Part shown: piece after piece, positions 1 to 64,000 of the stretch
Layout: every line of letters begins with the position of its first letter
Numbering within the stretch: position 1 is the stretch's first letter
Source of the DNA: Escherichia coli
GTDB lineage: Bacteria > Pseudomonadota > Gammaproteobacteria > Enterobacterales > Enterobacteriaceae
DNA: 64,000 nt
Assembly (NCBI RefSeq): GCF_050320075.1
Contig: NZ_CP190022.1
Reading direction: 5' to 3' (one strand)
Made by a program: the position numbers and the translations under genes
The notes under the pieces: generated by a model
The model's database searches: none
What the model saw: the letters and a program-made list of their open reading frames with translations, nothing else
What the model was told of the DNA's origin: nothing

Positions 1-873
1 GTGGCGGCCCTGAACCAGACCTCATTTACTGAAAGCACATACCGTCAGGTAAAGAACCCGAATCCGGTATTCACACCCCGTGAAGGTGCCGGGACGCTGA
101 AGTTCTGCGAAAAACTGATGGAAAAGGCCGTGGGCTTCACCTCCCGTTTTGATTTTGCCGCGCATGTGGCGTATGCCCGTTCGCGCGGCCTGCGCCGGCG
201 TATGCCGCCGGTGCTGCGCCGCCGGGCGATTGATGCGCTGCTGCAGGGGCTGTGTTTCCACTATGACCCGCTGGCCAACCGCGTGCAGTGCTCCATCACC
301 ACGCTGGCCATTGAGTGCGGACTGGCGACGGAGTCTGAGGCCGGGAAACTCTCCATCACCCGTGCCACCCGTGCCCTGAAGTTCCTGGCTGAGCTGGGGC
401 TGATAACCTACCAGACGGAATACGACCCGACAATTGGCTGTAATATCCCGACCGACATCACGTTCACGCCGGCACTGTTTGCCTCACTCGATATCTCAGA
501 AGAGGCAGTGGCTTCCGCACGCCGCAGCCGCGTGGAATGGGAAAACAGGCTGCGCAAAAAGCAGGGGCTGGATGCGCTGGGTATGGATGAACTGATAGCG
601 AAAGCCTGGCGTTTTGTGCGCGAGCGTTTCCGCAGTTATCAGGCAGAGCTTAAGTCCCACGGCATGAAACGTGCCCGTGCGCGCCGCGATGCAGGCAGGA
701 CCCGTCAGGACATTGTCACCCTGGTGAAACGGCAGCTGACACGTGAAATCGCGGAAGGGCGTTTCCGGGGAAGCCTGGAGGCCGTGAAGCGCGAAATCGA
801 CCGTCGCGTGAAGGAACGCATGATAATGTCGCGGAACAACAACTACACACGGCTGGCCACAGCCTCACCCTGA
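1..873 (+). CDS. repA: Replication initiator RepA (IncFII-family RepA1/RepZ type), 5'-partial at window edge
   Basis: ORF runs from window start to TGA at 871-873; translation ([33 protein letters not shown]...[13 protein letters not shown]) matches the IncFII RepA family as I remember it; true start lies upstream of the window. Confidence 0.9.
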
Positions 874-949
874 GTTTGACCTCATCTGAATAATCCGGCC
901 TTCGCCGGAGGCTTCCGCACGTCTGAAGCCCGGTGACGCACAAAAAAGC

Positions 950-1300
950 AGCACAGCACACAAAAAACAGCCTCATTATCTGCCTTCCGGCTCGCCTTGC
1001 TCCCCCTGTTTTTCACGCAAAACAGGTATCACAGACGGGGAATTCTGTTTATCCACATTTAACTGCAAGGGACTTCTCCGTAAGGTTACAACCGTTCATG
1101 CTATAAAGCGCCAGCCGCAGGCGTTACAGGGTGCAATGTTTCTTTTAAACCCCAGTAATGTATTTCCTTTAAACTACTTAATTACTTCCATTTAAAAAAA
1201 AGACCTATTCAGTGCCTGTCCTGTGGACAGACAAATATGCACCTCCCACGCTAACGCGCGGGCCCCGAACCTCACCGTTCTGGAACCACAAAAAAAAGAC
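950..1300. other. Putative vegetative origin (oriR) downstream of repA
   Basis: Non-coding stretch after repA with a consensus DnaA box TTATCCACA at 1049-1057 followed by an AT-rich segment (about 1140-1200); position matches IncFII-type ori; boundaries approximate. Confidence 0.45.
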
Positions 1301-1776
1301 ATCAGGAATAAAAACACCACACAAACGCAGCACCGTGCCCACCCCTCATAACTGAAAAGCGAGGCCGCCCCCGCCCGAAGGGCGGGAACAACATCGCTTT
1401 TAATTATGAATGTTGTAACTAAACATCTTCATCGCTGTTAGTCTTCTGGCTGGAAGTCCTCAGTACACGCTCGTAAGCGGCCCTCACGGCCCGCTAACGC
1501 GGAGATACGCCCCGACTTCGGGTAAACCCTCGTCAGGACCACTCCGACCGCGCACAGAAGCTCTCTCATGGCTGAAAGCGGGTATGGTCTGGCAGGGCTG
1601 GGGATGGGTAAGGTGAAATCTATCAATCCGTACCGGCTGACGCCGGGCTTCGGCGGTTTTACTCCGTATATCATATGAAACAACGGAGTGCCGCCTTCCA
1701 TGCCGCTGACGCGGCATTAAAAAGATGCTAAAATTGCAACATTTTCTATATAAATTCAATTAATTACCTAAGCAAG

Positions 1777-2262
1777 GTGAGACTTTTGGAAGAAATGGGC
1801 GCGGAACCCCTTTATCTGACAAATATAATTGAAGCAATAAGTAGGCTAATTATCGTCGTTAACAACAAAGTTATTTTCTCTTTAGATTTCAACATAACGA
1901 TAAAATTCAAAATAGCGAGAGCCACCACCCCCCACTCAAAAAAATTATCTGTTATCAGTTCCACATTAAATCCCTTCTATAATCAAATAAACTTCACAAT
2001 CACCGCACATCAGATTAGCGCCCCATATAACGATTACGTAAAAATATTTATCATTCCAACAGCCAGCATAATGGGGTTCCAAGCCGGAAACCTAGATTTT
2101 TCCGCGACCAGTAACGGCGTGGGTTGTCACATAAAGGGCTGCGTTTGGGAAACGTACAATATTGTACGGTTGCGCTATTGCGGTAGGGTATACTCTATTG
2201 CGATAGGCAATCCTGTTCAAAAAATAGGCTTGCCGTACAATAATTATCTATATCCAAACTGA
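1777..2262 (+). CDS. Hypothetical protein (AT-rich, Ile/Asn-rich; GTG start in track, ATG at 1795)
   Basis: 161-codon ORF in an AT-rich block with no competing ORF on the other strand; no recognisable family; weak RBS. Confidence 0.3.
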   Translation: MRLLEEMGAEPLYLTNIIEAISRLIIVVNNKVIFSLDFNITIKFKIARATTPHSKKLSVISSTLNPFYNQINFTITAHQISAPYNDYVKIFIIPTASIMGFQAGNLDFSATSNGVGCHIKGCVWETYNIVRLRYCGRVYSIAIGNPVQKIGLPYNNYLYPN

Positions 2263-2272
2263 CCCCTTTATA

Positions 2273-2569
2273 TCAATTTCCTCCCCCCTGGATGAGCGTG
2301 ACGATTACTGACGGACCCTTGACGCTCCAGCAAATTCCCCTGTTCCACATAGGTTTCCAGATATGACCGGTTATTTTCACATTCGGTGTACGAGTTACAG
2401 ATGCAAATAATACAGGTGCATTATCAATATCATCAGGGATGAAATGGTAAGATCGTGGAAAATGTTTATTCATAGCCCGGATGATGGCTGTCTGTGCATC
2501 CTTTGTTCGGGCGCGGTGTGTCCATTCACGCCAGCTATTCATCTCAGAAATAATAACAGTAATCATCAA
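2273..2569 (-). CDS. Hypothetical protein, 98 aa; second gene of a two-gene minus-strand operon
   Basis: ORF with GAGG about 7 nt upstream of the ATG at 2569; starts 26 bp after the stop of the upstream ORF (2596); no family recognised. Confidence 0.5.
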   Translation of the reverse strand: MMITVIISEMNSWREWTHRARTKDAQTAIIRAMNKHFPRSYHFIPDDIDNAPVLFASVTRTPNVKITGHIWKPMWNRGICWSVKGPSVIVTLIQGGGN

Positions 2570-2595
2570 AACCTCGTGCCGTTACCGGGGTCAGT

Positions 2596-3210
2596 CTATC
2601 GATGGTTGATTGCGGCGAGCACATCCTCTGTCTCTTTCATCCTGGCGTTATAACGCTGCGTGTGTTTTTCAAGTTTTGCCTGCGCATGCAGCGCTTCTTC
2701 TTCCGTTACAGTTCCATGAACTTTGCCATCCAGACCATAACGCGGCGTACCTGCGACTGATATACGCTGCAGATATTTGTAACCGCCAGTAATCATTCTT
2801 ACAGCACAATTCCATTCTTTTACAGTTAGTCCACACTCAGGACTGGCCGAAATAAAAGCCATGACATCCTTTGAGATGCCTATTTTAAATGCATGATATC
2901 CCCCCTCTTCAGCCCGTAACTGAGGGAATGTTTTTTTAACACAGTCCAGACTGTGTCGGATAAACTCATGATTCCATCTATTGTTCTTCTTTTTTTTCTT
3001 CTTCTTACGTCCTGTTTTTTTCTGTTGTTCCGGGGAACCGGCCACTGTGGCTGGTATTTCAGGAGGTAATGAGTCGGTTTTAAATTCCATTACTGGCGCT
3101 GGTTTTATATCATCAGGAACAGCCTGTACGGCATCATCCTGGTGAAAAAGAATTCGTCTTTTTTTCTTAATAATAACAACAGGTGACGGTTTCTTTGTGA
3201 CACTGCCCAT
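2596..3210 (-). CDS. Hypothetical protein with an internal poly-lysine tract (about 204 aa from ATG at 3210; track ORF extends to GTG at 3246)
   Basis: ORF 2596-3246 in track; ATG at 3210 preferred because GAGGTG sits 6-7 nt upstream; product has a K-rich run encoded by a poly-purine tract and a C-terminal globular part I cannot place. Confidence 0.5.
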   Translation of the reverse strand: MGSVTKKPSPVVIIKKKRRILFHQDDAVQAVPDDIKPAPVMEFKTDSLPPEIPATVAGSPEQQKKTGRKKKKKKKNNRWNHEFIRHSLDCVKKTFPQLRAEEGGYHAFKIGISKDVMAFISASPECGLTVKEWNCAVRMITGGYKYLQRISVAGTPRYGLDGKVHGTVTEEEALHAQAKLEKHTQRYNARMKETEDVLAAINHR

Positions 3211-3309
3211 ATACACACCTCTGCGTATCGTTAATCTGTAATTCACGACATACAGATAGTATATATCTAAGTCAGCAAAGTCACCAACAGAATAATGATG
3301 ATATTTATT

Positions 3310-4020
3310 TCATGACTGTTCACGAATTATCACTCTGGATTCCTTCCTGGTGACATAAGTACAGTTATCAGGTACATCTTCCATAATAAAAGACATGGCT
3401 CCAATTTTTACATTACTGCCTATTTTTACGTTAAGCCCGATAATACACGTATGGGCACCTACATCGACATTATCACCAATAACGATATAATTCTCTCTGC
3501 TGTCAGATTCCTTTTCGCCAATGGTCGTATTCTGCCGTATAATCACATTCTCACCGATCTTTACATTTCCGTGAATGACGACACCTGAATGGTGGGGCAG
3601 CACGAGGCCTTTACCAATCTGCGCCCCCAAACCAATATCACATCCATACTTTGCCATAAGCGCATTTTTTATCTTGATCGCACATTTTCGTTGTTTTTTA
3701 TTCCCCGATATATACATTTCATTAGCCAGACGCCACCACAGAAGAAAACCTCTCTGCCTCTGCATACCGTTCCTGATAAGCCGGTGAAAAACAATCTTAT
3801 CCCGCATGATAACTTCTGCTTTCCAGTATTCCAGAAGATGACGTTTTTTTCCTGATAATAAAAATGTGCCAATATGGAAATAAGAAATAGGATTTTTTAT
3901 CAGCATACGCAAATTTTCAGATAACAATGAATACAGATGTATTTTATATACACAGATAAAACCGCGCAACAGACATAAATATGACAGTAGCCATGAAAAA
4001 GCAGAGTGTCCTTGACCCAC
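3310..4020 (-). CDS. Hexapeptide-repeat acyl/acetyltransferase (serine O-acetyltransferase-like left-handed beta-helix); start uncertain (internal ATG at 3906 would give about 198 aa)
   Basis: C-terminal half is a classic hexapeptide repeat run (GCDIGLGAQIGKGLVLPHHSGVVIHGNVKIGENVIIRQNTTIG...IGDNVDVGAHTCIIGLNVKIGSNVKIG); track ORF start at 4020 abuts the miniature transposable element. Confidence 0.6.
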   Translation of the reverse strand: MGQGHSAFSWLLSYLCLLRGFICVYKIHLYSLLSENLRMLIKNPISYFHIGTFLLSGKKRHLLEYWKAEVIMRDKIVFHRLIRNGMQRQRGFLLWWRLANEMYISGNKKQRKCAIKIKNALMAKYGCDIGLGAQIGKGLVLPHHSGVVIHGNVKIGENVIIRQNTTIGEKESDSRENYIVIGDNVDVGAHTCIIGLNVKIGSNVKIGAMSFIMEDVPDNCTYVTRKESRVIIREQS

Positions 4021-4026
4021 GATATT

Positions 4027-4312
4027 GGGGTCCGCTTGGAATTCGGAAATTTTCCCACGCTAAGAGAATTGAGTTGAACGAGTGGTTACATCCAGGCCAG
4101 CTAACTCACTGAACGTAAAGGCTGTACGAAATGTTCTGACCGTCCGATAACCGTTTGGCTTACTTCCGTACATTCCCTTGCGTGGATGTACAGAATTGTA
4201 CGATTTCGGACACCAAAACCGCTGTTGTCCCGCCATTCTGGCGATTCCTGAAAGTTATTTGACTAAAAAACAGTCTTAACGTGGTTTATTTTCCGAATTC
4301 CAAGCGGACCCC
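4027..4312. mobile_element. Tn3-family-derived miniature inverted-repeat element (TIME-like), 286 bp, no transposase
   Basis: 38-bp terminal inverted repeats beginning GGGG and ending ACGCTAAG / ACGTTAAG (4027-4064 and 4275-4312, outer 23 bp identical), the hallmark of Tn3-family ends; interior too small to encode a protein; no 5-bp target duplication visible. Confidence 0.6.
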
Positions 4313-4675
4313 TGTACACGCCCCGATACTGAACTGGTCAACACTATGCTGGATAGCTCTGTCGAAACGTTAAATGCTGGCGAACGACCGGTGATACACA
4401 GTGACAGAGGTGGGCATTATCGCTGGCCAGGCTGGCTGGAAAGAGTGAATGCAGCAGGTCTTATTCGCTCAATGTCCCGTAAAGGATGTTCACCTGATAA
4501 TGCCGCATGCGAAGGCTTTTTCGGCAGACTGAAAACGGAAATGTATTATGGGCGTAAATGGTCGGGCATCACGCCAGAAAAGTTCATGCAGCAAGTGGAT
4601 GCTTACATCAGATGGTATAACGAGCGGCGTATAAAATTCTCGCTGGGTGCCGTCAGCCCCAAAATGTACCGCTAA
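4313..4675 (+). pseudogene. IS3-family transposase (OrfB) C-terminal fragment, 5'-truncated at the miniature element
   Basis: In-frame translation from 4313 (CTRPDTELVNTMLDSSVETLNAGERPVIHSDRGGHY...SMSRKGCSPDNAACEGFFGRLKTEMYYGRKW...YIRWYNERRIKFSLG) carries the DDE-domain C-terminal motifs of IS3/IS150-group transposases; the N-terminal two thirds are absent. Confidence 0.7.
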
Positions 4676-5139
4676 CAATGCGGGCTGGAATGATAAAGCA
4701 GTCCAGGAAATCGTCCGCATCCCCAAAACGGCCAATAATCTTGGCGTTGACACCACCGCCAGATCAGTGGCAGAAGTGCCGTCTGCGGGCAGACCTGCGG
4801 CCGGGACCAGCGGCAGTACGACGACTTCTGCCGCACGCTGTTCTGCCCGGAGGCGGTCCTGTTCTGCCAGCAGCAGAGGCTGTGCCACGGCCCGGCCGGC
4901 GTCCGTCAGCTCCACTGCCTGCTGCAGGTTCAGTTTTTTTCTGAATTTTAACTGTATTTGTCCTTTATTGTTCTTGTTTGTTCCCTGGTGTGCTATTTGA
5001 GTCGGTTTTTGTCTTCATTTTTCTTTATTTTTCTGTTTGTGGACGATATCAGGTCTTTACTGATGCGTGTTTTTAGGTGATAATCTTTTTCGGCGCCATA
5101 TTTTTCTAAAAAAATCCATTTTATTCTGTGAGGTTCTGG

Positions 5140-6120
5140 ATGCGTATCTTTGTAGATGACGGTTCTACCAACATCAAACTGGCCTGGGTTGAAGACGGTG
5201 CAGTGAAAACGTTAATTAGTCCGAATAGTTTTAAACCGGAATGGTCTATGACGCTGCAGGGACTGACTGATGCCACTATACCCGCTTCCGCAAACTATGA
5301 GATTGATGGAGAGAAATACAGCTTTGATCAATTGAGTCCGGATGCAGTGCGCACCACAGAAACGCGTTATCAGTACAGCGACGTTAATGTGGTTGCTATT
5401 CATCATGCGTTGATGCAGTCAGGTATTGCTCCGCAACCTGTTGATATTGTTGTGACTTTACCTTTAGGTGAGTATCTGGATGAGAACGATCAGCCAAATC
5501 TGGCTAATATCGAACGTAAGAAAAATAATGTCAGACGAGCTGTAACAGTTCAGGGGCGTGAAAACTTTACCATTCGTAAAGTCAGTGTCTTGCCTGAGTC
5601 CGTGCCTGCCGGTTTTGACGTGCTGAAAGATCTGAATGATCTGGAGTCGCTGTTGATCGTTGATATCGGTGGAACGACCCTTGATATTGCACATGTCCGC
5701 AGCAAAATGTCCGGTTTCACAAAAACTTATTGTGACCCCAAGACAGGCGTTTCCATCATTACTGAAGCAGTTAAGCATGCGATGGATGTGAATGTGAGTA
5801 CACGAACCAGTTCTTATTTTGCAGATCGTCTAATCCAGGGCCGGGATGACAATGAATTCCTGACTCGTTATATCCCGAATGCAGAACAGCGTGAGCAGAT
5901 CCTGACAGTATTATGTGACCGGGAAAAAAAACTGCAGCATCGTGTGGCGGATTCAGTAGGACGCTTTGCTGGTTTTACTCATGTTATGGTTGTTGGCGGT
6001 GGTGCCAGCCTTGTGGCTGGGGCAGTAAAAAAAGCGACAGGAGTGGGTGATAACCGTTTCTTTGTCAGTGACAATCCTCAGTTCGATCTGGTGTTGGGAA
6101 TGATGGCAATGAAGGGATGA
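5140..6120 (+). CDS. parM: Actin-like partition ATPase ParM/StbA
   Basis: Translation MRIFVDDGSTNIKL...DIGGTTLDI...VMVVGGGA matches ParM/StbA actin-fold motifs; GAGG RBS 8 nt upstream of ATG 5140 (track ORF begins at GTG 5128). Confidence 0.9.
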   Translation: MRIFVDDGSTNIKLAWVEDGAVKTLISPNSFKPEWSMTLQGLTDATIPASANYEIDGEKYSFDQLSPDAVRTTETRYQYSDVNVVAIHHALMQSGIAPQPVDIVVTLPLGEYLDENDQPNLANIERKKNNVRRAVTVQGRENFTIRKVSVLPESVPAGFDVLKDLNDLESLLIVDIGGTTLDIAHVRSKMSGFTKTYCDPKTGVSIITEAVKHAMDVNVSTRTSSYFADRLIQGRDDNEFLTRYIPNAEQREQILTVLCDREKKLQHRVADSVGRFAGFTHVMVVGGGASLVAGAVKKATGVGDNRFFVSDNPQFDLVLGMMAMKG

Positions 6121-6545
6121 GTATGGCTGATAATCGTAAGTGCTCTTTTTATATTTATCCGGAACGAAATGCAGCTGATCGGGTGGCTGACAGGTTTCTT
6201 GAAAAATTGCCTCAGAAAGAACGTGGTCGGGCAATGCGGGCCATGATGTTGTGTGGTGCTGCATTGATGAAACAGGATGAACGATTGCCGTTCCTGATAG
6301 CTGAATTCCTGACAGACAGCACGTCTATGCAGGATATTCAACGAATTATCAGTAGTACGCTACCACAACAGGAAAATGGTGAAGTTGTTCGTTTGCTGGA
6401 GGCATTTCTGCAGTCTGCCGGTAATAATGCAAAAACGATCCTGCCTGCGGTTGATTCTGCTTCGCAAGAAATATCTGCTCCAGTCGATCAGAATCTCCTG
6501 GAAACAAGAAACAACATTAAGAACTTGTTTCCGGATGATGAATAA
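6117..6545 (+). CDS. parR: Partition adaptor ParR/StbB (ribbon-helix-helix centromere-binding protein)
   Basis: ATG overlaps parM stop (ATGA at 6117-6120); product resembles ParR/StbB and sits in the expected position downstream of parM. Confidence 0.8.
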   Translation: MSMADNRKCSFYIYPERNAADRVADRFLEKLPQKERGRAMRAMMLCGAALMKQDERLPFLIAEFLTDSTSMQDIQRIISSTLPQQENGEVVRLLEAFLQSAGNNAKTILPAVDSASQEISAPVDQNLLETRNNIKNLFPDDE

Positions 6546-6560
6546 GAACTGAACTCTGTT

Positions 6561-6590
6561 AAAGGACGCTGTTGCGTCCTTTTTTCTTTT
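6561..6590 (+). terminator. Rho-independent terminator of the parMR operon
   Basis: GGACGC-TGTT-GCGTCC hairpin followed by a T-run immediately after the parR stop. Confidence 0.6.
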
Positions 6591-6944
6591 CCGACAAAGG
6601 ATGTCGCCGGGCTCCTCTTTTTACTGCGCCGGCTGACGCGGCGCGGCAGAAACGCTGCCTGTGGTCAGTGTCCCGCGTCCGGCGGGCACGGGACGGGCGC
6701 TTTTACCGCTCCCGGCTGGCGTCGGTGACAGTGTACGCCAGCCAGTCGCCCTTTTCTGATGAACGCCCTTCAAGCCGCTTTCGCGGCATAACCTTGCCGT
6801 CAAAAAGACGACGGCTGCGGTATTCCACGGTCGGCCTGACCCGTTACCGGACGCGGTGAACAGCCCACAGGCAGCGGGGAACGGGCGCTACAGGGGCGCC
6901 CTCCCGGTGCTCTCTGCTGAAGCAGAAGTGAGAGGAAAATTCCC

Positions 6945-7250
6945 ATGCCAAACTGGTGCTCGAATCGTATGTATTTTTCTGGTGAACCGGCACAGATCGC
7001 TGAGATTAAACGACTGGCCAGCGGCGCAGTCACACCGTTTTATCGCCGCGCCACAAATGAAGGTATTCAGCTGTTTCTGGCCGGAAGTGCCGGACTTCTG
7101 CAGACCACTGAAGATGTGCGGTTTGAACCATGTCCCGGACTGACGCCTGCCGGAAACGCGGGGTGCAGCGCCTGCGGCGCTGCCGGCCCGGCTTTCCGGT
7201 CAGAAGGTAGTGTATGGCTGTATGCCAGGAACAGGTGTGATATTCCGTGA
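6945..7250 (+). CDS. Hypothetical leading-region protein (about 100 aa), possibly 3'-truncated by the Frpo-like repeat
   Basis: AGAGGAAA RBS 8 nt upstream of ATG 6945; ORF runs to within about 40 bp of repeat copy 1 (7288). Confidence 0.35.
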   Translation: MPNWCSNRMYFSGEPAQIAEIKRLASGAVTPFYRRATNEGIQLFLAGSAGLLQTTEDVRFEPCPGLTPAGNAGCSACGAAGPAFRSEGSVWLYARNRCDIP

Positions 7251-7287
7251 CACTGTCACCGTTTCTGGCTGTTTTTTGTTGCGCCCA

Positions 7288-7790
7288 CTTCGGCTCCCGG
7301 CTGCCTGGCGGCATCCGGTCGTCAGGCCCGACTACGACAGGCAGCTGCTGGCGCACCCGCCAGTCTCCGCCGAACCCGCTGGCGCGGTTTCGGGCTGTCG
7401 CTACGGTCCGATGCGTGAAAACCCGGGCTTGCAGCGACCGTTCCGGTCGCGCCGCCCCTGTCGCGCCGTGACCTGCGCTCCCTGCACACCTGACGGTGTG
7501 TGAGGAAACTGCGCCTGATGGCGCAGCAGTCTTCCCTCCTGCCGCCACCTCTGCGGCCTGTTTCCCGCTGTGGACTTTCCGGGGGGCAGACGTAACCCCC
7601 TCCCGTTCCATCTGTCCAGGGTGAGATGCACCGGCCACAAAATTTTTAGCCATGAACCCGGCTAAAAATTTTGCGTCCGCCCCCGGACAGCTGTCCCGTG
7701 AGGCGGTAAACGGGCCCCCATCGGAAAGGTCCACTGCGGGGAGAAACCCCTGTGAAGTGGACGGCAGGAGGAGCTTTCGCTCCTCTGAAG
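7288..7790 (+). repeat. Frpo/ssi-like single-strand promoter repeat, copy 1 (upstream of ssb)
   Basis: About 500 bp GC-rich non-coding block shared near-identically with 13641-14140 and (3' half) 16717-17045; contains long imperfect palindromes; ends about 60 bp before the ssb RBS. Confidence 0.7.
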
Positions 7791-7854
7791 GGGCACATGA
7801 ACGTCCCGTCGCCGGTATCCGGTTTATCTCACATCTTTCAGTCAGGAGGTTCTT

Positions 7855-8382
7855 ATGAGTGCACGTGGTATCAACAAGGTCATCCTCGTCGGGCGTCTGG
7901 GCAATGATCCGGAAGTCCGTTACATCCCCAACGGGGGCGCAGTGGCAAACCTGCAGGTGGCCACGTCAGAAAGCTGGCGCGACAAACAGACGGGGGAGAT
8001 GCGGGAGCAGACGGAATGGCACCGCGTGGTGCTGTTCGGCAAGCTCGCGGAAGTGGCAGGTGAATATCTGCGCAAGGGCGCGCAGGTCTACATCGAGGGG
8101 CAACTCCGTACCCGTAGCTGGGAAGATAACGGTATCACCCGTTACGTCACTGAAATTCTTGTTAAGACCACGGGCACCATGCAGATGCTGGGGAGTGCAC
8201 CACAGCAGAACGCTCAGGCGCAACCGAAGCCTCAGCAGAATGGGCAGCCACAGAGTGCTGACGCGACGAAAAAAGGTGGCGCGAAAACGAAAGGCCGTGG
8301 ACGTAAGGCCGCGCAGCCCGAGTCTCAGCCGCAACCGCCGGAGGGGGAGGATTACGGGTTTTCAGACGATATCCCGTTCTGA
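7855..8382 (+). CDS. ssb: Plasmid single-stranded DNA-binding protein
   Basis: OB-fold SSB N-terminus ([24 protein letters not shown]), Gly/Gln/Pro-rich linker and acidic C-terminal tail DDIPF; AGGAGG RBS. Confidence 0.95.
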
Positions 8383-8400
8383 CTGGCCTGACTGTGATAA

Positions 8401-8673
<273 letters not shown>

Positions 8674-8736
8674 GAGAGGTGCCGGACGGGAACGCGTCCG
8701 GCAGACATACAACCATCCCGGTCAAAGGAGAAATAT

Positions 8737-10695
8737 ATGTCAGTTACAGAGTCTAAGACAAAAACGGAGCGTAAATCCAGCCGTAAACCTGCAAAAACGC
8801 AGGAAACTGCACTGTCTGCCCTGCTGGCGCAGACGGAGGAAGTGAGCGTGCCGCTGGATTCACTGATTAAATCACCGCTGAATGTGCGCACGGTGCCGTA
8901 TTCTGCGGAGTCCGTCAGTGAACTGGCTGATTCCATTAAGGGAGTCGGCCTGCTGCAGAATCTGGTTGTTCATGCCCTGCCAGGTGACCGTTACGGTGTC
9001 GCCGCAGGTGGTCGCCGACTGGCAGCACTCAACATGCTGGCAGAGCGTGACATCATTCAGGCTGACTGGCCTGTCCGCGTGAAAATTATTCCGCAGGAGC
9101 TGGCGACGGCTGCATCGATGACCGAGAACGGTCATCGTCGGGATATGCACCCTGCCGAACAGATTGCCGGATTCCGCGCAATGGCGCAGGAAGGCAAAAC
9201 ACCTGCGCAAATCGGTGATTTGCTGGGTTATTCGCCTCGCCACGTTCAGCGAATGCTGAAACTGGCAGACCTTGCGCCTGTCATTCTCGATGCGCTGGCA
9301 GAAGACCGCATCACCACCGAACACTGTCAGGCGCTGGCGCTGGAGAACGACACCGCGCGTCAGGTGCAGGTGTTTGAAGCCGCCTGCCAGTCAGGATGGG
9401 GCGGTAAACCGGATGTGCGGGTTATCCGCAACCTGATTACCGAAAGTGAAGTGGCGGTGGCGGGGAACAGTAAATTCCGCTTCGTGGGGGCTGATGCCTT
9501 CTCGCCAGACGAACTGCGCACCGATTTGTTCAGCGATGACGGGGACGGTTATGTCGACCGCGTGGCGCTCGATGCCGCCCTGCTGGAAAAACTCCAGGCT
9601 GTCGCTGAACACCTTCGGGAAGCCGAAGGCTGGGAATGGTGCACCGGACGTATGGAGCCTGTCGGTGAGTGCCGTGAGGATGCCGGAACATACCGCAGCC
9701 TGCCGGAGCCGGAAGCGGTGCTGACGGAGGCGGAAGAAGAACGCCTGAACGAACTGATGGCACGTTACGACGCGCCGGAAAATCAGTGTGAGGAATCCGA
9801 CCTGCTGGAAGCAGAAATGAAGCTGATGCGCTGCATGGCGAAGGTCAGGGCGTGGACGCCGGAGATGCGTGCCGGAAGTGGCGTGGTGGTGTCCTGGCGT
9901 TATGGAAACGTATGTGTCCAGCGTGGTGTGCAGTTGCGCAGTGAGGATGACGTGGCTGACGACGCTGACCGCACGGAACAGGTGCAGGAGAAAGCGTCAG
10001 TGGAGGAAATCAGTCTGCCACTGCTGACGAAAATGTCTTCCGAACGCACGCTGGCAGTCCAGGCGGCACTGATGCAGCAACCGGACAAATCCCTGACACT
10101 GCTGGCATGGACGCTCTGCCTGAATGTGTTTGGCAGCGGAGCGTACAGTAAACCAGCACAAATCAGCCTGGAATGTAAACATTATTCGCTGACCAGCGAT
10201 GCGCCGTCAGGGAAGGAAGGTGCCGCATTCATGGCGCTGATTGCAGAAAAAGCCCGTCTTGCGGCCCTGTTACCGGAGGGATGGTCACGGGACATGACGA
10301 CATTCCTTTCACTCAGTCAGGAGGTGCTGTTATCCCTGCTCAGTTTCTGCACCGCGTGCAGCATCCACGGCGTTCAGACCCGCGAGTGTGGTCACACGTC
10401 ACGCAGCCCGCTGGACACGCTGGAGAGCGCCATCGGTTTTCACATGCGCGACTGGTGGCAGCCGACAAAAGCAAACTTCTTCGGACACCTGAAAAAGCCG
10501 CAGATTATCGCAGCCCTGAATGAGGCAGGATTGTCCGGTGCCGCACGGGACGCGGAGAAGATGAAGAAAGGCGATGCGGCTGAACATGCAGAGTTCCATA
10601 TGAAAGACAACCGCTGGGTGCCTGGCTGGATGTGTGCACCACGTCCACAGACGGATACCACTGAACGCACTGATAACCTGGCTGATGCCGCCTGA
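8737..10695 (+). CDS. ParB-like nuclease-domain protein of the leading region (652 aa)
   Basis: N-terminal ParB/Srx-type domain (VPLDSLIKSPLNVRTV...LLQNLVVHALPGDRYGVAAGGRRLAAL) with a helix-turn-helix segment; AAAGGAGA RBS; conserved position between ssb and psiB. Confidence 0.8.
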   Translation: MSVTESKTKTERKSSRKPAKTQETALSALLAQTEEVSVPLDSLIKSPLNVRTVPYSAESVSELADSIKGVGLLQNLVVHALPGDRYGVAAGGRRLAALNMLAERDIIQADWPVRVKIIPQELATAASMTENGHRRDMHPAEQIAGFRAMAQEGKTPAQIGDLLGYSPRHVQRMLKLADLAPVILDALAEDRITTEHCQALALENDTARQVQVFEAACQSGWGGKPDVRVIRNLITESEVAVAGNSKFRFVGADAFSPDELRTDLFSDDGDGYVDRVALDAALLEKLQAVAEHLREAEGWEWCTGRMEPVGECREDAGTYRSLPEPEAVLTEAEEERLNELMARYDAPENQCEESDLLEAEMKLMRCMAKVRAWTPEMRAGSGVVVSWRYGNVCVQRGVQLRSEDDVADDADRTEQVQEKASVEEISLPLLTKMSSERTLAVQAALMQQPDKSLTLLAWTLCLNVFGSGAYSKPAQISLECKHYSLTSDAPSGKEGAAFMALIAEKARLAALLPEGWSRDMTTFLSLSQEVLLSLLSFCTACSIHGVQTRECGHTSRSPLDTLESAIGFHMRDWWQPTKANFFGHLKKPQIIAALNEAGLSGAARDAEKMKKGDAAEHAEFHMKDNRWVPGWMCAPRPQTDTTERTDNLADAA

Positions 10696-10749
10696 TGAAC
10701 AACCACACCGCCCCGCCGGAGACGGGGCGGCAGCAAGGGAGATACCGTG

Positions 10750-11184
10750 ATGAAAACTGAACTGACCCTGAATGTCCTGCAGACCATGAACGCACAGGAA
10801 TATGAAGATATCCGTGCTGCGGGAAGCGATATGCGCCGTAATCTCACTCACGAGGTGATGCGTAAAGTGGACGCACCGGCTAACTGGATGATGAATGGCG
10901 AGTATGGCAGTGAGTTCGGGGGCTTTTTCCCCGTCCAGGTTCGTTTCACGCCAGCCCACGAACGTTTCCACCTGGCATTATGTTCGCCGGGAGACGTCTC
11001 TCAGCTCTGGATGCTGGTTCTGGTGAATGCCGGTGGTGAGCCGTTTGCGGTGGTTCAGGTACAGCGGCGGTTTGCACCGGAAGCCGTCAGCCATTCACTG
11101 GCACTGGCGGCGTCACTGGATACGCAGGGGTACAGCGTTAACGACATCATCCATATCCTGATGGCGGAAGGAGGTCAGGCATGA
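10750..11184 (+). CDS. psiB: Plasmid SOS-inhibition protein PsiB
   Basis: Translation [25 protein letters not shown]...[14 protein letters not shown] is PsiB as I remember it; AAGGGAGA RBS; track ORF starts at the adjacent GTG 10747. Confidence 0.9.
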
Positions 11185-11900
11185 GCGCACGTTCACGGGC
11201 ACTGATCCCCCTCAGCGCAGAGCAACAGGCCGCCATGCAGGCTGTGGCTGTCACCGAACAACGTCGTCGTCAGGGACGCACACTTTCAGCATGGCCTTAT
11301 GCCAGCGCTTTCTTTCGCTGCCTGAATGGCAGTCGCCGGATTTCGCTGACCGATCTCCGCTTTTTTGCCCCTGCGCTGACGAAGGAGGAATTTCATGGCA
11401 ACCGTCTCCTGTGGCTGGCTGCCGTGGATAAACTGATTGAAAGTTTTGGTGAAGTCTGTGTTCTTCCCCTGCCATCCGATGCGGGGCATCGTCTGTTCCC
11501 GTCCGTTCCTTTTCGTGAAGGTGAGCGTCGTCGTCAGAAAACCACGCTGACAGAGCAGAAATACAGCCGCCAGCGGGAACGTGAGGCAGAACGACGGGAA
11601 CTGGAATACCAGACATGTTTTGCTCAGGCGCAGATTGACCTTGCGTTTCATACTCCCGCCACGGTCGGAAGCTGGTTGTCCCGCTGGTCTGGTGTTGTTG
11701 AGGAGCATGATCTGGAAACGATTTTCTGGGGGTGGTGCGGGCGTTTTCCGTCACTGTCATCATTTGACCGGTTTTTCTGGCAGGAGGAACCACTCTGGCG
11801 GCTGATTTTTGAAGCCGGTGAGGCCGGTCGTGGTGCACCGGTACAGGTACGTGCACTTGAGCAGTGGATGATCCCGAACAAGCTGGAGAACGTAATATGA
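11181..11900 (+). CDS. psiA: Plasmid SOS-inhibition protein PsiA
   Basis: 239-aa product immediately downstream of and overlapping psiB stop (ATGA); sequence and position typical of PsiA. Confidence 0.85.
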
Positions 11901-12493
11901 TGAAATCAGACGAAAAATATCAGGTTCCCGTGTGGATGCGACCTCTGTTGCCGTTGCTCTGCAACACCGGGGGGAACGATCCGGAAGAACTGCTGAATGA
12001 TACAGCAACCACTGTCAGTGCGAATGTTGTCCGTTATGTTCTGATAGTTGCTGTGCGGTCGCAGGTTGATCTGCTGCAGATTCTGTACAGGAAAGGGCTG
12101 TTGCGCACAGAGATACCAGGTGGCTTTTCACCGGAAGAAGCGCAGGCACTCCTGGATAATCTGGTGCGCAGCCATATCAGCAGGGCGCTGTCGGGTGAGC
12201 GAATGGCAGCCCGTGACAGAAATGCCGATCTGGCCTGGATTCGACAGCAACTGGTCGATGCCGCCTGGTTTGTCCGTGCCACACTGGAGGCGCATGGGAT
12301 GGGCGTCGGAAATGAGAGTCCCCCTGCTCAGCCGGAGACAATGCCGGACATACAGACACGGGAACTGGTGATGTTGATCAAGCGACTGGCATCATCGCTG
12401 AAAGCGGTGAAACCGGACAGTTGTGTGGTGCGTGAAGCGCAGGACTGGCTGCGCGACAGAAAACTTGTGGGCATCACGGATGTTCTTCGGTGA
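11897..12493 (+). CDS. Hypothetical leading-region protein (198 aa), translationally coupled to psiA
   Basis: ATG 11897 overlaps the psiA stop (ATGA) with GGAGAA RBS inside psiA; no family recognised. Confidence 0.55.
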   Translation: MMKSDEKYQVPVWMRPLLPLLCNTGGNDPEELLNDTATTVSANVVRYVLIVAVRSQVDLLQILYRKGLLRTEIPGGFSPEEAQALLDNLVRSHISRALSGERMAARDRNADLAWIRQQLVDAAWFVRATLEAHGMGVGNESPPAQPETMPDIQTRELVMLIKRLASSLKAVKPDSCVVREAQDWLRDRKLVGITDVLR

Positions 12494-12957
12494 ACCAGTG
12501 GAGGTATGCTTGAGGGGCAGGGACATGCCGGTCATGATCGTTTCGTTCCAGGGGTGGTCTGGAGATCATGCGGCGTGTCCTCTGCTCTCGCCGGAATAAG
12601 GACGTCGCCGGCGGCTCCGCTTTTACCCGGCCATGCGGGGCATGGCCTTGTGGGTTTTCAGGTATGAAGCCATCGTGTCGTGTGCGGGCTGTGCCGTGCC
12701 TCCATCGTAGCCGGGCTTCTGTGGGCGGGATGCAAGGTAAGATGAACCGCTGCGGTCACCCGGTCCCTCCTTCCCGTCTGCCGTGATTTTCCGGTCGTTC
12801 ACCCGCTCAGATTTCGCGGTCTCACCCTCCAACTCCCGTCAGCCGTGCGCGTCGGGCTGCGGCTTTCCTTGCGCCCTTGCATCCCTGCAGGCCCGGCAAA
12901 GATGGAGGCACGGCACCGCCCGGTGTCGCAGAACATGTGACTATGGAGGATTCGGGA

Positions 12958-13458
12958 ATGTCTGTTGTTGCACCTGCTGTATACGTTGGAACCTGGCACA
13001 AATATAACTGCGGAAGCATCGCCGGCCGCTGGTTTGACCTGACCACGTTTGATGATGAACGCGATTTTTTCGCCGCCTGCCGTGCCCTTCACCAGGATGA
13101 AACCGATCCGGAACTGATGTTTCAGGATTATGAGGGATTCCCGGGGAATATGGCCTCTGAATGTCATATCAACTGGGCCTGGGTTGAAGGCTTCCGCCGG
13201 GCACGGGATGAAGGCTGCGAAGAGGCTTATCGTCTCTGGGTGGATGATACCGGTGAGACGGATTTTGACAGCTTCCGCGATGCCTGGTGGGGCGAGGCTG
13301 ACAGTGAGGAGGCTTTTGCGGTTGAGTTCGTCAGTGATACCGGCCTGCTGGCTGACGTGCCGGAGACGGTGGCGCTCTATTTTGACTATGAGGCGTATGC
13401 GCGGGATTTATTCCTGGACTCCTTCACCTTTATTGACGGTCATGTGTTCCGTCGGTGA
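12958..13458 (+). CDS. ardA: Antirestriction protein ArdA (DNA mimic inhibiting type I restriction-modification)
   Basis: Translation MSVVAPAVYVGTWHKYNCGSIAGRWFDLTTFDDERDFFAACRALHQDE...DSFTFIDGHVFRR matches ArdA; very acidic; GGAGG RBS; track ORF extends upstream to 12877. Confidence 0.9.
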   Translation: MSVVAPAVYVGTWHKYNCGSIAGRWFDLTTFDDERDFFAACRALHQDETDPELMFQDYEGFPGNMASECHINWAWVEGFRRARDEGCEEAYRLWVDDTGETDFDSFRDAWWGEADSEEAFAVEFVSDTGLLADVPETVALYFDYEAYARDLFLDSFTFIDGHVFRR

Positions 13459-13640
13459 TTTACTCCCCCGCTCCGGCGGGGGTATGGCCTGCCGGGCCGC
13501 CGGAAAACCCTGGCAGGCTTACGCCTGCCTGAAATACAGGAGGGCCGCGCCTGCGGCGCTGCCCTTCCTGCCCGTCATGGTGTGAGGCATTTTTCTGTTT
13601 TGTCGTTTCTGTTGTTCTGATGCCCGGAGGCGGGGACACC

Positions 13641-14140
13641 CTTCGGCTCCCGGCTGCCTGGCGGCATCCGGTCGTCGGCCCGACTCCGACAGGCAGCTGC
13701 TGGCGCACCCGCCAGTCTCCGCCGAACCCGCTGGCGCGGTTTCGGGCTGCCGCTACGGTCCGATGTCTGAAAAACCAGGCCTGCAGCGACCGTTCCGGTC
13801 GCGCCGCCCCTGTCGCGCCGGAAACGGCGCTCCCTGCACACCTGACGGTGTGTAAGGCCACTGCGCCTGATGGCGCAGTTGTCTGCCCTTCCGCCGCCAC
13901 CCCTGCGGCCTGTTTCCCGCTGTGGACTTTCCGGGGGCTGAAGCGGCCACAACACGTCTCAGCCGTCCAGGGGAAGATGTACCAGCCACAAAACTTTTTG
14001 CCGCAGGCGTCAAAAACTTTTGCGTCTGCCCCCGGACAACTGCCCCGTGCCGTGGCAGTCGCTGCCCCATCGGAAAGGTCCACTGCGGGGAGAAACCCCG
14101 AAGAAGTGGACGGCAGAAGGGGCTTTCGCCCCTCCGGGGA
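13641..14140 (+). repeat. Frpo/ssi-like single-strand promoter repeat, copy 2 (upstream of the 14188 ORF)
   Basis: Near-identical to copy 1 over about 500 bp; ends about 50 bp before ATG 14188. Confidence 0.7.
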
Positions 14141-14187
14141 ATAACCGGTCGGCCCGGCGACCTGATTCAGCAGAAGGAGACGTTTTC

Positions 14188-14622
14188 ATGACAGTCAGCA
14201 GCACGATTTCCGTTTTTTGCCGAGACGGGGTGTTCCGTACCGTTTACTGCCACCTGCACGGTGAGCCGACCTGGAACGGTCGCATCCTGCATACCCACTA
14301 TGCCACCGGTCAGCTGGCCGAAGCCCTGGTTGAACACGGAGATATCCGTTGCCTCGGTCCCCGTTGCGACAAACCCGCCGGGCATACGCTTCAGAACCCG
14401 GTGGACGGTGTGACGGCTTATTACGGACGTGACAGTGGTTTCCGGATGGACAGTGAAGCGCGTGAGTACCGCTCTTTCAGGGAGGCTATTGCCACTGAAA
14501 GCACAGAAGAGGTGCGCTTCCATTATGTGTTCATCGACGGCTACTGGAAGGTGATGTACCGCACGCCGGAAGGCTGGAAGATGAAAGCGCTCGCGCTGGC
14601 ACTGCGTCGCTGTCCGGAATGA
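14188..14622 (+). CDS. Hypothetical leading-region protein (144 aa), first gene after repeat copy 2
   Basis: GAAGGAGA RBS 7 nt upstream of ATG 14188; Cys/His-rich (CHLHGEP...CLGPRCDKPAGH); no family recognised. Confidence 0.6.
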   Translation: MTVSSTISVFCRDGVFRTVYCHLHGEPTWNGRILHTHYATGQLAEALVEHGDIRCLGPRCDKPAGHTLQNPVDGVTAYYGRDSGFRMDSEAREYRSFREAIATESTEEVRFHYVFIDGYWKVMYRTPEGWKMKALALALRRCPE

Positions 14623-14625
14623 AAA

Positions 14626-14653
14626 AAAGCAGGGCGATAAACCCTGCCTTTCT
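14626..14653 (+). terminator. Hairpin terminator between the 14188 and 14715 ORFs
   Basis: GCAGGGC-GATAAA-CCCTGC stem-loop followed by CTTTCT. Confidence 0.4.
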
Positions 14654-14714
14654 CCGCCGGCGCTTCCCCGTACGGAAGTCCGGCATCTCATTCACTAACT
14701 ATGGAGATTATGCT

Positions 14715-14981
14715 ATGAGGCCATCAATTATCTTCGCAACCGCCGAGTATGTAAAGCGTCTGCGTGAAGAGTGCCGGCGGGAGAACAAACCCCTGCACCG
14801 CCATACCCGCTTCAGACGCCAGGAACTGGCACCGGATGAGATTAACCCGGACGTCCTGGCGATGGGCGGTCATATCGCCAGACGCTGCAGTGAGCGGAAG
14901 CGGGTGCGTATCCCCGCCATGAAAGTCAGCGAATGGGGCCACCTGCTCCGCGCGCTTGAAATTGAGCGGGTCTGCCACTGA
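14715..14981 (+). CDS. Hypothetical small basic protein (88 aa)
   Basis: ATG 14715 with GGAG 8 nt upstream (track ORF 14619-14981 includes an unlikely upstream extension); Arg/Lys-rich. Confidence 0.45.
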   Translation: MRPSIIFATAEYVKRLREECRRENKPLHRHTRFRRQELAPDEINPDVLAMGGHIARRCSERKRVRIPAMKVSEWGHLLRALEIERVCH

Positions 14982-15045
14982 TTAACCCTTGCCGTCTGCC
15001 TGTGCAGGCGGCAGGATACGTTCAGACATCTCACCAGGAGGAACC

Positions 15046-15984
15046 GTGAGTAAGAAGAAAACCACCACGACGCCCACGCCGCATGATGCCGCGTTCCGGT
15101 CGTTCCTGGCGAACCCCGACGTCGCCAGAGATTTTCTGGAACTGCATCTTCCGGCGGAGTACCGGCAGTTGTGCGACCTGTCCACGCTGAAGCTGGAACC
15201 CGCCACCTTTGTTGAGCCGGACCTGCATCAGTACGCCAGCGATATCCTCTGGAGTGTGAAAACCACCGGGGGTGAAGACGGCTATATTTATACGCTCATC
15301 GAGCACCAGAGCACCGAAAATCTGTACATGCCTTTCCGCATGTTACGTTACAGTGTGGCGGCGATGCAGAGACATCTGGAGCAGCACAAAACATTGCCAC
15401 TGGTGATTCCGGTGCTGTTCTATCATGGTGAGCGCAGCCCGTACCCGTACAGCATGAACTGGCTGGACTGTTTTGAGGATCCGGCGCTTGCGGCTAAAAT
15501 ATACACAAAGCCGTTTCCGCTGGTTGATATCACTGTCGTTGATGACAATGAAATCATGAACCATCGCCGGATGGCCGCACTGACGCTGCTGATGAAGCAT
15601 ATCCGCCATCGTGACATGATGGAGCTGCTGGACAAACTCCCGCAGGTCATGGTGGAAATTTCAGACGAGCAGGTGCGTGTTCTGATTCATTACATCGTTA
15701 ACGCAGGGGACTCTGTATCACCGGAATTTATGCGGGCGCTGGCTGAGCGTCTGCCGCAGCATGAGGATAAACTGATGACTATTGCCGAACGTCTTGAGCA
15801 GCAAGGAATACAGAAAGGAATACAGCAGGGAATACAGCAGGGAATACAGCAGGGAATACAGAAAGGCCGCATGGAGGAGAAGCAGGATATTGCGCGTCAG
15901 CTTCAGAAAACGGGAATGCCATCTGCACAAATCTGTCAGATCACCGGACTTTCCGAAGCTGAACTGAAGAACATCACTCACTGA
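15046..15984 (+). CDS. Rpn-family (YhgA-like, PD-(D/E)xK) recombination-promoting nuclease with C-terminal QGIQ-repeat tail
   Basis: N-terminal TPTPHDAAFRSFLANPDVARDFLELHLP...YIYTLIEHQS is the Rpn/YhgA signature; AGGAGG RBS 6 nt upstream of GTG 15046 (track ORF starts at 14989). Confidence 0.8.
   Translation: MSKKKTTTTPTPHDAAFRSFLANPDVARDFLELHLPAEYRQLCDLSTLKLEPATFVEPDLHQYASDILWSVKTTGGEDGYIYTLIEHQSTENLYMPFRMLRYSVAAMQRHLEQHKTLPLVIPVLFYHGERSPYPYSMNWLDCFEDPALAAKIYTKPFPLVDITVVDDNEIMNHRRMAALTLLMKHIRHRDMMELLDKLPQVMVEISDEQVRVLIHYIVNAGDSVSPEFMRALAERLPQHEDKLMTIAERLEQQGIQKGIQQGIQQGIQQGIQKGRMEEKQDIARQLQKTGMPSAQICQITGLSEAELKNITH
15805..15864 (+). repeat. Five tandem 12-bp units (GGAATACAG + AAA/CAG) inside rpn encoding (QGIQ)n
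   Basis: Perfect tandem 12-mers 15805-15816, 15817-15828, 15829-15840, 15841-15852, 15853-15864. Confidence 0.9.
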
Positions 15985-15993
15985 TGAGAACCA

Positions 15994-16023
15994 CAAAGCC
16001 CGGCAAAATGCCGGGTTTTTTTG
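15994..16023 (+). terminator. Rho-independent terminator after rpn
   Basis: AAAGCCCGGCA-AAA-TGCCGGGTTTTTTTT hairpin plus T-run right after the rpn stop (15982-15984). Confidence 0.65.
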
Positions 16024-16046
16024 TCAGCAGGAGCAGAGCAAACAGC

Positions 16047-16229
16047 ATGACGATTGCAGAACGTCTTATACAGAAAGGTTTCGACGAAGGTTTTAAGAAA
16101 GGTGCGCTTGAAGTGGCGCGGGAAATAGCCTGCCGGCTTCGGGATATAGGCTGGTCGCCGGAACGGATTCAGGAGGTCACGGGACTTTCCGGTGAAGAAC
16201 TGAAAAAACTGTTTCCTGATGAGCTGTAG
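16047..16229 (+). CDS. Small stand-alone protein (60 aa) paralogous to the Rpn C-terminal tail
   Basis: Own AGGAG RBS after the rpn terminator; MTIAERLIQKGFDEGFKKG...EVTGLSGEELKKL parallels the tail of the upstream Rpn (MTIAERLEQQGIQKG...QITGLSEAELKNI). Confidence 0.55.
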   Translation: MTIAERLIQKGFDEGFKKGALEVAREIACRLRDIGWSPERIQEVTGLSGEELKKLFPDEL

Positions 16230-16259
16230 CCTGGCATTCTGCCAGGCTGTGAATCACGC

Positions 16260-16511
16260 TCACACATCCTCTGCCGTTTCCCCCAGTTCATTTTCCAGTC
16301 GCCTGATGATATCTGCCTTACGCATCCCCTGCATGTGAGGCAGCAGGTCACGGACTGAAAGAGCCTGGGTGGTCCTCCAGACGGTGACGTCCACCTGTTC
16401 CGCATTTTCCCAGGCGTGCCATGTTCTCTGCGTCACGCCAAATTCTCTGGCCGCTTTTTCGCGTGACCAGAGCATGCTTTTTCGCCAGATTCGCAGTTCC
16501 CAGCCGGTCAT
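16260..16511 (-). CDS. Small helix-turn-helix transcriptional regulator (83 aa)
   Basis: Product contains an HTH-like segment (AAREFGVTQRTWHAWEN); sits directly next to two palindromic operator-like sites. Confidence 0.55.
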   Translation of the reverse strand: MTGWELRIWRKSMLWSREKAAREFGVTQRTWHAWENAEQVDVTVWRTTQALSVRDLLPHMQGMRKADIIRRLENELGETAEDV

Positions 16512-16527
16512 AAAACACCTTTGAAAA

Positions 16528-16611
16528 AGTGAAAAAACTTCACTTTATTTTATCATCATAATCATCAAATCAGCGCGATAAATAAGTGTGAAAAAGTGAA
16601 GAAATTTCACT
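16528..16611. promoter_or_regulatory. Two operator-like palindromes (AGTGAA-N5-TTCACT) in an AT-rich promoter region
   Basis: AGTGAAAAAACTTCACT at 16528-16544 and AGTGAAGAAATTTCACT at 16595-16611, each embedded in AAAAGTGAA...TTCACTTTT; immediately upstream of the minus-strand HTH gene start (16511). Confidence 0.45.
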
Positions 16612-16716
16612 TTTTTTTGATTGTGGGTGTCGTGCTGTTTTCTCTGTTTTCACCTGTGCGGGAGTGGTGTGCCAGTGACCACCACATGCCATTGTTGTGC
16701 CGTCGTTTTTCTTCAG

Positions 16717-17045
16717 TCGCGCCGGATGCGGCGCTCCCTGCACACCTGACGGTGTGTAAGGCCACTGCGCCTGATGGCGCAGCTGTCTCTGCCTGTCTGC
16801 CGCCGCACTGCGGCCCGTTTTCCGCAGACGGACTTTCCGGGGGTACATACACGACCACATCCCGTTTCAGTCGTCCAGGGGAGAGATGTACCAGCCACAA
16901 AACTTTTTGCCGCAGGCGTCAAAAACTTTTGCGTCTGCCCCCGGACAACTGCCCCGTGACGTGGTGAGCGTCCCCCGTCGGAAAGGTCCACTGCGGGGAA
17001 ATCCCCGAAGACCCGGACGGCAGAAGGAGCTTCGCTCCTCCGGGA
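16717..17045 (+). repeat. Frpo/ssi-like single-strand promoter repeat, copy 3 (5'-truncated; upstream of the 17089 ORF)
   Basis: Matches the 3' 330 bp of copies 1 and 2; ends about 45 bp before the 17089 start. Confidence 0.7.
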
Positions 17046-17088
17046 AATGACCTGGCTGACCCGGCAGTCGTGACGATGAGGAGACAAT

Positions 17089-17940
17089 GTGATGAATCAG
17101 ACTTTACCCACTGCTGACCTGAATACTGCCGGCACGACAGATGTTATTCCGTCTGTGGCTATCGACCGCATCATCGCGCAGCGTAACGAAGGTATTGCAC
17201 TGTTCATGCAGGCGATGGAATGCCTGGCGACAGCGCGCAGGATTCTGCTCGATGCTTCCGGTGACATTTTTCTCTACGGGTTTGAAGACTGCGTGACTGA
17301 TTCCGTTCGTCGCATGGATAAACCGGAAGAAGCGAAAAGGAATATCACCCGTCTTGCCGACCGGAAAATCTGGGACCGCCTGATGACAGATACGGGCATG
17401 TACACCTTCATGAGTTCATGCCAGCGTGATGAGTGGAACAGCCAGCTGATGAGCGACACCTGTCCTGAAATCATCCTGGACAATGTACTGGCAACATTCC
17501 GCCATCTGAATGCCAGCAAAATGCAGACATTTGAACAGGGACTGATTGATGTCTACCGGAAATTGTCATGGGATTACAGAACCAATAATCCCTGCCGTCT
17601 GGGCAAGAGAATCATTATTGAAAACCTGCTGTACCGCTGGAGTAACGGGCGTGTGACGCTGGACTGCAGCGGGCGGGAGGCACTGGATGACCTGGTACGT
17701 CCGTTTTATCTGCTGGATGGGCGCAACATTCCTGACTTCCGGAGCAGCATCGGGGCGCAGTATGGTGAATTTCTCGGGAACGGCGACAATGTCGGTAAGC
17801 TGTTAGAAGGGGAATATTTTACGGTGCGTGGCTACCAGAAAGGGACCGTACACATTGTCTTTAAGCGTTCTGACCTTGTTGAAAAACTGAATGATATTAT
17901 TGCACGGCATTATCCTGGTGCATTGCCGCCACGAGTCTGA
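17089..17940 (+). CDS. Hypothetical leading-region protein (283 aa)
   Basis: GAGGAG RBS; followed by a clean terminator; no family recognised. Confidence 0.6.
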   Translation: MMNQTLPTADLNTAGTTDVIPSVAIDRIIAQRNEGIALFMQAMECLATARRILLDASGDIFLYGFEDCVTDSVRRMDKPEEAKRNITRLADRKIWDRLMTDTGMYTFMSSCQRDEWNSQLMSDTCPEIILDNVLATFRHLNASKMQTFEQGLIDVYRKLSWDYRTNNPCRLGKRIIIENLLYRWSNGRVTLDCSGREALDDLVRPFYLLDGRNIPDFRSSIGAQYGEFLGNGDNVGKLLEGEYFTVRGYQKGTVHIVFKRSDLVEKLNDIIARHYPGALPPRV

Positions 17941-17948
17941 TTAAAAAG

Positions 17949-17984
17949 AAAAGCCCTGGTATTTATGCCGGGGCTTTTTTTTCT
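17949..17984 (+). terminator. Rho-independent terminator after the 17089 ORF
   Basis: AAAAGCCCTGG...CCGGGGCTTTTTTTT hairpin with T-run. Confidence 0.6.
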
Positions 17985-18025
17985 GTAATCATCATAATCT
18001 CAGAACATGATGTGACATTGTCACA

Positions 18026-18361
18026 TCAATTGTTGTTCATATCGATGCCATCTTTTCTGCCTGAATCTGTCTTTTTAGGTGCTGTTTTAGAGGAAGAACG
18101 GCGGGATGGTTTTTTCGATTCTGCTTCCCGAATAATGTCACGAAGTGCCTTCTCTCCTACTTCATACCCTGCATTTTTGAGCGTGTCACGAACATCTGCC
18201 AGTGTATAACCCTTTGTCCTTACCAGGACAATGATGTCATCACGAATGGCATCAAGAAAATCACGCAATGTTTTCCGTTGAGCGGTGAGGTCCGGCAATT
18301 CCGATAAGGCAGATTTTGCCAGCTGGATGTCATCATCTGAGTAAAATTTTTTAGAAGCCAT
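18026..18361 (-). CDS. Hypothetical small protein with basic C-terminal tail (111 aa), divergent from oriT
   Basis: ATG at 18361 with GGAGAG about 10 nt upstream (track ORF starts at GTG 18367); C-terminus KKPSRRSSSKTAPKKTDSGRK suggests nucleic-acid binding. Confidence 0.5.
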   Translation of the reverse strand: MASKKFYSDDDIQLAKSALSELPDLTAQRKTLRDFLDAIRDDIIVLVRTKGYTLADVRDTLKNAGYEVGEKALRDIIREAESKKPSRRSSSKTAPKKTDSGRKDGIDMNNN

Positions 18362-18399
18362 TAGCACTTTCTCTCCGTTTCATGTTGAAGTCTGATTTT

Positions 18400-18590
18400 A
18401 TCATCAAAAACTGACTCCTGGCAGGGCTGCGCCCTGCCTCTGCCGTCTGCATAAGACTATGATGCACAAAAATAACAGGCTATAATGGCCTGAAAAACGG
18501 GACAGGATGTGGGAATGTCGGACCGCGCACGCGCACTCAGACATTCCCCACCTGGTCAGGGCTTTGCCCCGACACCCCGGTAAGGAGCAG
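18400..18590 (-). other. Origin of transfer (oriT), IncI/IncP-like, with predicted nick core on the minus strand
   Basis: Immediately upstream of nikA; minus-strand reads ...GGGGAATGTCTGAGTGCGCGTGCGCGGTCCGACATTCCCACATCCTG/TCCCG with the ATCCTG nick-core motif (plus 18503-18508) and a 12-bp-arm inverted repeat (18511-18522 / 18537-18548). Confidence 0.75.
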
Positions 18591-18593
18591 ACC

Positions 18594-18926
18594 ATGAGTG
18601 AGAAGAAAACCCGAACGGGCAGTGAGAACAGGAAGAGAATTGTAAAATTCACGGCGAGATTCACGGAGGATGAGGCTGAAATCGTAAGAGAAAAAGCGGA
18701 GTCAAGTGGACAGACGGTTTCAACATTTATACGAAGCTCTTCACTGGATAAGGTGGTTAACTGCCGTACTGACGACCGTATGATTGATGAGATTATGCGT
18801 CTTGGCCGCCTTCAGAAGCATCTGTTTGTGGAGGGAAAACGCACTGGTGATAAGGAGTATGCAGAGGTTCTTGTTGCCATTACTGAATATGTCAATGCTC
18901 TGCGAAGAGACTTAATGGGACGCTGA
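18594..18926 (+). CDS. nikA: Relaxosome accessory protein NikA (ribbon-helix-helix, oriT-binding)
   Basis: AAGGAG RBS; product (MSEKKTRTGSENRKRIVKFTARFTEDEAEIVREKAESSGQTVSTFIRSS...RLGRLQKHLFVEGKRTGDKEYAEVLVAITEY) matches NikA. Confidence 0.85.
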   Translation: MSEKKTRTGSENRKRIVKFTARFTEDEAEIVREKAESSGQTVSTFIRSSSLDKVVNCRTDDRMIDEIMRLGRLQKHLFVEGKRTGDKEYAEVLVAITEYVNALRRDLMGR

Positions 18927-18937
18927 GATAACTGCTG

Positions 18938-21658
18938 ATGAATGCCATTATTCCGCACAAAAGACGTGACGGCAGGTCTTCCTTTGAAGACCTGATTGCG
19001 TACACGTCTGTGCGGGATGATGTGCAGGAAAATGAGCTCACAGAAGACAGCGAAATCAAGAGTGATGTCCCTCACCGCAACCGTTTCAGACGGCTTGTTG
19101 ATTATGCAACACGCCTGCGTAACGAAAAATTTGTCTCCCTGATTGATGTGATGAAAGACGGCAGTCAGTGGGTAAATTTCTATGGCGTAACCTGTTTCCA
19201 TAACTGCAATTCACTGGAAACAGCTGCTGAAGAGATGCAGTACAAGGCGGACAAAGCTGTTTTTTCCCGTAATGATACAGACCCCGTTTTCCACTACATT
19301 CTTTCCTGGCCTGCGCATGAAAGCCCGCGTCCTGAGCAGCTTTTTGACTGTGTGCGTCACACACTGAAATCTCTTGAACTCTCAAAACATCAGTACGTGG
19401 CTGCCGTTCATACGGACACGGATAATCTGCATGTGCATGTTGCCGTGAATCGTGTACATCCTGAAACTGGTTATATTAACTGGCTTTCCTGGAGCCAGGA
19501 AAAACTCAGTCGTGCATGCCGTGAACTTGAACTTAAGCACGGATTTGCGCCGGATAATGGCTGCTTTGTGCATGCACCCGGCAACCGTATTGTGCGCAAA
19601 ACAGCGCTGGTACGTGAGCGCCGTAATGCCTGGCGACGCGGGAAAAAGCAGACGTTCAGGGAATATATTGCGCAGATGTCGATTGCCGGGCTGCGTGAAG
19701 AGCCCGCACAGGACTGGTTATCTTTGCATAAACGGCTGGCCAGTGATGGTCTGTATATCACGATGCAGGAAGGGGAACTGGTGGTGAAGGATGGCTGGGA
19801 CAGAGCGCGGGAAGGTGTTGCACTCAGTTCGTTCGGACCGTCATGGACAGCTGAAAAACTGGGGCGGAAACTGGGGGAATATCAGCCTGTACCGACAGAT
19901 ATTTTCAGTCAGGTGGGGACACCCGGTCGTTATGATCCGGAAGCCATAAACGTGGATATCCGGCCGGAAAAAGTGGCAGAAACGGAGAGTCTGAAACAGT
20001 ACGCCTGTCGTCACTTTGCTGAACGCTTACCGGAAATGGCGCGAAATGGTGAACTGAAAAGTTGCCTGGCTGTACACCGTACTCTGGCAGAGGCGGGATT
20101 ATGGATGGGGATTCAGCACGGGCATCTGGTACTGCATGATGGATTTGATAAACAACAGACACCAGTACGTGCAGACAGTGTGTGGCCGTTAATGACGCTG
20201 GATTATATGCAGGATCTGGATGGTGGATGGCACTCTGTACCGAAGGATATTTTTACTCAGGTTATACCCGAAGAACGATTCCGGGGACACAGTATTGGCA
20301 CTCAGGCTGTCAGCGATTACGAATGGTATCGCATGAGGATGGGCACTGGTCCACAGGGTGCCATAAAGCGTGAACTGTTTTCCGATAAGGAAAGTCTGTG
20401 GGGATACGCTCTTATTCAGTGCAGGAGCCAGATTGAAGAGATGATAGCTGGCGGGGATTTCAGCTGGCAGGCATGTCATGAGATGTTTGCGCGTAAAGGG
20501 CTTATGCTGCAGAAACAGCATCATGGTCTCGTGATTGTGGATGCGTTTAATCATGAACTGACACCGGTGAAGGCCAGCAGTATCCACCCGGATTTGACGT
20601 TATCCCGGGCCGAGCCTCAGGCCGGGCCATTTGAAATTGCGGCTGCAGATATTTTCGAACGGGTGAAGCCTGAATGTCGCTACAATCCGGAACTTGCTGC
20701 CAGTGATGAAGTGGAGCCCGGCTTCCGGCGCGATCCTGAGCTGCGTCGTGAGCGCCGTGAAGCCCGTGCAGCTGCGCGGGAAGATTTGCGTGCGCGTTAT
20801 CTTGCATGGAAGGAACACTGGCGTAAACCCGATTTACGTTACGGCGAACGGTTGCGGGAAATTCATGCTGCCTGCCGTCGTCGCAAGGCTCATATCCGCG
20901 TGCAGTTCCGGGATCCACAATTGCGTAAACTGCATTACCATATTGCAGAAGTGCAACGTATGCAGGCGCTGATCAGACTGAAGGAAAATGTCAGGGAAGA
21001 GCGACTGGCGCTGATGGCGGAGGGTAAGTGGTATCCGTTGTCCTACCGGCAGTGGGTGGAACAACAGGCGGCGCAAGGCGACAGAGCTGCAGTGTCACAG
21101 CTCCGAGGCTGGGATTATCGCGATCGTCGCTCGCGTAATAAGGATAAAAGACGCACAACTAATGCTGATCGTTGTGTCGTTCTCTGCGAACCCGGAGGAA
21201 CGCCACTTTTTAATAATGTTGCAAAACTTGAAGCTCGTCTTCAGAAAAATGGAAGTGTTCATTTCAGGGATACGCGGACAGGAAAAAATGTCTGTACGGA
21301 TTACGGAGATCGGGTTGTGTTCTACCATCACACGGACCGAAATGAACTGGCAGAGAAGCTTGATTTAATTGCGCCAGTTCTGTTCAGCCGCAACGGAAAG
21401 CTTGGTTTTGAGCCGGAAGGTTCATACCAGCAGTTTAATGATGTGTTTGCAGAAATGGTGGCCTGGCACAATGCAGCGGGAATAACCGGAAACGGACACT
21501 TCACCATTACTCGTCCGGACGTGGATTTGCACCGTCAACGCAGTGAGCAGTATTACCGGGAATATATCAGACAGCAGACCCGTTTATCGGAGAGCCATGA
21601 TGATAATTATACGTTACGGCAGGAGAAAACATGGGAGCCACCATCACCTGGAATGTAA
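18938..21658 (+). CDS. nikB: Relaxase NikB (MOBP family)
   Basis: 906-aa product with the MOBP metal-binding motif HTDTDNLHVHVAVNRVH near the N-terminus; directly downstream of nikA. Confidence 0.9.
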   Translation: MNAIIPHKRRDGRSSFEDLIAYTSVRDDVQENELTEDSEIKSDVPHRNRFRRLVDYATRLRNEKFVSLIDVMKDGSQWVNFYGVTCFHNCNSLETAAEEMQYKADKAVFSRNDTDPVFHYILSWPAHESPRPEQLFDCVRHTLKSLELSKHQYVAAVHTDTDNLHVHVAVNRVHPETGYINWLSWSQEKLSRACRELELKHGFAPDNGCFVHAPGNRIVRKTALVRERRNAWRRGKKQTFREYIAQMSIAGLREEPAQDWLSLHKRLASDGLYITMQEGELVVKDGWDRAREGVALSSFGPSWTAEKLGRKLGEYQPVPTDIFSQVGTPGRYDPEAINVDIRPEKVAETESLKQYACRHFAERLPEMARNGELKSCLAVHRTLAEAGLWMGIQHGHLVLHDGFDKQQTPVRADSVWPLMTLDYMQDLDGGWHSVPKDIFTQVIPEERFRGHSIGTQAVSDYEWYRMRMGTGPQGAIKRELFSDKESLWGYALIQCRSQIEEMIAGGDFSWQACHEMFARKGLMLQKQHHGLVIVDAFNHELTPVKASSIHPDLTLSRAEPQAGPFEIAAADIFERVKPECRYNPELAASDEVEPGFRRDPELRRERREARAAAREDLRARYLAWKEHWRKPDLRYGERLREIHAACRRRKAHIRVQFRDPQLRKLHYHIAEVQRMQALIRLKENVREERLALMAEGKWYPLSYRQWVEQQAAQGDRAAVSQLRGWDYRDRRSRNKDKRRTTNADRCVVLCEPGGTPLFNNVAKLEARLQKNGSVHFRDTRTGKNVCTDYGDRVVFYHHTDRNELAEKLDLIAPVLFSRNGKLGFEPEGSYQQFNDVFAEMVAWHNAAGITGNGHFTITRPDVDLHRQRSEQYYREYIRQQTRLSESHDDNYTLRQEKTWEPPSPGM

Positions 21659-21877
21659 GCCCGGATAAGTGATGGTGCAAAGATTCAGCCCAAAAACGGC
21701 AGGAACCTTCGTCAATAAGGGCGGGAGTAGTCACTGAATTGAGTTTATACCCGGTTAACTCTGAATTAAGGGCCGTGTCTGCGGCCCTTATCCAGTGCGC
21801 CGTAAACCCCGGACTTAGTGAACAGGGTTTTACAGTCTGATTGACAGATATGGTCACCAGAAAATATTTGTATTCCT

Positions 21878-24178
21878 TCAGTATTTTTCGTCAGTTGTTG
21901 GTTGTGCTCCACATGATTTCTGGGGATGATCATTATTTATTGTCTGCGATTTATTATTTTCAGCGACCGGTAACAGTATCTCCAGGGGGAGCAGGGTATT
22001 CAGAATCGCCTTCACTGAAGGTATATCTTCAGGACCGGAGTGTTCCTCTTCCGGACGATTCAGTGTGATATAACATACCCGGCGTTCTTCCCTGGTTGTG
22101 TTATTGATAGTGTGCACAGCCTTTTTCCACAGTTCGTTTGCCCGGGATTCGATATCTGTATCATATTGCGGAAGCAGATCCAGTGATGTCTGCGCTGTTG
22201 CCAACCGGCGCTGGAATGTATCAATGATACGGTAAGGCTCTGTACGGTTTTTACGACGTTTACGGGATGGTTTTGCTGTCAGTACACCAATAATGCTGCT
22301 GACATGCTCCGGTGTGGGAAAACGGCGCTGCACTGTCCTGGGGACAAGACGGCGGAGACGTTCCAGTCGGGGGGCTTCAACAGAGATATAACGGTTGATG
22401 ACCACTGGATCACTGTCGCAACTTTTTTCGCTGTCCGGAATATACACAGAGGCTGACGGCACCACATCCCCCTGGAAAACGGTAAAGAATTCACCGGCAT
22501 TCAGTTTGATTAAATCCTGCACGTTGATTTTGCTTTCCATCTGGATTGTGATCTGGTTACCGTCCACCCAGGACTCTCCCATCACACCATCGTGGCGCTG
22601 CAGGCTGCCCATTCTGGCGCGGGCCTCTTCACCGGCGGCATTTTTCACCGTCCTTGCTGTTTTGTCGTCACTGACAATGCGTCCGGCGAATTTGGTGCCG
22701 GCGTTCTGCATCAGCGTGGCGGTGTTGGTGGCAGAAGTCTGCCCTTCGATTCGCTCCTGATCCTGCGCCGTCATTATCAGGGAGAACTCCAGTGAACGTA
22801 CCTGGGTGGCCTCCACTGCAATGCGGTCCGTGTAGTAGGCACCGACTTCGTCAAGGATACAGATATAGGGGAAGCGGCCTTTGTATTTTTTGACTTCCAG
22901 GGTCTGTGCATCTGTGCCTTCCAGGCGGTAGCCCAGGTCACGGGCGAGGATCATGCTCTGCTGGGTGATGAACATACGACCGAGTGCCGACGTGGTATGG
23001 GCTGATGTGTCCAGTGCGGGGATCATCACAATCAGAATTCGGTCGCTGTGGATACTGTCGCGAATATCGATGTCGCCGGCATCTGCCGCAAAGACGTCCC
23101 CGAAGGTTTCGGCAAAGGTTGTGAACGTTTCCGAGAACTGACCGGAGAGATAAGCATGCTGTTTACGGGGCTCCTCAGTCCAGGCTGACGGCGTTCTCAC
23201 CAGTGACATATCGAATCCCGGGACATCCTGCAGGTAGTTTCGCAGTGGTGCGATAGCTTCTTCCGGCCACTGGTCATCAAGGCCACGGCAATAGAGTTTT
23301 GCCATCCCTTCCAGCGTCATATGTTCCCGTAACATATGCAGGGACATGGTTTTACCTTCCCGGACGCACCAGAATTTTGTGCCAAAGACCAGGGCCTTGT
23401 TCATGGCTATCGCCCGTGACTGCCATTCTCCCCCCTGAACGTTCTGGGGCAGCATGGACTGCATGGTTTCGGCGGTGAAGGCTTCGGTGCTGAATGCGAA
23501 CGGGTTCCAGGTGTTTGACTGTGGGCGGGATTTATCGCCACTCTGAATGACTTCACTGCGGGATTTTCCGCCGTTCATGAAGTTGATGACCTCGATATCA
23601 TCCTCCCGGCCAAAACGTCGGGAGAGATACCAGATTGTCCTCGTGGTATCGTTCTGTGCCTTTCCGTCAACAAAGGTAAAGCCTCTTCCCCAGCAGAGCG
23701 GGTTGAGCAGCCAGGCAAAGGTGGTTTCTGTTTTACCGCCACCGGTGGTGGAAAAAAATATGATATGCCGGGTGAGGTCATCCATGCTCAGCCAGAGCTC
23801 ACGACCGATATCGTTGATACGGCGGTAACCGACATAAAAAATCCCCCGTGCGGGGGATGTTTCATCTGCTTCATACTGAAACAGGGTAGGCCAGAAGCTG
23901 AAGAGGCTTCGCCTGACCTTTCTGTCCTGGGAGGGGTCATCAAGGCTGAGCGTCATGGGCATACGCAGGGGGCATCGCCAGCGTTGCAGCGTGAATATCA
24001 CGGAGGTGACCAGGGTGAACAGCAGACAGACAGGAAGGGCCAGTGGCCATATCAGGGCCGTAATGATACTGCCAGCCAGACACAGACCAATGATGTTCAG
24101 GTTGTGCAGTGCATTCCACAGCGGGTTTCCCCAGGCCGTGCGGTGTATGAGGTCAGGATTAACGTGATGCTGGCTCAT
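21878..24178 (-). CDS. trbC: Type IV coupling protein (DotL/IcmO-like; TrbC of IncI-type systems)
   Basis: 766-aa product with N-terminal transmembrane segments and Walker A FFSTTGGGKTE; convergent with nikB; last gene of a three-gene minus-strand operon. Confidence 0.7.
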   Translation of the reverse strand: MSQHHVNPDLIHRTAWGNPLWNALHNLNIIGLCLAGSIITALIWPLALPVCLLFTLVTSVIFTLQRWRCPLRMPMTLSLDDPSQDRKVRRSLFSFWPTLFQYEADETSPARGIFYVGYRRINDIGRELWLSMDDLTRHIIFFSTTGGGKTETTFAWLLNPLCWGRGFTFVDGKAQNDTTRTIWYLSRRFGREDDIEVINFMNGGKSRSEVIQSGDKSRPQSNTWNPFAFSTEAFTAETMQSMLPQNVQGGEWQSRAIAMNKALVFGTKFWCVREGKTMSLHMLREHMTLEGMAKLYCRGLDDQWPEEAIAPLRNYLQDVPGFDMSLVRTPSAWTEEPRKQHAYLSGQFSETFTTFAETFGDVFAADAGDIDIRDSIHSDRILIVMIPALDTSAHTTSALGRMFITQQSMILARDLGYRLEGTDAQTLEVKKYKGRFPYICILDEVGAYYTDRIAVEATQVRSLEFSLIMTAQDQERIEGQTSATNTATLMQNAGTKFAGRIVSDDKTARTVKNAAGEEARARMGSLQRHDGVMGESWVDGNQITIQMESKINVQDLIKLNAGEFFTVFQGDVVPSASVYIPDSEKSCDSDPVVINRYISVEAPRLERLRRLVPRTVQRRFPTPEHVSSIIGVLTAKPSRKRRKNRTEPYRIIDTFQRRLATAQTSLDLLPQYDTDIESRANELWKKAVHTINNTTREERRVCYITLNRPEEEHSGPEDIPSVKAILNTLLPLEILLPVAENNKSQTINNDHPQKSCGAQPTTDEKY

Positions 24179-25283
24179 TGTGATTATCCTCGGTATCTGT
24201 GGCTTTCAGGAACAGGCTGACGGTAGTGGCGTCTTTCAGGATGCCGGACGGCAGGTGCCAGCCGGTATCGGATAACACCCATGGGGTACCGCCAAAACCG
24301 AACTGGCGGAAAGCCTGGTTATTGACATCGATGGCAGCACGAGCAGCGGTCAGACACTTTTCATCCGGTGCAGCCGGTGCATCGACGGTGGGTGCCATAC
24401 CACCGTCTGCGGAATACAGCTGATGCCATCCGGTCGCCCGTTTTTGTGCGTCCGGTTCACACAGCAGTGGCGCAGTCCGGTTTGTGCTGGCCTCTCCGCC
24501 GATTACGGAGACCGGATAAATCACCACGCTGAATTCCCGGGCCAGTTGCTTAAGCGCGGGCTCCAGAAGACGGCAGTTGATGCATGCGGGGTCAAGGAAG
24601 GCGTAGAGTGTGCGTTCATGACCAGTGGAGAGATTAATGGTGAACATACCCCGGTCCGCGTTGCGTTTAAGTACTGTGGACAGATTACGGCGGGCCTCAG
24701 CGGCCTGAACGTGTTGTTCTTCCGTCACTGCCGTCGGGGCGGGGGCAGAAGAAGGTTCCTGCTGTGTGGGAGCCGGGCGGGCCGGGATGCTGTTAACATG
24801 ATGTTCCGTATGTGGGCGTGGTGTCTCTGTGTCGGTTACTGGTTCAGCTCTCCATTCCTGAGATGTAGGGTAAGCCAGCGTGGAAGGGGGCTCTGCCTTC
24901 ATCCAGTGGTAACCTGCAACTGTCGCCGGCAGAGCAATTCCGGCGATAAAGCCACACATCAGTGTCCGCCAGAAGCCATATTTCCGGGAGGGATGTTTTC
25001 CTTTTCCGGCATATTCGGCATCCAGGCAGGCATCAATCGCTGAGAGCATTCTGCCGATGTGATGTCCGGGACGTTCTGCATCAACGGTATCAACAAGCAC
25101 CGTTTCGGTTATTTCGCGAAAAGGGGAACTGAAGGACAGGTGCATCAGCCTGTTATTACGGTTAATCAGTGCGCCCAGTTCTGTTACCGGCAGGATGGCA
25201 ATCACCTCCCGATTACCGTCAGGGTACAGGGCGGTCAGGGACAGGTGTTTATTATTCAGGGTTGCAGTGTAGCGGATGGTCAT
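24159..25283 (-). CDS. trbB: TrbB-like membrane-anchored thioredoxin-fold protein (CxxC motif)
   Basis: Product has a TM segment and a C-terminal thioredoxin-like region with C-I-N-C; sits between trbA and trbC with overlapping stops and starts. Confidence 0.5.
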   Translation of the reverse strand: MTIRYTATLNNKHLSLTALYPDGNREVIAILPVTELGALINRNNRLMHLSFSSPFREITETVLVDTVDAERPGHHIGRMLSAIDACLDAEYAGKGKHPSRKYGFWRTLMCGFIAGIALPATVAGYHWMKAEPPSTLAYPTSQEWRAEPVTDTETPRPHTEHHVNSIPARPAPTQQEPSSAPAPTAVTEEQHVQAAEARRNLSTVLKRNADRGMFTINLSTGHERTLYAFLDPACINCRLLEPALKQLAREFSVVIYPVSVIGGEASTNRTAPLLCEPDAQKRATGWHQLYSADGGMAPTVDAPAAPDEKCLTAARAAIDVNNQAFRQFGFGGTPWVLSDTGWHLPSGILKDATTVSLFLKATDTEDNHNEPASR

Positions 25284-26542
25284 TGTGCTTTTTCCTTGTC
25301 TGCGGGATGCCGGGTTTCGGTGGTTTCACCAGTGTCAGTGTCTTCGTCGTTATCATGGCGGCGGGGTATCACGTCATCCGTGAGTGACCAGCGGGTCCTG
25401 ATCTGACGTTTACGATCGCGATCTGGCTGAGGTTCGTCCCATATCAGGCCCAGCCCCAGCATGTCCCGTCGAAGCCCTTCAATGGCCTCTTCCACACAGG
25501 GTTCCGGGCAGGGGAGGCCGAGACGGCTGGCTTCATTTTCTGCCCGGGCAACGGCCACCACGCCGGCCCCTTCGATGAAGCCTTTTGTGGTGTTTGCCCG
25601 GTGAAGGGCATAGAAGAGCGTCCGGTCAACGCCCTTGAGCCACAGCCAGTTCGGAGGCGTCAGGCGCAAATCATGTGCGTAAAGCCAGACCAGACCGCTG
25701 CGAACGTAACGGTGCTGCCTGAGCCACTTTTGTGCGCCTTCTGTTTTGATGACCCGGATAAAGGCGTTTCTGGCCAGTGAATACACCGGCGTGCTGAAAC
25801 GCCCCTGGTCCCGTTTACTTTTGAGCCTGCAGGAGAGATTGAGGTTGTTCATCAGGGCTACCGCTGCTTTCCGGTCACCGAGGAAGAACTGCAGGCCAAA
25901 GATGGCAAAGAGCGCTTTTTCATGTGGGGCCATGTCTTTCCAGCTGGTCAGTGGTTGCCCCAGTTGCGCCATGAAGCACTGGCGTGTGGACGCAACATCG
26001 AGCTGCATGTTGCGGATAAGGTTGTTCTGCTCCACAAAGGCTTCGGGGGTTAGTGCGACACGGCGCTCGGGACGTTTTTGTCCGTGGAAGAGTCTGTTGT
26101 TGTCTCCATCAGCCAGAACGGGGGCGATCGCCGGTGACAGAGCTGAAAAAATATGGGGCAGTGTGTGGATATTCAGTGGCCTGCGGGTAAAACGGGGCTG
26201 GGCCGGATGGTGAAACCACATCCACAGAAAGCCGAATGTCATGGGAAGCAGAATCAACCAGAGGATCCCCACTGTCCGGGACATAACATCCAGCCACTGG
26301 CTGAAAGTGATGGTTGCCGCGTTGTTAGCAGTGATGGCCAGCAGGTTGTAACGGGGGGCGGCAAAGTTGTGAAAGGGCCCCCAGTCAATCATGCCCCACA
26401 GTGTGTGCAGGATCAGGCAGGAGGCGAAGACGATTTCAGGTAAAAAGCGCCAGATGATAATCGCAAAGAGCAGGCATATGGCACCGACGATATACCATAT
26501 AGCCATTGGATCTTCGGCGGCAGACGTCTGTTGGTAAGACAC
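25280..26542 (-). CDS. trbA: TrbA-like inner-membrane protein (DotM/IcmP-like partner of the coupling protein)
   Basis: 420-aa product with several N-terminal TM helices; first gene of the trbABC-like operon. Confidence 0.5.
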   Translation of the reverse strand: MSYQQTSAAEDPMAIWYIVGAICLLFAIIIWRFLPEIVFASCLILHTLWGMIDWGPFHNFAAPRYNLLAITANNAATITFSQWLDVMSRTVGILWLILLPMTFGFLWMWFHHPAQPRFTRRPLNIHTLPHIFSALSPAIAPVLADGDNNRLFHGQKRPERRVALTPEAFVEQNNLIRNMQLDVASTRQCFMAQLGQPLTSWKDMAPHEKALFAIFGLQFFLGDRKAAVALMNNLNLSCRLKSKRDQGRFSTPVYSLARNAFIRVIKTEGAQKWLRQHRYVRSGLVWLYAHDLRLTPPNWLWLKGVDRTLFYALHRANTTKGFIEGAGVVAVARAENEASRLGLPCPEPCVEEAIEGLRRDMLGLGLIWDEPQPDRDRKRQIRTRWSLTDDVIPRRHDNDEDTDTGETTETRHPADKEKAQ

Positions 26543-26734
26543 GGGGATTCCTCCATAGATGAATGGATAAATTTCGGGATTAAGTCGGGTGGCATGAATG
26601 CGAATCAGCGCCGGTAATAACCGGACAGGAATGAGTTCAACAGGACATTTTCACAGAGAAGAGCGTGGGAGACAGGTACAAAAAAACCGACTGGTGAGGC
26701 CGGTTTTTTTGCGATTCCGGGGTGGAGTTGGTGG

Positions 26735-26766
26735 CTCTGACCGGAGGAAGTCTCTTTTCAACTAAC
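26735..26766 (+). repeat. Direct repeat A (about 32 bp, CTCTG-CCGGAGGAAGTCTCTTTTCA-CTAAC)
   Basis: Repeated with two mismatches at 26969-27000, 234 bp downstream. Confidence 0.8.
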
Positions 26767-26968
26767 GTTACCAGAATAGCGTTATATTCACCTGATCGCA
26801 ATCTGTCAGTTACAATCTATTATTCTGGGAGTAGCGATATCGCCTGAAACAAGTATAATCAGTAAGTTAGCCTTGTCTGGAGACTTACCTTCGCATCAAT
26901 CCATCGGGACTATGGATCTGTGCTATTCAAAGACCTGGCCGGACAAACAGGTGGTGCTGTGTCTGGTG

Positions 26969-27000
26969 CTCTGGCCGGAGGAAGTCTCTTTTCAGCTAAC
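26969..27000 (+). repeat. Direct repeat B (copy of 26735-26766), 70 bp upstream of the small toxin-like ORF
   Basis: See repeat A. Confidence 0.8.
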
Positions 27001-27071
27001 AATGAGAGAGCTGTTGTGACAGGCAATGTAAGAGTAAGCAGCAGTGATTTCCTCCATTGACGGAGAAACGG

Positions 27072-27167
27072 ATGATTAACCTGTTAATCATCGTTCTCAG
27101 GGCAGTTGTTGCTGTGGTCAATGCAGTGATAGCAATCCTGGAACTGATCCGGGAGCTTATTGACTGA
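27072..27167 (+). CDS. Small hydrophobic peptide (31 aa, MINLLIIVLRAVVAVVNAVIAILELIRELID), TisB/DinQ/ZorO-like type I toxin candidate
   Basis: Not in the 60-aa ORF track; found by reading the intergenic DNA: GGAG 6 nt upstream of ATG 27072, single predicted TM helix, C-terminal ELIR motif as in DinQ; an upstream TTTCCTCC (27048-27055) can pair with the SD. Confidence 0.4.
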   Translation: MINLLIIVLRAVVAVVNAVIAILELIRELID

Positions 27168-27556
27168 TAATCCCGGAAACGTACTTAAGGGCAGCGGGTA
27201 ACCGCCCTCTGCCCTTTAACAAAATATGCTCAGGTTAAAAATCGAAAACCTTCCTGCACTTCCTGCGCCTGTTCCCGTGAGTCAAACATGAGCCGGCTTT
27301 TCCCCGGAACTCCCCAGGAAATATATTCTACATCCACCCACCATTTTCCGTATTCTTCATACGGTCCGGATATCACTTTAGTGACAAATGCATCAACCAG
27401 GTTCATTTTTACACCTTTCTGTTATTCTGCTTATTACGGCCAGCAAACAGCAAATATTAAAAATAACGCGGCGGTAAAAATGGCAATTTTTTCCCATACT
27501 GTATTTTTTCCATTTATTTGCTTTGAAATGTTTTTTTGCTTCATATCAGTAAATGA

Positions 27557-28024
27557 TTATTTTTTATTCTGTTTCCTCCAGGCCCATGGTGGCACCGGAT
27601 TTTCATCTGCCCATAATCCCCGTTTAAGGGCACGGGCATCGCGCTGGAGAGCCGGGAGAGTATAGTCCTTGTTGTAGTCCGGGTATACCCAGGCCGCTCC
27701 CTTCCTGATTTGCTCACGATTCGCTTCAGTGCCGTCAGCGGTATAGACTCTGCCGAGAATACGGTTATATCTGTCGGTCTGTAAGTATTGTACGGTTACA
27801 GGCTTACCGGCCACCAGGTCTTTTAACTGAGAGGCAGACCAGCGTCCAAAGGGCTGTTTCTTTTCCGGTGCATCAATATTTGCCAGGCGGACCCTGACAG
27901 TTTTTTTATCCTGTAATATTTCCAGTGTATCACCATCAAGAACGCGGATAACGTTTCCCTGAATCTGTGCAGCGCAGAGGGAACCTGAAAAAATAATAGC
28001 GAGAGAGAATATATATTTTATCAT
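27557..28024 (-). CDS. nuc: Secreted thermonuclease (staphylococcal-nuclease fold), plasmid Nuc
   Basis: Signal peptide then SNase motifs (VIRVLDGDTL...VRVRLANIDAPE...GRVYTADG...GLWAD). Confidence 0.85.
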   Translation of the reverse strand: MIKYIFSLAIIFSGSLCAAQIQGNVIRVLDGDTLEILQDKKTVRVRLANIDAPEKKQPFGRWSASQLKDLVAGKPVTVQYLQTDRYNRILGRVYTADGTEANREQIRKGAAWVYPDYNKDYTLPALQRDARALKRGLWADENPVPPWAWRKQNKK

Positions 28025-28187
28025 TTTATTACATCCTTTTTATTCATGAAAAACAGGCGGCGTTTATATTATGGAATAATATCGTTAAGTTGAGTTTATG
28101 TTTCCGGTAATGTAATGCTTCACGCAGCGCATGAATTCCAGTAGGCTAATATTCATGATGATATAGTAACAGATATCCGGTGACAGT

Positions 28188-28811
28188 ATGCAGGAACATA
28201 TTGATTATCAGATTGAGAAATATCAGTTCAGGGCCAGGAATGAGTCTCCGCGACTGATGCGCCAGTGGGCAGATGTCATGCGTGAATGCCGTGATACCGG
28301 AGCAGGAGCCAGGGAGCGGCTGCGGATTGCCTTACTTAATGTTGATTATGTGACCAGTTTTGAGCTGCCGTTTCGTCTGCTGTTAACCCGGACACCGCAG
28401 ATGATTGACAGCATGCGGCGGGAATGGCAGCTCAGCCAGAAAAAAGTCGTCTTCAATGAGCGGCAGCGGGGATGTGTATACAGTCTGCAGAATGACTTAT
28501 CCGGCGTGCCGGATAGCTTCAGTTACAGTCTTGCGACGCGAATACGGCGGATGGACTGCTATGGCATGACGACGCGTTGTTTTACTGATATCGCCGGGCA
28601 GGTTAAAGCCCCGACGGCACGGCTGAAACTAGCGCTGGAAAGCGGGTTGCTGGTAACGGCACTGGATGGCCTGTTCTGGCTGGGAACTCAGCGAATTGCA
28701 GCTGATGTGCAGAGACTGCGTCAGTCAGGTATGGTTATAGTCACCCGGGAAGTTGAGGTATCAGACTCCCTGACCGGAACCACCAGACTGGTTTCTGCCT
28801 ACACACTTTAA
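28188..28811 (+). CDS. Hypothetical protein (207 aa)
   Basis: First of three same-strand ORFs in an AT-rich block; no family recognised. Confidence 0.5.
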   Translation: MQEHIDYQIEKYQFRARNESPRLMRQWADVMRECRDTGAGARERLRIALLNVDYVTSFELPFRLLLTRTPQMIDSMRREWQLSQKKVVFNERQRGCVYSLQNDLSGVPDSFSYSLATRIRRMDCYGMTTRCFTDIAGQVKAPTARLKLALESGLLVTALDGLFWLGTQRIAADVQRLRQSGMVIVTREVEVSDSLTGTTRLVSAYTL

Positions 28812-28898
28812 AGCACAGGAGGAATCTTTGTTACCGTATTCGCACTGATTCTGAAATTTACCATTGTTTACCGGGACAGATTACAGACAGGATATTTT

Positions 28899-29354
28899 AT
28901 GCGAGATAAATCAGAAGTATTAACCGGAGCGCAGAAAAACAGATTTGGTCTGATTCTTTATATTATACTATTATCAGTTGTTTATATATTGATAACAAGA
29001 CTTAATCTCACAACCACATATTATTCGCTGTATTCATCTCTGGATGAGAATTCACAGGTGACGGAGTATTTTATAATATCCATAGCTACCTTTCTTTTTC
29101 TGGCGGCTTTATGTTTGTTCTTCATTTATTCTTTCTTTAAACGGAAAAGAGTTGTCGGGAAATTACTTCTGTGTATTTATATTCTTTATATATCACACTA
29201 TGCTATCACTTTTGTTTATTGTCTTTATGTTGTCGGTGCTGAGTGTATGGCAACCGGAAAGATTGAGCATATTTTGATTGATATTATTATAGCCATGCTT
29301 TCTCTTTCGTATGTTTGCCTTTCCGGGAGGGCAAGACATATTTTTGTTAACTAA
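28899..29354 (+). CDS. Hypothetical small integral membrane protein (151 aa, about 4 TM helices)
   Basis: Strongly hydrophobic, AT-rich codon usage; directly upstream of the transferase-like gene. Confidence 0.5.
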   Translation: MRDKSEVLTGAQKNRFGLILYIILLSVVYILITRLNLTTTYYSLYSSLDENSQVTEYFIISIATFLFLAALCLFFIYSFFKRKRVVGKLLLCIYILYISHYAITFVYCLYVVGAECMATGKIEHILIDIIIAMLSLSYVCLSGRARHIFVN

Positions 29355-29532
29355 ATGTATTCTGAGTGTTTTATGGTTATGAGGCCTTCATCGGGTTATG
29401 CGAATAATCTGGTTCGGGGAGCAGTTGCTGTAAGCACAGAACCTGATAATATGTAAATCCTGCTGGACAGGGTAGGGTATTTTTGTGAACTGTTTCATAT
29501 AAATATCCATGCGTTGAAATGATCGTCTGTGT

Positions 29533-31089
29533 TTGTACAGGAAAATGACTGGCGTGTCTTGTATTAAAGAAAAATCAAAATATACTTTTGAGAGAGCAAA
29601 ACAGTTTTATTTTATGTTGTGGTGTAAAGAGTCACTGATTTATCTGTTGTTTTCTGTGCTTGTTACATGGTGTTGCGGATATACAGTGAAAAACACCCTG
29701 GGGAATGTGCTTATATTGTTCCTGATGTTGTTGTTGGGGCGGCAGAATGTTATTTCAGCAACGTGTGTCTGTATCTTTCTTTTGTTAAGTGCATTCTATG
29801 CTCCGGTTGGGATGATTTACGGAAAAATAAACAACAGTTTTATTGCGTCTGTAATGCAGACAAATCTAAATGAGGCAGGTGAATTTATCACAGGCATACC
29901 TGTTCTTTATTTTATTGTTTCACTGATTATTGCTGCTTTTACATTCTGGTTCTGGCGTAAGCGTGATAAAAGCCACCAGGGATTTATCTTTCTGTTGTTC
30001 TTTATCGTATTGTCAGTAAATGCATGGCCAAAACGTATGGTTACGAATGTAATGACAGGGATAGCTGAAACCAGAGAAGAAATGATGCGATATGAATCGC
30101 TGAAACACAATCAGAAAGATTCATGGGATATTGTGAATGTGGAGAAGAAATATAAAACCATAATTATCGTAATTGGTGAAAGTGTCAGACGGGATTATCT
30201 TTCTGTTTATGGGTATCCTTTGCCGACAACACCATGGTTGAATTCTGCTCCGGGTATATTTATTAATGGGTATTTCTCCGCAGCTCCGAATACGATAGGT
30301 TCACTCAGCAGAACACTGACTCTTGATTACACTGAAACAGGTAATCCGGGTAATAATATTGTTACGCTTGCCAGAAAAGCCGGATATGAGACGTGGTGGA
30401 TATCAAATCAGGGCTCTTTAGGGCGACATGATACGCTGATTTCTGTCATCGCCGCCAATGCGGATAAGAAATATTTTCTTAAGGAAGGGAGCTCTTCTTC
30501 CCGTCGCATTGATGATGAAGATATGCTTCAGTATGTCAGGGAAGCTGTTAATTCGTCTTCTCCAAAAGTGATTTTCATTCATATGCTGGGGTCCCATCCT
30601 AATCCCTGTGACAGACTTTTTAATGATGCACAGCCGTTCAGGGAATTATTCGGAAATAAAGTATCCTGTTATTTATCAACATTGCTTAAGCTGGATCGGT
30701 TTCTTCAGGCAATTTATAACATGACGACAGAGCATGGCGATGATTTTGCCATGCTGTATTTTTCTGATCATGGGCAATCCGTCACTTCAGACAGCACCCC
30801 TGTGCATCATGCGCCAGGTTTGCGTTCGGGATACGATGTACCTCTCATGATGATGGCCAGTGATATTACTGAGCACCACCTCAATCATGTGCATATCAGT
30901 GCACGTCGTTTTCCCGAGATTTTTCAATGGATCACAGGGATACAAACCAAAAATCTGCCGTTAAGTTTTTCTTTGTTACAGAATGATTTCGCTGAAAGTG
31001 TTTCTGTATTCAATGGTGAACGTGACGTTCCGGTAATGTCTTTGCCAGAAGAGCCGATACTGACCGGAAATGCTGAATCAGAAAAATAA
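29533..31089 (+). CDS. Phosphoethanolamine-transferase-like membrane protein (N-terminal multi-TM domain + sulfatase/alkaline-phosphatase-type catalytic domain, EptA/MCR-like architecture)
   Basis: Five predicted N-terminal TM helices then sulfatase-type motifs (IIVIGESVRRDY, HMLGSHPNP, YFSDHGQS); alternative start at ATG 29545. Confidence 0.65.
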   Translation: MYRKMTGVSCIKEKSKYTFERAKQFYFMLWCKESLIYLLFSVLVTWCCGYTVKNTLGNVLILFLMLLLGRQNVISATCVCIFLLLSAFYAPVGMIYGKINNSFIASVMQTNLNEAGEFITGIPVLYFIVSLIIAAFTFWFWRKRDKSHQGFIFLLFFIVLSVNAWPKRMVTNVMTGIAETREEMMRYESLKHNQKDSWDIVNVEKKYKTIIIVIGESVRRDYLSVYGYPLPTTPWLNSAPGIFINGYFSAAPNTIGSLSRTLTLDYTETGNPGNNIVTLARKAGYETWWISNQGSLGRHDTLISVIAANADKKYFLKEGSSSSRRIDDEDMLQYVREAVNSSSPKVIFIHMLGSHPNPCDRLFNDAQPFRELFGNKVSCYLSTLLKLDRFLQAIYNMTTEHGDDFAMLYFSDHGQSVTSDSTPVHHAPGLRSGYDVPLMMMASDITEHHLNHVHISARRFPEIFQWITGIQTKNLPLSFSLLQNDFAESVSVFNGERDVPVMSLPEEPILTGNAESEK

Positions 31090-31110
31090 TAAAGATTATT
31101 TATGACCGAG

Positions 31111-31140
31111 CTCAATGCCTCATGTGTATGAGGCATTGAG
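31111..31140. terminator. Bidirectional hairpin terminator between the transferase-like gene and the convergent 80-aa ORF
   Basis: Perfect 13-bp stem CTCAATGCCTCAT-GTGT-ATGAGGCATTGAG followed by CGTTTATTT. Confidence 0.6.
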
Positions 31141-31181
31141 CGTTTATTTCAGGCTGACACTGTTTTCAGCCCATACCTGGA

Positions 31182-31424
31182 TCAGTGAATATGCTGACCT
31201 GTTTTTTCGCGAATATCAGCCCCCTGTAATTGTATCAATATACCCTCTCCGTTGAGCATCAGGCTGTCCAGTGAATGGATCCCACTCCTCCTCATCAGTT
31301 CGTAGCAGAGTGTACTCAGCATGGCAAGTGCAGCTTCTGATGATTTACAGTGTGTATTCAGGAGGGTAAAAAATTGTTCAAAAACATCCGGGTTTATACT
31401 GGTGCTTTGATATTCGTTACTCAT
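31182..31424 (-). CDS. Hypothetical small protein (80 aa from ATG 31424)
   Basis: GGAAGGAAA RBS 7 nt upstream of ATG 31424 (track ORF 31182-31544 has an unlikely N-terminal extension); no family recognised. Confidence 0.45.
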   Translation of the reverse strand: MSNEYQSTSINPDVFEQFFTLLNTHCKSSEAALAMLSTLCYELMRRSGIHSLDSLMLNGEGILIQLQGADIREKTGQHIH

Positions 31425-31608
31425 AGTATTTCCTTCCAGGTCATTATTACTTCCAGATTTAACATGATGTCTGTAACCATAAAATAATGAACGTGTTCCG
31501 GGAATCCTTGCCGTGTAGTTTCCCGTAAAAATACTGTTGTGCATTACATGTCATTAGGTGGAAACCGATTGTGGCAGACTGAAAATCGATTAGAATAGCG
31601 GCGGGCGC

Positions 31609-31902
31609 TTGAGGCTGTATGCTGAAAGCGTTTTGTGGACGGCATGCAGCAGAAAGCCCCAGGCGATTTTTTTATCAATCAACCCAGGGCCCACTGTAAT
31701 GCCTCAACAACATTATAGTAGCCCGATGACGGCCGAAAGGCAATGGAGGGGCTGCGATGCCACAACGAACGTTTTTAATAATGTTAATCGTCGTCTGTGT
31801 GACGATACTGTGTTTTGTCTGGATGGTGAGGGATTCGCTTTGCGGATTTCGTATCGAGCAGGGAAATACAGTGCTTGTGGCAACGTTAGCCTACGAAGTT
31901 AA
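31609..31902 (+). CDS. pndC: Overlapping translational-coupling reading frame of the hok-family module (mok/PndC-like)
   Basis: 97-codon ORF overlapping the toxin ORF in another frame, as in hok/mok and pndA/pndC. Confidence 0.55.
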   Translation: MRLYAESVLWTACSRKPQAIFLSINPGPTVMPQQHYSSPMTAERQWRGCDATTNVFNNVNRRLCDDTVFCLDGEGFALRISYRAGKYSACGNVSLRS

Positions 31903-31909
31903 ACGTTAA
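31757..31909 (+). CDS. pndA: Hok/Gef-family type I membrane toxin (50 aa, MPQRTFLIMLIVVCVTILCFVWMVRDSLCGFRIEQGNTVLVATLAYEVKR)
   Basis: Not in the 60-aa track; found by reading: GGAGGGG RBS, ATG 31757, TM helix followed by the conserved hok-family C-terminal segment; downstream GGCGGCAGG-AAAT-CTGCCGCC hairpin. Confidence 0.85.
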   Translation: MPQRTFLIMLIVVCVTILCFVWMVRDSLCGFRIEQGNTVLVATLAYEVKR

Positions 31910-32067
31910 CGGGCAACATGGCGGCAGGAAATCTGCCGCCGGATTGTTGCGAAAGCAAACCTCAATGCGCCCTTTTTTACCTGGATTTCTGCAGCGCGTT
32001 TCAGCATAGCATGCAGTTCTGTGCTGATCCTTGCTTCCAGTCGGGCAGTTTGTGTTGCTGATGGCAT
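31906..32067 (-). CDS. Small ORF (53 aa, MPSATQTARLEARISTELHAMLKRAAEIQ...), ribbon-helix-helix-like N-terminus
   Basis: Not in track; AGGAAG 9 nt upstream of ATG 32067; stop overlaps the pndA stop on the opposite strand; downstream of the excA terminator; N-terminus resembles RHH / DUF1778-type antitoxins but no partner gene present. Confidence 0.3.
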   Translation of the reverse strand: MPSATQTARLEARISTELHAMLKRAAEIQVKKGALRFAFATIRRQISCRHVAR

Positions 32068-32222
32068 GATTTGTACTTCCTGAATACACTGAACGTCAAA
32101 TTGCCGTATTGTGCTAATTACAGTCTGATACAGGGACGGCAGACAGGCATTCTGCCTGAAAAGAAAAAGCCGGTTCAGAGAAAACCGGCTGACGGATTAT
32201 CGTCTAACAGTTGGTCGCTACC

Positions 32223-32873
32223 TTAAAATACTTCTGCAACAGGAACACCGGCAACTTTTTCCCACTCTTTAACCCGATACCGAATCATCTGCGGGAAACG
32301 TTCCTTGTACTCATATCCACGTGCAGCCATGGTGTGCATGGTGTTGGCCAGCGTCCTTGATGAGATGCCGGAGATTTCCAGTGGGATCATCGGCAGACTC
32401 ACATATGTAGTGTGGATTTCCAGCTTGCCGTCTTCAGCAACCGTGCGGGTAAAGTTGTGAATATCCAGACCAATCACATCCATCACATTGTTTGGGTAAA
32501 TGCGCACATACAGCATGGTGCCGTTTTTAATGTCGATCCCGAAATAACAACTCTTCGAGAATGACAGTTGCTCGTAATCGCTGGTCGGCGCAAAGAGACA
32601 GCTTTCTTTTATCTGCTTAACAACCTGCTGGATTTTCTTTTTCTTCGCTCTGGTTCTCAGATATAGCCAGAGTGGGGGAATAAAAAGAAGAAAATAACAT
32701 CCATATGCCAGAATAAAAAGGCTTGTTGAATTCGTTAGTTTATCATCTAATAAATATGATGTATAAGCTGTTGCGTATAAAGCTAAGCACGGAATGCCTA
32801 ATAAAAAATAAGCGTTGCGGGCCAAGTGGTAATATGCCCACCAGGAAGGATATCTGCTTTTTGTTTTGTTCAT
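32223..32873 (-). CDS. excA: Inner-membrane protein in the entry-exclusion position (ExcA-like)
   Basis: 216-aa protein with two N-terminal TM helices immediately downstream of traY; followed by a hairpin terminator (about 32165-32200). Confidence 0.5.
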   Translation of the reverse strand: MNKTKSRYPSWWAYYHLARNAYFLLGIPCLALYATAYTSYLLDDKLTNSTSLFILAYGCYFLLFIPPLWLYLRTRAKKKKIQQVVKQIKESCLFAPTSDYEQLSFSKSCYFGIDIKNGTMLYVRIYPNNVMDVIGLDIHNFTRTVAEDGKLEIHTTYVSLPMIPLEISGISSRTLANTMHTMAARGYEYKERFPQMIRYRVKEWEKVAGVPVAEVF

Positions 32874-32961
32874 AATAAACCTCCATATTCACCTGAATAT
32901 ATTTTAAACTCTTCAGGTGAATATGGCAATGCTGTTTTATTGGTTTTTCTATGTTTTCATT

Positions 32962-35127
32962 TTATTGTTTTATTCCGTCTTTATCATCTCTATTAATATT
33001 TTTCAGTTTTTCTTCACGAACGCCAGGTGTTCTGCGCATATTGGTATTACCTCCGGCAATAATATCTTTGACTGAAGAAACCATATTCCCCAGCATATTA
33101 ACACCGTCACGCCCGCCCAGAAAATTAATTACATGGTCAGGCAGATAAGCCTGAAGTGCAAAAATGGCCGCAACCAGCGTGGTACAGGCTCGGGCATAAA
33201 TCATCAAAAATCCCGCCATGCTGAACACGCCCGTCACAGAATTTATCTGGACATTCATCAGCGCAGCAGCAAACAGCGCATTCAGGATTGTGCCGCCGGC
33301 CACGATGGCGACCGATGCAAAAAAGAATCCGAACACCATCAGCAGCGGTCTGATCATGCTGTCTATCAGGTAGATGTAACCGTAAGCGGCCCGGCTTCCC
33401 CGGTCCTGACTTGTTCCCAGATGGGTGGCGGCCCACAGGGGGCCAGCAGCACATCCAATCAGTACGCTGAGTATCCAGTTGCCGATGCCGGTCATCCAGA
33501 AGATAAACGGAATAAACGGCAGGTAAATGGATAACGAAAAACCGGCACAGAACAGCAAAAACAGCAGGAAGTAGAGCGGTGGTGCGGATGCTTCCAGAAA
33601 AGCCTTTGCGGCGTCAGATAAGCCGCTGACGGCATTGACCAGTCGGCCAAAAACGGAGTTGCTGCCGGCAGTTGAAAGCACCCTGACGGTGGTATAACCC
33701 GCCCAGATGGTTTCGGTTGTGACCATGGTGTAATCACCAATGTTTTTCATTTTTATTAGCGGATTTAGTTGGTCCGAGGTGGTTCCAGTTCCTGAATGTA
33801 TGGTTGCAATTTGATTGGTAAATAACGTCAGGTCATTCCCTAGGAGTTTTAACAGGGCTGATTGAGGATTCTGTGTATTAGATGCCTGGTATTCACTGGC
33901 TGAGGTGGCTGTTCCCAGTGCAGGTGTATATGGTGAGTTTTGCAACTGTGCCTGGTAAGCCCCCTTGACTTCCTTCAGGAACTCCGTATCCCCGGCTTCG
34001 CCCAGTGACGAGACGCCACTCACAGTAGGAGCGCGGTTGGCCAGGTCTTCCAGTCGCTGGTTGGCGGTGGCAAAGGTCTGGTACCAGGCGCCCAGGGCAA
34101 CCCAGCCGTAGGTGGTCAGGTAGGATTTCAGCTGCTCCCTGCGCTCAGTTTCTGCGTTATCTGCCGGCAACGCCTTCTGCACCGTTTCTTCATACCGGTT
34201 GGCAGCCTTCTGAATACGGCTTTCAATATCCGGCAGGTTGCCGTTACCCGTGTCGCGTCGGGTCCGGTACGCTGACACAAATTCCTGCGCCGCGCTGTCC
34301 AGGTCACGGAGCATGGTATCCATGGCGGAGCGCTGTGCCGTCAGAACCCCCTGATATTCCGTTTCAATGAAGGGATTGAAAAAATGGGCCAGCGCGGACT
34401 GCTTGTTACTGCCGTTTCCTTTCACGGAGAGACTCACACTCCCGCAGGTGGCGCTGCCATTTGAGACGGTGACGGTATATCTGCCATTCTCTGTCCGTGA
34501 GGATTCGCTCATGGGCGGCGTTGATGAACGTGCGGTACGGTTAAAGTCATCGAGGCCCGTATTCATGGCGTGTTTGCACAGTTCCATCTCCAGTATTCCC
34601 CGTGCTGCCGTGCGGGTGGAGACATGTACTGGCTGTACGGTCATTGAATAGCCTTCAGCGATGTTTTCTGCCGCTGTCTGAACCATGATATTGGCGGAAC
34701 CGATGCCCATGATGGATGCGCCCCACAGCATGACCAGTTGTGCCAGACTCCAGCCGGAAGCGGTGGGCACAATCATCATAAAACCGCTCACAATACTGAG
34801 CATTCCGACGACGTCCCGTCCGTTGTTAAAGACATTGCCCTGGTGTCCCGTGCGGACAGCATGACGGATACCAATAAACAGAAACCAGACTATCCCCATC
34901 GTGGCGATAATTGCGTTAAACACCATGAACAGGTTGCCAATGATGGTGTTGCTGCTGGCTGTCAGGGGATTTGTGACCACATCACCAAAAATGGTGACCA
35001 GTGCCTGGCGCGACAGGTCATCCGGATTGGTGGCGGCACTCACAATGTCCTGATAGGTGACGAAAGCCTGTGCAGGTACGGCAGCCAGCGCCAGACCTGC
35101 ACTCAGTGCTCTGGGTATGATTTTCAC
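32962..35127 (-). CDS. traY: Polytopic inner-membrane transfer protein TraY (DotA-like)
   Basis: 721-aa protein with signal-like N-terminus, central soluble region and many C-terminal TM helices; position before excA as in IncI-type transfer regions. Confidence 0.7.
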   Translation of the reverse strand: MKIIPRALSAGLALAAVPAQAFVTYQDIVSAATNPDDLSRQALVTIFGDVVTNPLTASSNTIIGNLFMVFNAIIATMGIVWFLFIGIRHAVRTGHQGNVFNNGRDVVGMLSIVSGFMMIVPTASGWSLAQLVMLWGASIMGIGSANIMVQTAAENIAEGYSMTVQPVHVSTRTAARGILEMELCKHAMNTGLDDFNRTARSSTPPMSESSRTENGRYTVTVSNGSATCGSVSLSVKGNGSNKQSALAHFFNPFIETEYQGVLTAQRSAMDTMLRDLDSAAQEFVSAYRTRRDTGNGNLPDIESRIQKAANRYEETVQKALPADNAETERREQLKSYLTTYGWVALGAWYQTFATANQRLEDLANRAPTVSGVSSLGEAGDTEFLKEVKGAYQAQLQNSPYTPALGTATSASEYQASNTQNPQSALLKLLGNDLTLFTNQIATIHSGTGTTSDQLNPLIKMKNIGDYTMVTTETIWAGYTTVRVLSTAGSNSVFGRLVNAVSGLSDAAKAFLEASAPPLYFLLFLLFCAGFSLSIYLPFIPFIFWMTGIGNWILSVLIGCAAGPLWAATHLGTSQDRGSRAAYGYIYLIDSMIRPLLMVFGFFFASVAIVAGGTILNALFAAALMNVQINSVTGVFSMAGFLMIYARACTTLVAAIFALQAYLPDHVINFLGGRDGVNMLGNMVSSVKDIIAGGNTNMRRTPGVREEKLKNINRDDKDGIKQ

Positions 35128-35199
35128 GATAACTCCGGAACCGAAGGGATGCAGGGCATCAGCCTCCGGAATGAGGAAAAGAAATTGCAGACCGGACGG

Positions 35200-35769
35200 T
35201 CAGTACTGCCGGTGGGTAATGGCCAGCCATGTGGCCTGTTTCCAGCCGTGCCGGGCCTGCAGGTAATCGGGGAAGGTGCCCTGTTCGTCCTCGCTGACCC
35301 GCCGTTCATTCAGTTGCCAGAGGCGGTATGACACAATCAGGGTTTTTGAGGCACACAGTGCTGCAATGGCACTCATCAGTAACAGGCAGGCCAGTATACG
35401 TATCAGGGTGATGGCCGGAAGCGCTGTGGCAGCAAGGGCCATGCCGCACAGCAGAAGTACCGGTATCATCATCAGCCAGAATCCTGTCCGCCAGAACATC
35501 CTGCGACGTCGCAGACGCCGATCCAGTTCGTTGACCGTAAGGCCGCTGGCCCTGACGGCTTCTTCCCAGGTCATACAGACCGGAATCTCCGGTTGCCGGT
35601 CGGGCATGAGGCGCTTCAGGCGCGTTTTATGCTGGCCCAGCATATGGCGGCAGCTGCGCAGCATCCACCGGGTTTCGGCCAGTGGTGCGAACAGGTTTAT
35701 CCCGATGTCACCGATGCGGCGGAGACGGGGGGCCGGTTTTTTTTTGTCGGTGCTGTTGTCGTCTTTCAT
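35200..35769 (-). CDS. Transfer-region membrane protein (position of traX)
   Basis: 189-aa, two TM segments; gene order only. Confidence 0.5.
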   Translation of the reverse strand: MKDDNSTDKKKPAPRLRRIGDIGINLFAPLAETRWMLRSCRHMLGQHKTRLKRLMPDRQPEIPVCMTWEEAVRASGLTVNELDRRLRRRRMFWRTGFWLMMIPVLLLCGMALAATALPAITLIRILACLLLMSAIAALCASKTLIVSYRLWQLNERRVSEDEQGTFPDYLQARHGWKQATWLAITHRQY

Positions 35770-36971
35770 CTTACGCTCCCCTGGCTCATGGCCTGTGACA
35801 GTTCACCGAGACGCTGTCCGTAATACTGTCGTGCCGCCAGTGCCAGCTGCTGCCCGGCGATAACATTACCCTGGCGTATCTGCTCTTTCAGGTCGTTCAT
35901 CTGCCAGTTCAGCAGGGCGGTAGTGCGCAGCAGTTCACGGAGAAGGTTATCGCCTTCCATGCCCTGCAGATCCTGCTGCCAGTCGGTGTTTGCATAGCGT
36001 CTGCCGGCTTCAAAGGCCTCAAACTCCCGCTGGCTCATGTGACCACGGGTGCGGGCCTCTGATGATGCGGTCCGGTCAAAATATGCCGCAGCGGATGGTG
36101 ACTGCAGGGCTTCAGTCAGTGCTCCACGGGTGGCCTCATTAGGGGTACTGTCAGCTATCAGTGACAGTTGCGGATGAGAGGCGGCATCGATGATGCCGTT
36201 GTATTCATTCTGCAGGCCCACATACGTGCGCCCGGTCTGTGTTCCCACTTCACCTTTCCCCGGGGCACGACCCGCTGACGGTCTGGCGGTGTTTTTCATG
36301 TAAGCCGTGGCAGCATCAATCTGTTTCTGATCCCAGGTGAGGGCGGCAGGGGTATCAGCTGTGCCTGCACCCTGATAGAGCGATCGCACCTGGCTGTCTC
36401 CGCCCGGCAGCTCGCCCACGGCAGGGCAGACATCGGTTCCGCCAAAGCGGGCATATTCAGCTTCCGTGCAGTAACCGGCATGAATGCCTGCACTGTCATA
36501 TGCCTCGCGGGTTGGTGAGTCTGCTGCCCGGGAGAGACGTTCACGGATGGGTTTACTGCTGACGCCTCCTCCCTGACTCAGACGTGCAGCCGCAGACGCT
36601 GCTGCACGGCGACTTTCAGCTGCAACTCCGGAGGCGGATTCACTGCAGATGGAGTCCGGCACGCTGAAGCTTTTCCTGGCCTCCTCAAGCCGGCGGGTTT
36701 CATTACTGAATATCATCTGCTGACGGGTGGCCTGCCCGTCCTGTGCGATGACAGAGGCCAGCTTCTCTGAACTCTGGTTGATGGCTGTGCCGGTGGCTGT
36801 CTGCATACGGACCATCTCTGCCATCACGCCCTGAATGGCGGCCAGCTCCGGCATGATTTGTGTGGTGACAGGCTGGCTGGCCACTACGGTCACAGAATAG
36901 GCATGGGTGGCAGGAATAACCGCACAGCCTATCAGGAGTGCAAGCAGTGTGGTTGCAGATTGTCTTTGCAT
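35766..36971 (-). CDS. Transfer-region exported protein (position of traW); start at ATG 36971
   Basis: GGAGAAAA RBS before ATG 36971 gives a signal-peptide N-terminus (MQRQSATTLLALLIGCAVIPATHA); track ORF extends to 37076. Confidence 0.5.
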   Translation of the reverse strand: MQRQSATTLLALLIGCAVIPATHAYSVTVVASQPVTTQIMPELAAIQGVMAEMVRMQTATGTAINQSSEKLASVIAQDGQATRQQMIFSNETRRLEEARKSFSVPDSICSESASGVAAESRRAAASAAARLSQGGGVSSKPIRERLSRAADSPTREAYDSAGIHAGYCTEAEYARFGGTDVCPAVGELPGGDSQVRSLYQGAGTADTPAALTWDQKQIDAATAYMKNTARPSAGRAPGKGEVGTQTGRTYVGLQNEYNGIIDAASHPQLSLIADSTPNEATRGALTEALQSPSAAAYFDRTASSEARTRGHMSQREFEAFEAGRRYANTDWQQDLQGMEGDNLLRELLRTTALLNWQMNDLKEQIRQGNVIAGQQLALAARQYYGQRLGELSQAMSQGSVR

Positions 36972-37549
36972 TCTTTTTTCTCCGTTTTCGGGGGATACAG
37001 GATGTCTGGTACGCGATGACTGAGTGATTCCGGCAGCGGAGCCAGCGGGAAACACTGGAAGCGGCGCGTGATCCATCCCTGACGGTTACGGTTATCGATG
37101 AGCGTGAAGGTACGACGCTTCACGCGTTTCAGTGTCGGGGTGTCGCTTTCCATGACCGGCCAGTCTCCGGCTGTGAGTGCCGGTGTGCCGGGGACATCCG
37201 GCCACAGCCAGGTGTTGTCAGACATCAGCGCCGTGAGAGGCGAGGGCAGAAGCCAGTGAATGACATGCTGTATATCAAAAGGCGGTCGCTCCGGCACGTT
37301 AACCTGCCAGGTGGCCGTTGTTATCAGCGTGCCTGTCTCTCCGGGCAGGGCCAGGCGAATACCACTCATCTCCCCGTCAGCCCGTCTGTCACTGGCAAAA
37401 ATGACCCGGGGATTGGGGGACGGTCGCAGTGTGAAGCAGGCGGACGGCAGGGTGAAGCTGAAACTGTCACCGTCCACGCGCAGCGTTTTCAGGAAGACCT
37501 GTCCCCGTGCAGGACGCCGGCAGCGGGGAGTGATGTGTATGCTGTACAT
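36932..37549 (-). CDS. Transfer-region protein (position of traV)
   Basis: 205-aa ORF between the traU-like and traW-like genes; gene order only. Confidence 0.45.
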   Translation of the reverse strand: MYSIHITPRCRRPARGQVFLKTLRVDGDSFSFTLPSACFTLRPSPNPRVIFASDRRADGEMSGIRLALPGETGTLITTATWQVNVPERPPFDIQHVIHWLLPSPLTALMSDNTWLWPDVPGTPALTAGDWPVMESDTPTLKRVKRRTFTLIDNRNRQGWITRRFQCFPLAPLPESLSHRVPDILYPPKTEKKECKDNLQPHCLHS

Positions 37550-40500
37550 CAGAGGTGATATCCCTGCTTACGGATGAGTTCCGCAGCCAGATCATGGATG
37601 ACGTTTTCACTGTCATGTGTACGGGCGCGGTGTTCTATCAGTGAGGTGGCTGAACCACGGGGAAAGTTTTCTGCCAGGATCTGGCGTGCCCGCAGTGACC
37701 CGAGCTCCTGCGTCAGCGCACGTCTCAGGGCGCTGTCTTTGGGTGAGGAATTCAGAGCCCACAGCTCCAGTGGACCGAGAGTGAATTTCAGGATCCGGGC
37801 CAGCGTACCGTTTTTTACACGGAACACAGCCAGTACCGGGACACCGCTGCCATCCGGTGCAGCCCCTTCCGGCATTTTCAGAAAGCGCCGCAGGGTGACT
37901 TCAGGGACACCAAAATTATCCCGCAGAAACGGAATTTCGTCAGGGCGGTAACGCAGCAACCAGAGGGTGTTGGCGGATTTGAGAACTGCCGGTGGATAGT
38001 CCTGCAGTAGCTGGGTGCTCAGCACTGTGCGTATCCCGAACTTACGCTGCTCCAGCTCCTGGGTGTCCAGGGCTTCCCAGATGAAGTTGATCCCTTTTGC
38101 ATTGTGCAGTTCGTCATAGACTTTGGTCTTGACCTCCTGATCAAGCTGTTCAATGCGGCGGAAAATCACCTCATGGTAGCGTGGGTCGAGATTTTTCCGT
38201 ATTTCCTCCTGATACTGCGGCAGGACAAAATCCCCGCCGGCGATTTGTCCTGCCAGCAGGTACATGATGCCGGTGCGCAGACGCCCGGCAGGTGTCTTGT
38301 CACCGGCCACATTGTTCAGATCAACGGCCACAACGCGGGTGTCGGGGCTGAGCATAAACCGGGTACAGCCGGACATCATCGGGTAGTCACTGTGTCCCTG
38401 ATCGAGGGCACGGCGGATGTAGTCCAGTAACAATTCTGCTGAGTTATCGCGCTGAACTGTGCCGAACACATCCCGGATGGATGGCTGTCCCAGCAGGGCG
38501 GACATTTCAGCCAGCAGGGGCATGGCCTGGTAGTGTGCCCGCTGGGCTGCGGGGATATTGCCAGCCATATGCAGCATGTCCCTGATTTCAAACCAGGTGG
38601 CAGCATTCCACCATCCAGCGTCATGTTGTTCTGCGATGCCACTCTCTTCCAGGGCGAGATCCACAAGGGGCTCTGTTCCTGCACGGTACAGTCTGGGGTT
38701 GTTTTCGCCATACTCCCTGAAGGCCAGATCCACCAGGTTGCTTATGATTTGCCGGGTGTCACCGGGATTACAGGGCTGACCGGTGCCGGTATCCACGCAC
38801 AGTGCGCAGAGTACAGATACCATGAAGTTCTTTTCCGGGGTGGCGGGTTTTTTAGCACCGTACATCACATCAAACAGGTTACGGGTGTGTTCCGGATCAT
38901 TGCTCAGAATGATCCCCACGGCTTCGTCCTTTCTCTGCTCCGGCAGGCTGTCACGGATAAGCTGTACCAGTCCCTGTGCACTGAATCCCTTGTCGATATA
39001 GGCAATGAAAGGCAGGTTCTTCTGGGCTGAGGCTATCTGGATCTCCGACAGTGCGTTGATGAGTACCGATTTGCCCAGACCGGGTGCGCCGGGCGTCAGT
39101 TCCGTGTGCTTGTTCTGTTGTGACGATGCCAGTGCGACCTCCCATGCAGAGCCGTCCTCGGTGTGCATCATCAGATTTCCCTGTCCCCGCCAGACAGAGC
39201 CTGCCCTGTTCAGGGGAAACAGGGAAAGGGCGTGTGAAAGGGGCGGGTAAAGGGGGACTGGACCGGAACCGTGGGAGGCTGCCAGAACCGTGTTCACCCA
39301 GGCACGTCTCGGATCACCGAAGGTGGTGGTGGTGCCGCATACCCCCCAGCCTTCCAGCGCAGATTTCAGGAGAGCCTGGTTACGGGTACAGACTTCCCGG
39401 CTGTTTCCCCATGTGGTGGCAACAATGGTCATGATACAGACCGGATCATGTTTGTTGATGTCATTCAGCATCATCACCGAGTCATACATGGGCCGGAGAG
39501 GGGAAATAAAGCTGCTGTAGGTCAGCAGGGTTTTCTTGACCCCAAGCGCCTTCATGCCGCCGGGCATCAGATCCATCCGGATACGCCAGGGGATTGCGCG
39601 GGGCACATCCCTGACCAGCTGGTTGAATGTCCGCAGATTCTGGGGGGGCAGGGTAATGGCGACCATACCGTGCCAGAGGTCACCGGCCTTTATCAGGCTG
39701 CCGTGTGTTTCAGGCTGTGTGGTGAATAACTGCAGATTCAGCGACGGTGCGTGGAATACAGAGGTATCCTCGCCCTGTCGCCAGCCGGCAGGACGGGCAT
39801 CTTCAGGCAGATGAGGCTGCCATACTGCAGGTGTGCTGTTGCGCTCCAGTTGACGGCGGATTTCCCGTCCCACTTCATGAATATCTATCAGGCGAACCAG
39901 CAGACCATCAGAATCATGTGTCAGGGCCTGCTCCAGCGTGTCCAGAAAGGCGTCATGCCGTATTTTGAGTGCGGAAAGTGTCCAGCGCCATGGATCCTGC
40001 GCAAATCGGGCTGGCGGAGCGTGTTCAGCGAGTTTCCTGATACGGGTCTGGTGGTCCTTGCGATCGGTCCGGCTCAGCAGTTCTTCAGAGCTCCAGACGG
40101 TCAGCCAGCAGCGTTCCCGGACAAGCCAGGGGGTGAGCGTGGTGACTTTTTCATCCAGAACGTCCTGAAGCAGGATCCCCGTGCGTGCGATGGATTTTCG
40201 CTGGGGTAAGAGCATGGCTTCGATTTCATCCCTTCCACGCTCCGGATCGCGTTCGAAAACAAAACTGATTTTGTGACCGATGTTTTTCCAGGCAGTGTTC
40301 ATTCGCTCTGCCAGCGCTGTAATCAGTGATTCCAGTGTGCCGGGGGCTGTCAGGTCCGGGTTTTCATCCATTTCTTTCAGGGCACCGCTGATTTCAAAGA
40401 CGGAAAGGTAATACCCCTGTTTGGTGGTGGCAATGTAGGGGGCTTTCAGCCAGGGGCGGCGTTCGCGGTCCTGCTGGTCCAGACCGATGACGGTGTGCAG

Positions 40501-40605
40501 ATCACAGTAATCGGGGAAGAATGCGGAAACGGAATACCGTGACAGGGTACTGATACAGTCTTCAATGGCAAAAATAATGCGGTTGATATTCATGGCATGG
40601 AGCAC
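37549..40605 (-). CDS. traU: Large transfer ATPase TraU (DotO/IcmB-like, VirB4-class)
   Basis: 1018-aa product with Walker A GAPGLGKS and size/position typical of the IncI-type TraU / DotO ATPase. Confidence 0.75.
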   Translation of the reverse strand: MLHAMNINRIIFAIEDCISTLSRYSVSAFFPDYCDLHTVIGLDQQDRERRPWLKAPYIATTKQGYYLSVFEISGALKEMDENPDLTAPGTLESLITALAERMNTAWKNIGHKISFVFERDPERGRDEIEAMLLPQRKSIARTGILLQDVLDEKVTTLTPWLVRERCWLTVWSSEELLSRTDRKDHQTRIRKLAEHAPPARFAQDPWRWTLSALKIRHDAFLDTLEQALTHDSDGLLVRLIDIHEVGREIRRQLERNSTPAVWQPHLPEDARPAGWRQGEDTSVFHAPSLNLQLFTTQPETHGSLIKAGDLWHGMVAITLPPQNLRTFNQLVRDVPRAIPWRIRMDLMPGGMKALGVKKTLLTYSSFISPLRPMYDSVMMLNDINKHDPVCIMTIVATTWGNSREVCTRNQALLKSALEGWGVCGTTTTFGDPRRAWVNTVLAASHGSGPVPLYPPLSHALSLFPLNRAGSVWRGQGNLMMHTEDGSAWEVALASSQQNKHTELTPGAPGLGKSVLINALSEIQIASAQKNLPFIAYIDKGFSAQGLVQLIRDSLPEQRKDEAVGIILSNDPEHTRNLFDVMYGAKKPATPEKNFMVSVLCALCVDTGTGQPCNPGDTRQIISNLVDLAFREYGENNPRLYRAGTEPLVDLALEESGIAEQHDAGWWNAATWFEIRDMLHMAGNIPAAQRAHYQAMPLLAEMSALLGQPSIRDVFGTVQRDNSAELLLDYIRRALDQGHSDYPMMSGCTRFMLSPDTRVVAVDLNNVAGDKTPAGRLRTGIMYLLAGQIAGGDFVLPQYQEEIRKNLDPRYHEVIFRRIEQLDQEVKTKVYDELHNAKGINFIWEALDTQELEQRKFGIRTVLSTQLLQDYPPAVLKSANTLWLLRYRPDEIPFLRDNFGVPEVTLRRFLKMPEGAAPDGSGVPVLAVFRVKNGTLARILKFTLGPLELWALNSSPKDSALRRALTQELGSLRARQILAENFPRGSATSLIEHRARTHDSENVIHDLAAELIRKQGYHL

Positions 40606-40768
40606 TCCGGTAAGGATGAATCATCACGGTCTGATATTTTTTGATGCCACAGCAGGGGATGTGGCATGAAAAAACAGCAGAGAAAATAAATAATCTGTTG
40701 AGGGGCAGGTGCGTATTTCTGTGTGATTACAGTAAATAATAAAAATGTAATAAGGTGGAAACACGCTG

Positions 40769-41152
40769 TCAGCGTAGTGAATTTACTGGCGGATAAGTGA
40801 TTTTATTAATATGTACAACAATAGATTTTCTTCTTTTATTTTGTATAAATACCGGTGGGACATAAAAGAAACGGAGACTGCAGAGACAGAGATGCAGTTG
40901 TTTTCCCCGTTTCCTTAATGAAAATTCAGTCAGGGGTGTGGCCGGATAATTATGCCGGGCGCTTAATTCCCTGTTGAACTGAAGTATTCCGGCAATATTC
41001 AGCAGTATGCCGGCCAGCCTGCCGTCATCATCCCGAAGGAACCGACGGAGTAGCCGGTGCTCTTCTTTGGCGGTACTGTCAGCTTTTCCGGCCAGGTGTG
41101 CGAGGATGAGTGTTATAAGCGTCTCCGGGGATATGCGGTGAATTTTCATCAT
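40769..41152 (-). CDS. Transfer-region small protein (127 aa)
   Basis: ORF with overlapping stop/start to the upstream gene; no family recognised. Confidence 0.4.
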   Translation of the reverse strand: MMKIHRISPETLITLILAHLAGKADSTAKEEHRLLRRFLRDDDGRLAGILLNIAGILQFNRELSARHNYPATPLTEFSLRKRGKQLHLCLCSLRFFYVPPVFIQNKRRKSIVVHINKITYPPVNSLR

Positions 41153-41508
41153 TCTTCTCCTGATTTTGTCGGGGGTACACCCGGATAAATAAACTGCTGG
41201 CGGCGAATGAAAAAATCACAGAAGGGCATATCCGGTAATTCCGGGAGACCGGATACGGCAATATCCATCCATGAGAGATAGTTATCGACACTCACTGTGA
41301 CGGTGATGCTGTTATGGGTACGGGATCTTTCATGAATTTCTGCAGCCAGAAAGAGCAGCCAGCCGCCGTTAAATGCCGGGTGGCGGAGAATGAACCGGGC
41401 AATTTCTTTTTCATCTCCGTCAGGCGGAATATTGTCAGTCAGCGTCCGTATAATAAAACGCCGGAATGAATCTGCAGTGAACTGATATCCGGCAGAGTGT
41501 GTATCCAT
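41149..41508 (-). CDS. Transfer-region small protein (119 aa)
   Basis: ORF in operon context. Confidence 0.4.
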   Translation of the reverse strand: MDTHSAGYQFTADSFRRFIIRTLTDNIPPDGDEKEIARFILRHPAFNGGWLLFLAAEIHERSRTHNSITVTVSVDNYLSWMDIAVSGLPELPDMPFCDFFIRRQQFIYPGVPPTKSGEE

Positions 41509-41575
41509 TTTTGTTCCTCTGTAAGTTGAATGTGTGCCGGCAGAATGTCATCGGTACCGGTGTGGGAGGGCTGCA

Positions 41576-42394
41576 TCACCAGACGAACTCCCTGTCAGGA
41601 AACGAATCCGGCAGCAGAATGAGCGCCACCCCGTCCATTTTCTCCCTCAACGTTTTACGCTGTGCCGGCGGCCAGCGGCGCAGTGCATCAGCAAAATCCG
41701 CCGGACGCCAGGTGCGAAATTTCTCCTCAACGGCCAGGCGGTTCTGTACCAGGGCATTCAGTACGGCCCGTCCCTGTCTGACTCGCTTACGCTCATCGCT
41801 GAAAATTTCCTTCAGTGCCCGTGCATTGAGAGCAACTACCGAGGCCGGATGCAAATCAGGGAGCCAGACCATCACCCCCTGTGCGGCAGCGTAGCCGTTC
41901 AGGCAGTGCCAGGCGTGGCAGAAGACACAGAGATGAAAGGGCGGGCCTTCCGGCTGCAGCAGTTCACTTTCATTTTCGCTGAGTGCATCTGTTGTGACGA
42001 TTTGTGACTTTTCCACATGACGCAGGGCCAGTCGCCTGGCCGACAGGCGGGCCTGTGCCAGGGACCGCTCCGCATCCTGCAGGGTTCGGGTGTGTTTCTT
42101 TTTTTCGTCAGCGTTTTCCGGTACCGGATGTTTTTTCAGGCGCATCACCCGGGTGAGGTTTTTTTCCAGCAGGACGACCGTATCCCGGCAGGTGTCAGCC
42201 ATCTGCTGTAATGGCCATGAATCCTCCAGAATGAAGCGGTGAGTGACGGTCCTGCGACAGCAGGGACAGCGTCCGGGTGTTGAGAGCACGGGTGGTGGCA
42301 GCAGGGATTCACCGCTGAATACCGTGTCCGGTTGCGGGAGCGGGAAAAGCCAGCGTTCCCGGGCCGGGGCGATGAGTGGCGGTGTTTTGTTCAT
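41576..42394 (-). CDS. Transfer-region protein (272 aa, Cys-rich)
   Basis: ORF in operon context; several CxxC-like pairs. Confidence 0.45.
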   Translation of the reverse strand: MNKTPPLIAPARERWLFPLPQPDTVFSGESLLPPPVLSTPGRCPCCRRTVTHRFILEDSWPLQQMADTCRDTVVLLEKNLTRVMRLKKHPVPENADEKKKHTRTLQDAERSLAQARLSARRLALRHVEKSQIVTTDALSENESELLQPEGPPFHLCVFCHAWHCLNGYAAAQGVMVWLPDLHPASVVALNARALKEIFSDERKRVRQGRAVLNALVQNRLAVEEKFRTWRPADFADALRRWPPAQRKTLREKMDGVALILLPDSFPDREFVW

Positions 42395-42616
42395 ACGTTT
42401 TTCTCTCTGTATACAGGGTGACGGCAGCCAGAATCAGTGCTGCGATGGCGGTGGAATAACATTCTGCAAACACAAACTCCTGATTATCCCGGTTGTCGCG
42501 GGCAATCACGTTGCCGTGCTCTGTTCTGAGCAGGGTGAAAGGGGGCAGCTCACAGGACATGGTCTGGTCCTCTTCATTGTGTGAAGACGGCACCGGGAAA
42601 CCGGTGCCGTTGTGGA

Positions 42617-43015
42617 TTAACTGATGGAGACCGGAGAAAGACCGAGCGTTTTCTGTCCACTGCTCATCATTTCCGGTACGACGGCAAGACAGGCACCGAC
42701 CACAATGGACAGTATGCAGGCCACCCCTGCTCCGGGTTTTTTACCGATTTGTTTGAGGCCAAGCAGGCCGGCAATAAAGAGCACCAGACCAATAACCTGA
42801 GCGATGGTCACAAATGAACTGCTGGAGCCTTTTGCACCATCGCCAACGGTTTTGATCATATCGAATAGGGTGTTTGCCATCGCTGTGTGGGGCAGCAGTA
42901 TCACGGGAAGCAGAAGTAACAGGCGTATCAGCCGATCACGGCAGGCCACCAGGCATAACTGAACATAAATAAATGCAGCGCACAGACGCGCCGCCATGGC
43001 ACGGAATCGTGACAT
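42617..43015 (-). CDS. Small polytopic membrane protein (position of traR)
   Basis: Hydrophobic 132-aa ORF; likely start at internal ATG (MANTLFDMIK...). Confidence 0.45.
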   Translation of the reverse strand: MSRFRAMAARLCAAFIYVQLCLVACRDRLIRLLLLLPVILLPHTAMANTLFDMIKTVGDGAKGSSSSFVTIAQVIGLVLFIAGLLGLKQIGKKPGAGVACILSIVVGACLAVVPEMMSSGQKTLGLSPVSIS

Positions 43016-43061
43016 ATAGTCTCCTTAACTAACAGACTGAATTACTGAAAATGAATGTGGA

Positions 43062-43592
43062 TCAGAAGGCGAGACCAAGACTCGCCAGAGAGGCATCGAT
43101 GACGCGATCGATAAAAACCAGCAGAACGCCGGCAACAAACTTGACGTTTCCTTTGCTGATGGACTCACTGCTGCTCAGGGCGGTATGCCCGTCCAGCAGG
43201 GATTTACGCCAGATGGAAATGCCGTTCATGGCAAACCCCACTCCGGCCAGTTTTACCAGTGAGAGCATGGCATTGGCGGCACCGGCAGCGGCACCAAAGG
43301 TGGTTGGTTGTACATAAGCGATAGGGCCGAAGGAATCTGCCCTGAATCCCATCTGGGTACCCCCGGCATTGATGAAGGATGGCAGGGCGACCAGCATGCC
43401 GCAGATGACGATACCGGCGATAAATTTTCCCGGTCCCATACTGTGACGCCCTTCAGCCCGGGCACGCATCAGATGACCAATCAGGCCGATAATCCCCAGC
43501 AGCTCTCCCCAGGTGAAGAGAAACTCCATGCCTGCACTGAATATACCGCTGGCAAAGTTCTCTATGGCTGTCAGGGCATCAATGCTCATCAT
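43062..43592 (-). CDS. Polytopic inner-membrane protein (position of traQ)
   Basis: 176-aa, 4-5 TM helices. Confidence 0.5.
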   Translation of the reverse strand: MMSIDALTAIENFASGIFSAGMEFLFTWGELLGIIGLIGHLMRARAEGRHSMGPGKFIAGIVICGMLVALPSFINAGGTQMGFRADSFGPIAYVQPTTFGAAAGAANAMLSLVKLAGVGFAMNGISIWRKSLLDGHTALSSSESISKGNVKFVAGVLLVFIDRVIDASLASLGLAF

Positions 43593-44302
43593 CGTAATGT
43601 ACCGGCAGAGGTGATGACTGAGCGGCTGGACGGTTCAATCCGGGTGATGGTGATATTCCCCAGCCTGTCACCTTCCCGTACTGCCCAGGCGCTACCCTGC
43701 CAGCGGATCCAGGCCATTCCTTTTTCCACCGACATGATTTGCATGCCCTGCAGGCGGGAAGGCGGGGTTTTCGTTGACTGGCCGTTATTCCCGGTCGGGA
43801 TTTGCAGTGGTCCCTGCATCTGCAGGGCATGCACCTGCTTACGGGTTTCATCAAGCAACTGACGGGTTTCCTGTGCCCAGGCCTCATCTTTCCGTATGGT
43901 GTCGCCAAGGGTTGTGATGCTCTCTTTCAGCATGGTCAGGGTACGTCGGATTTCCTCATCCCGCCTGTCCAGCTCTGCTTTCAGGTCACGGGCAAGCTGC
44001 TGCATGTCTGCCTGTGGGGTGACAGGAGGCGCGGACATGGTGTTTCCGCTCCCGGTCTCCGTTATGGGCATGGGCTCTGCCCAGCTTTCGGCTGCGGGCG
44101 GTGTGACATCGAAGCCTGCATCTGCAGGGGGCTCTGAGGGTGTCCGCAGAAACTTGTACCAGATGGCGGCCAGGATGATGAGGGCACAGCCGGCCCAGAC
44201 CGGCAGGCTGTATCCCATATACTGGCGTTTCAGGAAGGATTTGCCGGATGCCGGTGCCGGCGTTTCGCCAAAGCTGCCGGGATCTTCATGTTCGTTTTTC
44301 AT
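43589..44302 (-). CDS. Bitopic membrane protein with coiled-coil periplasmic part (position of traP, DotF-like)
   Basis: 237-aa, one TM helix then helical region; overlapping stop/start with neighbours. Confidence 0.5.
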   Translation of the reverse strand: MKNEHEDPGSFGETPAPASGKSFLKRQYMGYSLPVWAGCALIILAAIWYKFLRTPSEPPADAGFDVTPPAAESWAEPMPITETGSGNTMSAPPVTPQADMQQLARDLKAELDRRDEEIRRTLTMLKESITTLGDTIRKDEAWAQETRQLLDETRKQVHALQMQGPLQIPTGNNGQSTKTPPSRLQGMQIMSVEKGMAWIRWQGSAWAVREGDRLGNITITRIEPSSRSVITSAGTLR

Positions 44303-45630
44303 GGATAACTTTCCTGTTGTATGCCGTAGCGTTGCCGCATTTCATTCTGTTTACGGAGGACAGCTGCCTGGATTCTGTCAGAGGCCTGGTGCTCGGCCTC
44401 CGCCTGGGTGAGCGGACGTCCTGAGGATGGTGGCACTGAAGGGATACTCCCGGAGGAGGTGGGACTGATATCGTTGCTCATGACCGGCTCAACAAACAGA
44501 ATTGAGACGACCTCGCCCCGTGATACTGTCACCTGACGGTAAGGTTCGCTCTCCGCCTGGCGGGTCAGCAGCTCGCTGCCCCGTTCGGCCATGCCGCCTG
44601 CCATGACGCCGGCCAGCGCCCTGCCATCAGGCATTCCCACCCTGCCGGTAAGACTGCCGTAGTTTCCCTGAAGGATCTGTGTGTTGGCGTCTTTGTAAAG
44701 ACTCCCTCCCTTTCCCGCACCGCCAAGTATGGACGGCAGAACAATGTGCTTAAACCAGCGGTGGTTCACGTCGCTGGCCACGGTTGACATTCCTGTTCGT
44801 TCATTCAGGGCATATGCATTGACCTTCAGAAACATGCCCCGCCACATCATCCGGTCAAAGTGGATATCCATTCCCTTGCCGGCGAGTCTGGCGTCCTGGC
44901 TGTAGAGAACGGCTCCGGCCCATGGCCCGGCAGGTACGGAGGCCACCACGCGGGAGACAGCATTGTCAGAGTCCACTTCCGTATCAATGAAGGCAGGTAC
45001 GCGGGTCAGTGCCGGTATCAGCTGGATCCCCTGACGTGTAGCCGGTGTTGCCAGACTCGTCTCCTGCAGACGGGGATGCTGTGATGTAACGGTACCGGAC
45101 GGTGACGCATGAGGGGCTGTCCCGGGCGCGCCGGTGGTGCTCCACATGGCAGCTGCCACTACCGGTGGCCGGGCATCCTGATGCTGTGTGTTGATACGGG
45201 CAAGCAGTTTCTGTAATGCCTCACGCCGTTTTTCCCGGGCCGTCTGATCTTCCTGAGGAGGGGATGCGTTTTGCCCGGAAGTGCCTGACTGATCATCGGG
45301 GGGATTATCCCTTTTCTGATCGTTTCCGGTATCGGTATCCAGTCCCCGGGGCAGACTGGCGATAAACGTCTCGTTATTACGTAACGCTTCTGCAGCACCA
45401 CGTTCATTGTCAGCCCGCAGTAAATCCCGGTAGTGCTGTGTCTCCATCACGGTCCGCCCGCTGCCTGTTGTCGTGCTGTTGATATTGACTGACGAGAGCG
45501 ATGCGCTGTTTTCGGGGGAAAGCCAGGTGAGCAGCAGGTATCCGCCCCCGATGATAATCACGCCCCCGAGAACCAGCAGGGCTGACAGTTTTTTGCCGGA
45601 CTTTGCGGCTGTGTCCTGTTCTGCGCTCAT
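44299..45630 (-). CDS. traO: Core-complex inner-membrane protein TraO (DotG/IcmE-like)
   Basis: 443-aa, single N-terminal TM helix, Pro/Gln-rich linker, conserved C-terminal domain; GGAG RBS; gene order. Confidence 0.55.
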   Translation of the reverse strand: MSAEQDTAAKSGKKLSALLVLGGVIIIGGGYLLLTWLSPENSASLSSVNINSTTTGSGRTVMETQHYRDLLRADNERGAAEALRNNETFIASLPRGLDTDTGNDQKRDNPPDDQSGTSGQNASPPQEDQTAREKRREALQKLLARINTQHQDARPPVVAAAMWSTTGAPGTAPHASPSGTVTSQHPRLQETSLATPATRQGIQLIPALTRVPAFIDTEVDSDNAVSRVVASVPAGPWAGAVLYSQDARLAGKGMDIHFDRMMWRGMFLKVNAYALNERTGMSTVASDVNHRWFKHIVLPSILGGAGKGGSLYKDANTQILQGNYGSLTGRVGMPDGRALAGVMAGGMAERGSELLTRQAESEPYRQVTVSRGEVVSILFVEPVMSNDISPTSSGSIPSVPPSSGRPLTQAEAEHQASDRIQAAVLRKQNEMRQRYGIQQESYP

Positions 45631-45633
45631 GAT

Positions 45634-46608
45634 TTACTCCAGTTCAGGGGTGACGTGAATGGACTGACCATTCACGGAGAAGGTGAGTAAGGGAGTCACC
45701 GGCAGTTTCCACAGACGCGTACCGTCAGCAGATGCCAGCGTCTGTTCAAATTCATCCCGCAGCATGGCCCGCGATCGCACGAGCAGATCATCGCCGTGCT
45801 GCCAGATGGTGGTGTCCGGAACATTTCCGGAGAATTTCAGCCGACGCACGGTGGGATCATCGGGAGGAACACCGTCCAGAAAGGCCTGCAGGGTGGCATC
45901 ATGCAGGGCAATCTTCTCTGATGGTACGGCTACCACAGGACTGGCAGGTCCCTGACGGGGAATGCGCAGATCCAGACGGCTGTCGATCTCCTGACTCAGG
46001 GTATTGGTGTCGGTTTCACCACTGGTGATATTCAGAATGACCGGTACAGACAGTCCTTTGAGGTAGACCGTTACATTCCCTGCAGCCCAGGCGCGCAGGG
46101 GGGTGACGGAGACCATATTGCCGTTGAACTGCACATCAAAGTGACCGGGTGCCGCGTTATAAGGCGGATCCGACTGAGGCCACGGGGAGCCGTTGATGTC
46201 CGTGAACGTTACCACGCTGACGTTATGCAGTGCGGTTCGGACAAGCGGCAGACTGGCCCCGGGTGACAGATTTACCGTGAGGGAGCTGATACGGGGCACC
46301 ACACTGGTGACAGGTGCGCTGATGGCCCGTTCGTTATCGGCCATTCGTCCCCGCAGTTCCCGAATTTCACCTGCATTCAGGGGGGAATCCAGTGATGCGG
46401 CTTCCTGAACAAGAGGAGAGGCAGGTGGCGGCAGGGGGCCTGTGAGTTGTGTGGCTGGCGGGGGGCCGCCTGCGGGGGCGCTCCCGGGAGTCTGTCCTGT
46501 CTTTCCGCCAGCCTGTGGGGTTCGTGCGTTCTGCCAGCCCGGGTTATCTGCAGCCGTGACAGTGCCGCACACAATAAGCAGTGCGCCAAGAAGATGATGT
46601 ATTTGCAT
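45634..46608 (-). CDS. traN: Outer-membrane core protein TraN (DotH/IcmK-like); start at ATG 46608
   Basis: From ATG 46608 the product begins with a signal peptide (MQIHHLLGALLIVCGTVTAADNPGW); track ORF extends to 46713 across the upstream gene stop. Confidence 0.55.
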   Translation of the reverse strand: MQIHHLLGALLIVCGTVTAADNPGWQNARTPQAGGKTGQTPGSAPAGGPPPATQLTGPLPPPASPLVQEAASLDSPLNAGEIRELRGRMADNERAISAPVTSVVPRISSLTVNLSPGASLPLVRTALHNVSVVTFTDINGSPWPQSDPPYNAAPGHFDVQFNGNMVSVTPLRAWAAGNVTVYLKGLSVPVILNITSGETDTNTLSQEIDSRLDLRIPRQGPASPVVAVPSEKIALHDATLQAFLDGVPPDDPTVRRLKFSGNVPDTTIWQHGDDLLVRSRAMLRDEFEQTLASADGTRLWKLPVTPLLTFSVNGQSIHVTPELE

Positions 46609-46618
46609 GATATGAGTC

Positions 46619-47314
46619 TCAGATTCCTGCTGCGGCGTTACGGGAAACCATCTGGCTGATTTCCATGCCGCCGGGTTTGATTCGTGGGTCCACGCGCCGG
46701 ACAGTGATTTCAAAGGTGAAGGCCTGCTCGGGGCGGGTGCTGGTCTGACCGACCAGACGCATCCTGACCGGATACTGGAATTTCCAGAACCAGATGCCGT
46801 TTTCCATCTGCCCCTGATTCACCAGCGTGCCGGCCCCGATAGTGGTTGTGAGGTTAAATTTCTCCTTTTTAATGGTGTCCAGAATGTTGGAGGCCTGAAG
46901 AGCATTCACATAGCCGGCAAAACCGGCTTCGGAAAAGCGTGGAGCCAGTGTCGTGATTTGTTTCCTGTAGTGGACAAAATCCAGATTAAAAGCTTCGCTC
47001 AGCGTCATGCTGCCAAACGTCATGACGTCGCTCTGACTCCAGGCTGGCTGACTGGTGGGGGCCAGGCGGACCAGCCGGCCATTGTCGGTGGCAAAGTATT
47101 CGCGCGTCACGTCGGTGGCATGCCAGTACTGTATGATATTGCCGGTCAGACTGATGACGAGAGCTGCGCTGCTACACAGCAAGGCCCTGACCAGTCCGGG
47201 AACCAGTGCGGCCCGTTGTTCTGACTGTGCGATGGTTCTGAGCACGGGGTTATAAATATCTCCGCTGTTATCCGCTTCCGGTGAGACAGGGGAGGTGGGT
47301 TGTGCTTCGCTCAT
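46619..47314 (-). CDS. traM: Bitopic inner-membrane protein TraM (DotI/IcmL-like)
   Basis: 231-aa, one TM helix then periplasmic domain; AGGAG RBS. Confidence 0.55.
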   Translation of the reverse strand: MSEAQPTSPVSPEADNSGDIYNPVLRTIAQSEQRAALVPGLVRALLCSSAALVISLTGNIIQYWHATDVTREYFATDNGRLVRLAPTSQPAWSQSDVMTFGSMTLSEAFNLDFVHYRKQITTLAPRFSEAGFAGYVNALQASNILDTIKKEKFNLTTTIGAGTLVNQGQMENGIWFWKFQYPVRMRLVGQTSTRPEQAFTFEITVRRVDPRIKPGGMEISQMVSRNAAAGI

Positions 47315-47325
47315 GGTGCTCCTGT

Positions 47326-47676
47326 TCAGAGGTTATAGTCTTTCCAGGGGTCGATATTCCCCGGCAGATGTTCATTCACCCGATCCACGACGGCATCACA
47401 GACCTGGTTTTCCAGGTCGCGGAGGAGTTTGTCCAGGCTGGGGAACTGCGGAAGAGTGATGCTGACGTCCTTGATGCGGGACAGGCAGGACTGCAGGGAA
47501 GAGGCGACGTCATTCTCCCGCTGTGACCATGCCTGGCTGGCTGTGCGCGCCCGCTCCCAGGCGGCTCTGCTGCCGGCTTCGGCAGCGGCCCCCGCCCGGC
47601 AGGTGGCGGCACCTGCCACCGGTGATGCCAGGGTGATGCCGGTCAGTATGACCAGCAGCGTTTTTTTCATGTTCAT
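47326..47676 (-). CDS. Small secreted/lipoprotein-like protein (position of traL); start at ATG 47676
   Basis: AAGGA RBS; signal peptide MNMKKTLLVILTGITLASPVAGAA; track ORF 47326-47847 overlaps the end of the primase gene. Confidence 0.5.
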   Translation of the reverse strand: MNMKKTLLVILTGITLASPVAGAATCRAGAAAEAGSRAAWERARTASQAWSQRENDVASSLQSCLSRIKDVSITLPQFPSLDKLLRDLENQVCDAVVDRVNEHLPGNIDPWKDYNL

Positions 47677-47692
47677 GGTCGTCCTTACCGGC

Positions 47693-50600
47693 TCATCGGC
47701 CGGGGCTGTGAGATTGTGCCTGTTGCAGAGTTTTTTCCTGCCTGTCCTCCGCCTTTTGGCTGTCAGACCACTCTTTCCAGGTCTGCTCAAAACCCAGAGA
47801 GCGGAAAAGCTTGTCCGGCTGCTCTTCCGGTTTATGGATGGCGGCAAACAACGGCGTATCCTGTTGCTTCAGGTGAAACTGCATCATTTGTGGGGCCGGA
47901 CGCTGATGAGTATTCTCATCGTGGTTGACAGCTTCACCGTAGCCGGCAAACTGCAGACCGTTATCCGTCAGTGCATTGATGACCAGCTGACGGTTGTTTG
48001 TTGTCGGGGTGGCCAGTGCCGGGTAGAGGGTGCCGTTCAGACGGACCACTCCCTGCAGATGCTCATCTGCGCTGTGGACCAGCAGAAGATTCAACTGACG
48101 ATTGTCCTTATCGGCGGAGGCGACGGCAGGAATCAGTTCATCGGGGGCTTTACCAGCGAGGGGGAGTCGCATTGATTGATCCTGAGGTTCTGATGCCGGT
48201 TGTCTGTCCTCACCAATGTACAGATTATTGGGAGGATTTTTGGGGGAACGAACTTCCTGCATTATCTGTGGCCAGTGTTGCTGCATTTGTGACATTACCT
48301 GACTGAATGTTTTCATCGGAAATTCCAGGATATGCTGACCAGCATGAGGAAGGTCATTATCGACGGTAATGCCGTTACTGACAGGAGTCATGGCCCAGAT
48401 ATTTCGCACCCATTCCGGTTTGCCCGGTGATGAAGGTAATCTCTCCCGGGCCTGCAATGTCAGCGTGACGGGGTCGCCTTTCTGGTGGTTTTTGACCAGT
48501 TCTTCCAGGCCTTTTCCCCAGTATTCCCGTTTGCCACTGCGGTTGGTGAGCTCCACAAAAAAGCAGCGCCCTTTTCCGGGCGCATACTCTTTTTCTCCGT
48601 AGTTTGTCAGGACGGCAGTCACACTTTCACCGGGGCTGAGCTTGCCGGGCGGCTCTTCCTCCGGTGTGTCGGGTTGCTGCGGCTGTGCACTGACAGGGGC
48701 TTTTTCTGGCGCTGACGACGGGGCGGCTGGTTGTTCCGGTCTGTCGGCCCGGGGGGCTTCAGCTTTTGCCGTGACCGGCGCTTCCGGATGCGGTGTTTCA
48801 GCCGTACTGCCTGCTGTTTGTTCAGCCTCTGCCTTCGGTGACACAGGGGGTTCCGGTTGTGCCATTGTTGTTTCTTCCGGTGACTGGCGGTTGAGTTCCG
48901 GCGTGGGTCTGTGGGTGACAATGGCATCATGCACCATCTCTTTTTCCTTGCGGAGTTTTTCCAGTGCTGCCCTCTGGGCCGGGAGTTTCATGCGAACCTT
49001 GATGTCGTATTCGACAATCAGCTGCATGGCTTTTTGTTTAAAGGCATCACTGCCGGTCAGCTCGATAACGCCGCCATAGAAGTTGGTGGCCACAGCAAGG
49101 GCAGCCAGAACCTTTTTGTCATCCGCGCTGGCACCATCCACCATTTCGAGACAATAGAGTCTGTCCAGGAAGGCTGGTTCGCCGTCAACACGGAAGAGCG
49201 CTGTCCTGTCGGGAAACTCTTCGTGCTCAAGATTTTTAATAATCTCGTCCAGGTTGTGCCGCTGCGGACTGTCGGGACGGCGGGGCGCAAAGATAATCGT
49301 GTCCGGTTCCGCTGACGATGTGTCTTCCGGGCTGTTTTCCGGTGGTGATGGTGGTGCGACCTCCTCTGTTGCTGTTTCAGCCTCCGTGGGCTTTTTCTCC
49401 TGAATAACGGAAGGTTCTGAGGTACGTGATTTCCCACCGGTCAGAAAACGGCGCAGACGGCTGAAAAGCGATGGCGTTTCAGGGTGGGCTGCTTCATTCG
49501 CTGTGCTGGTCTCAGTGGCAGACACAGGACGCTCTTCCTGCAGTTTATCTTCAGCCGTCGGTTCAGCGGTGGCCTGCCGGACTGGCTGAGTTTCTGCAGG
49601 TTCAGAAGGTGAGGCTGTTTCTGCTGTGCCGGTGTTGTGAACAGCAACCGTGGCATCGGCATTGAGCTCCTCAGCGGGTGCGTTCCTGTTGTCATCGGTG
49701 ATGTCAGAGGAGTTCTCTGCGCCGGTCTCAGCGGCAGACGCAACGCTCTTTTCCTGTGCTTTATCTTCTGCCGTCAGTTCAGTGGTCACCTGCTGAACTG
49801 GCCGCATCCCGGCCGGTTCAGAAACTGTGTTTGTCTCCGCGTTGTCGGTGTTGTGAACAGTGGGGGCCCCCGGAGTGTCAGCGTTGAGATCTTCCGCAAA
49901 TGCGCTCCAGTCGTCAGCGGTGGCCATGGAGACCTGCACTTGTTCTTCAGACTGCGTTGTGGTGGAGTGCTGTATCCCGGCCGCGTCGGAGAGGGAGGTT
50001 TCCGGTGTGTCTTCACTCCGGGGATGTTCTTCTGCCTGCGTGCTCTGGTTGTCAGCGGTGGTGGCAGAGGCTTTTTCTTCACCGGTATCAGCGGTAGCCA
50101 CAGAGGCATTTTCTTCCCTGGTATCGGCAGCGGAAACAACGTTCTCGTGTGGTTTATCTTCTGCGGTCGGTTCAGTGGTTGCCTGCTGCACGGACTGCAT
50201 CCCGGCAGGTTCAGGAAGCGTTCCTGTTTCTGCTGTGTTGGTGTTGTGAGCGGTGTCTGTACCTGTGGCGTCTGTATTGAGGTCTTCCTGGTCGCCAGCG
50301 GTAGCCGCAGAGGTATTCTCTGTGCCGGTATCAGCGGCAGACGCAATATTCTCCAGTGGTTTATCCGGGGATAACGTCTCCGTAGTTACTGACTGCAGGG
50401 ATGCATAGGCGGCATAGTCATCTTCATATGCCTGGTTTTCTGTCTCTTCAGTGTGGATGTCATAAGGCGTATCCGGTGTCGCCAGCACCGTTTCCGGGGC
50501 TGTGCTCTGTTTGTTTTCAGGGGACATTTGTGGCTTCTCATCTTTTACCGGTGTGAATATCAGGTTGCCGATCACGACAGCTTCACGGTGGTCGGCAGTG

Positions 50601-51754
50601 TCACTGTTGGGTGTGGGGATACCGATATGTTTTAACTGTGCGTTCATGACATGCTGAAAGTCGTCCCGTCCCCGGCTGGCGTCCAGGTCATTGAAATCGG
50701 TCAGTCCCTGTGCTTTTTCCTCCTCCGTAAAGGCCGGAATAATGACTTCGCCATTCGTGACTTCTGCGGCTTTTGTTGCACTAAAAACCCCCTTGTTAAT
50801 TTCCCGTTGATGATCGTTGTCGGCACAGAAGACAAAGGGGCTGTCAGTCCAGATTTGGCGGGCATTTTCTGCCACGGCAATCATATTGCCGGCATCAACT
50901 GTCATCAGAACCGGAAGGCCGGTGGCTTCGTGCAGGGAGGCGGCAGTAGCGTAACCTTCCGCAAATAACAGGGGACGGCCATTTTCCGGGGTTCCGAAGG
51001 TGAACCAGTTGCCGGTTTTCTCGGAGTCTTTCAGAATGCGGGCATCCTTCCCGCCGGTGACCGGAATACGCTGGTACGAACGTATTTCCCCCCGGCCGTT
51101 GCTGAAGGGAATAACCAGCTCATTTTTATTGTTCAGCCGCACGCCAGGCGCGGCCCGGATGCCCTTGCGCGTCAGGTATTCATGTGCTGTTGCCTGTGGC
51201 AACCCGTTAATATAGGAGCGGGCATACCGGGCCTGTTTGTTGTACTGTTGCTGCAGTTTACGTGCGTTATCATCGCGCTGTTGCTGAGCGAATGCCCGCA
51301 GATGCAGTCTGGCCAGAGGATCGTGTTGTTCTCCGCCGGAAAATACCCAGTTTGTGGGACTGTCATCGGCGCTCCGGTAGTCGCGGTACCAGCCAGCGGG
51401 GCGCCCATCAAGATAGGCTTTGTATGCGCCACTTTTGGCCCCTTTTTTGTCATCCCGGGTGGCGACTCTGTGTATGGCGCCATCCATCTGTGGCAATCCC
51501 TGAATAACCAGCCCGGCGTTTTCCAGGACCTGAGCAAATTCGGTGACCGGATCGCCGGCATCCATCGACAGTTCCTGCGGCCGGGGTAACCAGCGCTCCA
51601 GCAGAGAAAGTTCGGTACCTGCCCGGGCATACCAGAGTTTTTTTTCTGGATCCCATGCGACAGCTTTGCGGCCATTTAACGGGGGTACTGCATTTTTTAC
51701 GGCTTCTGTCTCCTCAGGCGGGACAGCAAGCCAGGTACGATATCTGGACTTCAT
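47693..51754 (-). CDS. sog: Conjugative DNA primase Sog (Toprim-type primase N-domain, repetitive acidic linker, C-terminal domain)
   Basis: 1353-aa product; N-terminal region has primase/Toprim motifs (EGYATAASL ... FCADNDH); lies between the traK-like and traL-like genes as in IncI-type systems. Confidence 0.75.
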   Translation of the reverse strand: MKSRYRTWLAVPPEETEAVKNAVPPLNGRKAVAWDPEKKLWYARAGTELSLLERWLPRPQELSMDAGDPVTEFAQVLENAGLVIQGLPQMDGAIHRVATRDDKKGAKSGAYKAYLDGRPAGWYRDYRSADDSPTNWVFSGGEQHDPLARLHLRAFAQQQRDDNARKLQQQYNKQARYARSYINGLPQATAHEYLTRKGIRAAPGVRLNNKNELVIPFSNGRGEIRSYQRIPVTGGKDARILKDSEKTGNWFTFGTPENGRPLLFAEGYATAASLHEATGLPVLMTVDAGNMIAVAENARQIWTDSPFVFCADNDHQREINKGVFSATKAAEVTNGEVIIPAFTEEEKAQGLTDFNDLDASRGRDDFQHVMNAQLKHIGIPTPNSDTADHREAVVIGNLIFTPVKDEKPQMSPENKQSTAPETVLATPDTPYDIHTEETENQAYEDDYAAYASLQSVTTETLSPDKPLENIASAADTGTENTSAATAGDQEDLNTDATGTDTAHNTNTAETGTLPEPAGMQSVQQATTEPTAEDKPHENVVSAADTREENASVATADTGEEKASATTADNQSTQAEEHPRSEDTPETSLSDAAGIQHSTTTQSEEQVQVSMATADDWSAFAEDLNADTPGAPTVHNTDNAETNTVSEPAGMRPVQQVTTELTAEDKAQEKSVASAAETGAENSSDITDDNRNAPAEELNADATVAVHNTGTAETASPSEPAETQPVRQATAEPTAEDKLQEERPVSATETSTANEAAHPETPSLFSRLRRFLTGGKSRTSEPSVIQEKKPTEAETATEEVAPPSPPENSPEDTSSAEPDTIIFAPRRPDSPQRHNLDEIIKNLEHEEFPDRTALFRVDGEPAFLDRLYCLEMVDGASADDKKVLAALAVATNFYGGVIELTGSDAFKQKAMQLIVEYDIKVRMKLPAQRAALEKLRKEKEMVHDAIVTHRPTPELNRQSPEETTMAQPEPPVSPKAEAEQTAGSTAETPHPEAPVTAKAEAPRADRPEQPAAPSSAPEKAPVSAQPQQPDTPEEEPPGKLSPGESVTAVLTNYGEKEYAPGKGRCFFVELTNRSGKREYWGKGLEELVKNHQKGDPVTLTLQARERLPSSPGKPEWVRNIWAMTPVSNGITVDNDLPHAGQHILEFPMKTFSQVMSQMQQHWPQIMQEVRSPKNPPNNLYIGEDRQPASEPQDQSMRLPLAGKAPDELIPAVASADKDNRQLNLLLVHSADEHLQGVVRLNGTLYPALATPTTNNRQLVINALTDNGLQFAGYGEAVNHDENTHQRPAPQMMQFHLKQQDTPLFAAIHKPEEQPDKLFRSLGFEQTWKEWSDSQKAEDRQEKTLQQAQSHSPGR
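49480..50390 (-). repeat. Imperfect long tandem repeats inside sog (acidic Thr/Ala/Glu-rich linker)
   Basis: At least three copies of a block encoding AETxTxxEPAxxxPVxQxTTEPTAEDKxxE visible in DNA and protein; boundaries approximate. Confidence 0.6.
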
Positions 51755-51817
51755 GTCGTTCTCCGGGGATTAAAGATGAGGGCGTTGTGATACGCCGGGA
51801 TGATGGACAAAAGAGGG

Positions 51818-52108
51818 CTATTCTGGTCCGTGCCATTCACGGGGTAATTCTGTGCGGTGTCGGTACCACCAGGGACGTCCTGATGCCTGCTTACCCTGAA
51901 GCAGGCTGTACAGACGTATACAGAGGGTGCGGACTGTCCAGCCGGAATATCCCAGGAGCATAAAAAACAGCAGAATGCCGCTGCACACCCAGAATGTCGT
52001 TTTTGACGGATACGGAAACAACAGCAGGTAAATCATGGTAAACGGCAGGGGGACACCATAAATGTTGAGCGGTGGAGTTACATCCCGCCAGAAGCCTTCG
52101 CGTTTCAT
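51818..52108 (-). CDS. Small membrane protein (position of traK, IcmT-like)
   Basis: 96-aa hydrophobic ORF downstream of the ATPase gene. Confidence 0.5.
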   Translation of the reverse strand: MKREGFWRDVTPPLNIYGVPLPFTMIYLLLFPYPSKTTFWVCSGILLFFMLLGYSGWTVRTLCIRLYSLLQGKQASGRPWWYRHRTELPREWHGPE

Positions 52109-53253
52109 CGGGGGAACTCTCCGGCCGGGATGAAGAGCGCTGCTTCTGATTTCTCAATGCGGTCGTTCTGATACATGGTCAGAACCTGATCCCTTATCCG
52201 CCGTTTTTCCTGACGAATGATTTCGTCAATGTAATGTCCCCATGTTGCATGGGATTGTCCGGAGAGCGTATTGCGCAGTTCGTCAGTCATGACGATGTAT
52301 TCCCGGACAGCCTGCCTGCCGCCGTCATTTGTTCTGACCAGTACCTGCACCAGAATGAACTGTACGAGGGAAAGCGTGGCTGCAGCCATCGAATCCCTGA
52401 TTTCAGGAGGAAACAATCCCAGCAGGCGGGCAAAGGTTTCTCCGGGTGATTTTGTGTGCATGGTGCCGATACAAAAGTGTCCGGTATTACCCGCCTGGAC
52501 TGCGGCATCTGCTGTTTCATAATCCCTGATTTCACCGATACCAATGATGTCCGGATTACGGCGAACGGCAGAGCGAAGTCCTGCAGCAAAACTTTCCACA
52601 TCGCGCCCGATTTCGGCCTGATGGGGAGGCAGAAGGTCATTCTCTCCGCCCAGAATGTATTCCACCGGATCTTCATAGGTCACTATTTTGCGATCGTGGA
52701 AATTTTTCAGAATGTGGCGATACAGTGCCGCCGCCAGTGTGGATTTCCCGGAGCCGGTTTCTCCGCAGATGAATCCCAGGCCGGTTTTTCTGAGCATGGC
52801 ATCCAGCAGATCCGGTTCAATATTCATAGTGAGGATGTCCGGAATATCTGACGGGATCACCCGCATGGTGACGGAAATGGCTTTTTCTTCTGTTGCCGAT
52901 GTTCCCTGTATCAGGTGGCAGCGCAGGCGAACACGCTGACCTCGTTGCAGGCCATAGCGACCGGAGGCATCTCCGCTGACCTGAATGGTACGATCCACGG
53001 GATGACCTGACAGAACCCGGGGAAGAACCTCCCGCCCAAACAGCTCATCACTCAGTGCCATCATGATGGAGGACGGAAGGGGATTTACGGATGAGCGAAC
53101 CCGCCGTCCAAAGCGACTGACGGATACCGGTGAACCGCCGGTCAGATCAATATCACTGACGCGGTGGCGGGCACACCAGGCAAAAAAATGGCGAAACTCT
53201 TCTGCCGTAAAACGGGAGAAGGGGAAGGTACCGAAGTCATCTGGTGATATCAT
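52105..53253 (-). CDS. traJ: Secretion ATPase TraJ (DotB / PilT / VirB11 family)
   Basis: Walker A GETGSGKST plus downstream Asp/His boxes; ATG 53253 (MISPDDF...) preferred over track start 53316. Confidence 0.8.
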   Translation of the reverse strand: MISPDDFGTFPFSRFTAEEFRHFFAWCARHRVSDIDLTGGSPVSVSRFGRRVRSSVNPLPSSIMMALSDELFGREVLPRVLSGHPVDRTIQVSGDASGRYGLQRGQRVRLRCHLIQGTSATEEKAISVTMRVIPSDIPDILTMNIEPDLLDAMLRKTGLGFICGETGSGKSTLAAALYRHILKNFHDRKIVTYEDPVEYILGGENDLLPPHQAEIGRDVESFAAGLRSAVRRNPDIIGIGEIRDYETADAAVQAGNTGHFCIGTMHTKSPGETFARLLGLFPPEIRDSMAAATLSLVQFILVQVLVRTNDGGRQAVREYIVMTDELRNTLSGQSHATWGHYIDEIIRQEKRRIRDQVLTMYQNDRIEKSEAALFIPAGEFPR

Positions 53254-54073
53254 TTTTCTCTCCTTCGGTGCTGACAAGAGGGCGCCAGCGCGATTTCTGC
53301 AGCGTAAATTCAGCATGTGTTTTCAGGCGGCGGACGCGATCGCCAGTGATGAGTTTTTGCCCGTTGCCGGTAACCGTCTGCATCTGCTCTGTGACATCTG
53401 GACGTGTGATCATGCCCTGACGCCACAGAAGGGCGTAAAGCATCATGCCCCGGTAATCACGGGTCAGGCGCTTCTGATTAGCTTCCAGTGTGAGATCTGC
53501 GTTGAGGCGCCCTTCCTGCCATCCCTGACGTAAGGCGTTTTCCCATAGTCTGCGTTGTGCCCGGTCTTCCGGCACAACCCGGCCTTCAGTGCCTGGTGTG
53601 GCGGTGGTTGAGAGTCCTTTCAGCAGCCAGTCACGCCATCCAGGAGGATTACTGACAAAGCGTTCCGGGCGGAGGATAGTCCAGACACGGGAGGCTGTTC
53701 TTATCTGGTCCGGTCTGATGTGTGCAACATCCTGCGCTTCATCGATAACAGGAGGCAGCCAGCCTTCCTTGCTGATGAGAGGCCGGAAATCATACAGGGC
53801 ATTCAGGGTACTTTCCCGGGCATTCAGTGCCTGAATCAGTTCCCATGAGCGCTGTGCTTTTCCACCACGGAATCCCAGCGTTCTGCCGGCATCCGTGAGC
53901 ATCTGACGACGGGTATCTGAAATACCATCATCCTGGTTGCCGGAGGGCGTCAGCCATGCACGGATATCCGGGGGCGGTGCGTTTTCTGTCATGACGGCAG
54001 AAGAACGGTGATGCTGTCCGGCACAGCCTGTAAGCAGGAGAGCAGACAGCAGGAGACACAGGTGTGTTTTCAT
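53237..54073 (-). CDS. traI: Outer-membrane lipoprotein TraI (DotC-like)
   Basis: Lipoprotein signal MKTHLCLLLSALLLTGC; size and position as DotC-like TraI. Confidence 0.65.
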   Translation of the reverse strand: MKTHLCLLLSALLLTGCAGQHHRSSAVMTENAPPPDIRAWLTPSGNQDDGISDTRRQMLTDAGRTLGFRGGKAQRSWELIQALNARESTLNALYDFRPLISKEGWLPPVIDEAQDVAHIRPDQIRTASRVWTILRPERFVSNPPGWRDWLLKGLSTTATPGTEGRVVPEDRAQRRLWENALRQGWQEGRLNADLTLEANQKRLTRDYRGMMLYALLWRQGMITRPDVTEQMQTVTGNGQKLITGDRVRRLKTHAEFTLQKSRWRPLVSTEGEKNDITR

Positions 54074-54522
54074 TTTTTCTCCGGCGTCATAAAAGACAGA
54101 TGTAAACGCCCGGCTGACTGCGAGAGTGTTGCCCGCCAGGCAGTCTGGGCTTCAGTGAGACGAAGGACATCAGCAAAGGTCATGTCGCGGACGTGCAGTG
54201 AGACGGGTAAGGGGAGACGGACGCCGCTGTAGCTGAACTGCTGGCCGCGCAGACGGGCCAGTTCGTTGAGCAATTCCAGGGCATCGCCTTCCCAGTCAAA
54301 GGAAACACGGTCGCTGTGAGCCTTCAGACTGCCGCCGGACTGACGCTCCGGAAGGGCTGCAGAGTAAATTCCCTGCCCCCATAGCTGATACTGCGCATGC
54401 CGGGCGACGGCGACATCAGAGGCAGCACCATACTTTCTGGTCGGAGCTGTATTATCCGGGGGGAGATGGCAGCCGTTCAGGCAGAGTACGGCGAGACATC
54501 CCGCAGGTATCATACGGTTCAT
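54070..54522 (-). CDS. traH: Lipoprotein TraH (DotD-like)
   Basis: Lipoprotein signal (LAVLCLNGC), 150 aa, overlapping stop/start with the downstream gene. Confidence 0.6.
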   Translation of the reverse strand: MNRMIPAGCLAVLCLNGCHLPPDNTAPTRKYGAASDVAVARHAQYQLWGQGIYSAALPERQSGGSLKAHSDRVSFDWEGDALELLNELARLRGQQFSYSGVRLPLPVSLHVRDMTFADVLRLTEAQTAWRATLSQSAGRLHLSFMTPEKK

Positions 54523-54880
54523 GGTGTATTTTTCCTGAGCAGTGAAAGAAGAAAGCGTTGTGGGGAGGATTTACTGGTTCGTGTTTTTGCTGAATGGCTG
54601 GAACACCTCAGAGGGTGACAGTGCTACCCGGATACAAATATCGTTTGCTATCACGATATTACATTCGTTAGCTGTCGGATCCCGGAACGGTTCCACCATA
54701 AAGGCTTTGTTTTCGATATGCGTTTTATTTTTGTTAAACATGCATTTCCTCATGCGAAAATGATATGTCAGATAACAGCCAGATCAGAGGCAGCACTACA
54801 GGTCTGGCTGTGTCGTTTGATGGTCGGAAAACGCGAGGATGCAGGTCTGGATACCCCGGTCAGTACCGGGGCAGAGATGA

Positions 54881-56083
54881 TCAGAATGTGAACTGCAGTT
54901 GTGCAACGGCACCGTAGTTGTTGTCTGTGCCTGCTATACCCGCCACATCAATATGGACGACATCAAATGGTGAGATACCCAGCCCGGCGGTGAACGCACT
55001 GTCATCATTGCTGGCCAGATTCTGGCGGTAGCCTGCACGTAACTGTGCCCATTTCCAGGCATTAAATTCAGCACCAATGGCAGCAAACTGACGTTTACTG
55101 TCTGATGTGAAGCCACTGGCCGGGGTCAGGTCAACATCCAGTGCTGTAGTGAACATGTCGTTGTGCCAGGAGACACCGGCAGTCACCTGCGGGCGGATCC
55201 TGAAAGTTTCAGTGACACCATGTACCTCTTTGGTCTCAATGCTGCGTGGGATCAGGTTCTGTGCGACCAGACCCAGCGTCCAGTTGTCATCCAGGTCCAT
55301 GCTGGCACCGATATCAGCGTTAATACCGTTTTGGGTGTTGTGGTAACGGTTACCTTTGAATGCGCTGCTGTCATAGTTTTTGATCAGCGTATTGTAGTTA
55401 AACAGGTCAACACGCTGGAATTTTGGTGTGAAGCCCAGTGACCATTTTTGTCCGGCCGTTTCCAGTTCAGTGGCCAGCGCAACGCCCACATCGGTGATCA
55501 GTGCGGCACGGGCAAAAGCCTGTGAGGTCAGTCTGTTTTTATCCACATCCTGGCTGCCACTGTCTGCAATGCTTTCCAGATAGTTCAGGTCGGCATCGCT
55601 GACTTTACCGTCGACGCTGACAGTCCCGAACGTTTTCAGCATCAGTGCAGCAGCGAGGGTATCACCGGGAAGGGCCGCCACAGCAGATGTTCCCACCTGT
55701 GCGTCAGCATGCGTGTGACGGAAGTCCTGAAGTCGCGTCTTCAGACGTGCAGCAGTCTGCGACACGTTGCTCTGACTGTCGATGGCACGATCAAAGGCTT
55801 TCCAGTCATCGCTGATTTTGTCGGCGTTGTCGGCGATATTACCCGGATCGGACAGCTGCGCACCCACGGACGGAAGCAGAAGACTGAAGTCATCTTTTGC
55901 ACCGGATTTTGTCAGCAGTGCCGGGTTTGCCAGTGGGGCCACACCATAGTGAGAGGAGGCTACCCCGGTTCCCCCCATTGCATCATTGCGGGCTTCAAAA
56001 TATGAAGTTGCGGCTGTTGAATTAAAGGAAAATAAAACAGCAGATGCGATGAGAGTTCGGGTAATGTGCATATTCATCATCAT
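54881..56083 (-). CDS. Secreted outer-membrane beta-barrel-like protein of the transfer region (start at ATG 56083)
   Basis: AGGAAA RBS; signal peptide MMMNMHITRTLIASAVLFSFNSTAA; Gly/Ala/Thr-rich with C-terminal aromatic residue (QLQFTF) typical of OMPs; hairpin terminator just downstream (about 54853-54875). Confidence 0.55.
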   Translation of the reverse strand: MMMNMHITRTLIASAVLFSFNSTAATSYFEARNDAMGGTGVASSHYGVAPLANPALLTKSGAKDDFSLLLPSVGAQLSDPGNIADNADKISDDWKAFDRAIDSQSNVSQTAARLKTRLQDFRHTHADAQVGTSAVAALPGDTLAAALMLKTFGTVSVDGKVSDADLNYLESIADSGSQDVDKNRLTSQAFARAALITDVGVALATELETAGQKWSLGFTPKFQRVDLFNYNTLIKNYDSSAFKGNRYHNTQNGINADIGASMDLDDNWTLGLVAQNLIPRSIETKEVHGVTETFRIRPQVTAGVSWHNDMFTTALDVDLTPASGFTSDSKRQFAAIGAEFNAWKWAQLRAGYRQNLASNDDSAFTAGLGISPFDVVHIDVAGIAGTDNNYGAVAQLQFTF

Positions 56084-56172
56084 TTCAGTTTCCTGGTTTG
56101 AGGTGTTTTGGGTACAGCAACGGTATGACACGACTGTGCCATTAAAAATTTACTGGTTTTTTCTCTGCGTTA

Positions 56173-56994
56173 TTACCAGGGTAATAACGGTATACTGAAT
56201 AACTCAGCAGGTAATATTTTTCCTGTCATCAGATATTCTGCCTGTGCCGGACGAAGCGTTACGGTCCGGACGGATGTCTTTGCATATAAATTGCGGGCAG
56301 TGTGAAACCAGTTTTCTTTTTCCTTATTCATTCTTACAGGTGATAAAGAAAGTACAGGATAAATGATGGCTTTATTAATTTCTTTTTTCTTGCGGAACAG
56401 TACACCGCAATATTCCTGTGAATGAACACCGGCAAAAGGAAAACTGTGCCAGATAATAATATCCACATTATCGCTGGCTGAAATAAGCTGGCAGAACGCA
56501 TCCTGTGTTGCTGGCCACTCACCGGCACGGCTTAAAGGATAACGTACCCTGCCGTTCAGCCATTCCGGGTTGAGATAAAACCAGTCAGCCAGAGCAGTCA
56601 GAATCTCTCCTGTCAGATAATCTGCGAGTTTGTCCGGGTCACGGAAAACGGCAGGACGGATATTCCAGGGAGCCAGTAACGTTGTCATCGTTGTTACGCA
56701 GACATCATGTGCCTGCATGATGTGTTCTGTCCGGCAGATAAGACGGTGAACGATGTTTTCAGCCGGGAGAAACATTTCAGTTAATGCATCTTCGACCAGG
56801 ATACGCGTCAGGTCGGATACAGAAAGGGAGAGTTGCTCGCTCATTATTCCGAGTGCTTCTCTGACGCCCTGCGGATAACGGATCTGCAGGGGAGTGGACT
56901 GCAACTGGCGGTTATTGAGCAGAGCTTCGCTAATCCGGGCCCTGTCAATGGAGAGCATCATGCGGGCAGCAATGCCTGTGCTGTTTGGTTTCAT
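56173..56994 (-). CDS. Transfer-region protein of unknown function (273 aa)
   Basis: ORF in operon context between the rci side and the OMP gene. Confidence 0.45.
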   Translation of the reverse strand: MKPNSTGIAARMMLSIDRARISEALLNNRQLQSTPLQIRYPQGVREALGIMSEQLSLSVSDLTRILVEDALTEMFLPAENIVHRLICRTEHIMQAHDVCVTTMTTLLAPWNIRPAVFRDPDKLADYLTGEILTALADWFYLNPEWLNGRVRYPLSRAGEWPATQDAFCQLISASDNVDIIIWHSFPFAGVHSQEYCGVLFRKKKEINKAIIYPVLSLSPVRMNKEKENWFHTARNLYAKTSVRTVTLRPAQAEYLMTGKILPAELFSIPLLPW

Positions 56995-57244
56995 TTCACC
57001 TCCGTGCGGTTCATATGTTAAGTCTAAAGAGCGTGTTTACTGAACGGAAACGAGTTATTTCGATCGTTATGATCGAGTGTGTTTCAAGAGTGCTTTTAAC
57101 TCTGTTTTAAGCGTGAATGAAAAGGATTCGGACAGGACGTGATTTAGCATGCCGCTGGTCTGGCATTATGCTGCAGAGCAGACGGAGTCAGGAGATTGAA
57201 GGGCGGTACAGTCTGCGAAGACTGGACACGGGGTGTGTCGGGAA

Positions 57245-57790
57245 TTAACGCACGTGAGGCGTAATGAGAACGACGCGTTTTTCGCTAGCTCCACCTCCGG
57301 CGAATCCATTCATGACAAGGGACTGTTCCGGTCTGAGAGAAATGCTCTGCTCAACAGTCTGGTTTCGTTTCTGGTCTGTGGTCGAGAGTCGCAGAGTGAT
57401 ATTGCCCCCCTTAATATCCGGCGATATCTGCATTCTGACATCGGGGGATACATCAGCAGTAAAGGCATCCGGACCTACGGATGTTACCTGTGATTCAACA
57501 CAGGACGTATTCTGCATCATCCCGTGGAGCGTTTCAGGTGTCAGCGTCAGGCTGTCATTAAAAAAAGCACTGTGTGAAATGACCCCCTGAGCATCGGCAA
57601 ACAGGTCCGGATGGCGCTCATTAAGAAGGCTTCCGTATTTTTCCGCCAGGCAGATTGGGTTGCTGGCCGTTGTGTCTGTTCGCACGGTATCGACCGTGAA
57701 TGTCACCTGCGGGTGATGTTCCCTGTGGCCTGTGCAGCCGGACAGCAGTGCGGCGGCTATCGTCATCCAGAGTAGTGGTTGTTTTTTCAT
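57245..57790 (-). CDS. Lipoprotein of unknown function (181 aa)
   Basis: Lipobox MKKQPLLWMTIAAALLSGC. Confidence 0.5.
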   Translation of the reverse strand: MKKQPLLWMTIAAALLSGCTGHREHHPQVTFTVDTVRTDTTASNPICLAEKYGSLLNERHPDLFADAQGVISHSAFFNDSLTLTPETLHGMMQNTSCVESQVTSVGPDAFTADVSPDVRMQISPDIKGGNITLRLSTTDQKRNQTVEQSISLRPEQSLVMNGFAGGGASEKRVVLITPHVR

Positions 57791-57908
57791 GCTGTTAATT
57801 TCCTCTCAGGGTAAAAAGAAAGACTCGCACCGTCATGTCAATGGTAAGCGTACAGCCTGAACCGTCTGGTCAGAATCTGACGAATTAGACATAGGGGCAA
57901 ATCCATGT

Positions 57909-58190
57909 TTATTTTGCATCCATCATCTCGCCCATCAGCAGTCGGATACGCTGCCAGGTGTCATGATCCAGTACAGGTGATGGTATTACCATGCAAGCAC
58001 TGTGCCCGGTAGCGGCGGCAGAAAGCATGGCTTTAACTTCGTAGGCATTGCCAGTAAGGATAACCCTCCCCGTCAACCCCAACACTGAGTTGGCGTGAAT
58101 TGGTGGTGTGAATTCGATTTCGTTAATGTCCCGGCCAGTTAGGATGCGATTATTATCCGCATTGGCAGCACGGGAGGATACGTGTTTCAT
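57909..58190 (-). CDS. Hypothetical small protein (93 aa from ATG 58190)
   Basis: GAGG RBS 8 nt upstream of ATG 58190; no family recognised. Confidence 0.4.
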   Translation of the reverse strand: MKHVSSRAANADNNRILTGRDINEIEFTPPIHANSVLGLTGRVILTGNAYEVKAMLSAAATGHSACMVIPSPVLDHDTWQRIRLLMGEMMDAK

Positions 58191-58230
58191 AAAGAACCTC
58201 ATTGCGTTAATTTTGAACAAAATTGTTTGC

Positions 58231-59400
58231 TCAGCAAGGGGATGTGAGAATAGTGGTTGATTTTGTCATAAGCTGGTCGTTTGTTAACGGACAAATCATT
58301 ACCCGTTCATCAATGTTTGTAGGAAGTTCGCCAGGAGTTGGGACACGCTCTCCTCGCTGGGCGGCTTGTGCCAGTGTTCGTAGCAGCAACACGCTGGCAT
58401 GAAATATGGCCTGTTCTTTTGTGGCTGCGCTTGTTTCCAGGTCGAAATCACTCAGAGTCACAACGACTTGCCCGTTTCTGTTCTCGACCGTTGCCGGGTA
58501 GGGAACAAAATAGGGAGCGATTTTGCTGGTTTGCTTGCGTCGGGCATCGAGTTTACTGACAAGTTGATAAGCCCGAAGGTGTGTGTATCGTTTCAACATG
58601 TTCAGGGAGCGATGGCCTGAAATAGCGGCAACTTCAATGACGTTCAATGTACCAAGTTCGAAAAATCGGCTGATAGCCTCATGACGGAGGTCATGAAAAT
58701 GCAAGTTTTCTATATTCAGTTCCTGAAGTGCTGTTCGCCAGGCACTTTTGAATCCCGAAGATGTATAAGAAAAAATATTACCGTTAAGCTGTATTGGCAG
58801 CATTTGCAGGTAACTACGGGCTTTCCTGGATAGCGGAACATCGCGTGGAGCACCATTTTTGGTTGTTGGAAGATGAGCTACCCCATGTTGCAGATCGACG
58901 TGTTCCCAACGCAATGACAAGATTTCACCTTGTCGCATTGCTGTTTCCAGCGCCAGATGAAAAATGACGTAAAGAGCCTGATTTTTTTCTTTGAAATACC
59001 GCGAAAGTCGGCGTTCTTCTCCTGAAGTCAGGCGACGATCGCGCCCGCTACTGATTTTGGGTTTTCTGACCAGTTCGACAGGATTCATACGGCATGTTCC
59101 CCATTCCACACGGGCGATATTGAATAATGATGATAAAAGGGCAAGTTCAAGACGGACGGTATTTCCGGTGATTTGACGCCCTGTTCGTGGGTTAATTTGA
59201 GCTAAACGCTGATCCCGGTAACCGGCGATATCAATGGTAGTGATTTCATCCATATAGCGCTCGGCCATAGGGTGACGTTTAATCACATTGACGCGATAAA
59301 ACTCCTGCAGATGACCTTTTTTATGGACGGAAACGGTTTTCAGGTATTTGTCCAGCGCCCGGTTGAGAGTCATTTTGCGAATTTTGATTTTTCGAAACAT
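58231..59400 (-). CDS. rci: Shufflon-specific tyrosine recombinase Rci
   Basis: From ATG 59400: [34 protein letters not shown]... with integrase-family catalytic residues (R...HDLRH...Y); directly beside the shufflon repeats; track ORF has a 59-codon upstream extension. Confidence 0.9.
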
Positions 59401-59462
59401 ATCTGCCTTCCACGATAAAAACGGGGAAGGTAGGAATAGTGAAACGGAAATGCAATATCGCC

Positions 59463-61836
59463 GTGCCAATCCGGTATCTGGACAACGACAAAAATGAACT
59501 TCACTACCAGTACATACAATATCGGGAAAAATACCGTAATCTGAGCATTGGCGTACATGCGTACTGCTCGTGGACATACCTTAATGGCTCGCCTTTTGGT
59601 GGTTTTCAGCAGATATACGCCGACCAAAACAAGGTTTGGTATGTGAATAATTATGCGTGGGGAAATTATGAGTCCGGTGGCACAATTACAGTGACATGCC
59701 TCAACCTTCCTGGTGCCGGAATCTAACCAAAAGGGCAACAGTAAGCATCGACGTGCTCTTCATCAACACCATCTCCGATGCCGTACATTCTTGTACCTGT
59801 CATGACGTACCCGGCAGGGCACTGAATCGGCTTGTAATAAATAGAACCTCCACTTCTGCCACCGATAAAATGTGCGGAGGTCGCTTCATACCATTTACAG
59901 GCAGAATAGTTCACTTTATTGCCTCCAAGCCACAAACCGGATTGGCACTGGCCTCCGTGCCAATCCGGTTCGTGGACAAGTAGCCAAAAGAAAGAACGTT
60001 TCACGGTATACGGAATAAGTGGATGTGGGCATACACCGTCCTATGCGGTATGTCCTGATGGCAGTGATTTAGTTTCTGGTGGGTATCAGTTAACGGCTTG
60101 GTCCCAGGATAACCGGAACCCGTTTAACTCACCAGACTCAAGTTACCCAGACTGGAATAATAAACGTTGGGTTGTCGGAGGTACCGGAACTATCACGAGC
60201 TGTTTCCGCTCAGTAGCTGTATGTGCCAGATAATGTGCGACAGAGCTTTCAACGGAAACAGTGAACAGTGATGTAATAGCTGCTATACAATGTGCCATTG
60301 TACGCACTCCAATTCATCTCGCCGTTTACATCTGGATTATCTGTCGGCCAGACTCTTGTCATTGCAGTTTCCTTTCCGTCTATACGATATGTATTAACGC
60401 AAAGTTTGAATTTTCCCAGAGCCTTCGTTGTGGTTGGGTACAAGGTGAAGGATGTTACTGATGTCCACGGCGCAGCAGAACCGATTGATTTCCACGAACC
60501 GGATTGGCACTGGCCTCCGTGCCAATCCGGTTCGTGGAAAAATGCAGGAAAAGGCGATATTGAAATCGTCAAAGTAACAGCATCAAAACTCCGCTGGCCT
60601 GGTGCTACTGCCACCTGCCCAATGGGTAAGAAGGTGATCGGGGGTGGTGCAGAATGCAGCTCTGGAATTGGCTTTATCTGGCTTGTCCGTTCAATACCTG
60701 TAAACAATAATGCCTGGTATGGCTATTGCGATACGACAGAACACATCATTGGAAAAATAACTGTACATGCCATTTGCCAATGACAAAGTGATTTACTGGC
60801 AAACCACAATGTAACTACATTTCCCCGTCAGGTCGTTCCTGTTTGTACCGCCGTGAAAATTGTATTCATCGTAGTAACCACACTTCACAATCCTGTTCGA
60901 ATCATATGTCGCAACAGAACCTGCGAAGTAATTTGGCTTCCAGCCATGCGGGTTTTCAGCATTGCTGACGCTCCAGGTACACTGGCTGGCAGAAAAACCA
61001 GACGGCAAAGGTAGTCGTTCTCCATTTGCGATTTTTCCTGTCAGAACAGTGCTACCTGATACCCTAATCCACGAACCGGATTGGCACTGGCCTCCGTGCC
61101 AATCCGGTGTGTGGGTTGGCTTTGAATCGGACCCTGTGGGAAGCCCTATCCCGTGGCCATCTGCCACTCCTCCACAAGGCTATCTGTTGATGAACGGCCA
61201 GTCGTTTTCCTGTTCCCGGTATCCTCAGCTTGCCCGTGCTTATCCTGGCTGTAAATTGCCCGATCTGCGCGGTGTTTTTATCCGTGGCTGGGATAACGGG
61301 AAGGGACTTGCATGGTGATCCACAGACAACTCCTGGTTATCAGGCCGATCAATCAGGCGTCTATCACGAACGTGGCGGATGGCTGAAAGGGCATCATAGT
61401 TATGCCATACTGGGCACAGGGGAGTACCACATGTGAAATGCGTCCCAAAAATATTGCATTCAACTACATTGTTAAAGCCAGCTAGGGACTCACATCTGAT
61501 AGGCATACACAGATAACACCGTTACCACAGGCGTAAATTTTGTGTTGGTCTGGAGATGATTTGATATGACGCTCCCACTGGCACGGCAAATGAAATAAAT
61601 GCTGTCTTTCCGTAGGAGGGGTTATTGCTGGCATTCATACCAATGAAAGCGCCGTTCACATAGCCCTGAAGATTTGATGTGTTGGCGCAATCACCGCCAC
61701 CGGCACCATTTCCACCGGAAGCGTACACAAACAAAGCCTGCCGTTATTTCTCCCGTTAAATGTTCCCCGGTGAGAACCCAGATTGCTGTAACTTCCGTCA
61801 GGTGCACCAATCGTTCGCCACACACCGGATTGGCAC
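59463..61836. other. Shufflon: four invertible segments bounded by 19-bp sfx repeats, carrying alternative pilV C-terminal exons on both strands
   Basis: Repeat GTGCCAATCCGGT(a/t)(t/c)(c/g)TGG at 59463-59481, 59957-59975, 60519-60537, 61096-61114 and inverse copies at 59931-59948, 60493-60510, 61070-61087, 61821-61836; inner pairs separated by TGGCCTCC; eight short ORFs start at repeats and converge within segments. Confidence 0.85.
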
Positions 61837-62819
61837 GAAAGTATTGCCCCTTTACTGTCGCGGCCTACAAGTCCGTCCGGTGAGCAGGAAGTACCTGCGG
61901 TGGCTGTTTTTTCCAGCTGTAAATACTCACCTGTGGAAAGACGACCGTCAGACCGGACAGTTCCACCACTGACTTTTCCTCCTTTGAGCTCTCCTTCGGT
62001 TGTGATCCCTTTGTTGTTAACAGCACGTATCCATTCGCTGTCCGTCATGGTGAAACCGCCTCCGTGCGTCGTGTTCATCCACCCCTTGTTGTTTCTGGTG
62101 ATAAACCAGCCGTCTTCGCTGGTTATATCGCCTTTCACCGTGGCTTTCTGACCATTGAGGTTACCGGCGTTATTGATGTCATTTCCGCCCATGTTGATAG
62201 CTGTGTGCATCTGGTTCAGCTCTGGTCTCTCCGGGACCTGGAAACGATACAACCTGTCGCTTTCCTGCAGATCATCACCCGTCATGACGACGGCAATGTG
62301 ACCTGCCGAACAGGTGAGTCCGTAATCCCCCGGTTTGTCTGTCCAGGCGCCGAATGCGCCGGTTGCTGTTCCGTTTTTACCAATATAACCACCCAGCCCG
62401 GGAAGCTGTCCTGCCACACTGCGCAGACCATCTTCTTTGATATTCTGCCCCCCTGTTGAGCAGGTCAGGGCTTCAAGACGTCCTGTAGTCTGGTTACGGC
62501 GGATACCCGTGATATAACTCTGCCCAAACGGAGAATGATTAAATCCCTGTTTCAGGTATCCCTTGCGAATCAAATCATCGGCTGTAAAGTTTGCCGGAAG
62601 GCTGCCGTTGTGCAGAGTGGCATTGTTATCGGCAATGTAATTTCTGGCTGCGGTATTGTAGGCATCTGCATGAGAAGCAGCACTCTGGTAAAGCTGTTCA
62701 TTCAGCCAGTTTTCTATTTCGGAATAAATCAGCGGCGTGGCGATACCAATCACTATCAGTCCCGCCAGTATTTCAAGCAGAATAAAACCTTTGTCGTCAT
62801 CGTGTCTGAACTTTTTCAC
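61656..62819 (-). CDS. pilV: Thin-pilus minor pilin/adhesin PilV (constant N-terminal region fused to the currently adjacent shufflon exon)
   Basis: Type IV prepilin-like N-terminus (MKKFRHDDDKGFILLEILAGLIVIGIA); ORF crosses the outermost sfx repeat (61821-61836) into the shufflon. Confidence 0.85.
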   Translation of the reverse strand: MKKFRHDDDKGFILLEILAGLIVIGIATPLIYSEIENWLNEQLYQSAASHADAYNTAARNYIADNNATLHNGSLPANFTADDLIRKGYLKQGFNHSPFGQSYITGIRRNQTTGRLEALTCSTGGQNIKEDGLRSVAGQLPGLGGYIGKNGTATGAFGAWTDKPGDYGLTCSAGHIAVVMTGDDLQESDRLYRFQVPERPELNQMHTAINMGGNDINNAGNLNGQKATVKGDITSEDGWFITRNNKGWMNTTHGGGFTMTDSEWIRAVNNKGITTEGELKGGKVSGGTVRSDGRLSTGEYLQLEKTATAGTSCSPDGLVGRDSKGAILSCQSGVWRTIGAPDGSYSNLGSHRGTFNGRNNGRLCLCTLPVEMVPVAVIAPTHQIFRAM

Positions 62820-63523
62820 GTGAATATCTCCGAAGTGCGGAAAACGGAATCAGGGAGGAGGGTTAGTGCATACAGTGATGCGCAGAGAAACGGGGCGAAC
62901 GGCAGTGCCTGCTGATGTCTGTGACGGCAGAAGAGGAGGATAAACAGAAATGCCCCGGAAGCTGCGGCGGTGATTAGCAGCGGCGTGTGTTGTGGCTGTG
63001 TCCACATTGCAATTCCTGCTATCAGGAATACATCACCAAGGCCGAGTGCTTCTGTTCCTTTTGCCGTTATGAAAAACTGCCGTAGCAGGTATGTCATGCC
63101 GAACCAGAGTGATGCGTTGAGGAGGCTGTATGTGAGCTCCTCCAGGCTGTACCTGAACGCTGCCCCCAGAACAATCAGTGAAAGCGTGAATATCCGGGGA
63201 AGCCGACAGACGGCGATGTCCGTCAGCGTCATTACAGTTAATAATCCCGTCAGAATGGAAAGGAATAACAGCCCCGTGGCTTCAACACCATATGCGCCGT
63301 TGAGGCTGACACTCACTATGGCCAGAAGGCAACACACGTACACCACCGGCCTGGGCGGCCGGGTGTCGTGTACTGCTGACAGGTAGAGAGCGGCGGTGAT
63401 GTATGCAAGATAAAGAATAACCGCCAGGATGATGATTATTATTGTCATGCTCAGTAATGCGCTCACCGTCACCTCGTATTTATTAATATTGTCTGAAATA
63501 CCGGTTGTGGATTTTTCGGGCAT
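62816..63523 (-). CDS. pilU: Prepilin peptidase PilU (A24 family)
   Basis: Polytopic membrane protein with prepilin-peptidase-like organisation; immediately upstream of pilV. Confidence 0.7.
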   Translation of the reverse strand: MPEKSTTGISDNINKYEVTVSALLSMTIIIIILAVILYLAYITAALYLSAVHDTRPPRPVVYVCCLLAIVSVSLNGAYGVEATGLLFLSILTGLLTVMTLTDIAVCRLPRIFTLSLIVLGAAFRYSLEELTYSLLNASLWFGMTYLLRQFFITAKGTEALGLGDVFLIAGIAMWTQPQHTPLLITAAASGAFLFILLFCRHRHQQALPFAPFLCASLYALTLLPDSVFRTSEIFT

Positions 63524-63959
63524 ATATCATGCGCCGGGCTGTGTTATTTTTGCTGAAACCGGCGTTATAGCTGCCCAGGCATTCCCAGTTAACGCCGCAG
63601 CGTTGAAAATGGCGGGCCAGTATCCAGGCACCGGTATGAATATTCAGGCAGGGCTTTTTAAGCAGTTCATCCTTGTTTTTAATGACGCCCAGTTTTTTCA
63701 GTTCAGGAATATGCACTGAATTAATCTGCATTATTCCGTAATCCGTACTGATGATTTTTCCGGATTTGTTTTTATTGTGATTTATCGCAGTGGCGACCAG
63801 GCCGCTTTCCTGCTGTGCAATGGTTTTCAGAAGCTCAGGGGCAATCAGGTAACGTTTTCCGGCCTGAATAAAACAGGAATCGAGATGATTATTATTCATC
63901 ACAGATGCGATTGATGTGTTACTGAATAAAAGCAGGACAGAGAGATATAACCATTTCAT
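63483..63959 (-). CDS. pilT: Lytic transglycosylase PilT (Slt-domain)
   Basis: Signal peptide plus transglycosylase motif region (ESGLVATAINHNKN...DYGIMQINS...AGAWIL...YNAG). Confidence 0.75.
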   Translation of the reverse strand: MKWLYLSVLLLFSNTSIASVMNNNHLDSCFIQAGKRYLIAPELLKTIAQQESGLVATAINHNKNKSGKIISTDYGIMQINSVHIPELKKLGVIKNKDELLKKPCLNIHTGAWILARHFQRCGVNWECLGSYNAGFSKNNTARRMIYARKIHNRYFRQY

Positions 63960-64000
63960 TATGATAATCCCGGCAGTGACAGCATCCTCTGGTATTTAAG

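Follow-up and report, generated by a model that had tools for sequence, protein, structure and literature searches.

What is the role of the small protein encoded immediately beside the origin of transfer (oriT), back to back with the relaxosome genes nikA and nikB, on a conjugative plasmid of Escherichia coli? We addressed this question in a window of 64,000 nucleotides (the whole stretch of DNA that was analysed), the host replicon of which is an I-complex conjugative plasmid with best matches to IncK2/Z, MOBP, MPF_I plasmids at 99.8% identity. A preliminary description had placed a 111-residue open reading frame on the minus strand, transcribed away from oriT, and had proposed that its product might be a relaxosome accessory or a nucleoid-associated factor rather than an early gene. 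The reading frame lies where it had been placed (Table 1), with the listing of open reading frames putting its start two codons earlier, at a GTG at 18367. Its divergence from the oriT side is likewise borne out: the gap between the gene and nikA is 232 bp long and contains oriT, and nikA-nikB run in the opposite direction.

Judged by its sequence, the gene is yggA of R64, alias Hp23 of pESBL. The window protein is identical at 110 of 111 positions to O3K_25952 of pESBL-EA11 (‘Protein YggA’, Hp23) and shares 97% identity with an annotated yggA copy. The segment was found in 2106 plasmid records, and when 1.84 billion representative proteins were searched exhaustively with HMMER, a YggA family of 126 clusters emerged at E ≤ 1e-3, nearly all of 90–145 residues. 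Over the first 78 codons, the window gene and its diverged homolog on pTB502 are separated by 49.5 synonymous and 24.5 non-synonymous differences (dN 0.15, dS saturated). The gene is thus real and under strong purifying selection, with dN far below dS. An alignment read by eye shows that the pTB502 copy also keeps the layout of the putative yggA promoter (CTGACA / TGaTAGAAT), with differing bases.

Table 1. Coordinates of features in and around yggA, oriT, and nikAB, given as positions in the window.
Feature	Position	Strand	Remarks
Bidirectional hairpin terminator	17945..17982		Inverted repeat I1 with A and T runs on its flanks; serves yggA and the convergent DUF4942 gene
yggA coding sequence	18026..18361	-	111 aa; ATG at 18361, TGA stop at 18026-18028
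Disordered Lys/Arg/Ser-rich tail of YggA	18029..18115	-	Residues 83-111, SKKPSRRSSSKTAPKKTDSGRKDGIDMNNN; begins where the recognition helix ends
Four-helix domain of YggA with helix-turn-helix	18116..18361	-	Residues 1-82; helices 9-20, 32-50, 54-63, 70-82
Shine-Dalgarno GGAGAG	18371..18376	-	9 nt upstream of the yggA ATG; read from sequence
Putative yggA promoter	18395..18424	-	Sigma-70-like; -35 CTGCCA 18424-18419, 18-nt spacer, extended -10 TGaTAAAAT ending at 18395; consensus scan
8-bp inverted repeat of oriT	18420..18438		GGCAGGGC-TGC-GCCCTGCC; overlaps the yggA -35; kept in five plasmids
Conserved block, candidate YggA operator	18450..18468		CATAAGACTATGATGCACA, holds TGCAT-N9-ATGCA; between the two divergent promoters
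TATAAT, putative nikAB -10	18481..18486	+	Upstream of the nick site; invariant in the five-plasmid alignment; read from sequence
oriT core	18499..18548	-	Presumed nick motif CACATCCTG/T (slash at the nick), nick ~18503/18502; 18-nt inverted repeat I2 (18511-18548) = NikA site
nikA	18594..18926	+	Relaxosome accessory, ribbon-helix-helix; Pfam NikA-like E 3.4e-19, NCBIfam MobA E 4.6e-31
nikB	18938..21658	+	MOBP relaxase; open reading frame and annotation of near-identical plasmids

Profile databases were of little help in assigning a function. No Pfam or NCBIfam model matches the yggA protein, and the 59 family members that were aligned gave nothing but sub-threshold noise against the same collections (DDE transposase, IS3/IS21, Clr5, RecX). 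Thousands of RefSeq and UniRef records nevertheless label the protein ‘molybdopterin-guanine dinucleotide biosynthesis protein MobC’. Neither a MobC nor a molybdopterin profile from Pfam or NCBIfam matches it at E ≤ 1, and the name thus lacks support. The RefSeq label looks like an annotation error in which the plasmid gene name mobC, as used on IncL/M plasmids, was mis-expanded. With MobC of RSF1010/ColE1-type plasmids (Pfam MobC) the yggA protein shares only the name, as a profile match is absent. A single-sequence phmmer search of the PDB with the yggA protein returned nothing.

We then turned to structure prediction and family profiles. An AlphaFold2 model built from the 59-sequence family alignment, which replaced an earlier run with eight close sequences (pLDDT 63.6), comprises a four-helix domain followed by a disordered tail. 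Confidence (pLDDT) is approximately 87–94 over most of the core, 71 in the loop at residues 21–30, and about 59–65 in the tail. The last helix of the domain is the putative recognition helix, and residues 1–82 carry the conserved motifs LPDL and KGY. The Lys/Arg/Ser-rich C-terminal tail noted in the preliminary description was recovered in residues 83–111, with a pI of 10.6 as compared to 5.1 for residues 1–82. The sequence of the tail varies across the family, but in 58 of the 59 members it carries a net positive charge (median +4). This flexible tail extends from the recognition helix and probably adds non-specific contacts to DNA.

The family profile matched two entries of interest among PDB sequences: the DNA-binding domain of StbA of plasmid R388 (7pc1_A, E 5e-4) and the RpoN-box helix-turn-helix (HTH) domain of sigma-54 (E 2e-4). 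As the RpoN-box scores as well as StbA by sequence, part of the StbA signal may be generic HTH similarity. A word-indexed search with a StbA fragment gave only two proteins, and the StbA set was consequently rebuilt from plasmid loci, yielding nine genes from IncW, IncP-9-like, Xanthomonas, Moraxella, Cupriavidus, Paraburkholderia, and IncI2 plasmids, most of which adjoin stbB. Alignment of the YggA family to these nine genes with hhalign gave a probability of 94.9% and a score of 52 over 71 columns, whereas the reversed control scored 11.7 and 20 column shuffles scored at most 15.7. When only close relatives of YggA were included, the probability fell to 59–61% (score 32–34), and with distant members only it rose to 96.7%. 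Hence the YggA family grades into StbA. The alignment pairs the invariant Arg74 of YggA with Arg61 in the recognition helix of StbA, and S82-K83-K84-P85 of YggA with K69-K70-A71-R72 of StbA, at the C-terminal end of the StbA basic run R66–R72. A Foldseek search of the PDB with the YggA model gave nothing significant (7pc1 at probability 0.44, E 2.9). Taken together, we consider it likely, from these profile alignments, that residues 1–82 of YggA are remotely homologous to the HTH domain of StbA.

YggA thus shares two features of the StbA family, namely an N-terminal tri-helical HTH domain homologous to StbA(1–75) and a gene that flanks nic on its leading side and points away from the MOB operon, as in the R388-type locus. 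In other respects the two differ. The StbA proteins span 122–165 residues and have 65 or more residues in their C-terminal region, as compared to the 29-residue tail of YggA; in R388 StbA (~140 residues), the C-terminal half is needed for partition and for control of conjugation, and YggA has no such half. The face of StbA(1–75) is reported to be strongly basic, whereas the folded core of YggA is acidic. In R388, stbA is followed by stbB, which encodes a deviant Walker-A ATPase, and by stbC. Neither gene lies 3′ of yggA, where the gene map has the terminator and then the convergent DUF4942 gene. Finally, the curated NCBIfam model for StbA (NF041290) matches eight of the nine StbA genes but none of the 59 YggA-family members.

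By published accounts, StbA acts as a repressor at promoters of the leading region, and R388 transfers 50-fold more when StbA is lost. Guynet et al. delineated by PSI-BLAST a StbA family that includes TraK of RP4, MobC of pTF-FC2, and YciA of R721, with all of the genes first on the leading side of nic and with TraK binding between nic and traK. The StbA papers that we examined list PTUs W, N1, P1, P9, Q1, and I2, with I1 and L/M absent, and in the library that we searched we found no publication that joins orf35, the IncM homolog of yggA considered below, to StbA.

Homologs of YggA at 30–47% identity are divergent to nikA/mobA and a relaxase gene at six loci (L002, L003, L004, L005, L016, and L017), and at a seventh (L021) the homolog is divergent to a relaxase gene while a NikA-like gene was not called. 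These seven loci derive from pOXA-48 (IncL), Klebsiella oxytoca, K. pneumoniae MPF_I, and Tatumella plasmids and from three metagenomic contigs. YggA of the window matches this YggA/Orf35 family across the entire folded domain, including LPDL and KGY, and its gene likewise opens the leading region, with nikA and a MOBP relaxase gene divergent from it on the far side of oriT. The Orf35 homolog of pOXA-48 aligns with YggA at 40% identity over 73 residues (E 3e-13). On one of the metagenomic contigs (L016, 3177-5112), a distant, 144-residue member is followed by a gene for a ParA-like ATPase, a third gene, and a coupling-protein gene, which is a layout like that of stbABC/traKLM and bridges the YggA and StbA families. 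Another distant member sits within an IncQ-like mob/rep module.

The reality of the gene, its position, fold, homology, and tail conservation, and the lack of stbB and of any repeat array are results of this analysis; its dispensability for transfer and the repressor phenotype of the IncM homolog come from the literature. Orf35 from IncM plasmid pCTX-M3 (termed ‘MobC’ in IncL pOXA-48-type plasmids) has 121 residues as compared to 111 in YggA, carries a basic tail as YggA does, occupies the same position with nikA-nikB divergent across oriT, and was reported to be 32% identical to YggA of R64 (PMC6112013). Deletion or replacement of orf35 increased nikA, nikB, and traH mRNA about 40-, 23-, and 80-fold, and deletion increased mobilisation of an oriT plasmid more than 200-fold while leaving self-transfer unchanged (PMC6112013). 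Complementation in trans was weak and condition-dependent (PMC6112013), and thus a cis effect of the deletion is possible. The authors proposed repression, saw no DNA-binding motif (PMC6112013), and later called the mode of regulation unknown. In IncL/M plasmids nikAB heads a long tra operon, so that Orf35 controls the secretion system too, whereas in the window nikAB is a stand-alone two-gene operon that meets a convergent trbC gene. Given this difference in layout, the phenotype of orf35 may not carry over to yggA.

In an alignment of five plasmids, the conserved non-coding blocks are the 8-bp repeat of oriT together with CTCTGCCGTC; CATAAGACTATGATGCACA; TATAAT; the nick region; and GGTCAGGGCTTnGCCCCGACACCCC. 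The 8-bp repeat has been described as identical to that of R64 (PMC3817090). The second of these blocks, CATAAGACTATGATGCACA, is nearly invariant among the five plasmids even as its flanks diverge, with one substitution each in L023 and pTB502, and it represents a candidate operator for YggA, although this assignment is a guess. The TATAAT was not called by our promoter scan because a good -35 is absent. The nick-region motif CACATCCTG/T and the nick position (~18503/18502) were assigned by reference to the oriT of R64 and RP4. This motif is kept in all relatives, and the repeat arms of the NikA site change by lineage.

Based on these observations, YggA is very probably an oriT-associated DNA-binding protein. 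Our best reading, for which we regard the case as somewhat stronger than the case against, is that it is an oriT-proximal repressor of nikAB that is remotely related to StbA. YggA would bind the conserved stretch of ~60 bp between the yggA and nikAB promoters, adjacent to the nick site on its leading side, and from there would repress the relaxosome operon nikA-nikB and probably also transcription of yggA itself. Such repression would keep the supply of relaxase low, and hence also the mobilisation of oriT-bearing DNA, and would be re-established in a new host when the plasmid becomes double-stranded. The binding of DNA by YggA, the operator site, nikAB as the target in the window plasmid, and the timing in a new host are inferred.

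An alternative is that YggA is a positive relaxosome factor like TraK, which would bind and bend the DNA between nic and yggA and aid NikA/NikB in nicking or unwinding, so that the frequency of transfer would depend on it. TraK of RP4 and MobC of pTF-FC2 are reported StbA relatives at the same position, and TraK, a part of the relaxosome, boosts RP4 transfer strongly. TraK is reported to bind between nic and traK, and the DNA between nic and yggA is conserved in the five-plasmid alignment. Against this stand the genetics. In a transposon-sequencing (TnSeq) analysis of pESBL, the yggA gene, 99% identical to that of the window, scored 0.99 as non-essential, 0.00 for maintenance, and 0.01 as required for transfer, as compared to required-for-transfer scores of 1.00 for nikA and nikB and 0.72 for oriT. 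TraK stimulates RP4 transfer whereas yggA is dispensable in pESBL, and deletion of orf35 did not lower conjugation and raised mobilisation. The proposal in the preliminary description of a relaxosome accessory that promotes transfer is contradicted by these data, and we consider a TraK-like role quite unlikely; rather, YggA is not needed for transfer and is, from this combined analysis, most likely a repressor of the DNA-nicking genes. Against the repressor reading, insertions in yggA were not flagged as transfer-enhancing in the same screen, although a Hft hotspot dominated its library.

It is also conceivable that YggA is a positioning or partition adaptor of the StbA type that tethers the oriT region to the nucleoid through its basic tail and balances vertical inheritance against conjugation. 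By structure and by profile YggA matches StbA best, a basic tail is kept across the YggA family, and StbA positions R388 on the nucleoid without an NTPase of its own. However, the sites of StbA in R388 are two arrays, each with five direct repeats of 9 bp, and a comparable array is absent from the yggA locus. Tandem Repeats Finder (TRF) detected no iterated repeats in the window, and the motif of the StbA-binding repeat (stbDR) is unclustered. A StbA-type centromere built from stbDR (YTGCATCAT) was rejected for this reason, as there is a near-match at 18459-18467 but matches are otherwise scattered and form no array. Direct 9-mer pairs number one in the window, as compared to a shuffle mean of 2.4, and seven homologous intergenic regions are likewise at or below shuffle level; R388, as a positive control, gave 58 pairs (shuffle mean 10.7, shuffle maximum 24). 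A gene for StbB and a C-terminal domain of StbA length are lacking too. Moreover, StbA loss destabilises R388, whereas I-complex plasmids have their own par system, and when maintenance of pESBL was probed by TnSeq with oriT deleted, the Type Ib par region alone was depleted. The nucleoid-associated role raised in the preliminary description, understood as a StbA-type nucleoid or centromere function, is therefore weakened, and we judge such an adaptor very unlikely. YggA might instead act as a regulator or a nucleoid-associated protein whose targets lie elsewhere, in other leading-region operons or among host genes, or the gene might be a conserved passenger without a role in transfer control. 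StbA does regulate several leading-region promoters, and yggA of IncI plasmids has no known phenotype. However, within the 64-kb window the 19-bp block and TGCAT-N9-ATGCA each occur just once, which offers no sign of a regulon. In seven diverged loci with different cargo, moreover, the gene stays linked to the relaxase operon, and purifying selection on yggA is strong. These observations render targets elsewhere, or a passenger, unlikely.

The repressor reading has a consequence for the time at which YggA would act. The nick motif is on the minus strand, which is therefore the transferred strand, and yggA enters the recipient ahead of every other gene. The sense strand of yggA is the transferred one, and the gene is thus not readable from the incoming single strand, in keeping with the earlier suggestion that it is not an early gene; ssb, psiB, and ardA, by contrast, lie on the plus strand. 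The accompanying claim that yggA is on the opposite strand to the other leading genes holds for these three; it does not hold for an HTH gene at 16260-16511, which is likewise on the minus strand. This gene encodes an 83-residue leading-region regulator like HTH_31/HTH_3 (Pfam E 7e-5, under the gathering score) and, like yggA, is not readable from the incoming single strand. Since conventional promoters require double-stranded DNA, we infer that YggA appears in a transconjugant only after synthesis of the complementary strand.

A bolder extension, which we regard as doubtful, is that YggA-type proteins represent a stripped-down StbA lineage, with neither an ATPase partner nor a centromere array, that acts as a ‘double-strand sensor’ switch. 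The gene arrives in the recipient before all other DNA, but in an orientation that single-strand promoters cannot serve, and its product would be made only once a complementary strand is present. YggA would then turn off, at oriT, the operon that encodes the relaxase and might also tether oriT to the nucleoid by its basic tail, which would end the transfer-competent state and limit re-nicking or retransfer. YggA would likewise set the capacity of a donor to mobilise oriT-only plasmids.

The gene was already known and named, and a phenotype has been measured for its homolog. What is newly proposed here is its fold and its placement as a short, StbA/TraK-like HTH protein without a StbB partner or a repeat array, along with a mechanism for the Orf35/YggA effect and the flagging of an apparent RefSeq annotation error. 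Plasmids of the I-complex and of IncL/M are important vehicles for ESBL and carbapenemase genes, and this oriT-adjacent protein has had no functional annotation in either, under a RefSeq name that is apparently wrong. Its placement with StbA offers a testable mechanism for holding down relaxase expression and could explain why deletion of the IncM homolog gives strains that mobilise 100- to 1000-fold better. It also suggests that a single loss-of-function mutation could create better mobilisers of small oriT-only plasmids. The theme of StbA, a first-entering, oriT-adjacent HTH protein that restrains transfer, would in turn extend to MPF_I/MOBP12 plasmids, a group absent from the lists in the StbA papers that we examined.

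Several further observations were made in and around oriT. Copies of the oriT core alone, corresponding to 18494-18579 of the window, are present at 76–95% identity on several E. coli and E. albertii plasmids of 1.5–2 kb. These appear to be oriT-only hitch-hikers that need NikAB in trans, and a YggA-type repressor might set their mobilisation. At 18553-18580, between the oriT inverted repeat and the ribosome-binding site of nikA, the stretch GGTCAGGGCTTnGCCCCGACACCCC(G)G is almost invariant even where YggA and NikA are only 30–47% identical (pOXA-48, K. oxytoca, Tatumella). Words resembling ATGATGC in three homologous intergenic regions were judged to be chance occurrences, as their distances from nic differ.

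At the other end of yggA, in the stretch 18005-18028, a perfect 10+10-bp palindrome, TGATGTGACA-T-TGTCACATCA, overlaps the stop codon. Its reading on the transferred strand, GACAATGTCACATCATGT, is nic-like (18005-18022) and agrees with the repeat arm and nick region of oriT, GACATTCCCACATCCTGT, at 14 of 18 positions. The palindrome is invariant in five I-complex plasmids, one of which has unrelated DNA beyond it; its single-strand fold has an energy of -10.5 kcal/mol (z -2.2), and it shows no co-variation with the repeat of the NikA site. It could be a pseudo-nic, a transfer-termination site, or an mRNA 3′ hairpin. A CRP site at this palindrome (18008-18028) was rejected, since the spacing is N5 rather than N6.

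Elsewhere in the window, Rfam models matched a sok antitoxin RNA at 31603-31759 on the plus strand (123.7 bits) and an AgrB-family antisense RNA at 26678-26765 on the minus strand (52.8 bits). These represent the hok/sok- and pnd-type killer systems that were to be expected on the plasmid backbone.

Follow-up and report, generated by a model that had tools for sequence, protein, structure and literature searches.

Which function does the short segment upstream of nikA serve in the 64,000-nt stretch of DNA analysed here (denoted the window), and, if it is a conjugative transfer origin (oriT), which strand is cut and which genes reach the recipient first? The original prediction had proposed an oriT in this segment, nicked on the minus strand. 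We consider it very probable that the region is the oriT of an I-complex (IncB/O/K/Z-type) plasmid, and the data support the assignment of the site to a NikA/NikB (MOBP) relaxosome. It is an ordinary, previously described variant of the B/O/Z/pO113 class, whose anatomy holds nothing unusual.

Anatomy of the site upstream of nikA

The anatomy of the oriT, its homology, its conservation and covariation, and the orientation of the surrounding genes were read directly in the analysis. The features referred to throughout are listed below; a slash within a sequence marks the position of the nick.

7288-18502, minus (transferred) strand: leading region, predicted to enter first; genes mostly on the plus strand
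7855-8382, plus strand: ssb, in the leading region
12877-13458, plus strand: ardA, in the leading region
18026-18361, minus strand: yggA-like gene, the first on the leading side and oriented divergently from nikA, with oriT in between
18494-18582, minus strand: functional oriT unit, bounded by the two oriT copies of the relaxase-less plasmid pBuzz
18498-18511, minus strand: nick region, CACATCCTG/TCCCG; identical in R64 and invariant in 11/11 aligned I-complex oriTs
18503-18508, minus strand: ATCCTG core hexamer, as originally predicted
18511-18528, plus strand GGGAATGTCGGACCGCGC: repeat A, the nick-proximal arm, 8 nt from the predicted nick; predicted NikA binding site
18531-18548, plus strand GCGCACTCAGACATTCCC: repeat B, the distal arm, pairing with repeat A at 15/18 positions
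18555-18562 and 18566-18573, no strand assigned: second inverted repeat, GTCAGGGC ttt GCCCCGAC, 7/8 pairs; arms identical to those of R64
18582-18587, plus strand: ribosome-binding site of nikA, AAGGAG; start codon ATG at 18594
18594-18926, plus strand: nikA, ribbon-helix-helix (RHH) accessory protein of 110 aa (PF21983, Pfam NikA-like, 3.4e-19; NF041264, NCBIfam MobA; PDB 2BA3)
18938-21658, plus strand: nikB, MOBP relaxase of 906 aa (PF03432, MobA/VirD2 relaxase domain, 2.7e-30; NF041893, TraI_MobP_relax, 6e-122)
21878-24178, minus strand: trbC, beyond nikB

The site had been placed upstream of nikA, and nikA followed by nikB is indeed found directly downstream of it. The structure matched by the nikA product, PDB 2BA3, is the solved N-terminal ribbon-helix-helix domain of R64 NikA (residues 1-51), and NikB retains the HTDTDNLHVHVAVN histidine motif and the N-terminal Tyr22, both of which are conserved with R64 NikB. 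The locus displays the hallmarks of MOBP-type origins of the RP4/R64 kind, namely the nick consensus, a repeat 5' of the nick and an adjoining MOBP relaxase gene that is transferred last. Its position directly upstream of nikA-nikB, tail to tail with trbCBA, is that of I-complex oriTs, and it agrees with the definition of such an oriT given in the legend to Fig S1b of PMC3817090.

Two other readings of the frames in this segment were rejected. A nikA start at the ATG at 18507, which would yield a 139-aa ORF, was discarded in favour of the 110-aa NikA, which together with the ribosome-binding site at 18582-18587 fits all relatives; an 86-aa minus-strand ORF at 18404-18664 was likewise dropped in favour of the annotated 110-aa NikA.

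On the other side of oriT, the yggA-like protein and its R64 counterpart, encoded at the same position, share 97% identity; in pESBL this position bears the name YggA. The pCTX-M3 homologue of the yggA-like gene, Orf35, represses the nikA/nikB transcripts (PMC6112013). In public records the yggA-like gene is listed as 'molybdopterin-guanine dinucleotide biosynthesis protein MobC', apparently a name transferred by mistake. On the leading side, between oriT and this gene, lies a perfect 8-bp inverted repeat, GGCAGGGC tgc GCCCTGCC (18420-18438), the left arm of which is without one G in R64.

The ATCCTG core had been predicted at 18503-18508, and the plus strand does read CAGGAT there, that is, ATCCTG on the minus strand. 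From 18498 onwards the plus strand reads CGGGACAGGATGTG GGAATGTCGGACCGCGC AC GCGCACTCAGACATTCCC CACCTG GTCAGGGC TTT GCCCCGAC ACCCCGGTAAGGAGCAGACC ATG, and the minus strand across oriT reads ...GGGAATGTCTGAGTGCGC-GT-GCGCGGTCCGACATTCCC-ACATCCTG-TCCCG; the immediate minus-strand context of the core (plus-strand positions 18498-18511) is CACATCCTGTCCCG. The octamer CATCCTGT, on the minus strand at 18502-18509, fits the MOBP nick consensus (C/T)ATCCTG(C/T) (PMC3772185). By homology with R64, the minus strand is predicted to be cut in ACATCCTG/TCCCG, between the G opposite 18503 and the T opposite 18502, and ACATCCTG provides exactly 8 nt between this predicted nick and repeat A. The R64 work of Furuya and Komano from 1991 and 1995 reportedly places the nick between G and T at a distance of 8 bp from the 17-bp repeat, and is said to find NikB still attached to the 5' end after nicking. 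In pCTX-M3, mutation of the corresponding ACATCTTGT abolished oriT function (PMC7440800), and in pESBL, transposon insertions that hit the equivalent 83-bp oriT were assigned to the class affecting transfer.

The site was compared with its relatives in a set of 11 diverged oriTs (IncI1, B/O, K2/Z, Igamma/K1, Citrobacter and Leclercia plasmids, and pBuzz). In 11/11, including lineages with differing promoters and flanks, the 14-nt nick region was invariant.

For the long inverted repeat, 12-nt arms had been described at 18511-18522 and 18537-18548. A brute-force scan recovered exactly these arms, with pairing at 11/12 positions. The location thus stood, but not the length, which is 17-18 nt: the repeat extends to imperfect 18-nt arms (18511-18528 and 18531-18548) that are separated by 2 nt and complementary at 15/18 positions (83%), the non-pairs including T.C at pair 10 and G.G at pair 13. 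In the 11 oriTs, changes on both sides were seen at pairs 2, 3, 4, 5, 6, 9, 10 and 11, which make up 8 of the outer 12 pairs, and 88% of the cells were Watson-Crick in register compared with 18-31% when the partner was slid by 1-3 nt. The pairs were counted by script from the fixed outer ends because in the MAFFT alignment the 2-nt indel of the R64 loop had fallen within an arm. The joint change of both arms across the relatives shows that the pairing is under selection.

Folding of the transferred strand (92 nt) gave a predicted energy of -26.7 kcal/mol (z = -5.2) and the two expected hairpins; 0 of 200 shuffles were as stable. In the predicted fold, CCTG of the nick core (18503-18506) pairs with CAGG beyond repeat B (18552-18555), which lengthens the stem and puts the nick at the base of the hairpin; as neither segment varies, covariation is silent on this pairing.

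Taken alone, the ATCCTG hexamer means little. The octamer YATCCTGY occurs 18 times on the two strands of the window where 8.9 are expected, a count that none of 100 shuffles reached; only the copy at 18502-18509 has a neighbouring repeat. Inverted repeats of comparable quality are found at about 19 places in the 64 kb versus about 3 in resampled sequence. The copy at 18502-18509 is the only YATCCTGY in the window that adjoins such a repeat, at 8 nt, and it does so directly upstream of nikA-nikB. The combination of nick consensus and repeat is unique in the window and far from chance, because this is the sole repeat-flanked site, its nick region is invariant while the arms covary, the fold is strong and a second, R64-like repeat is present.

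Known relatives and functional extent

The 221 bp from 18380 to 18600, which include the nikA start, are 100% identical in >200 PLSDB plasmids, mostly conjugative/MOBP/MPF_I, and at lower stringency the oriT region was matched in 1380/5426 complete E. coli genomes. An oriT of this kind is a textbook feature, found in a quarter of complete E. coli genomes; the RefSeq E. coli records under the oriT match carry no annotated oriT feature, and an Rfam scan of window positions 1-25000 at the gathering threshold gave no match. Among the 100% matches to the 221-bp query are NC_022996 (pO26-CRL125) and NC_022992. According to the pO26-CRL125 paper, its 85-bp oriT is identical to that of the IncB plasmid p3521; two repeat sets were identified there by comparison with R64, of which the 8-bp repeats are those of R64 and the 17-bp repeats differ because NikA differs (PMC3817090). 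Since NC_022996 is 100% identical and its oriT is described in that paper, the exact variant seen in the window is already in the literature. The oriT is identical in pO26-CRL125 and pO111-CRL115 (IncZ) and in the IncB plasmid p3521, but these plasmids differ from the present one in the mosaic around it; the window also shares its repeat and its NikA with pO113-EH41.

R64/ColIb-P9 (IncI1) is the experimentally characterised prototype, and its oriT likewise lies upstream of nikAB. The two origins align base for base. The nick region, the 8-nt spacing and the arms of the 8-bp repeat are identical, the 8-bp repeat region as a whole is 91% identical, and the flank to the left of the nick 97-98%. 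In contrast, the long repeat is only ~60% identical, with both arms changed (GGGAATGTCGGACCG vs GCAATTGTAATACCG), and the loop is 2 nt shorter in the window; the 17-bp repeat of R64, GCAATTGTAATACCGTC / GACGCTATTACAATTGC, has one mismatch. R64 NikB is 72% identical to the window NikB. R64 NikA is 60% identical at the protein level (nikA DNA, 62-69%), with most of the divergence in the N-terminal DNA-binding half. Because the long repeat and the NikA N-terminus both differ, the oriT-NikA pair of the window probably belongs to a different specificity class from that of R64. The pair falls outside the R64 (IncI1) class by its NikA beta-strand (RIVKFTARF vs KTVVRTLRF) and by the inner triplet of the repeat (CGG vs AAT).

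A more distant counterpart is the origin of RP4/RK2 (IncP), the MOBP archetype with TraJ/TraI. There, too, the ATCCTG core is on the transferred strand and an inverted repeat adjoins it on the 5' side; the proximal arm is occupied by an accessory DNA-binding protein, and the relaxase gene is transferred last. The systems differ in that the repeat is unrelated, the nick sequence is TATCCTG/C rather than CATCCTG/T, the accessory proteins are others and transfer uses MPF_T instead of MPF_I.

The extent of the functional unit is delimited by pBuzz, a 1982-bp rolling-circle plasmid that has no nikAB or other relaxase. It carries two inverted copies of window positions 18494-18582 at 95% identity (82/86 and 81/85), in which the nick region and repeat A are 100% identical; three base changes affect the loop and the distal arm, and the spacer of the 8-bp repeat is TTC in place of TTT. 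The span of 18400-18590 originally given for the oriT therefore marked the right site but overstated its extent, the functional unit being about 18494-18582 as judged from the pBuzz copies. pBuzz is reported to be mobilised efficiently, in trans, by a co-resident B/O plasmid (Moran & Hall 2019). Mobilisation of copies that are 95% identical amounts to a nearly direct functional test of the oriT, in effect already done. Membership of the B/O/Z/pO113 oriT-NikA class also predicts which relaxase-less, pBuzz-like small plasmids the present plasmid can mobilise.

These comparisons bear on whether the site could be an inactive relic, either a mismatched pair of NikA and repeat or a decayed oriT in a mosaic plasmid that no longer transfers. 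The window is mosaic, its best 22-kb matches being just 94-97% identical, and the repeat is imperfect. The same imperfections, however, are carried by the mobilisable copies in pBuzz, and the identical 221 bp, with the nikA start, recur in >200 plasmids typed as conjugative; moreover, NikA and the repeat are unchanged together in pO113-type, K2/Z and B/O plasmids, and nikA, nikB and trbC are intact ORFs. We find a relic hardly credible.

A different proposal would make the repeat chiefly a NikA operator that controls the nikAB promoter, with DNA processing starting elsewhere. RHH proteins are typically repressors (PMC6514445), and NikA gave weak matches to models of RelB-type antitoxins and TraJ regulators. 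In addition, there is an invariant TATAAT at 18481-18486, immediately to the left of the nick, with the repeat positioned between this hexamer and nikA. On the other hand, there is no other site in the window that combines nick consensus and repeat, and pBuzz is mobilised although it has the 85-bp unit only and no nikAB. The nick region, too, is invariant even though promoters and flanks differ between lineages. Autoregulation could add to the oriT function without replacing it, and as a substitute for that function the operator seems to us very unlikely.

The TATAAT itself lies 16 nt to the left of the nick and is unchanged in 11/11 oriTs, even in the Citrobacter and Leclercia plasmids with diverged flanks. 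It is a candidate -10 element for the nikAB promoter; a good -35 element to go with it was not seen. A sigma-70 promoter scan gave no convincing plus-strand promoter for nikAB and only a weak minus-strand candidate for the yggA-like gene. A 5-bp terminator-like stem is located at 18476-18492.

Transfer polarity and the leading region

It had been claimed that the minus strand is nicked and that the DNA to the left is transferred first. The base-for-base alignment with R64 and the identical nick region support this claim. Because a nick after the minus-strand ATCCTG leaves a 5' T opposite 18502, lower coordinates are predicted to enter first and nikAB last, in keeping with the general rule that relaxase genes enter last (PMC11541004). 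The polarity is thereby fixed, with the minus strand transferred and the DNA left of 18502 leading, and how the anti-defence genes of the leading region are read depends on it.

The second part of the claim, that the anti-defence genes are plus-sense and templated by the transferred strand, was borne out as well: ssb, psiB, psiA and ardA are all on the plus strand, and because they are coded there, the transferred minus strand is their template. Leading-region anti-defence genes are known to be oriented for transcription off the incoming single strand (PMC11541004). Besides these four genes, the plus strand of the leading region carries a parB-like gene, rpn and a DUF4942 gene. Two leading-region genes, neither of them an anti-defence gene, are on the minus strand, namely an HTH gene at 16260-16511 and the yggA-like gene at 18026-18361. 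With ssb, psiB, psiA and ardA on the plus strand to the left of a minus-strand nick, the segment has the leading-region architecture of conjugative plasmids, and the layout of leading region, oriT, nikAB and trb is that of the I-complex, the same as in R64.

The leading region also contains two direct repeats of ~500 bp, one just upstream of ssb (7288-7785) and one downstream of ardA (13641-14134), which are 83-95% identical in parts. Each holds a strong hairpin, for instance one with a perfect 12-bp stem at 7638-7673. The repeats are placed like the Frpo single-strand-promoter repeats R1-R3 of pO26-CRL125 (PMC3817090).

The exact nick, the binding of NikA and the roles of the hairpins at this oriT are predicted from homology with R64 and RP4, and the following course of events can be proposed. 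NikA, as an RHH dimer, would bind the nick-proximal arm, repeat A (18511-18528); in R64, NikA reportedly binds this arm only, according to Furuya and Komano in 1995. Bound NikA would position NikB, the MOBP relaxase, on the conserved nick region at a distance of 8 nt, and NikB would cut the minus strand in ACATCCTG/TCCCG (18503/18502) and remain covalently bound to the 5' T. The minus strand would then be pumped 5'->3' into the recipient, bringing in the yggA-like gene, ardA, psiA/psiB and ssb, with nikAB last. As the template of the plus-strand genes for anti-defence and SOS inhibition, the incoming strand could permit their early transcription. The long repeat and the 8-bp repeat would fold as hairpins in the transferred strand and probably serve as the recognition structures for closing (termination), and the repeat and the NikA N-terminus would form a matched specificity pair, unlike that of R64.

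NikA-repeat correspondence and a proposed junction at the nick

We sorted six NikA types against their repeat A sequences. Positions 9-11 of repeat A track the NikA beta-strand one-to-one across the six types, as in the following pairs.

CGG with IVKFTARF: the window
ATA with [NT][VI]L[IR]AVRF
AAT with TV[VI][RK]TLRF: R64
TAT with AISRPVRL: pCERC7-like small plasmids

Positions 7-8 (GT) and 12-15 (ACCG) are constant across the NikA types. Positions 2-6 vary within one NikA type, and a change there is always compensated in the other arm. This is seen in pSCU-106-1 (locus L005, 526-617, compared with window 18495-18586), where NikA is 100% identical to that of the window and positions 2-6 are changed from GGAAT/ATTCC to CATTT/AAATG, which are again complementary.

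Such changes could mean that the long repeat is selected mainly as a single-strand hairpin for termination by NikB and less as a duplex binding site for NikA, which would read only a few inner bases of one arm. Because the pSCU-106-1 repeat differs under an identical NikA, complementarity appears to be selected independently of the NikA sequence, and the strong folding of the transferred strand as single-stranded DNA points in the same direction. We also count in favour of this reading a report by Furuya and Komano from 2000 that, judging by its title, is said to give both R64 repeat sets a role in termination. However, hairpin selection is compatible with NikA binding and so does not truly exclude it; the covariation of positions 9-11 with the NikA beta-strand argues for sequence-specific protein reading of arm A, and PMC4743918, referring to Furuya & Komano 1997, names the nick region together with repeat A alone as the essential R64 core. 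That selection of the hairpin is the main cause is a real possibility, although to our mind it stops short of being probable. The pattern as a whole suggests that the inner part of repeat A is what NikA reads; the outer part would be selected for pairing, presumably as a termination hairpin.

A further regularity concerns the boundary between the nick and the repeat. Left of it (18362-18510) the window is 96-98% identical to R64, and right of it (18511-21658) the identity is 55-75%. Similarly, E. coli I-complex lineages that share only 64-76% identity in nikA agree at 96-99% over the 400 bp to the left of the nick. The reverse case is provided by two of the compared loci (L006 and L009), in which the repeat and nikA are 99-100% identical and the left flanks only 69%. 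The nick/repeat boundary thus behaves as a junction between a leading-region module and a relaxosome module that would have had different histories. Relaxase-mediated strand exchange between co-resident heterologous oriTs that share the nick region would explain such a junction; an alternative is ordinary homologous recombination in the conserved leading region. For R64, NikB-dependent oriT recombination is documented.

Taken together, these patterns, which rest on about a dozen sequences, allow a joint reading in which the tasks of the repeat would be split between a NikA code for initiation and selection for a hairpin, and in which the nick/repeat boundary would be an evolutionary junction. 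We put this reading forward tentatively and regard it in its entirety as rather doubtful. In the literature searched we found no statement of the split-task or the junction pattern; Moran & Hall 2019 or the R621a genome paper may cover them.

A scan of genome contigs with a nick-to-CTGGTCA pattern (19 specified bases) returned 72 loci, about half of which were chance matches in unrelated genomes, as expected. Eleven loci (L027, L031, L042, L043, L054, L057, L059, L070, L077, L082 and L085) are on short contigs (0.4-2.3 kb), often of low coverage, which share the same R64-like oriT mimic, GCAAATGTAATACCGTCACCCGCGACGATATTCCGTTTGC, one of them with a one-base variant. These contigs occur in assemblies of unrelated taxa, among them Flagellimonas, Clostridium, Bradyrhizobium, Corallococcus, Rhizobium, Micromonospora, Acinetobacter, Mycobacterium, Halobacillus and others, and they most likely represent contamination by an enterobacterial small plasmid of ~1.5 kb. 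An 8.3-kb contig of a Lachnospiraceae MAG (L020, CAAFVW010000016.1) encodes an identical NikA and has, at 396-454, a window-type oriT that differs by one base in repeat A; the contig is probably a misbinned fragment of an enterobacterial plasmid. Finally, a K2/Z-type I-complex oriT is present on an IncF (MOBF/MPF_F) plasmid (L013, NZ_CP129254.1, 498-589) with no annotated nikA adjoining it; it is possibly an orphan oriT that would allow mobilisation by an I-complex helper.

Follow-up and report, generated by a model that had tools for sequence, protein, structure and literature searches.

The segment of about 0.9 kb between trbA and nuc, in the transfer region of an Escherichia coli plasmid, raises the question of what is encoded where no open reading frame (ORF) had been tracked. 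The initial annotation saw here a short membrane-peptide ORF, a leader able to sequester its ribosome-binding site and a pair of direct repeats, and described a type I toxin-like locus with a DinQ-like membrane peptide. We have examined this segment within a window of 64,000 nucleotides, the whole stretch of DNA analysed, to which all coordinates refer; every element described was found where it had been placed or no more than one base away. The locus is very probably a plasmid-borne DqlB/AgrB type I toxin-antitoxin module of the post-segregational killing type, a relative of the E. coli chromosomal dinQ-agrB locus. The system is already known, being named, annotated in RefSeq and experimentally demonstrated on related resistance plasmids: the dql family received its name in 2016 (PMC5066626) and the plasmid form of DqlB-AgrB was validated in 2025 (PMC12365149, PMC12317039), so the suggestion that the locus is a not-yet-known system does not hold.

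The putative toxin gene and its setting

The gene at the centre of the locus is a single short ORF:

27072–27167, + strand: dqlB ORF, encoding a 31-residue putative toxin with a single predicted transmembrane helix (assigned from NF041473, RefSeq WP_001443691.1 and pN/pS)

Its 31 codons translate as MINLLIIVLRAVVAVVNAVIAILELIRELID, in agreement with the ORF originally reported. The peptide matches the NCBIfam model NF041473, "DinQ-like type I toxin DqlB", with 65.3 bits over residues 1–31 of 31 (this is a curated equivalog model with a cutoff of 35 bits), and an identical peptide sequence in RefSeq, WP_001443691.1, is annotated as dqlB; the identification as a type I toxin-like locus with a DinQ-like peptide is thus borne out. 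With the DinQ equivalog model NF041472 the peptide scores 20.1 bits, short of the 30 needed, which leaves it outside DinQ proper. The NCBIfam search of the peptide returned the DqlB and DinQ models only, with no match to Hok, TisB or ZorO; of the likenesses proposed earlier, that to DinQ therefore stands, and those to TisB and ZorO are generic only. A single transmembrane helix is indeed predicted, with a GRAVY of 2.00 and a mean Kyte-Doolittle value of 2.83 in the best 19-residue window (residues 5–23), and the LELIR motif is invariant among the plasmid homologues (19/19). The ORF is kept across the IncI, K, X1, X3, X4, X5, L/M, N, P and F groups, and it evolves under purifying selection, with a pN/pS of 0.16 and a variability of 0.098, 0.019 and 0.26 at the three codon positions.

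Over the stretch, a RefSeq plasmid with an IncK2/Z replicon shows 100% identity, and dqlB is annotated there. The same record also has a 58-residue hypothetical ORF at 27230–27406 on the − strand, so the trbA-nuc interval, while of about the length reported and lacking tracked ORFs, is not gene-free; an NCBIfam search of this ORF and of a neighbouring 36-residue ORF gave no match. The locus has matches in at least 5000 plasmid records, and dqlB is annotated in most among the matches listed. PGAP annotation calls dqlB routinely. Elsewhere on the plasmid there is a hok-family module, as had been noted, with an Rfam sok match at 31603–31759 (123.7 bits) and a Hok/Gef coding sequence annotated in the identical RefSeq record. 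This pnd (hok/sok-type) module shares neither peptide nor RNA family with dqlB/agrB, making the latter a second, different small-toxin system.

A divergent AgrB-like RNA complementary to the dqlB leader

The region upstream of dqlB contains the following features:

26678–26766, − strand: AgrB-like antitoxin small RNA of about 88 nt (Rfam RF02891; alignment with K-12 agrA/agrB)
26679–26711, − strand: small RNA terminator hairpin, a perfect 11-bp inverted repeat CAAAAAAACCG/CGGTTTTTTTG (terminator-like site in a scan, inside the terminator stem of the AgrB model)
26734–26766, no strand assigned: direct-repeat copy 1, which read on the opposite strand gives the antisense 5′ part of the small RNA
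26968–27000, + strand: direct-repeat copy 2, the small RNA target in the dqlB 5′ leader, with the core GGAGGAAGTCTC (26977–26988) forming element 2 of the leader

The Rfam AgrB model RF02891, which has a gathering score of 40 bits, matches from 26765 to 26678 on the − strand with 52.8 bits over the full model (1–84). The match lies on the strand opposite the toxin, does not overlap it and is located 306 nt upstream of the dqlB ATG. The RNA can be aligned with K-12 agrA/agrB and 15 plasmid homologues, and its layout comprises a 5′ antisense determinant of 33 nt, then a stem-loop, then an intrinsic terminator. A hairpin ending a minus-strand small RNA had been predicted at 26680–26710, and the AgrB-family RNA does run into the inverted repeat at 26679–26711; with its A-run and T-run this terminator looks bidirectional. 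The Rfam OrzO-P model also scored on the locus, at 30.8 bits relative to a threshold of 60, and covered the terminator hairpin alone.

The direct repeats had been described as near-identical copies of 32 bp; they are present, and the start-to-start distance of 234 nt is as reported, but they are 33 nt long (26734–26766 and 26968–27000) with two mismatches. A comparable repeat pair appears in none of 100 dinucleotide-preserving shuffles of the window. The 234-nt spacer had been suggested as a possible source of an antisense or decoy RNA; the antisense RNA is instead a minus-strand transcript across the upstream repeat copy itself, and the spacer would contain the beginning of the dqlB leader (~100 nt) and both promoters, arranged back to back. 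Over its 5′-terminal 33 nt the small RNA is complementary to the downstream repeat in 33 contiguous pairs, 31 of them Watson-Crick and two G·U, as determined by explicit pairing of these 33 nt, since RNAduplex applied to the complete RNAs gave inflated, unrealistic structures.

This complementarity is maintained as the sequences diverge. Among 17 loci, small RNA and target share 85% identity when cognate and 57% when not, and 16 of the 17 small RNAs have their cognate target as best match, alone or tied; the observed mean is reached in none of 10000 permutations, a figure which, like the other shuffle statistics for the compared loci, overstates independence because those loci are related. The mismatches between small RNA and target are skewed towards G·U-compatible changes (21, versus seven opposite transitions and six transversions). 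We note that the co-variation of the repeat copies could stem in part from gene conversion between direct repeats, not from selection on RNA pairing.

A predicted switch in the dqlB leader

Nucleotide homology to dinQ extends over the whole transcript (257 identical positions in 437 columns), and the features of the predicted dqlB mRNA and of the two candidate promoters are as follows:

26773–26801, − strand: putative small RNA promoter, −35 TTGCGA (26801–26796), 17-nt spacer, −10 TATTCT (26778–26773), start at G26766/U26765 (conserved columns)
26854–26859, + strand: putative dqlB promoter −10 TATAAT, with a poor −35 and without a LexA operator (aligns with the dinQ −10 region)
26866–27222, + strand: predicted dqlB mRNA of about 357 nt, with +1 placed at G26866 of GTTAGC by alignment with the mapped dinQ +1 (GTTAGC)
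26879–26892, + strand: element 1, the 5′ lock GGAGACTTACCTTC, predicted to pair with element 2 in the full-length transcript (minimum-energy fold of 26866–27222)
27046–27055, + strand: element 3, the anti-Shine-Dalgarno (anti-SD) sequence GATTTCCTCC, predicted to pair with element 2 or the SD (folds, covariation)
27062–27065, + strand: Shine-Dalgarno (SD) GGAG, element 4, 6 nt before the ATG
27071–27092, + strand: start-codon hairpin of 9 bp, GAUGAUUAA/UUAAUCAUC, enclosing the AUG (inverted repeat, fold)
27187–27216, + strand: 3′ stem-loop/terminator of the dqlB mRNA, AAGGGCAG...CTGCCCTT followed by TAAC (inverted repeat; homologous to the dinQ terminator)

The promoter assignments come from alignment with the dinQ start, using published nucleotide numbering, and from conservation. 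A TTGCA-type −35 and a TAnnnT −10 are conserved columns in the small RNA alignment, and a TATAAT-type box (TATAAT, TATACT or TATGAT) occupies the dqlB −10 position in 17 of the 20 aligned loci. A consensus promoter scan recovered neither of the two promoters, both of which are weak by consensus (the small RNA promoter has 8 of 12 matches), and it flagged other sites, at 26787–26816 on the + strand and 26879–26852 on the − strand.

The leader holds all four elements of the published dinQ switch, which was described together with the dql family (PMC5066626) and involves the pairings 1:2, 2:3 and 3:4, the last being anti-SD with SD. The initial annotation had placed GGAG 6 nt before the ATG, which is its location, and had proposed that the upstream sequence TTTCCTCC (27048–27055) pairs with it; C27052–C27055 are indeed predicted to pair with G27062–G27065 when the full-length leader is folded. 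The full-length RNA is predicted to contain 1:2 and 3:4, the truncated RNA 2:3, and the RNA in which the target is blocked 3:4 again, with predicted SD-opening energies of 5.7, 3.6 and 6.0 kcal/mol respectively; K-12 dinQ shows the same trend (3.9, 3.5 and 5.9 kcal/mol). The predicted gain in SD accessibility is only about 2.1–2.4 kcal/mol, and in the truncated-RNA fold the SD is weakly paired with CUCUG at 26969–26973, with an unpaired probability of at most 0.09, so that it is not fully free.

Comparison across 20 loci backs each of the three helices, with an observed covariation score reached by no shuffle. The core 1:2 helix has changes on both sides in 10 of its 11 pairs, and the 2:3 helix in 6 of 10 with 85.5% of cells paired; in the 3:4 helix 92.5% of cells are paired, and in the start-codon hairpin 99.4%. 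The stem-loop of the 3′ terminator is likewise conserved in the leader/ORF alignment, with compensating changes. Folding and covariation together support a leader in which 1:2, 2:3 and 3:4 may form as mutually exclusive helices.

By homology with dinQ, the locus would be expected to operate as follows. Two divergent promoters about 100 bp apart would yield the dqlB mRNA (+ strand, from about 26866) and the AgrB-like small RNA of about 88 nt (− strand, 26766 to 26678). The primary dqlB transcript would be untranslatable, with the 1:2 pairing leaving element 3 free to hold the SD and the separate 9-bp hairpin lying over the AUG. Removal of the 5′ end, by a cut that alignment with dinQ +44 would place near 26924, would free element 2 to capture the anti-SD and make the SD more accessible. 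Base pairing between the 33-nt antisense determinant of the small RNA and the element 2 repeat would return the anti-SD to the SD, and the long duplex of small RNA and mRNA would likely be cleaved by RNase III. As long as the plasmid is retained, the small RNA would hold DqlB off; on plasmid loss the labile small RNA would decay, the processed mRNA would be translated, and the 31-residue peptide would enter the inner membrane and kill or arrest the cell.

Alternative interpretations

The homology to dinQ along the whole transcript suggests that dqlB might, like chromosomal dinQ, be an SOS-inducible, LexA-repressed stress toxin and not a constitutive addiction module. In the IncI1 plasmid pTF2 a LexA site has been predicted 119 nt upstream of dqlB, with a heterology index of 11.64 (PMC12211044), and the equivalent CTG-N10-CAG in the window is at 26935–26950. 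However, this sequence is the sole CTG-N10-CAG in 26600–27250, it is found at +70 within a leader stem that is conserved, and because the motif occurs at 0.81 per kb in the window a single occurrence is about what chance provides. No LexA operator is present at the dqlB promoter: the position of the dinQ operator (TACTGTATGATTATCCAGTT, over the −10 and +1) aligns to ACAAGTATAATCAGTAAGTT, which is CTG-N13-CAG together with a perfect TATAAT, and not a LexA box. DqlB also went undetected in the proteome analysis of pTF2 (PMC12211044), and the plasmid homologues that have been tested act as addiction modules. We therefore regard SOS control as improbable, and the lack of a LexA box at the promoter fits a constitutive plasmid-addiction module. 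Somewhat less improbable, though still unlikely, is that the RNA module works as described and serves a role other than segregational stability, such as anti-phage abortive infection or plasmid competition. The presence of pnd/sok for addiction, the trbA-nuc position of the locus within the transfer region, and the diversification of recognition sequences between plasmid groups could all be read in this way, but pOXA-48 also has PemIK and DqlB-AgrB is nonetheless a major addiction module there (PMC12365149), and no phage sensor is indicated by the sequence.

Two further readings question whether dqlB is the relevant gene. We think it very improbable that the true gene is the 46-residue leader ORF (26920–27060), or a 36-residue form starting at TTG 27057, with the repeats encoding a duplicated motif AL[AT]GGSLFS. 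The 46-residue ORF does span the target repeat, some RefSeq plasmids carry a hypothetical-protein annotation in this frame (WP_001346191.1 in one of them), and the leader frame is open into dqlB in several loci; but no leader frame shows codon periodicity (0.17/0.22/0.21, versus 0.098/0.019/0.26 for the dqlB ORF), the indels in the anti-SD-SD region are not multiples of three, and the variation in the leader is compensatory at the RNA level. As to the 36-residue form, its TTG is upstream of the SD and the NCBIfam model covers exactly the 31-residue form, and in dinQ the product is a 27-residue peptide made from a processed transcript despite an earlier predicted 49-residue ORF (PMC3567139). 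From this comparison it would seem that the RefSeq "hypothetical protein" annotation of the dqlB leader is spurious in at least one case. A functionless locus, with a chance ORF and with repeats persisting as neutral traces of a duplication, is least credible of all and can practically be dismissed: only the small size of the ORF speaks for it, and it is refuted by family models above threshold, conservation across multiple Inc groups, a pN/pS of 0.16 and compensatory RNA changes. We also considered a polymorphic-toxin or bacteriocin C-terminal module with a small immunity peptide, prompted by the Gly/Ala-rich translation of the repeat (ALAGGSLFSANN), and dropped it because the Rfam and NCBIfam matches and the RNA covariation explain the repeat.

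Relation to known toxin-antitoxin systems

A DqlB/AgrB addiction module has close counterparts on other plasmids. For pOXA-48 (IncL), DqlB toxicity, rescue by AgrB and addiction function have all been shown, and dqlB is reported in 83.2% of IncB/O/K/Z plasmids (PMC12365149), the group into which the IncK2/Z replicon of the window falls; for pOXA-484 (IncX3), toxicity that the complete locus relieves has been reported, together with improved plasmid stability (PMC12317039). The window shares with these two systems the peptide family MINLLI[IV]VLRAV.A..NA[LV]IA[IV]LELIR...., a divergent AgrB small RNA with complementarity to the dqlB 5′ leader over its 5′ ~33–35 nt, and the leader elements, start-codon hairpin and terminator. 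The flanking genes differ, being trbA and nuc in the window and repA and trbC in pOXA-48, and so does the recognition sequence, which is GGAGGAAGTCTCTTTTCAGCTAAC in the window and ...GGGAACATCTAAACAATTGAC in pOXA-48, with 12–13 of 30 positions identical; cross-neutralisation between the two is therefore unlikely. The small RNAs of IncL/M, IncN and IncP plasmids are too divergent to reach E ≤ 0.1 with the Rfam AgrB model, whereas that of the window matches it.

The K-12 dinQ-agrAB locus (PMC3567139, PMC5066626; NF041472, RF02891) likewise has toxin and small RNA genes in divergent orientation, antisense complementarity of about 31–33 nt located in the 5′ leader about 105 nt before the start codon, a four-element switch, a start-codon hairpin and a homologous terminator. 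DinQ and the window peptide are 59% identical in a 17-residue local alignment that includes LELIR, but DinQ has 27 residues and a GTG start, and the window peptide 31 residues and an ATG start. There are two small RNA genes in K-12 (agrA and agrB) and one in the window; K-12 dinQ has a LexA box at its promoter, whereas the corresponding window promoter has a perfect TATAAT −10 and no LexA operator; and dinQ is a chromosomal gene of the SOS response, whereas the window locus is plasmid-borne, presumably with a role in addiction. We judge cross-talk with chromosomal dinQ to be unlikely, as only 13 contiguous nucleotides would pair; K-12 AgrA, which has few mismatches from AgrB and matches about 18 contiguous nt of the dinQ target, fails to repress +44 dinQ (PMC5066626).

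The hok/sok (pnd) module of the same plasmid also combines a membrane toxin, an antisense RNA and an mRNA needing processing in post-segregational killing. However, Sok overlaps its target gene as a cis-antisense RNA and hok is activated by 3′ trimming, whereas the gene for AgrB is separate from its target gene and AgrB acts via a repeated sequence, with activation probably by removal of the 5′ end, as homology with dinQ indicates. The tisB-istR1 and zorO-orzO systems follow the same general logic, with a divergent small RNA, a long processed 5′ leader and a small helical membrane toxin, but have no sequence-family match to the window locus.

Recognition-sequence diversity and implications

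The value of the assignment is practical and not conceptual, as the understanding of type I systems is unchanged. With dqlB/agrB in addition to pnd (hok/sok-type), the IncK2/Z plasmid would hold two type I addiction modules independent of each other, which would help to explain the persistence of resistance plasmids and would be relevant to plasmid-curing strategies. ORF pipelines that ignore genes of fewer than 50 codons and small RNA genes miss the dqlB/agrB module.

In the leader, which is otherwise conserved, variability peaks in the recognition core and in elements 1 and 3, which have to co-vary with the core. We tentatively suggest, as a possibility about which we are more doubtful than confident, that these segments are under diversifying selection that gives each plasmid lineage a private, orthogonal antitoxin specificity; the much greater likeness of cognate than of non-cognate pairs would be compatible with this. 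If this is so, the AgrB of a co-resident or competing plasmid, or of the chromosome, could not neutralise the toxin of the lineage, and tandem loci with the same toxin and different recognition sequences would represent intermediates in specificity switching via recombination between repeats. NZ_OW969692.1 offers an example of such tandem loci, with a recognition sequence of the window type in one and of the I-gamma/K1 type in the other.

A dqlB toxin gene and its AgrB-family small RNA

The interval between trbA and nuc contains the open reading frame that led the initial annotation to suggest a type I toxin-like locus. It lies at 27072–27167 (+) and encodes the 31-aa peptide MINLLIIVLRAVVAVVNAVIAILELIRELID, with GGAG at 27062–27065, 6 nt 5′ of the ATG, and the anti-Shine-Dalgarno (anti-SD) sequence TTTCCTCC at 27048–27055, both as described there. 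Positions 26543–27229 match NZ_MG825371.1 with 100% identity. That record is a conjugative IncK2/Z plasmid of E. coli whose relaxase is MOBP and whose transfer system is MPF_I, and in it RefSeq labels exactly this ORF "dqlB: DinQ-like type I toxin DqlB". Against NCBIfam NF041473 (cutoff 35) the peptide reaches 65.3 bits, and against the NCBIfam DinQ model only 20.1 bits, under its cutoff of 30.

The near-identical direct repeats flanking a spacer are likewise real, being 33 nt long with two mismatches (26734–26766 and 26968–27000), and none of 100 dinucleotide-preserving shuffles of the window yields a comparable pair; at 26679–26711 a perfect 11-bp inverted repeat makes up the proposed A-run/T-run hairpin. 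Rfam RF02891 (AgrB) matches on the minus strand at 26765–26678 (52.8 bits, gathering score 40), over the full model, bearing out the suggested minus-strand small RNA ending at that hairpin. This RNA begins where the upstream repeat copy has its outer end, crosses that copy and ends in the hairpin; the direct repeat is therefore the footprint that an antisense pair leaves in the DNA. The 5′ 33 nt of the small RNA could form 33 contiguous pairs (31 Watson-Crick, two G·U) with the dqlB leader at 26968–27000. An antisense RNA linked to the repeats is thus encoded, but its minus-strand gene spans the upstream repeat and does not lie in the spacer, the only real correction needed to the earlier interpretation. 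Together, the DqlB peptide and the AgrB-family RNA, each recognized by family models, support the type I toxin reading.

The locus belongs to the DqlB/AgrB family, with every computationally testable defining feature present. The system is already known: its name dates from 2016, PGAP has annotated it since a recent RefSeq update, and its validation on plasmids came in 2025. For pOXA-48, DqlB toxicity, AgrB rescue and killing on plasmid loss have been demonstrated, and dqlB is carried by 83.2% of IncB/O/K/Z and 67.4% of IncI1 plasmids (PMC12365149); work on the pOXA-484 locus demonstrated toxicity, its rescue by the complete locus, and improved plasmid stability (PMC12317039). DinQ itself depolarizes the inner membrane and decreases ATP (PMC3567139).

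A predicted dinQ-type leader switch

In dinQ, the helices formed among leader elements 1 to 4 exclude one another: the primary transcript adopts 1:2 and 3:4, sequestering the SD, and is untranslated; removal of the first 44 nt allows 2:3 to form and the SD to open; and AgrB binding to element 2 returns element 3 to the SD, blocking translation and triggering RNase III cleavage (Kristiansen et al., PMC5066626). All four elements are found in the window.

Elements of the dqlB 5′ leader
26879–26892, element 1, 5′ lock sequence
26977–26988, element 2, within the repeat
27046–27055, element 3, anti-SD
27062–27065, element 4, SD (GGAG)

The predicted minimum-energy folds reproduce the dinQ model, with 1:2 plus 3:4 in the full-length dqlB RNA, 2:3 in the RNA truncated at 26924, and 3:4 again when 26968–27000 is blocked. 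Opening the SD has an ensemble cost of 5.7, 3.6 and 6.0 kcal/mol in these three states, compared with 3.9, 3.5 and 5.9 kcal/mol for K-12 dinQ; the SD remains weakly paired with CUCUG (26969–26973) in the truncated fold, and the predicted gain in accessibility is therefore modest. Covariation in a 20-sequence alignment also supports the switch: both-sided changes occur in 10/11 pairs of the core 1:2 helix and 6/10 pairs of the 2:3 helix, 85.5% of cells are paired in 2:3 and 92.5% in 3:4, no shuffle reaches the observed covariation score, and slid controls are lower. In the same alignment a 9-bp hairpin around the AUG (27071–27092) is paired in 99.4% of cells. The locus most likely works as dinQ does, with 1:2 and 3:4 holding it off, 5′ removal leading to 2:3, and AgrB restoring 3:4.

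We place the putative transcription starts and processing site by homology. The alignment to dinQ spans the whole transcript (257/437 columns identical), and the published dinQ +1 (GTTAGC) maps to G26866, just 3′ of a perfect TATAAT at 26854–26859; a simple consensus promoter scan recovered neither inferred promoter and flagged other sites instead. The K-12 LexA operator aligns in the window to a CTG-N13-CAG spacing, and the sole CTG-N10-CAG within 26600–27250 lies at 26935–26950, inside a conserved leader stem, with none at the promoter; one occurrence is in line with the background frequency of 0.81 per kb. From the lack of a LexA operator there we infer that dqlB transcription is probably constitutive, as an addiction module would have.

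As in K-12 dinQ-agrAB, the genes for toxin and small RNA diverge without overlapping, and the target is about 105 nt before the start codon. We reject an assignment to DinQ proper, given the sub-cutoff score, the missing LexA operator and the single small RNA gene, where DinQ has two. The suggested likeness to DinQ, TisB and ZorO toxins holds for a DinQ-like protein, DqlB; tisB, zorO and hok/sok have only general logic in common with the locus and are otherwise unrelated. A separate hok-family module is indeed present, with Rfam sok at 31603–31759 (123.7 bits) and a Hok/Gef CDS annotated in the identical RefSeq record.

The dqlB mRNA (26866–26892) and the small RNA (26766–26734, minus strand) share GUUAG as their first nucleotides and continue with a GAGACUU(A)CCU-type stretch, so that element 1 looks like a degenerate in-cis copy of the antisense region; the same likeness is seen between the 5′ lock of K-12 dinQ and agrB.

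Conservation and recognition specificity

Matches to the locus occur in at least 5000 PLSDB plasmids, 798 of them with ≥80% locus coverage, and we fetched 18 diverse loci (IncI1, I-gamma/K1, X1, X3, X4, X5, L/M, N, P and F groups). The peptide is near-invariant in all of them (MINLLI[IV]VLRAV.A..NA[LV]IA[IV]LELIR...), and synonymous divergence is high (pS 0.449, pN 0.073 and pN/pS 0.16 summed over pairs; variability by codon position 0.098/0.019/0.26). Rfam AgrB-family matches adjoin dqlB in I-complex, X-group and F-type (L010) plasmids, in pSS17 and in L005, whose replicon is untyped; for the L/M, N and P loci the alignment reveals an equivalent gene that has a TTGCA −35 and a terminator, both conserved, together with a TAnnnT −10 and a GTTAG/GTCAA start.

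The recognition sequence diverges strongly between lineages, yet both copies agree within each locus: cognate identity is 85% versus 57% for non-cognate pairs (30 nt, 17 loci), the cognate target is best or tied-best for 16/17 small RNAs, and 0/10000 permutations reach the observed cognate mean. Among the copy mismatches 21 keep G·U in the RNA duplex, against seven opposite transitions and six transversions, although the loci are related and these counts non-independent. Gene conversion could contribute to this co-variation. Another reading, that the core diversifies and so keeps the antitoxin private to each plasmid, is hinted at by the raised variability seen in the core and in elements 1 and 3, by the wide cognate/non-cognate gap, and by tandem loci pairing identical toxins with different recognition sequences; we consider it unlikely.

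One such tandem locus, L003 (NZ_OW969692.1, Citrobacter koseri, IncI1/B/O), carries two dqlB/agrB modules at 700–1950, between trbA and a 58-aa ORF, both encoding WP_001388983.1; small-RNA/target recognition is of the window type in copy a and of the I-gamma/K1 type in copy b. In L015 (1121–1860) a truncated dqlB copy (MMNLLIIVLRAVLAIANALIAIQKLIE*) precedes an intact one. Extra AgrB-family genes with no adjoining toxin ORF, resembling K-12 agrA, occur in L006 (74–156, minus strand; Rfam score 62.8 bits) and L014 (81–168 and 461–548, minus strand; 37.7 and 47.5 bits). They may be orphan or decoy antitoxins; in the window there is a single AgrB gene.

Neighboring reading frames

A 46-aa ORF in the leader (26920–27060, +) is annotated in one relative (L003, 904–1050) as the hypothetical protein WP_001346191.1. 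Its frame has no codon periodicity across 19 loci (0.17/0.22/0.21); we therefore reject it as a real gene, and the annotation is probably a false call over the structured leader.

Directly downstream of dqlB and convergent with it is a 58-aa hypothetical protein (WP_001054907.1; 27230–27406, −), variants of which are also found after dqlB in further plasmids of the I-complex (L013, L014) and for which a family search gave no match; the dqlB 3′ stem-loop may serve as a transcription terminator in both directions. A 36-aa ORF (MKQKNISKQINGKNTVWEKIAIFTAALFLIFAVCWP; 27434–27544, −), hydrophobic in its C-terminal half, begins 12 nt past the thermonuclease (nuc) stop; it is unannotated in the identical RefSeq record and has no NCBIfam match or obvious SD. 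The 511-aa protein at 29554–31089 (+), annotated as a phosphoethanolamine transferase, has as its best NCBIfam scores CptA 108 (cutoff 404), EptA 75 (561) and MCR-4 28.5 bits (1225); since all fall below cutoff, it is, judged by these models, a distant sulfatase-fold relative and no recognized mcr gene. The 207-aa 'DNA-binding protein' at 28188–28811 (+) matches the NCBIfam ECs1377 family (300.9 bits, cutoff 190).

Follow-up and report, generated by a model that had tools for sequence, protein, structure and literature searches.

The window, by which we mean the whole stretch of 64,000 nucleotides that was analyzed, belongs to an IncK/I-complex conjugative plasmid of Escherichia coli (IncK/B/O/Z/I backbone). 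As the sequence-only reading of this DNA had described, three open reading frames of 207, 151, and 518 amino acids follow one another on the same strand (28188-28811, 28899-29354, and 29533-31089) between nuc and the pnd/Hok module. The features of the locus are as follows.

27557-28024, minus strand: thermonuclease gene (nuc), the 5′ neighbor of the three-frame region
28188-28811, plus strand: gene 1, ECs1377 family, 207 aa; flanking backbone, outside the cassette
about 28812-31181, plus strand: variable accessory cassette of low GC (0.389), missing in the collinear plasmid pE16-3
28899-29354, plus strand: DUF2569-family gene, encoding a 151-aa, four-TM inner-membrane protein (Pfam PF10754)
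29355-29544, plus strand: inter-gene spacer of 190 bp that holds a hairpin resembling a terminator (29457-29478) and, ahead of ATG 29545, an AGGA Shine-Dalgarno sequence
29545-31089, plus strand: YjgX/OpgE-like phosphoethanolamine (PEtN) transferase gene, 514 aa (Pfam Sulfatase and EptA_B_N)
31110-31141, plus strand: intrinsic-terminator-like hairpin with a perfect 14-bp stem and a 4-nt loop, then a T-rich tail (GTTTATTTCA)
31603-31759 and 31757-31909, 3′ of the cassette: sok RNA and Hok open reading frame of the pnd/Hok module

All three genes had been taken for one AT-rich block of cargo within the transfer region. Composition bears this out for positions 28812-31183, whose GC of 0.389 is the lowest of any 2.4-kb stretch in the window (mean 0.527, sd 0.052), but not for gene 1, whose GC of 0.534 is backbone-like. 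Upon alignment with pE16-3, which is collinear and cassette-free, we found that similarity breaks off directly behind the gene 1 stop codon and restarts at ~31184, with three small minus-strand genes at the cassette position instead. These junctions imply that the cargo is a two-gene cassette and not a three-gene block. Its accessory nature was correctly recognized: 418 E. coli plasmid records match the region, and only about 110 carry the cassette. The known carriers are about 110 plasmids in PLSDB, pO113, pECOED, and pO104_H7 among them. Co-occurrence, proposed earlier as a check on the three genes, holds for the DUF2569 gene and the transferase gene, at least 107 of 110 transferase carriers retaining the whole arrangement, but gene 1 is also present in plasmids that lack the cassette. 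We found gene 1 in about 400 E. coli plasmids, with 92-95% identity in the cassette-free ones and an omega of about 0.18. Its product scores 300.9 bits over residues 17-205 against NCBIfam NF052300 (ECs1377 family, cut-off 190) and ends in a winged helix-turn-helix (wHTH) domain, to which Pfam HTH_39 gives a weak match. Based on GC, distribution, and the junction alignment, gene 1 is an I-complex backbone gene, and we rejected a three-gene operon or cargo. A transposon-like unit was rejected as well, since a repeat search found neither direct nor inverted repeats flanking the cassette. The cassette is an ordinary accessory module in a part of the transfer-region backbone that varies between plasmids, and is flanked by the wHTH gene and by pnd.

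The hairpin at 31110-31141, an inverted repeat with 100% complementarity, is predicted from the sequence scan to close the transferase transcript. The spacer hairpin and the Shine-Dalgarno sequence are likewise calls from a consensus scan, and a promoter scan of the cassette performed no better than on shuffled sequence. No Rfam families were found within the cassette.

The first cassette gene encodes a protein with four hydrophobic segments, seen as hydropathy peaks at residues 17-35, 58-76, about 89-107, and 125-143, which agrees with the four-TM protein that had been noticed earlier. The protein belongs to Pfam PF10754 (DUF2569; E 2.5e-8, residues 18-150), and a homologue search returned E. 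coli plasmid-type sequences only. The gene was intact in nine of nine loci with an omega of about 0.3, and in both alleles of the cassette described below it invariably lies upstream of the transferase gene. This conserved position suggests that the DUF2569 protein is a partner of the transferase. Since DUF2569 was absent beside YjgX-like genes in six chromosomal contexts, the partner role is something that we infer for the plasmid pair, and DUF2569 as a general neighbor of the YjgX-type enzyme clade was rejected.

The second cassette gene can be read from TTG 29533 (518 aa), from ATG 29545 (514 aa), a start kept in all variants, or from GTG 29554 as in RefSeq (511 aa); we use the 514-aa numbering throughout. 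Its product has five predicted N-terminal TM helices followed by a periplasmic domain of the alkaline-phosphatase/sulfatase fold, with Pfam matches to EptA_B_N (residues 60-153) and Sulfatase (residues 208-467, E 1.6e-38). Residues E212, T250, H346/H351, D408, H409, and H422, as well as T106/E110 of the PH2 motif, were unchanged in all 26 relatives, whose identity is as low as 27%. In NmEptA, the corresponding Thr is the nucleophile, Glu, Asp, and His residues are Zn ligands, further histidines form a second site, and the PH2 Thr/Glu pair is a substrate motif (PMC10525099). Accordingly aligned, E212, T250, H351, D408, H409, H422, and T106/E110 fall on NmEptA E240, T280, H383, D452, H453, H465, and T110/E114, so that neither the nucleophile nor a metal ligand is missing from the TM-plus-sulfatase architecture first recognized from the sequence. 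Sequence matches in the PDB were to EcEptC, NmEptA, and MCR-1. When the AF2 model (pLDDT 87) was searched with Foldseek, the best match was the periplasmic domain of EcEptC (E 1e-19, TMt 0.73), and full-length NmEptA and MCR-1 also aligned with the model, over 515-539 columns. Taken together, the domain layout and the catalytic residue set identify the protein as an intact member of the PEtN-transferase superfamily (EptA/MCR/EptC/OpgE), for which PEtN transfer itself is predicted.

The sequence-only reading had likened the protein to lipid A transferases of the EptA/MCR type and left it undecided between a known mcr allele and something new. Our family assignments do not support the former. 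NCBIfam MCR models gave 16-28 bits (best MCR-4, 28.5; MCR-1, 16.7) against cut-offs of 1100-1250, EptA models gave 48.8 and 74.7 bits against 660 or 561, and EptB gave 34 against 493. The best NCBIfam model, CptA/EptC, also fell short, with 107.6 bits (subfamily cut-off 404) and 100.5 bits (domain cut-off 900), and a match to any NCBIfam OpgE model was not obtained. In BLASTP against the K-12 paralogues, OpgE was closest at 225 bits, followed by EptC (105), YhbX (90), EptA (56), and EptB (51); the OpgE alignment has 31% identity and 47% positives over 490 aa and covers both the membrane and the catalytic domains. In the tree, the transferase groups with YjgX-like proteins of E. coli, Salmonella, and Erwinia at 100% bootstrap, and these relatives share 49-52% identity with it over >90% of its length. 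One relative cluster (P0024, 51% identity) carries the name YjgX and shares its location, at an island edge, with K-12 yjgX. Bootstrap support is only 22-42% for joining the YjgX clade to OpgE with EptC and another plasmid transferase left outside. The label "lipid A phosphoethanolamine transferase," which GenBank entries often give to the gene, was assigned automatically and is not a test. In the PLSDB tables, the AMRFinderPlus rows include espP and epeA but not the transferase gene. By the curated HMM cut-offs and by clade, the transferase is not an mcr/EptA allele but a member of the uncharacterized YjgX clade, whose representatives on E. coli genomic islands go by the name "putative opgE." It is not something new either; the gene is annotated, widespread, and functionally uncharacterized. 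A phage origin or an anti-phage defense system was also rejected, as PADLOC gave no match, PHROG matches were only to families of unknown function, and no phage record exceeded 27% identity.

Among the PLSDB records (60 of 114 sampled), the transferase gene was an annotated CDS in most sampled rows, with a minority of copies broken by IS1, ISKpn26, IS3, or 1-nt indels. It was intact in seven of seven sampled variants with an omega of about 0.2, which indicates purifying selection at the sequence level. A second cassette allele lies at the same site in other plasmids; its transferase is 75% and its DUF2569 protein 53% identical to those of the window at the amino acid level, with a gene 1 that is 94% identical. 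The second allele and the high retention of the whole arrangement argue that the DUF2569 and transferase genes form a unit. In the same plasmid pairs, dS was 0.003-0.09 for the cassette and 0.12-0.17 for the adjacent backbone gene, and this lower cassette divergence is what one would expect if the cassette had spread recently from backbone to backbone, and not of passive decay. In terms of sequence clusters, one chromosomal YjgX-type cluster has 8,941 members and the plasmid allele 1,955. The chromosomal YjgX-like copies are often truncated or pseudogenes, K-12 yjgX at the leuX island being one such pseudogene, and a relative in Photorhabdus adjoins glycosyltransferase genes.

Based on these results, we consider it probable, though by no means secure, that the locus is a two-gene envelope-modification cassette distinct from mcr, in which an inner-membrane PEtN enzyme acts with a DUF2569 partner and a sugar hydroxyl of an envelope glycan is the likeliest acceptor. 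By analogy with the family, Zn2+-activated T250 would attack phosphatidylethanolamine, the presumed donor, giving a PEtN-enzyme intermediate, and the PEtN group would then be handed to a periplasmic acceptor in a ping-pong reaction. The acceptor may be a periplasmic glucan or a sugar hydroxyl of a core or surface polysaccharide, and the expected outcome would be an altered envelope charge or surface chemistry of the plasmid host. An envelope glycan is the likeliest acceptor because the closest characterized relative is OpgE, the PEtN transferase of osmoregulated periplasmic glucans (OPG); by the same analogy, a lipid A phosphate appears less likely than such a sugar. What counts against this acceptor is that opgE is already among the core genes of the host, next to which another glucan transferase would seem superfluous. 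With 31% identity to OpgE, the enzyme may also differ from it in acceptor specificity. Among solved structures, the best match is EcEptC, which modifies a heptose phosphate of the LPS core, and no OpgE structure exists.

Alternatively, and in line with the sequence-only reading, the enzyme could modify LPS, either at the lipid A phosphates or at the inner-core heptose phosphate, in the manner of EptA/MCR or EptC/CptA, making the surface less negative and the cell tolerant of polymyxin or cationic peptides. In favor of this are the shared superfamily, fold, and catalytic set of EptA/MCR, the CptA/EptC identity of the top NCBIfam and PDB matches, and the frequent automatic lipid A label. Nevertheless, we judge it unlikely, given that the enzyme misses every curated equivalog cut-off widely (107.6 against 404 bits for CptA, 48.8 against 660 for EptA, and at most 28.5 against at least 1100 for MCR) and that the OpgE score is more than twice that of EptC and four times that of EptA, with an alignment that extends over the membrane domain. 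The missing AMRFinderPlus flag, in tables that do flag other genes, points the same way. In a screen with cationic peptides, deletion of yjgX from K-12 turned out to be a false positive, a finding that weighs little since the K-12 gene is a pseudogene. Less likely still is the idea of the DUF2569 and YjgX-type cassette as a receptor-editing device, in which PEtN on the LPS core or a surface glycan would mask the receptor of a phage, of a colicin, or of the PilV adhesin of a rival or identical I-complex plasmid. Were this so, the PilV case would amount to glycan-level exclusion next to excA, and the two diverged alleles (75% and 53% identity) would reflect diversifying pressure on the interaction.

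A protein acceptor would be another option, for instance the subunits PilS/PilV of the plasmid's type IV thin pilus, whose modification might tune mating-pair formation (compare Neisseria PptA with pilin and Campylobacter EptC with FlgG). The cassette does lie within the transfer region of a plasmid family that makes such a pilus, and the superfamily has protein-modifying members (PMC10525099). We find this highly improbable, however, because the pilus is needed by all of these plasmids whereas only about a quarter of those sharing the backbone region have the cassette, and because the closest relatives (YjgX-like, about 50% identity) reside on chromosomal islands without pil genes. Moreover, no gene of this kind is among the conjugation genes listed for an I-complex plasmid by TraDIS, that plasmid not being known to carry the cassette. 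It is scarcely credible, finally, that the cassette has no function and simply hitch-hikes, as AT-rich DNA that is silenced or decaying and is kept only by its linkage to the backbone. Its AT-richness without a convincing promoter, the minority of broken copies, and the frequent truncation or pseudogenization of chromosomal relatives would suit that explanation. Against it stand the intactness of all seven sampled copies, an omega of about 0.2-0.3 for both genes with every catalytic residue kept, frames that stay open in both alleles despite their divergence, and a cassette dS below that of the backbone gene.

Returning to the cassette itself, the closest counterparts are the YjgX-like island transferases of E. 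coli and Salmonella, which are alike in domain layout and catalytic residues and are also uncharacterized. These genes have moved horizontally too; they neighbor integrases of the P4 type at tRNA islands and also occur close to the pap island. The plasmid copies differ from them in forming a sub-branch of their own with two alleles, in occupying an I-complex backbone site instead of a tRNA island, and in being mostly intact where many chromosomal copies are truncated. The plasmid gene is preceded by DUF2569, whereas in two chromosomal loci (L002 and L014) that position is taken by an OMP beta-barrel gene. The closest experimentally characterized protein is OpgE (YbiP), which acts on osmoregulated periplasmic glucans in E. 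coli (PMC3818809) and shares the predicted topology and catalytic residues. It is a core chromosomal gene, in contrast to the mobile plasmid transferase, which is only 31% identical to it and groups with it weakly in the tree. EptC/CptA, the PEtN transferase for the heptose-I phosphate of the LPS core (PDB 5zzu/6a82), is the best solved-structure match (85 bits by sequence, E 1e-19 by fold), but K-12 EptC has 23% identity to the plasmid transferase. MCR-1 to MCR-10 and EptA/PmrC, which act on lipid A and give polymyxin resistance, share the superfamily, fold, Thr nucleophile, and Zn ligands, and MCR is likewise plasmid-borne; at 16-24% identity, they belong to a different clade. In Shigella flexneri, the plasmid-encoded Lpt-O (Opt), which adds PEtN to the O antigen, sets a precedent for a plasmid PEtN transferase that acts on a surface polysaccharide sugar and not on lipid A (PMC3458804); we liken the present enzyme to it by description. 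The transferase of the small plasmid pOW1E2c (28% identity) was suspected to be Lpt-O-like. It had no near-identical match in Shigella plasmid records, its near-identical matches being confined to E. coli, Klebsiella, and uncultured plasmids.

In the literature on IncK plasmids with PEtN transferases, yjgX, and DUF2569, we found no paper that characterizes the transferase gene, and neither the pCT paper nor the I-complex TraDIS paper, supplements included, mentions that gene. One GWAS picked up YjgX-type transferases through linkage to the pap island (PMC8946752). The cassette is real yet unexceptional, a module that has been annotated before and is uncharacterized in function. For surveillance, a plasmid gene automatically labeled as a lipid A PEtN transferase could pass for a new mcr, which the evidence says it is not. 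In E. coli, transferases of the YjgX type are common, carried by islands as well as by plasmids that include STEC virulence plasmids such as pO113. Since the enzyme family as a whole is well understood, the acceptor of YjgX is an incremental question, and the plasmid copy, being intact, selected, and compact, offers a convenient handle for finding what the YjgX clade modifies.

An ORF check bore out the three plus-strand genes of the sequence-only reading, but the AT-rich block that they were said to form comprises only the last two. The stretch 28812-31183, spanning genes 2 and 3, has a GC content of 0.389, the lowest for that size in the window (mean 0.527, sd 0.052), with 0.331 for gene 2 (28899-29354) and 0.402 for gene 3 (29545-31089), whereas gene 1 (28188-28811) is backbone-like at 0.534. 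When we compared the window to pE16-3, a collinear plasmid lacking genes 2 and 3, we found a 97% match through gene 1 that ended just past its stop codon; the match restarted weakly at ~31184, in a 79-aa minus-strand gene, and firmly at 31275, and pE16-3 has three small minus-strand genes in place of the intervening DNA. Among 5,426 complete E. coli genomes, 401 matched some part of the query, the majority of them in gene 1 only (92-95% identity), and at least 80% of the block was present in only 110. Taken together, the pE16-3 junctions and the genome distribution indicate that the cargo is a two-gene cassette running from 28812 to ~31181 and that gene 1 belongs to the backbone. Matching places in these genomes were plasmid-borne in 477 of 478 cases. 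Direct or inverted repeats flanking the cassette, as a sign of transposition, were not found. Across the same plasmid pairs, dS was lower for the cassette (0.003-0.09) than for gene 1 (0.12-0.17), consistent with the cassette having moved between diverged backbones through recombination. The 79-aa hypothetical gene to its right (31182-31424, minus strand) is ~71% identical in DNA to its pE16-3 counterpart, within backbone that is 93-97% identical, and this diverged small gene therefore blurs the right junction.

Gene 1 encodes a 207-aa protein that scored 300.9 bits against the NCBIfam ECs1377-family equivalog (cut-off 190), with a weak winged-helix match at its C terminus and an omega of 0.18. 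Gene 2 (151 aa, omega 0.30) matches Pfam DUF2569, and its product has four hydrophobic segments, in agreement with the four-TM protein proposed earlier. In both plasmid alleles this DUF2569 protein is encoded upstream of the transferase as a conserved, putative partner; it is absent from the chromosomal contexts examined.

For gene 3 we adopted the ATG at 29545 (514 aa), which is preceded by AGGA and kept in every variant examined, over the TTG at 29533 used previously and the GTG at 29554 in RefSeq. A perfect 14-bp hairpin with a T-rich tail (31110-31141) begins 20 nt past the stop codon. The product matches Pfam Sulfatase (E 1.6e-38) and EptA_B_N, and a sequence search of solved structures returned E. 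coli EptC (85 bits), NmEptA (36) and MCR-1 (33). In an alignment of 26 relatives with identities down to 27%, E212, T250, H346, H351, D408, H409 and H422 were invariant, as were T106 and E110 in periplasmic helices of the membrane domain. The catalytic residues align with E240, T280, H383, D452, H453 and H465 of NmEptA, and T106/E110 with its T110/E114; in NmEptA, T280 is the nucleophile and T110 and E114 line the substrate pocket (PMC10525099). An AlphaFold2 model built from the same alignment was confident (mean pLDDT 87.2, pTM 0.79), and its best Foldseek matches were the EcEptC periplasmic domain (E 1e-19, TMt 0.73), followed by full-length MCR-1 (9nww) and NmEptA (5fgn). Thus, Pfam, alignment and model all uphold the proposed phosphoethanolamine (PEtN)-transferase architecture with sulfatase-type motifs, and the nucleophile and metal ligands, whose loss would have spoken against it, are all present. 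The product is an inner-membrane protein whose periplasmic catalytic domain carries the full Zn/Thr machinery. With the gene intact in seven of seven sampled variants (median omega 0.20), its sequence marks it as a genuine PEtN-transferase superfamily member that is under selection.

The narrower assignment to EptA/MCR-type lipid A transferases fell well short of the curated NCBIfam cut-offs, with scores of 48.8 for the EptA equivalog (cut-off 660) and 16-28 for the MCR families (1100-1250), rejecting an mcr allele. The CptA (107.6 against 404) and EptB (34 against 493) equivalogs were rejected likewise. In the AMRFinderPlus rows of PLSDB the transferase is unflagged, while espP and epeA are flagged in the same tables. 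The K-12 paralogues were compared directly by BLASTP.

BLASTP comparison of the cassette transferase with E. coli K-12 paralogues
OpgE: 225 bits, 31% identity over 490 residues including the membrane domain
EptC: 105 bits, 23% identity
YhbX: 90 bits
EptA: 56 bits
EptB: 51 bits

Bootstrapped NJ placed the two plasmid alleles together at 100% and nested them, again at 100%, among relatives from E. coli, Salmonella and Erwinia (49-52% identity); this clade falls within a loosely resolved OpgE-like group well away from EptA/EptB. YjgX names one cluster among the 50%-identity relatives. In K-12, yjgX is a pseudogene at the edge of the leuX island; in other strains, intact or truncated YjgX-like copies adjoin P4-type integrases or come after an OMP beta-barrel gene. 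In E. coli/Salmonella islands (L002, 7113-9500; L014, 4054-6503) this 242-244-aa OMP gene (Pfam OMP_b-brl; weak Opacity/OmpA_membrane matches) lies directly upstream of the transferase, and K-12 opgE adjoins ompX. Pairing of a small OMP with a PEtN transferase may be ancestral to the YjgX/OpgE-like clade; in the plasmid cassette the DUF2569 protein occupies the OMP gene's position.

The window's transferase allele occurs in 114 PLSDB records (111 Escherichia, two Salmonella, one uncultured), 108 of them predicted conjugative, and at least 107 carriers keep gene 1, the DUF2569 gene and the transferase together. Among these plasmids are pECOED (strain ED1a), pO104_H7 and pO113, a STEC virulence plasmid, along with pO113 relatives of ~160 kb. 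Most of the 60 records listed, of 114, have an annotated, uninterrupted transferase; a minority are broken by IS1, ISKpn26, IS3 (leaving only the first 138 nt) or 1-nt length changes. A second allele sits at the identical site in other I-complex plasmids, with a transferase of 75% identity over the aligned part (72% full-length), a DUF2569 protein of only 53% and a gene 1 of 94%. That both cassette genes diverged together within a conserved backbone argues for one unit. For DUF2569 (28899-29354 against 5227-5682 of comparison locus L009) dS is ~1.7 and omega still ~0.2-0.3, indicating deep divergence and not evident positive selection. The database also holds many singleton DUF2569 variants of 84-97% identity. 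Real as it is, the cassette is a widespread accessory module that already carries a phosphoethanolamine transferase annotation, and its enzyme is an uncharacterised member of a well-understood superfamily.

By analogy with the family, phosphatidylethanolamine would be the donor, T250 would hold the covalent PEtN intermediate, and PEtN would be handed to an acceptor in the periplasm. Clade membership suggests that a hydroxyl on an envelope-glycan sugar is a likelier acceptor than a lipid A phosphate; candidates would be periplasmic glucan, an LPS-core sugar or a surface polysaccharide sugar. This suggestion is weak because the enzyme shares 31% identity with OpgE and the clade uniting them has poor support. 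OpgE adds PEtN to osmoregulated periplasmic glucans, and no phenotype was seen on its loss (PMC3818809). A Photorhabdus relative adjoins glycosyltransferase genes, which is only a hint of a glycan acceptor.

LPS or lipid A modification with cationic-peptide tolerance seems unlikely. Editing of host-surface receptors against phages, colicins or PilV-mediated mating strikes us as quite unlikely, and transfer to a protein, for example the thin pilus, as very unlikely. That the cassette is a functionless hitch-hiker is contradicted by the selection data and is highly improbable.

Plasmid p1106 (NZ_MG825371.1; E. coli, chicken) is 100% identical to the region and types as IncK2/Z, MOBP and MPF_I. 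The record is titled 'p1106-IncFII', yet its replicon is IncK2/Z and its transfer genes are of the I-complex (MPF_I, TraY/ExcA/TrbABC); the title is therefore misleading. Gene order in the window is the usual I-complex layout:

Leading region: parM, ardA, ssb, psiB/A
Thereafter: nikA/B-type relaxase genes and trbCBA
Next: DinQ-like type I toxin locus, thermonuclease gene, then the three-gene block
Beyond the block: pnd with sok RNA, excA, traY and the remaining transfer genes

The type I toxin-antitoxin-like locus (26678-27167) is flanked by trbA and nuc. Its features and those of pnd are:

26678-26765, minus strand: AgrB-family antisense RNA (Rfam RF02891; 52.8 bits, gathering score 40)
27072-27167, plus strand: dqlB, DinQ-like toxin gene (annotation)
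31603-31759: pnd sok-family antisense RNA (full-length match to RF01794, 123.7 bits)
31757-31909: Hok/Gef (PndA) ORF, 50 aa, its start overlapped by the sok-family RNA

At the pnd position, pE16-3 has two Hok/Gef copies. The adjacent 53-aa ORF (31906-32067, minus strand) is a truncated antitoxin remnant: its first 29 residues are 100% identical to the N terminus of a 93-aa DUF1778 (TacA-type) antitoxin, and the plasmid of comparison locus L020 has the full DUF1778 antitoxin with a GNAT toxin at this position. In further plasmids this spot is taken by VapBC or a TnsA-like/sigma70_r4 gene, which makes the pnd-excA interval a second site of variation.
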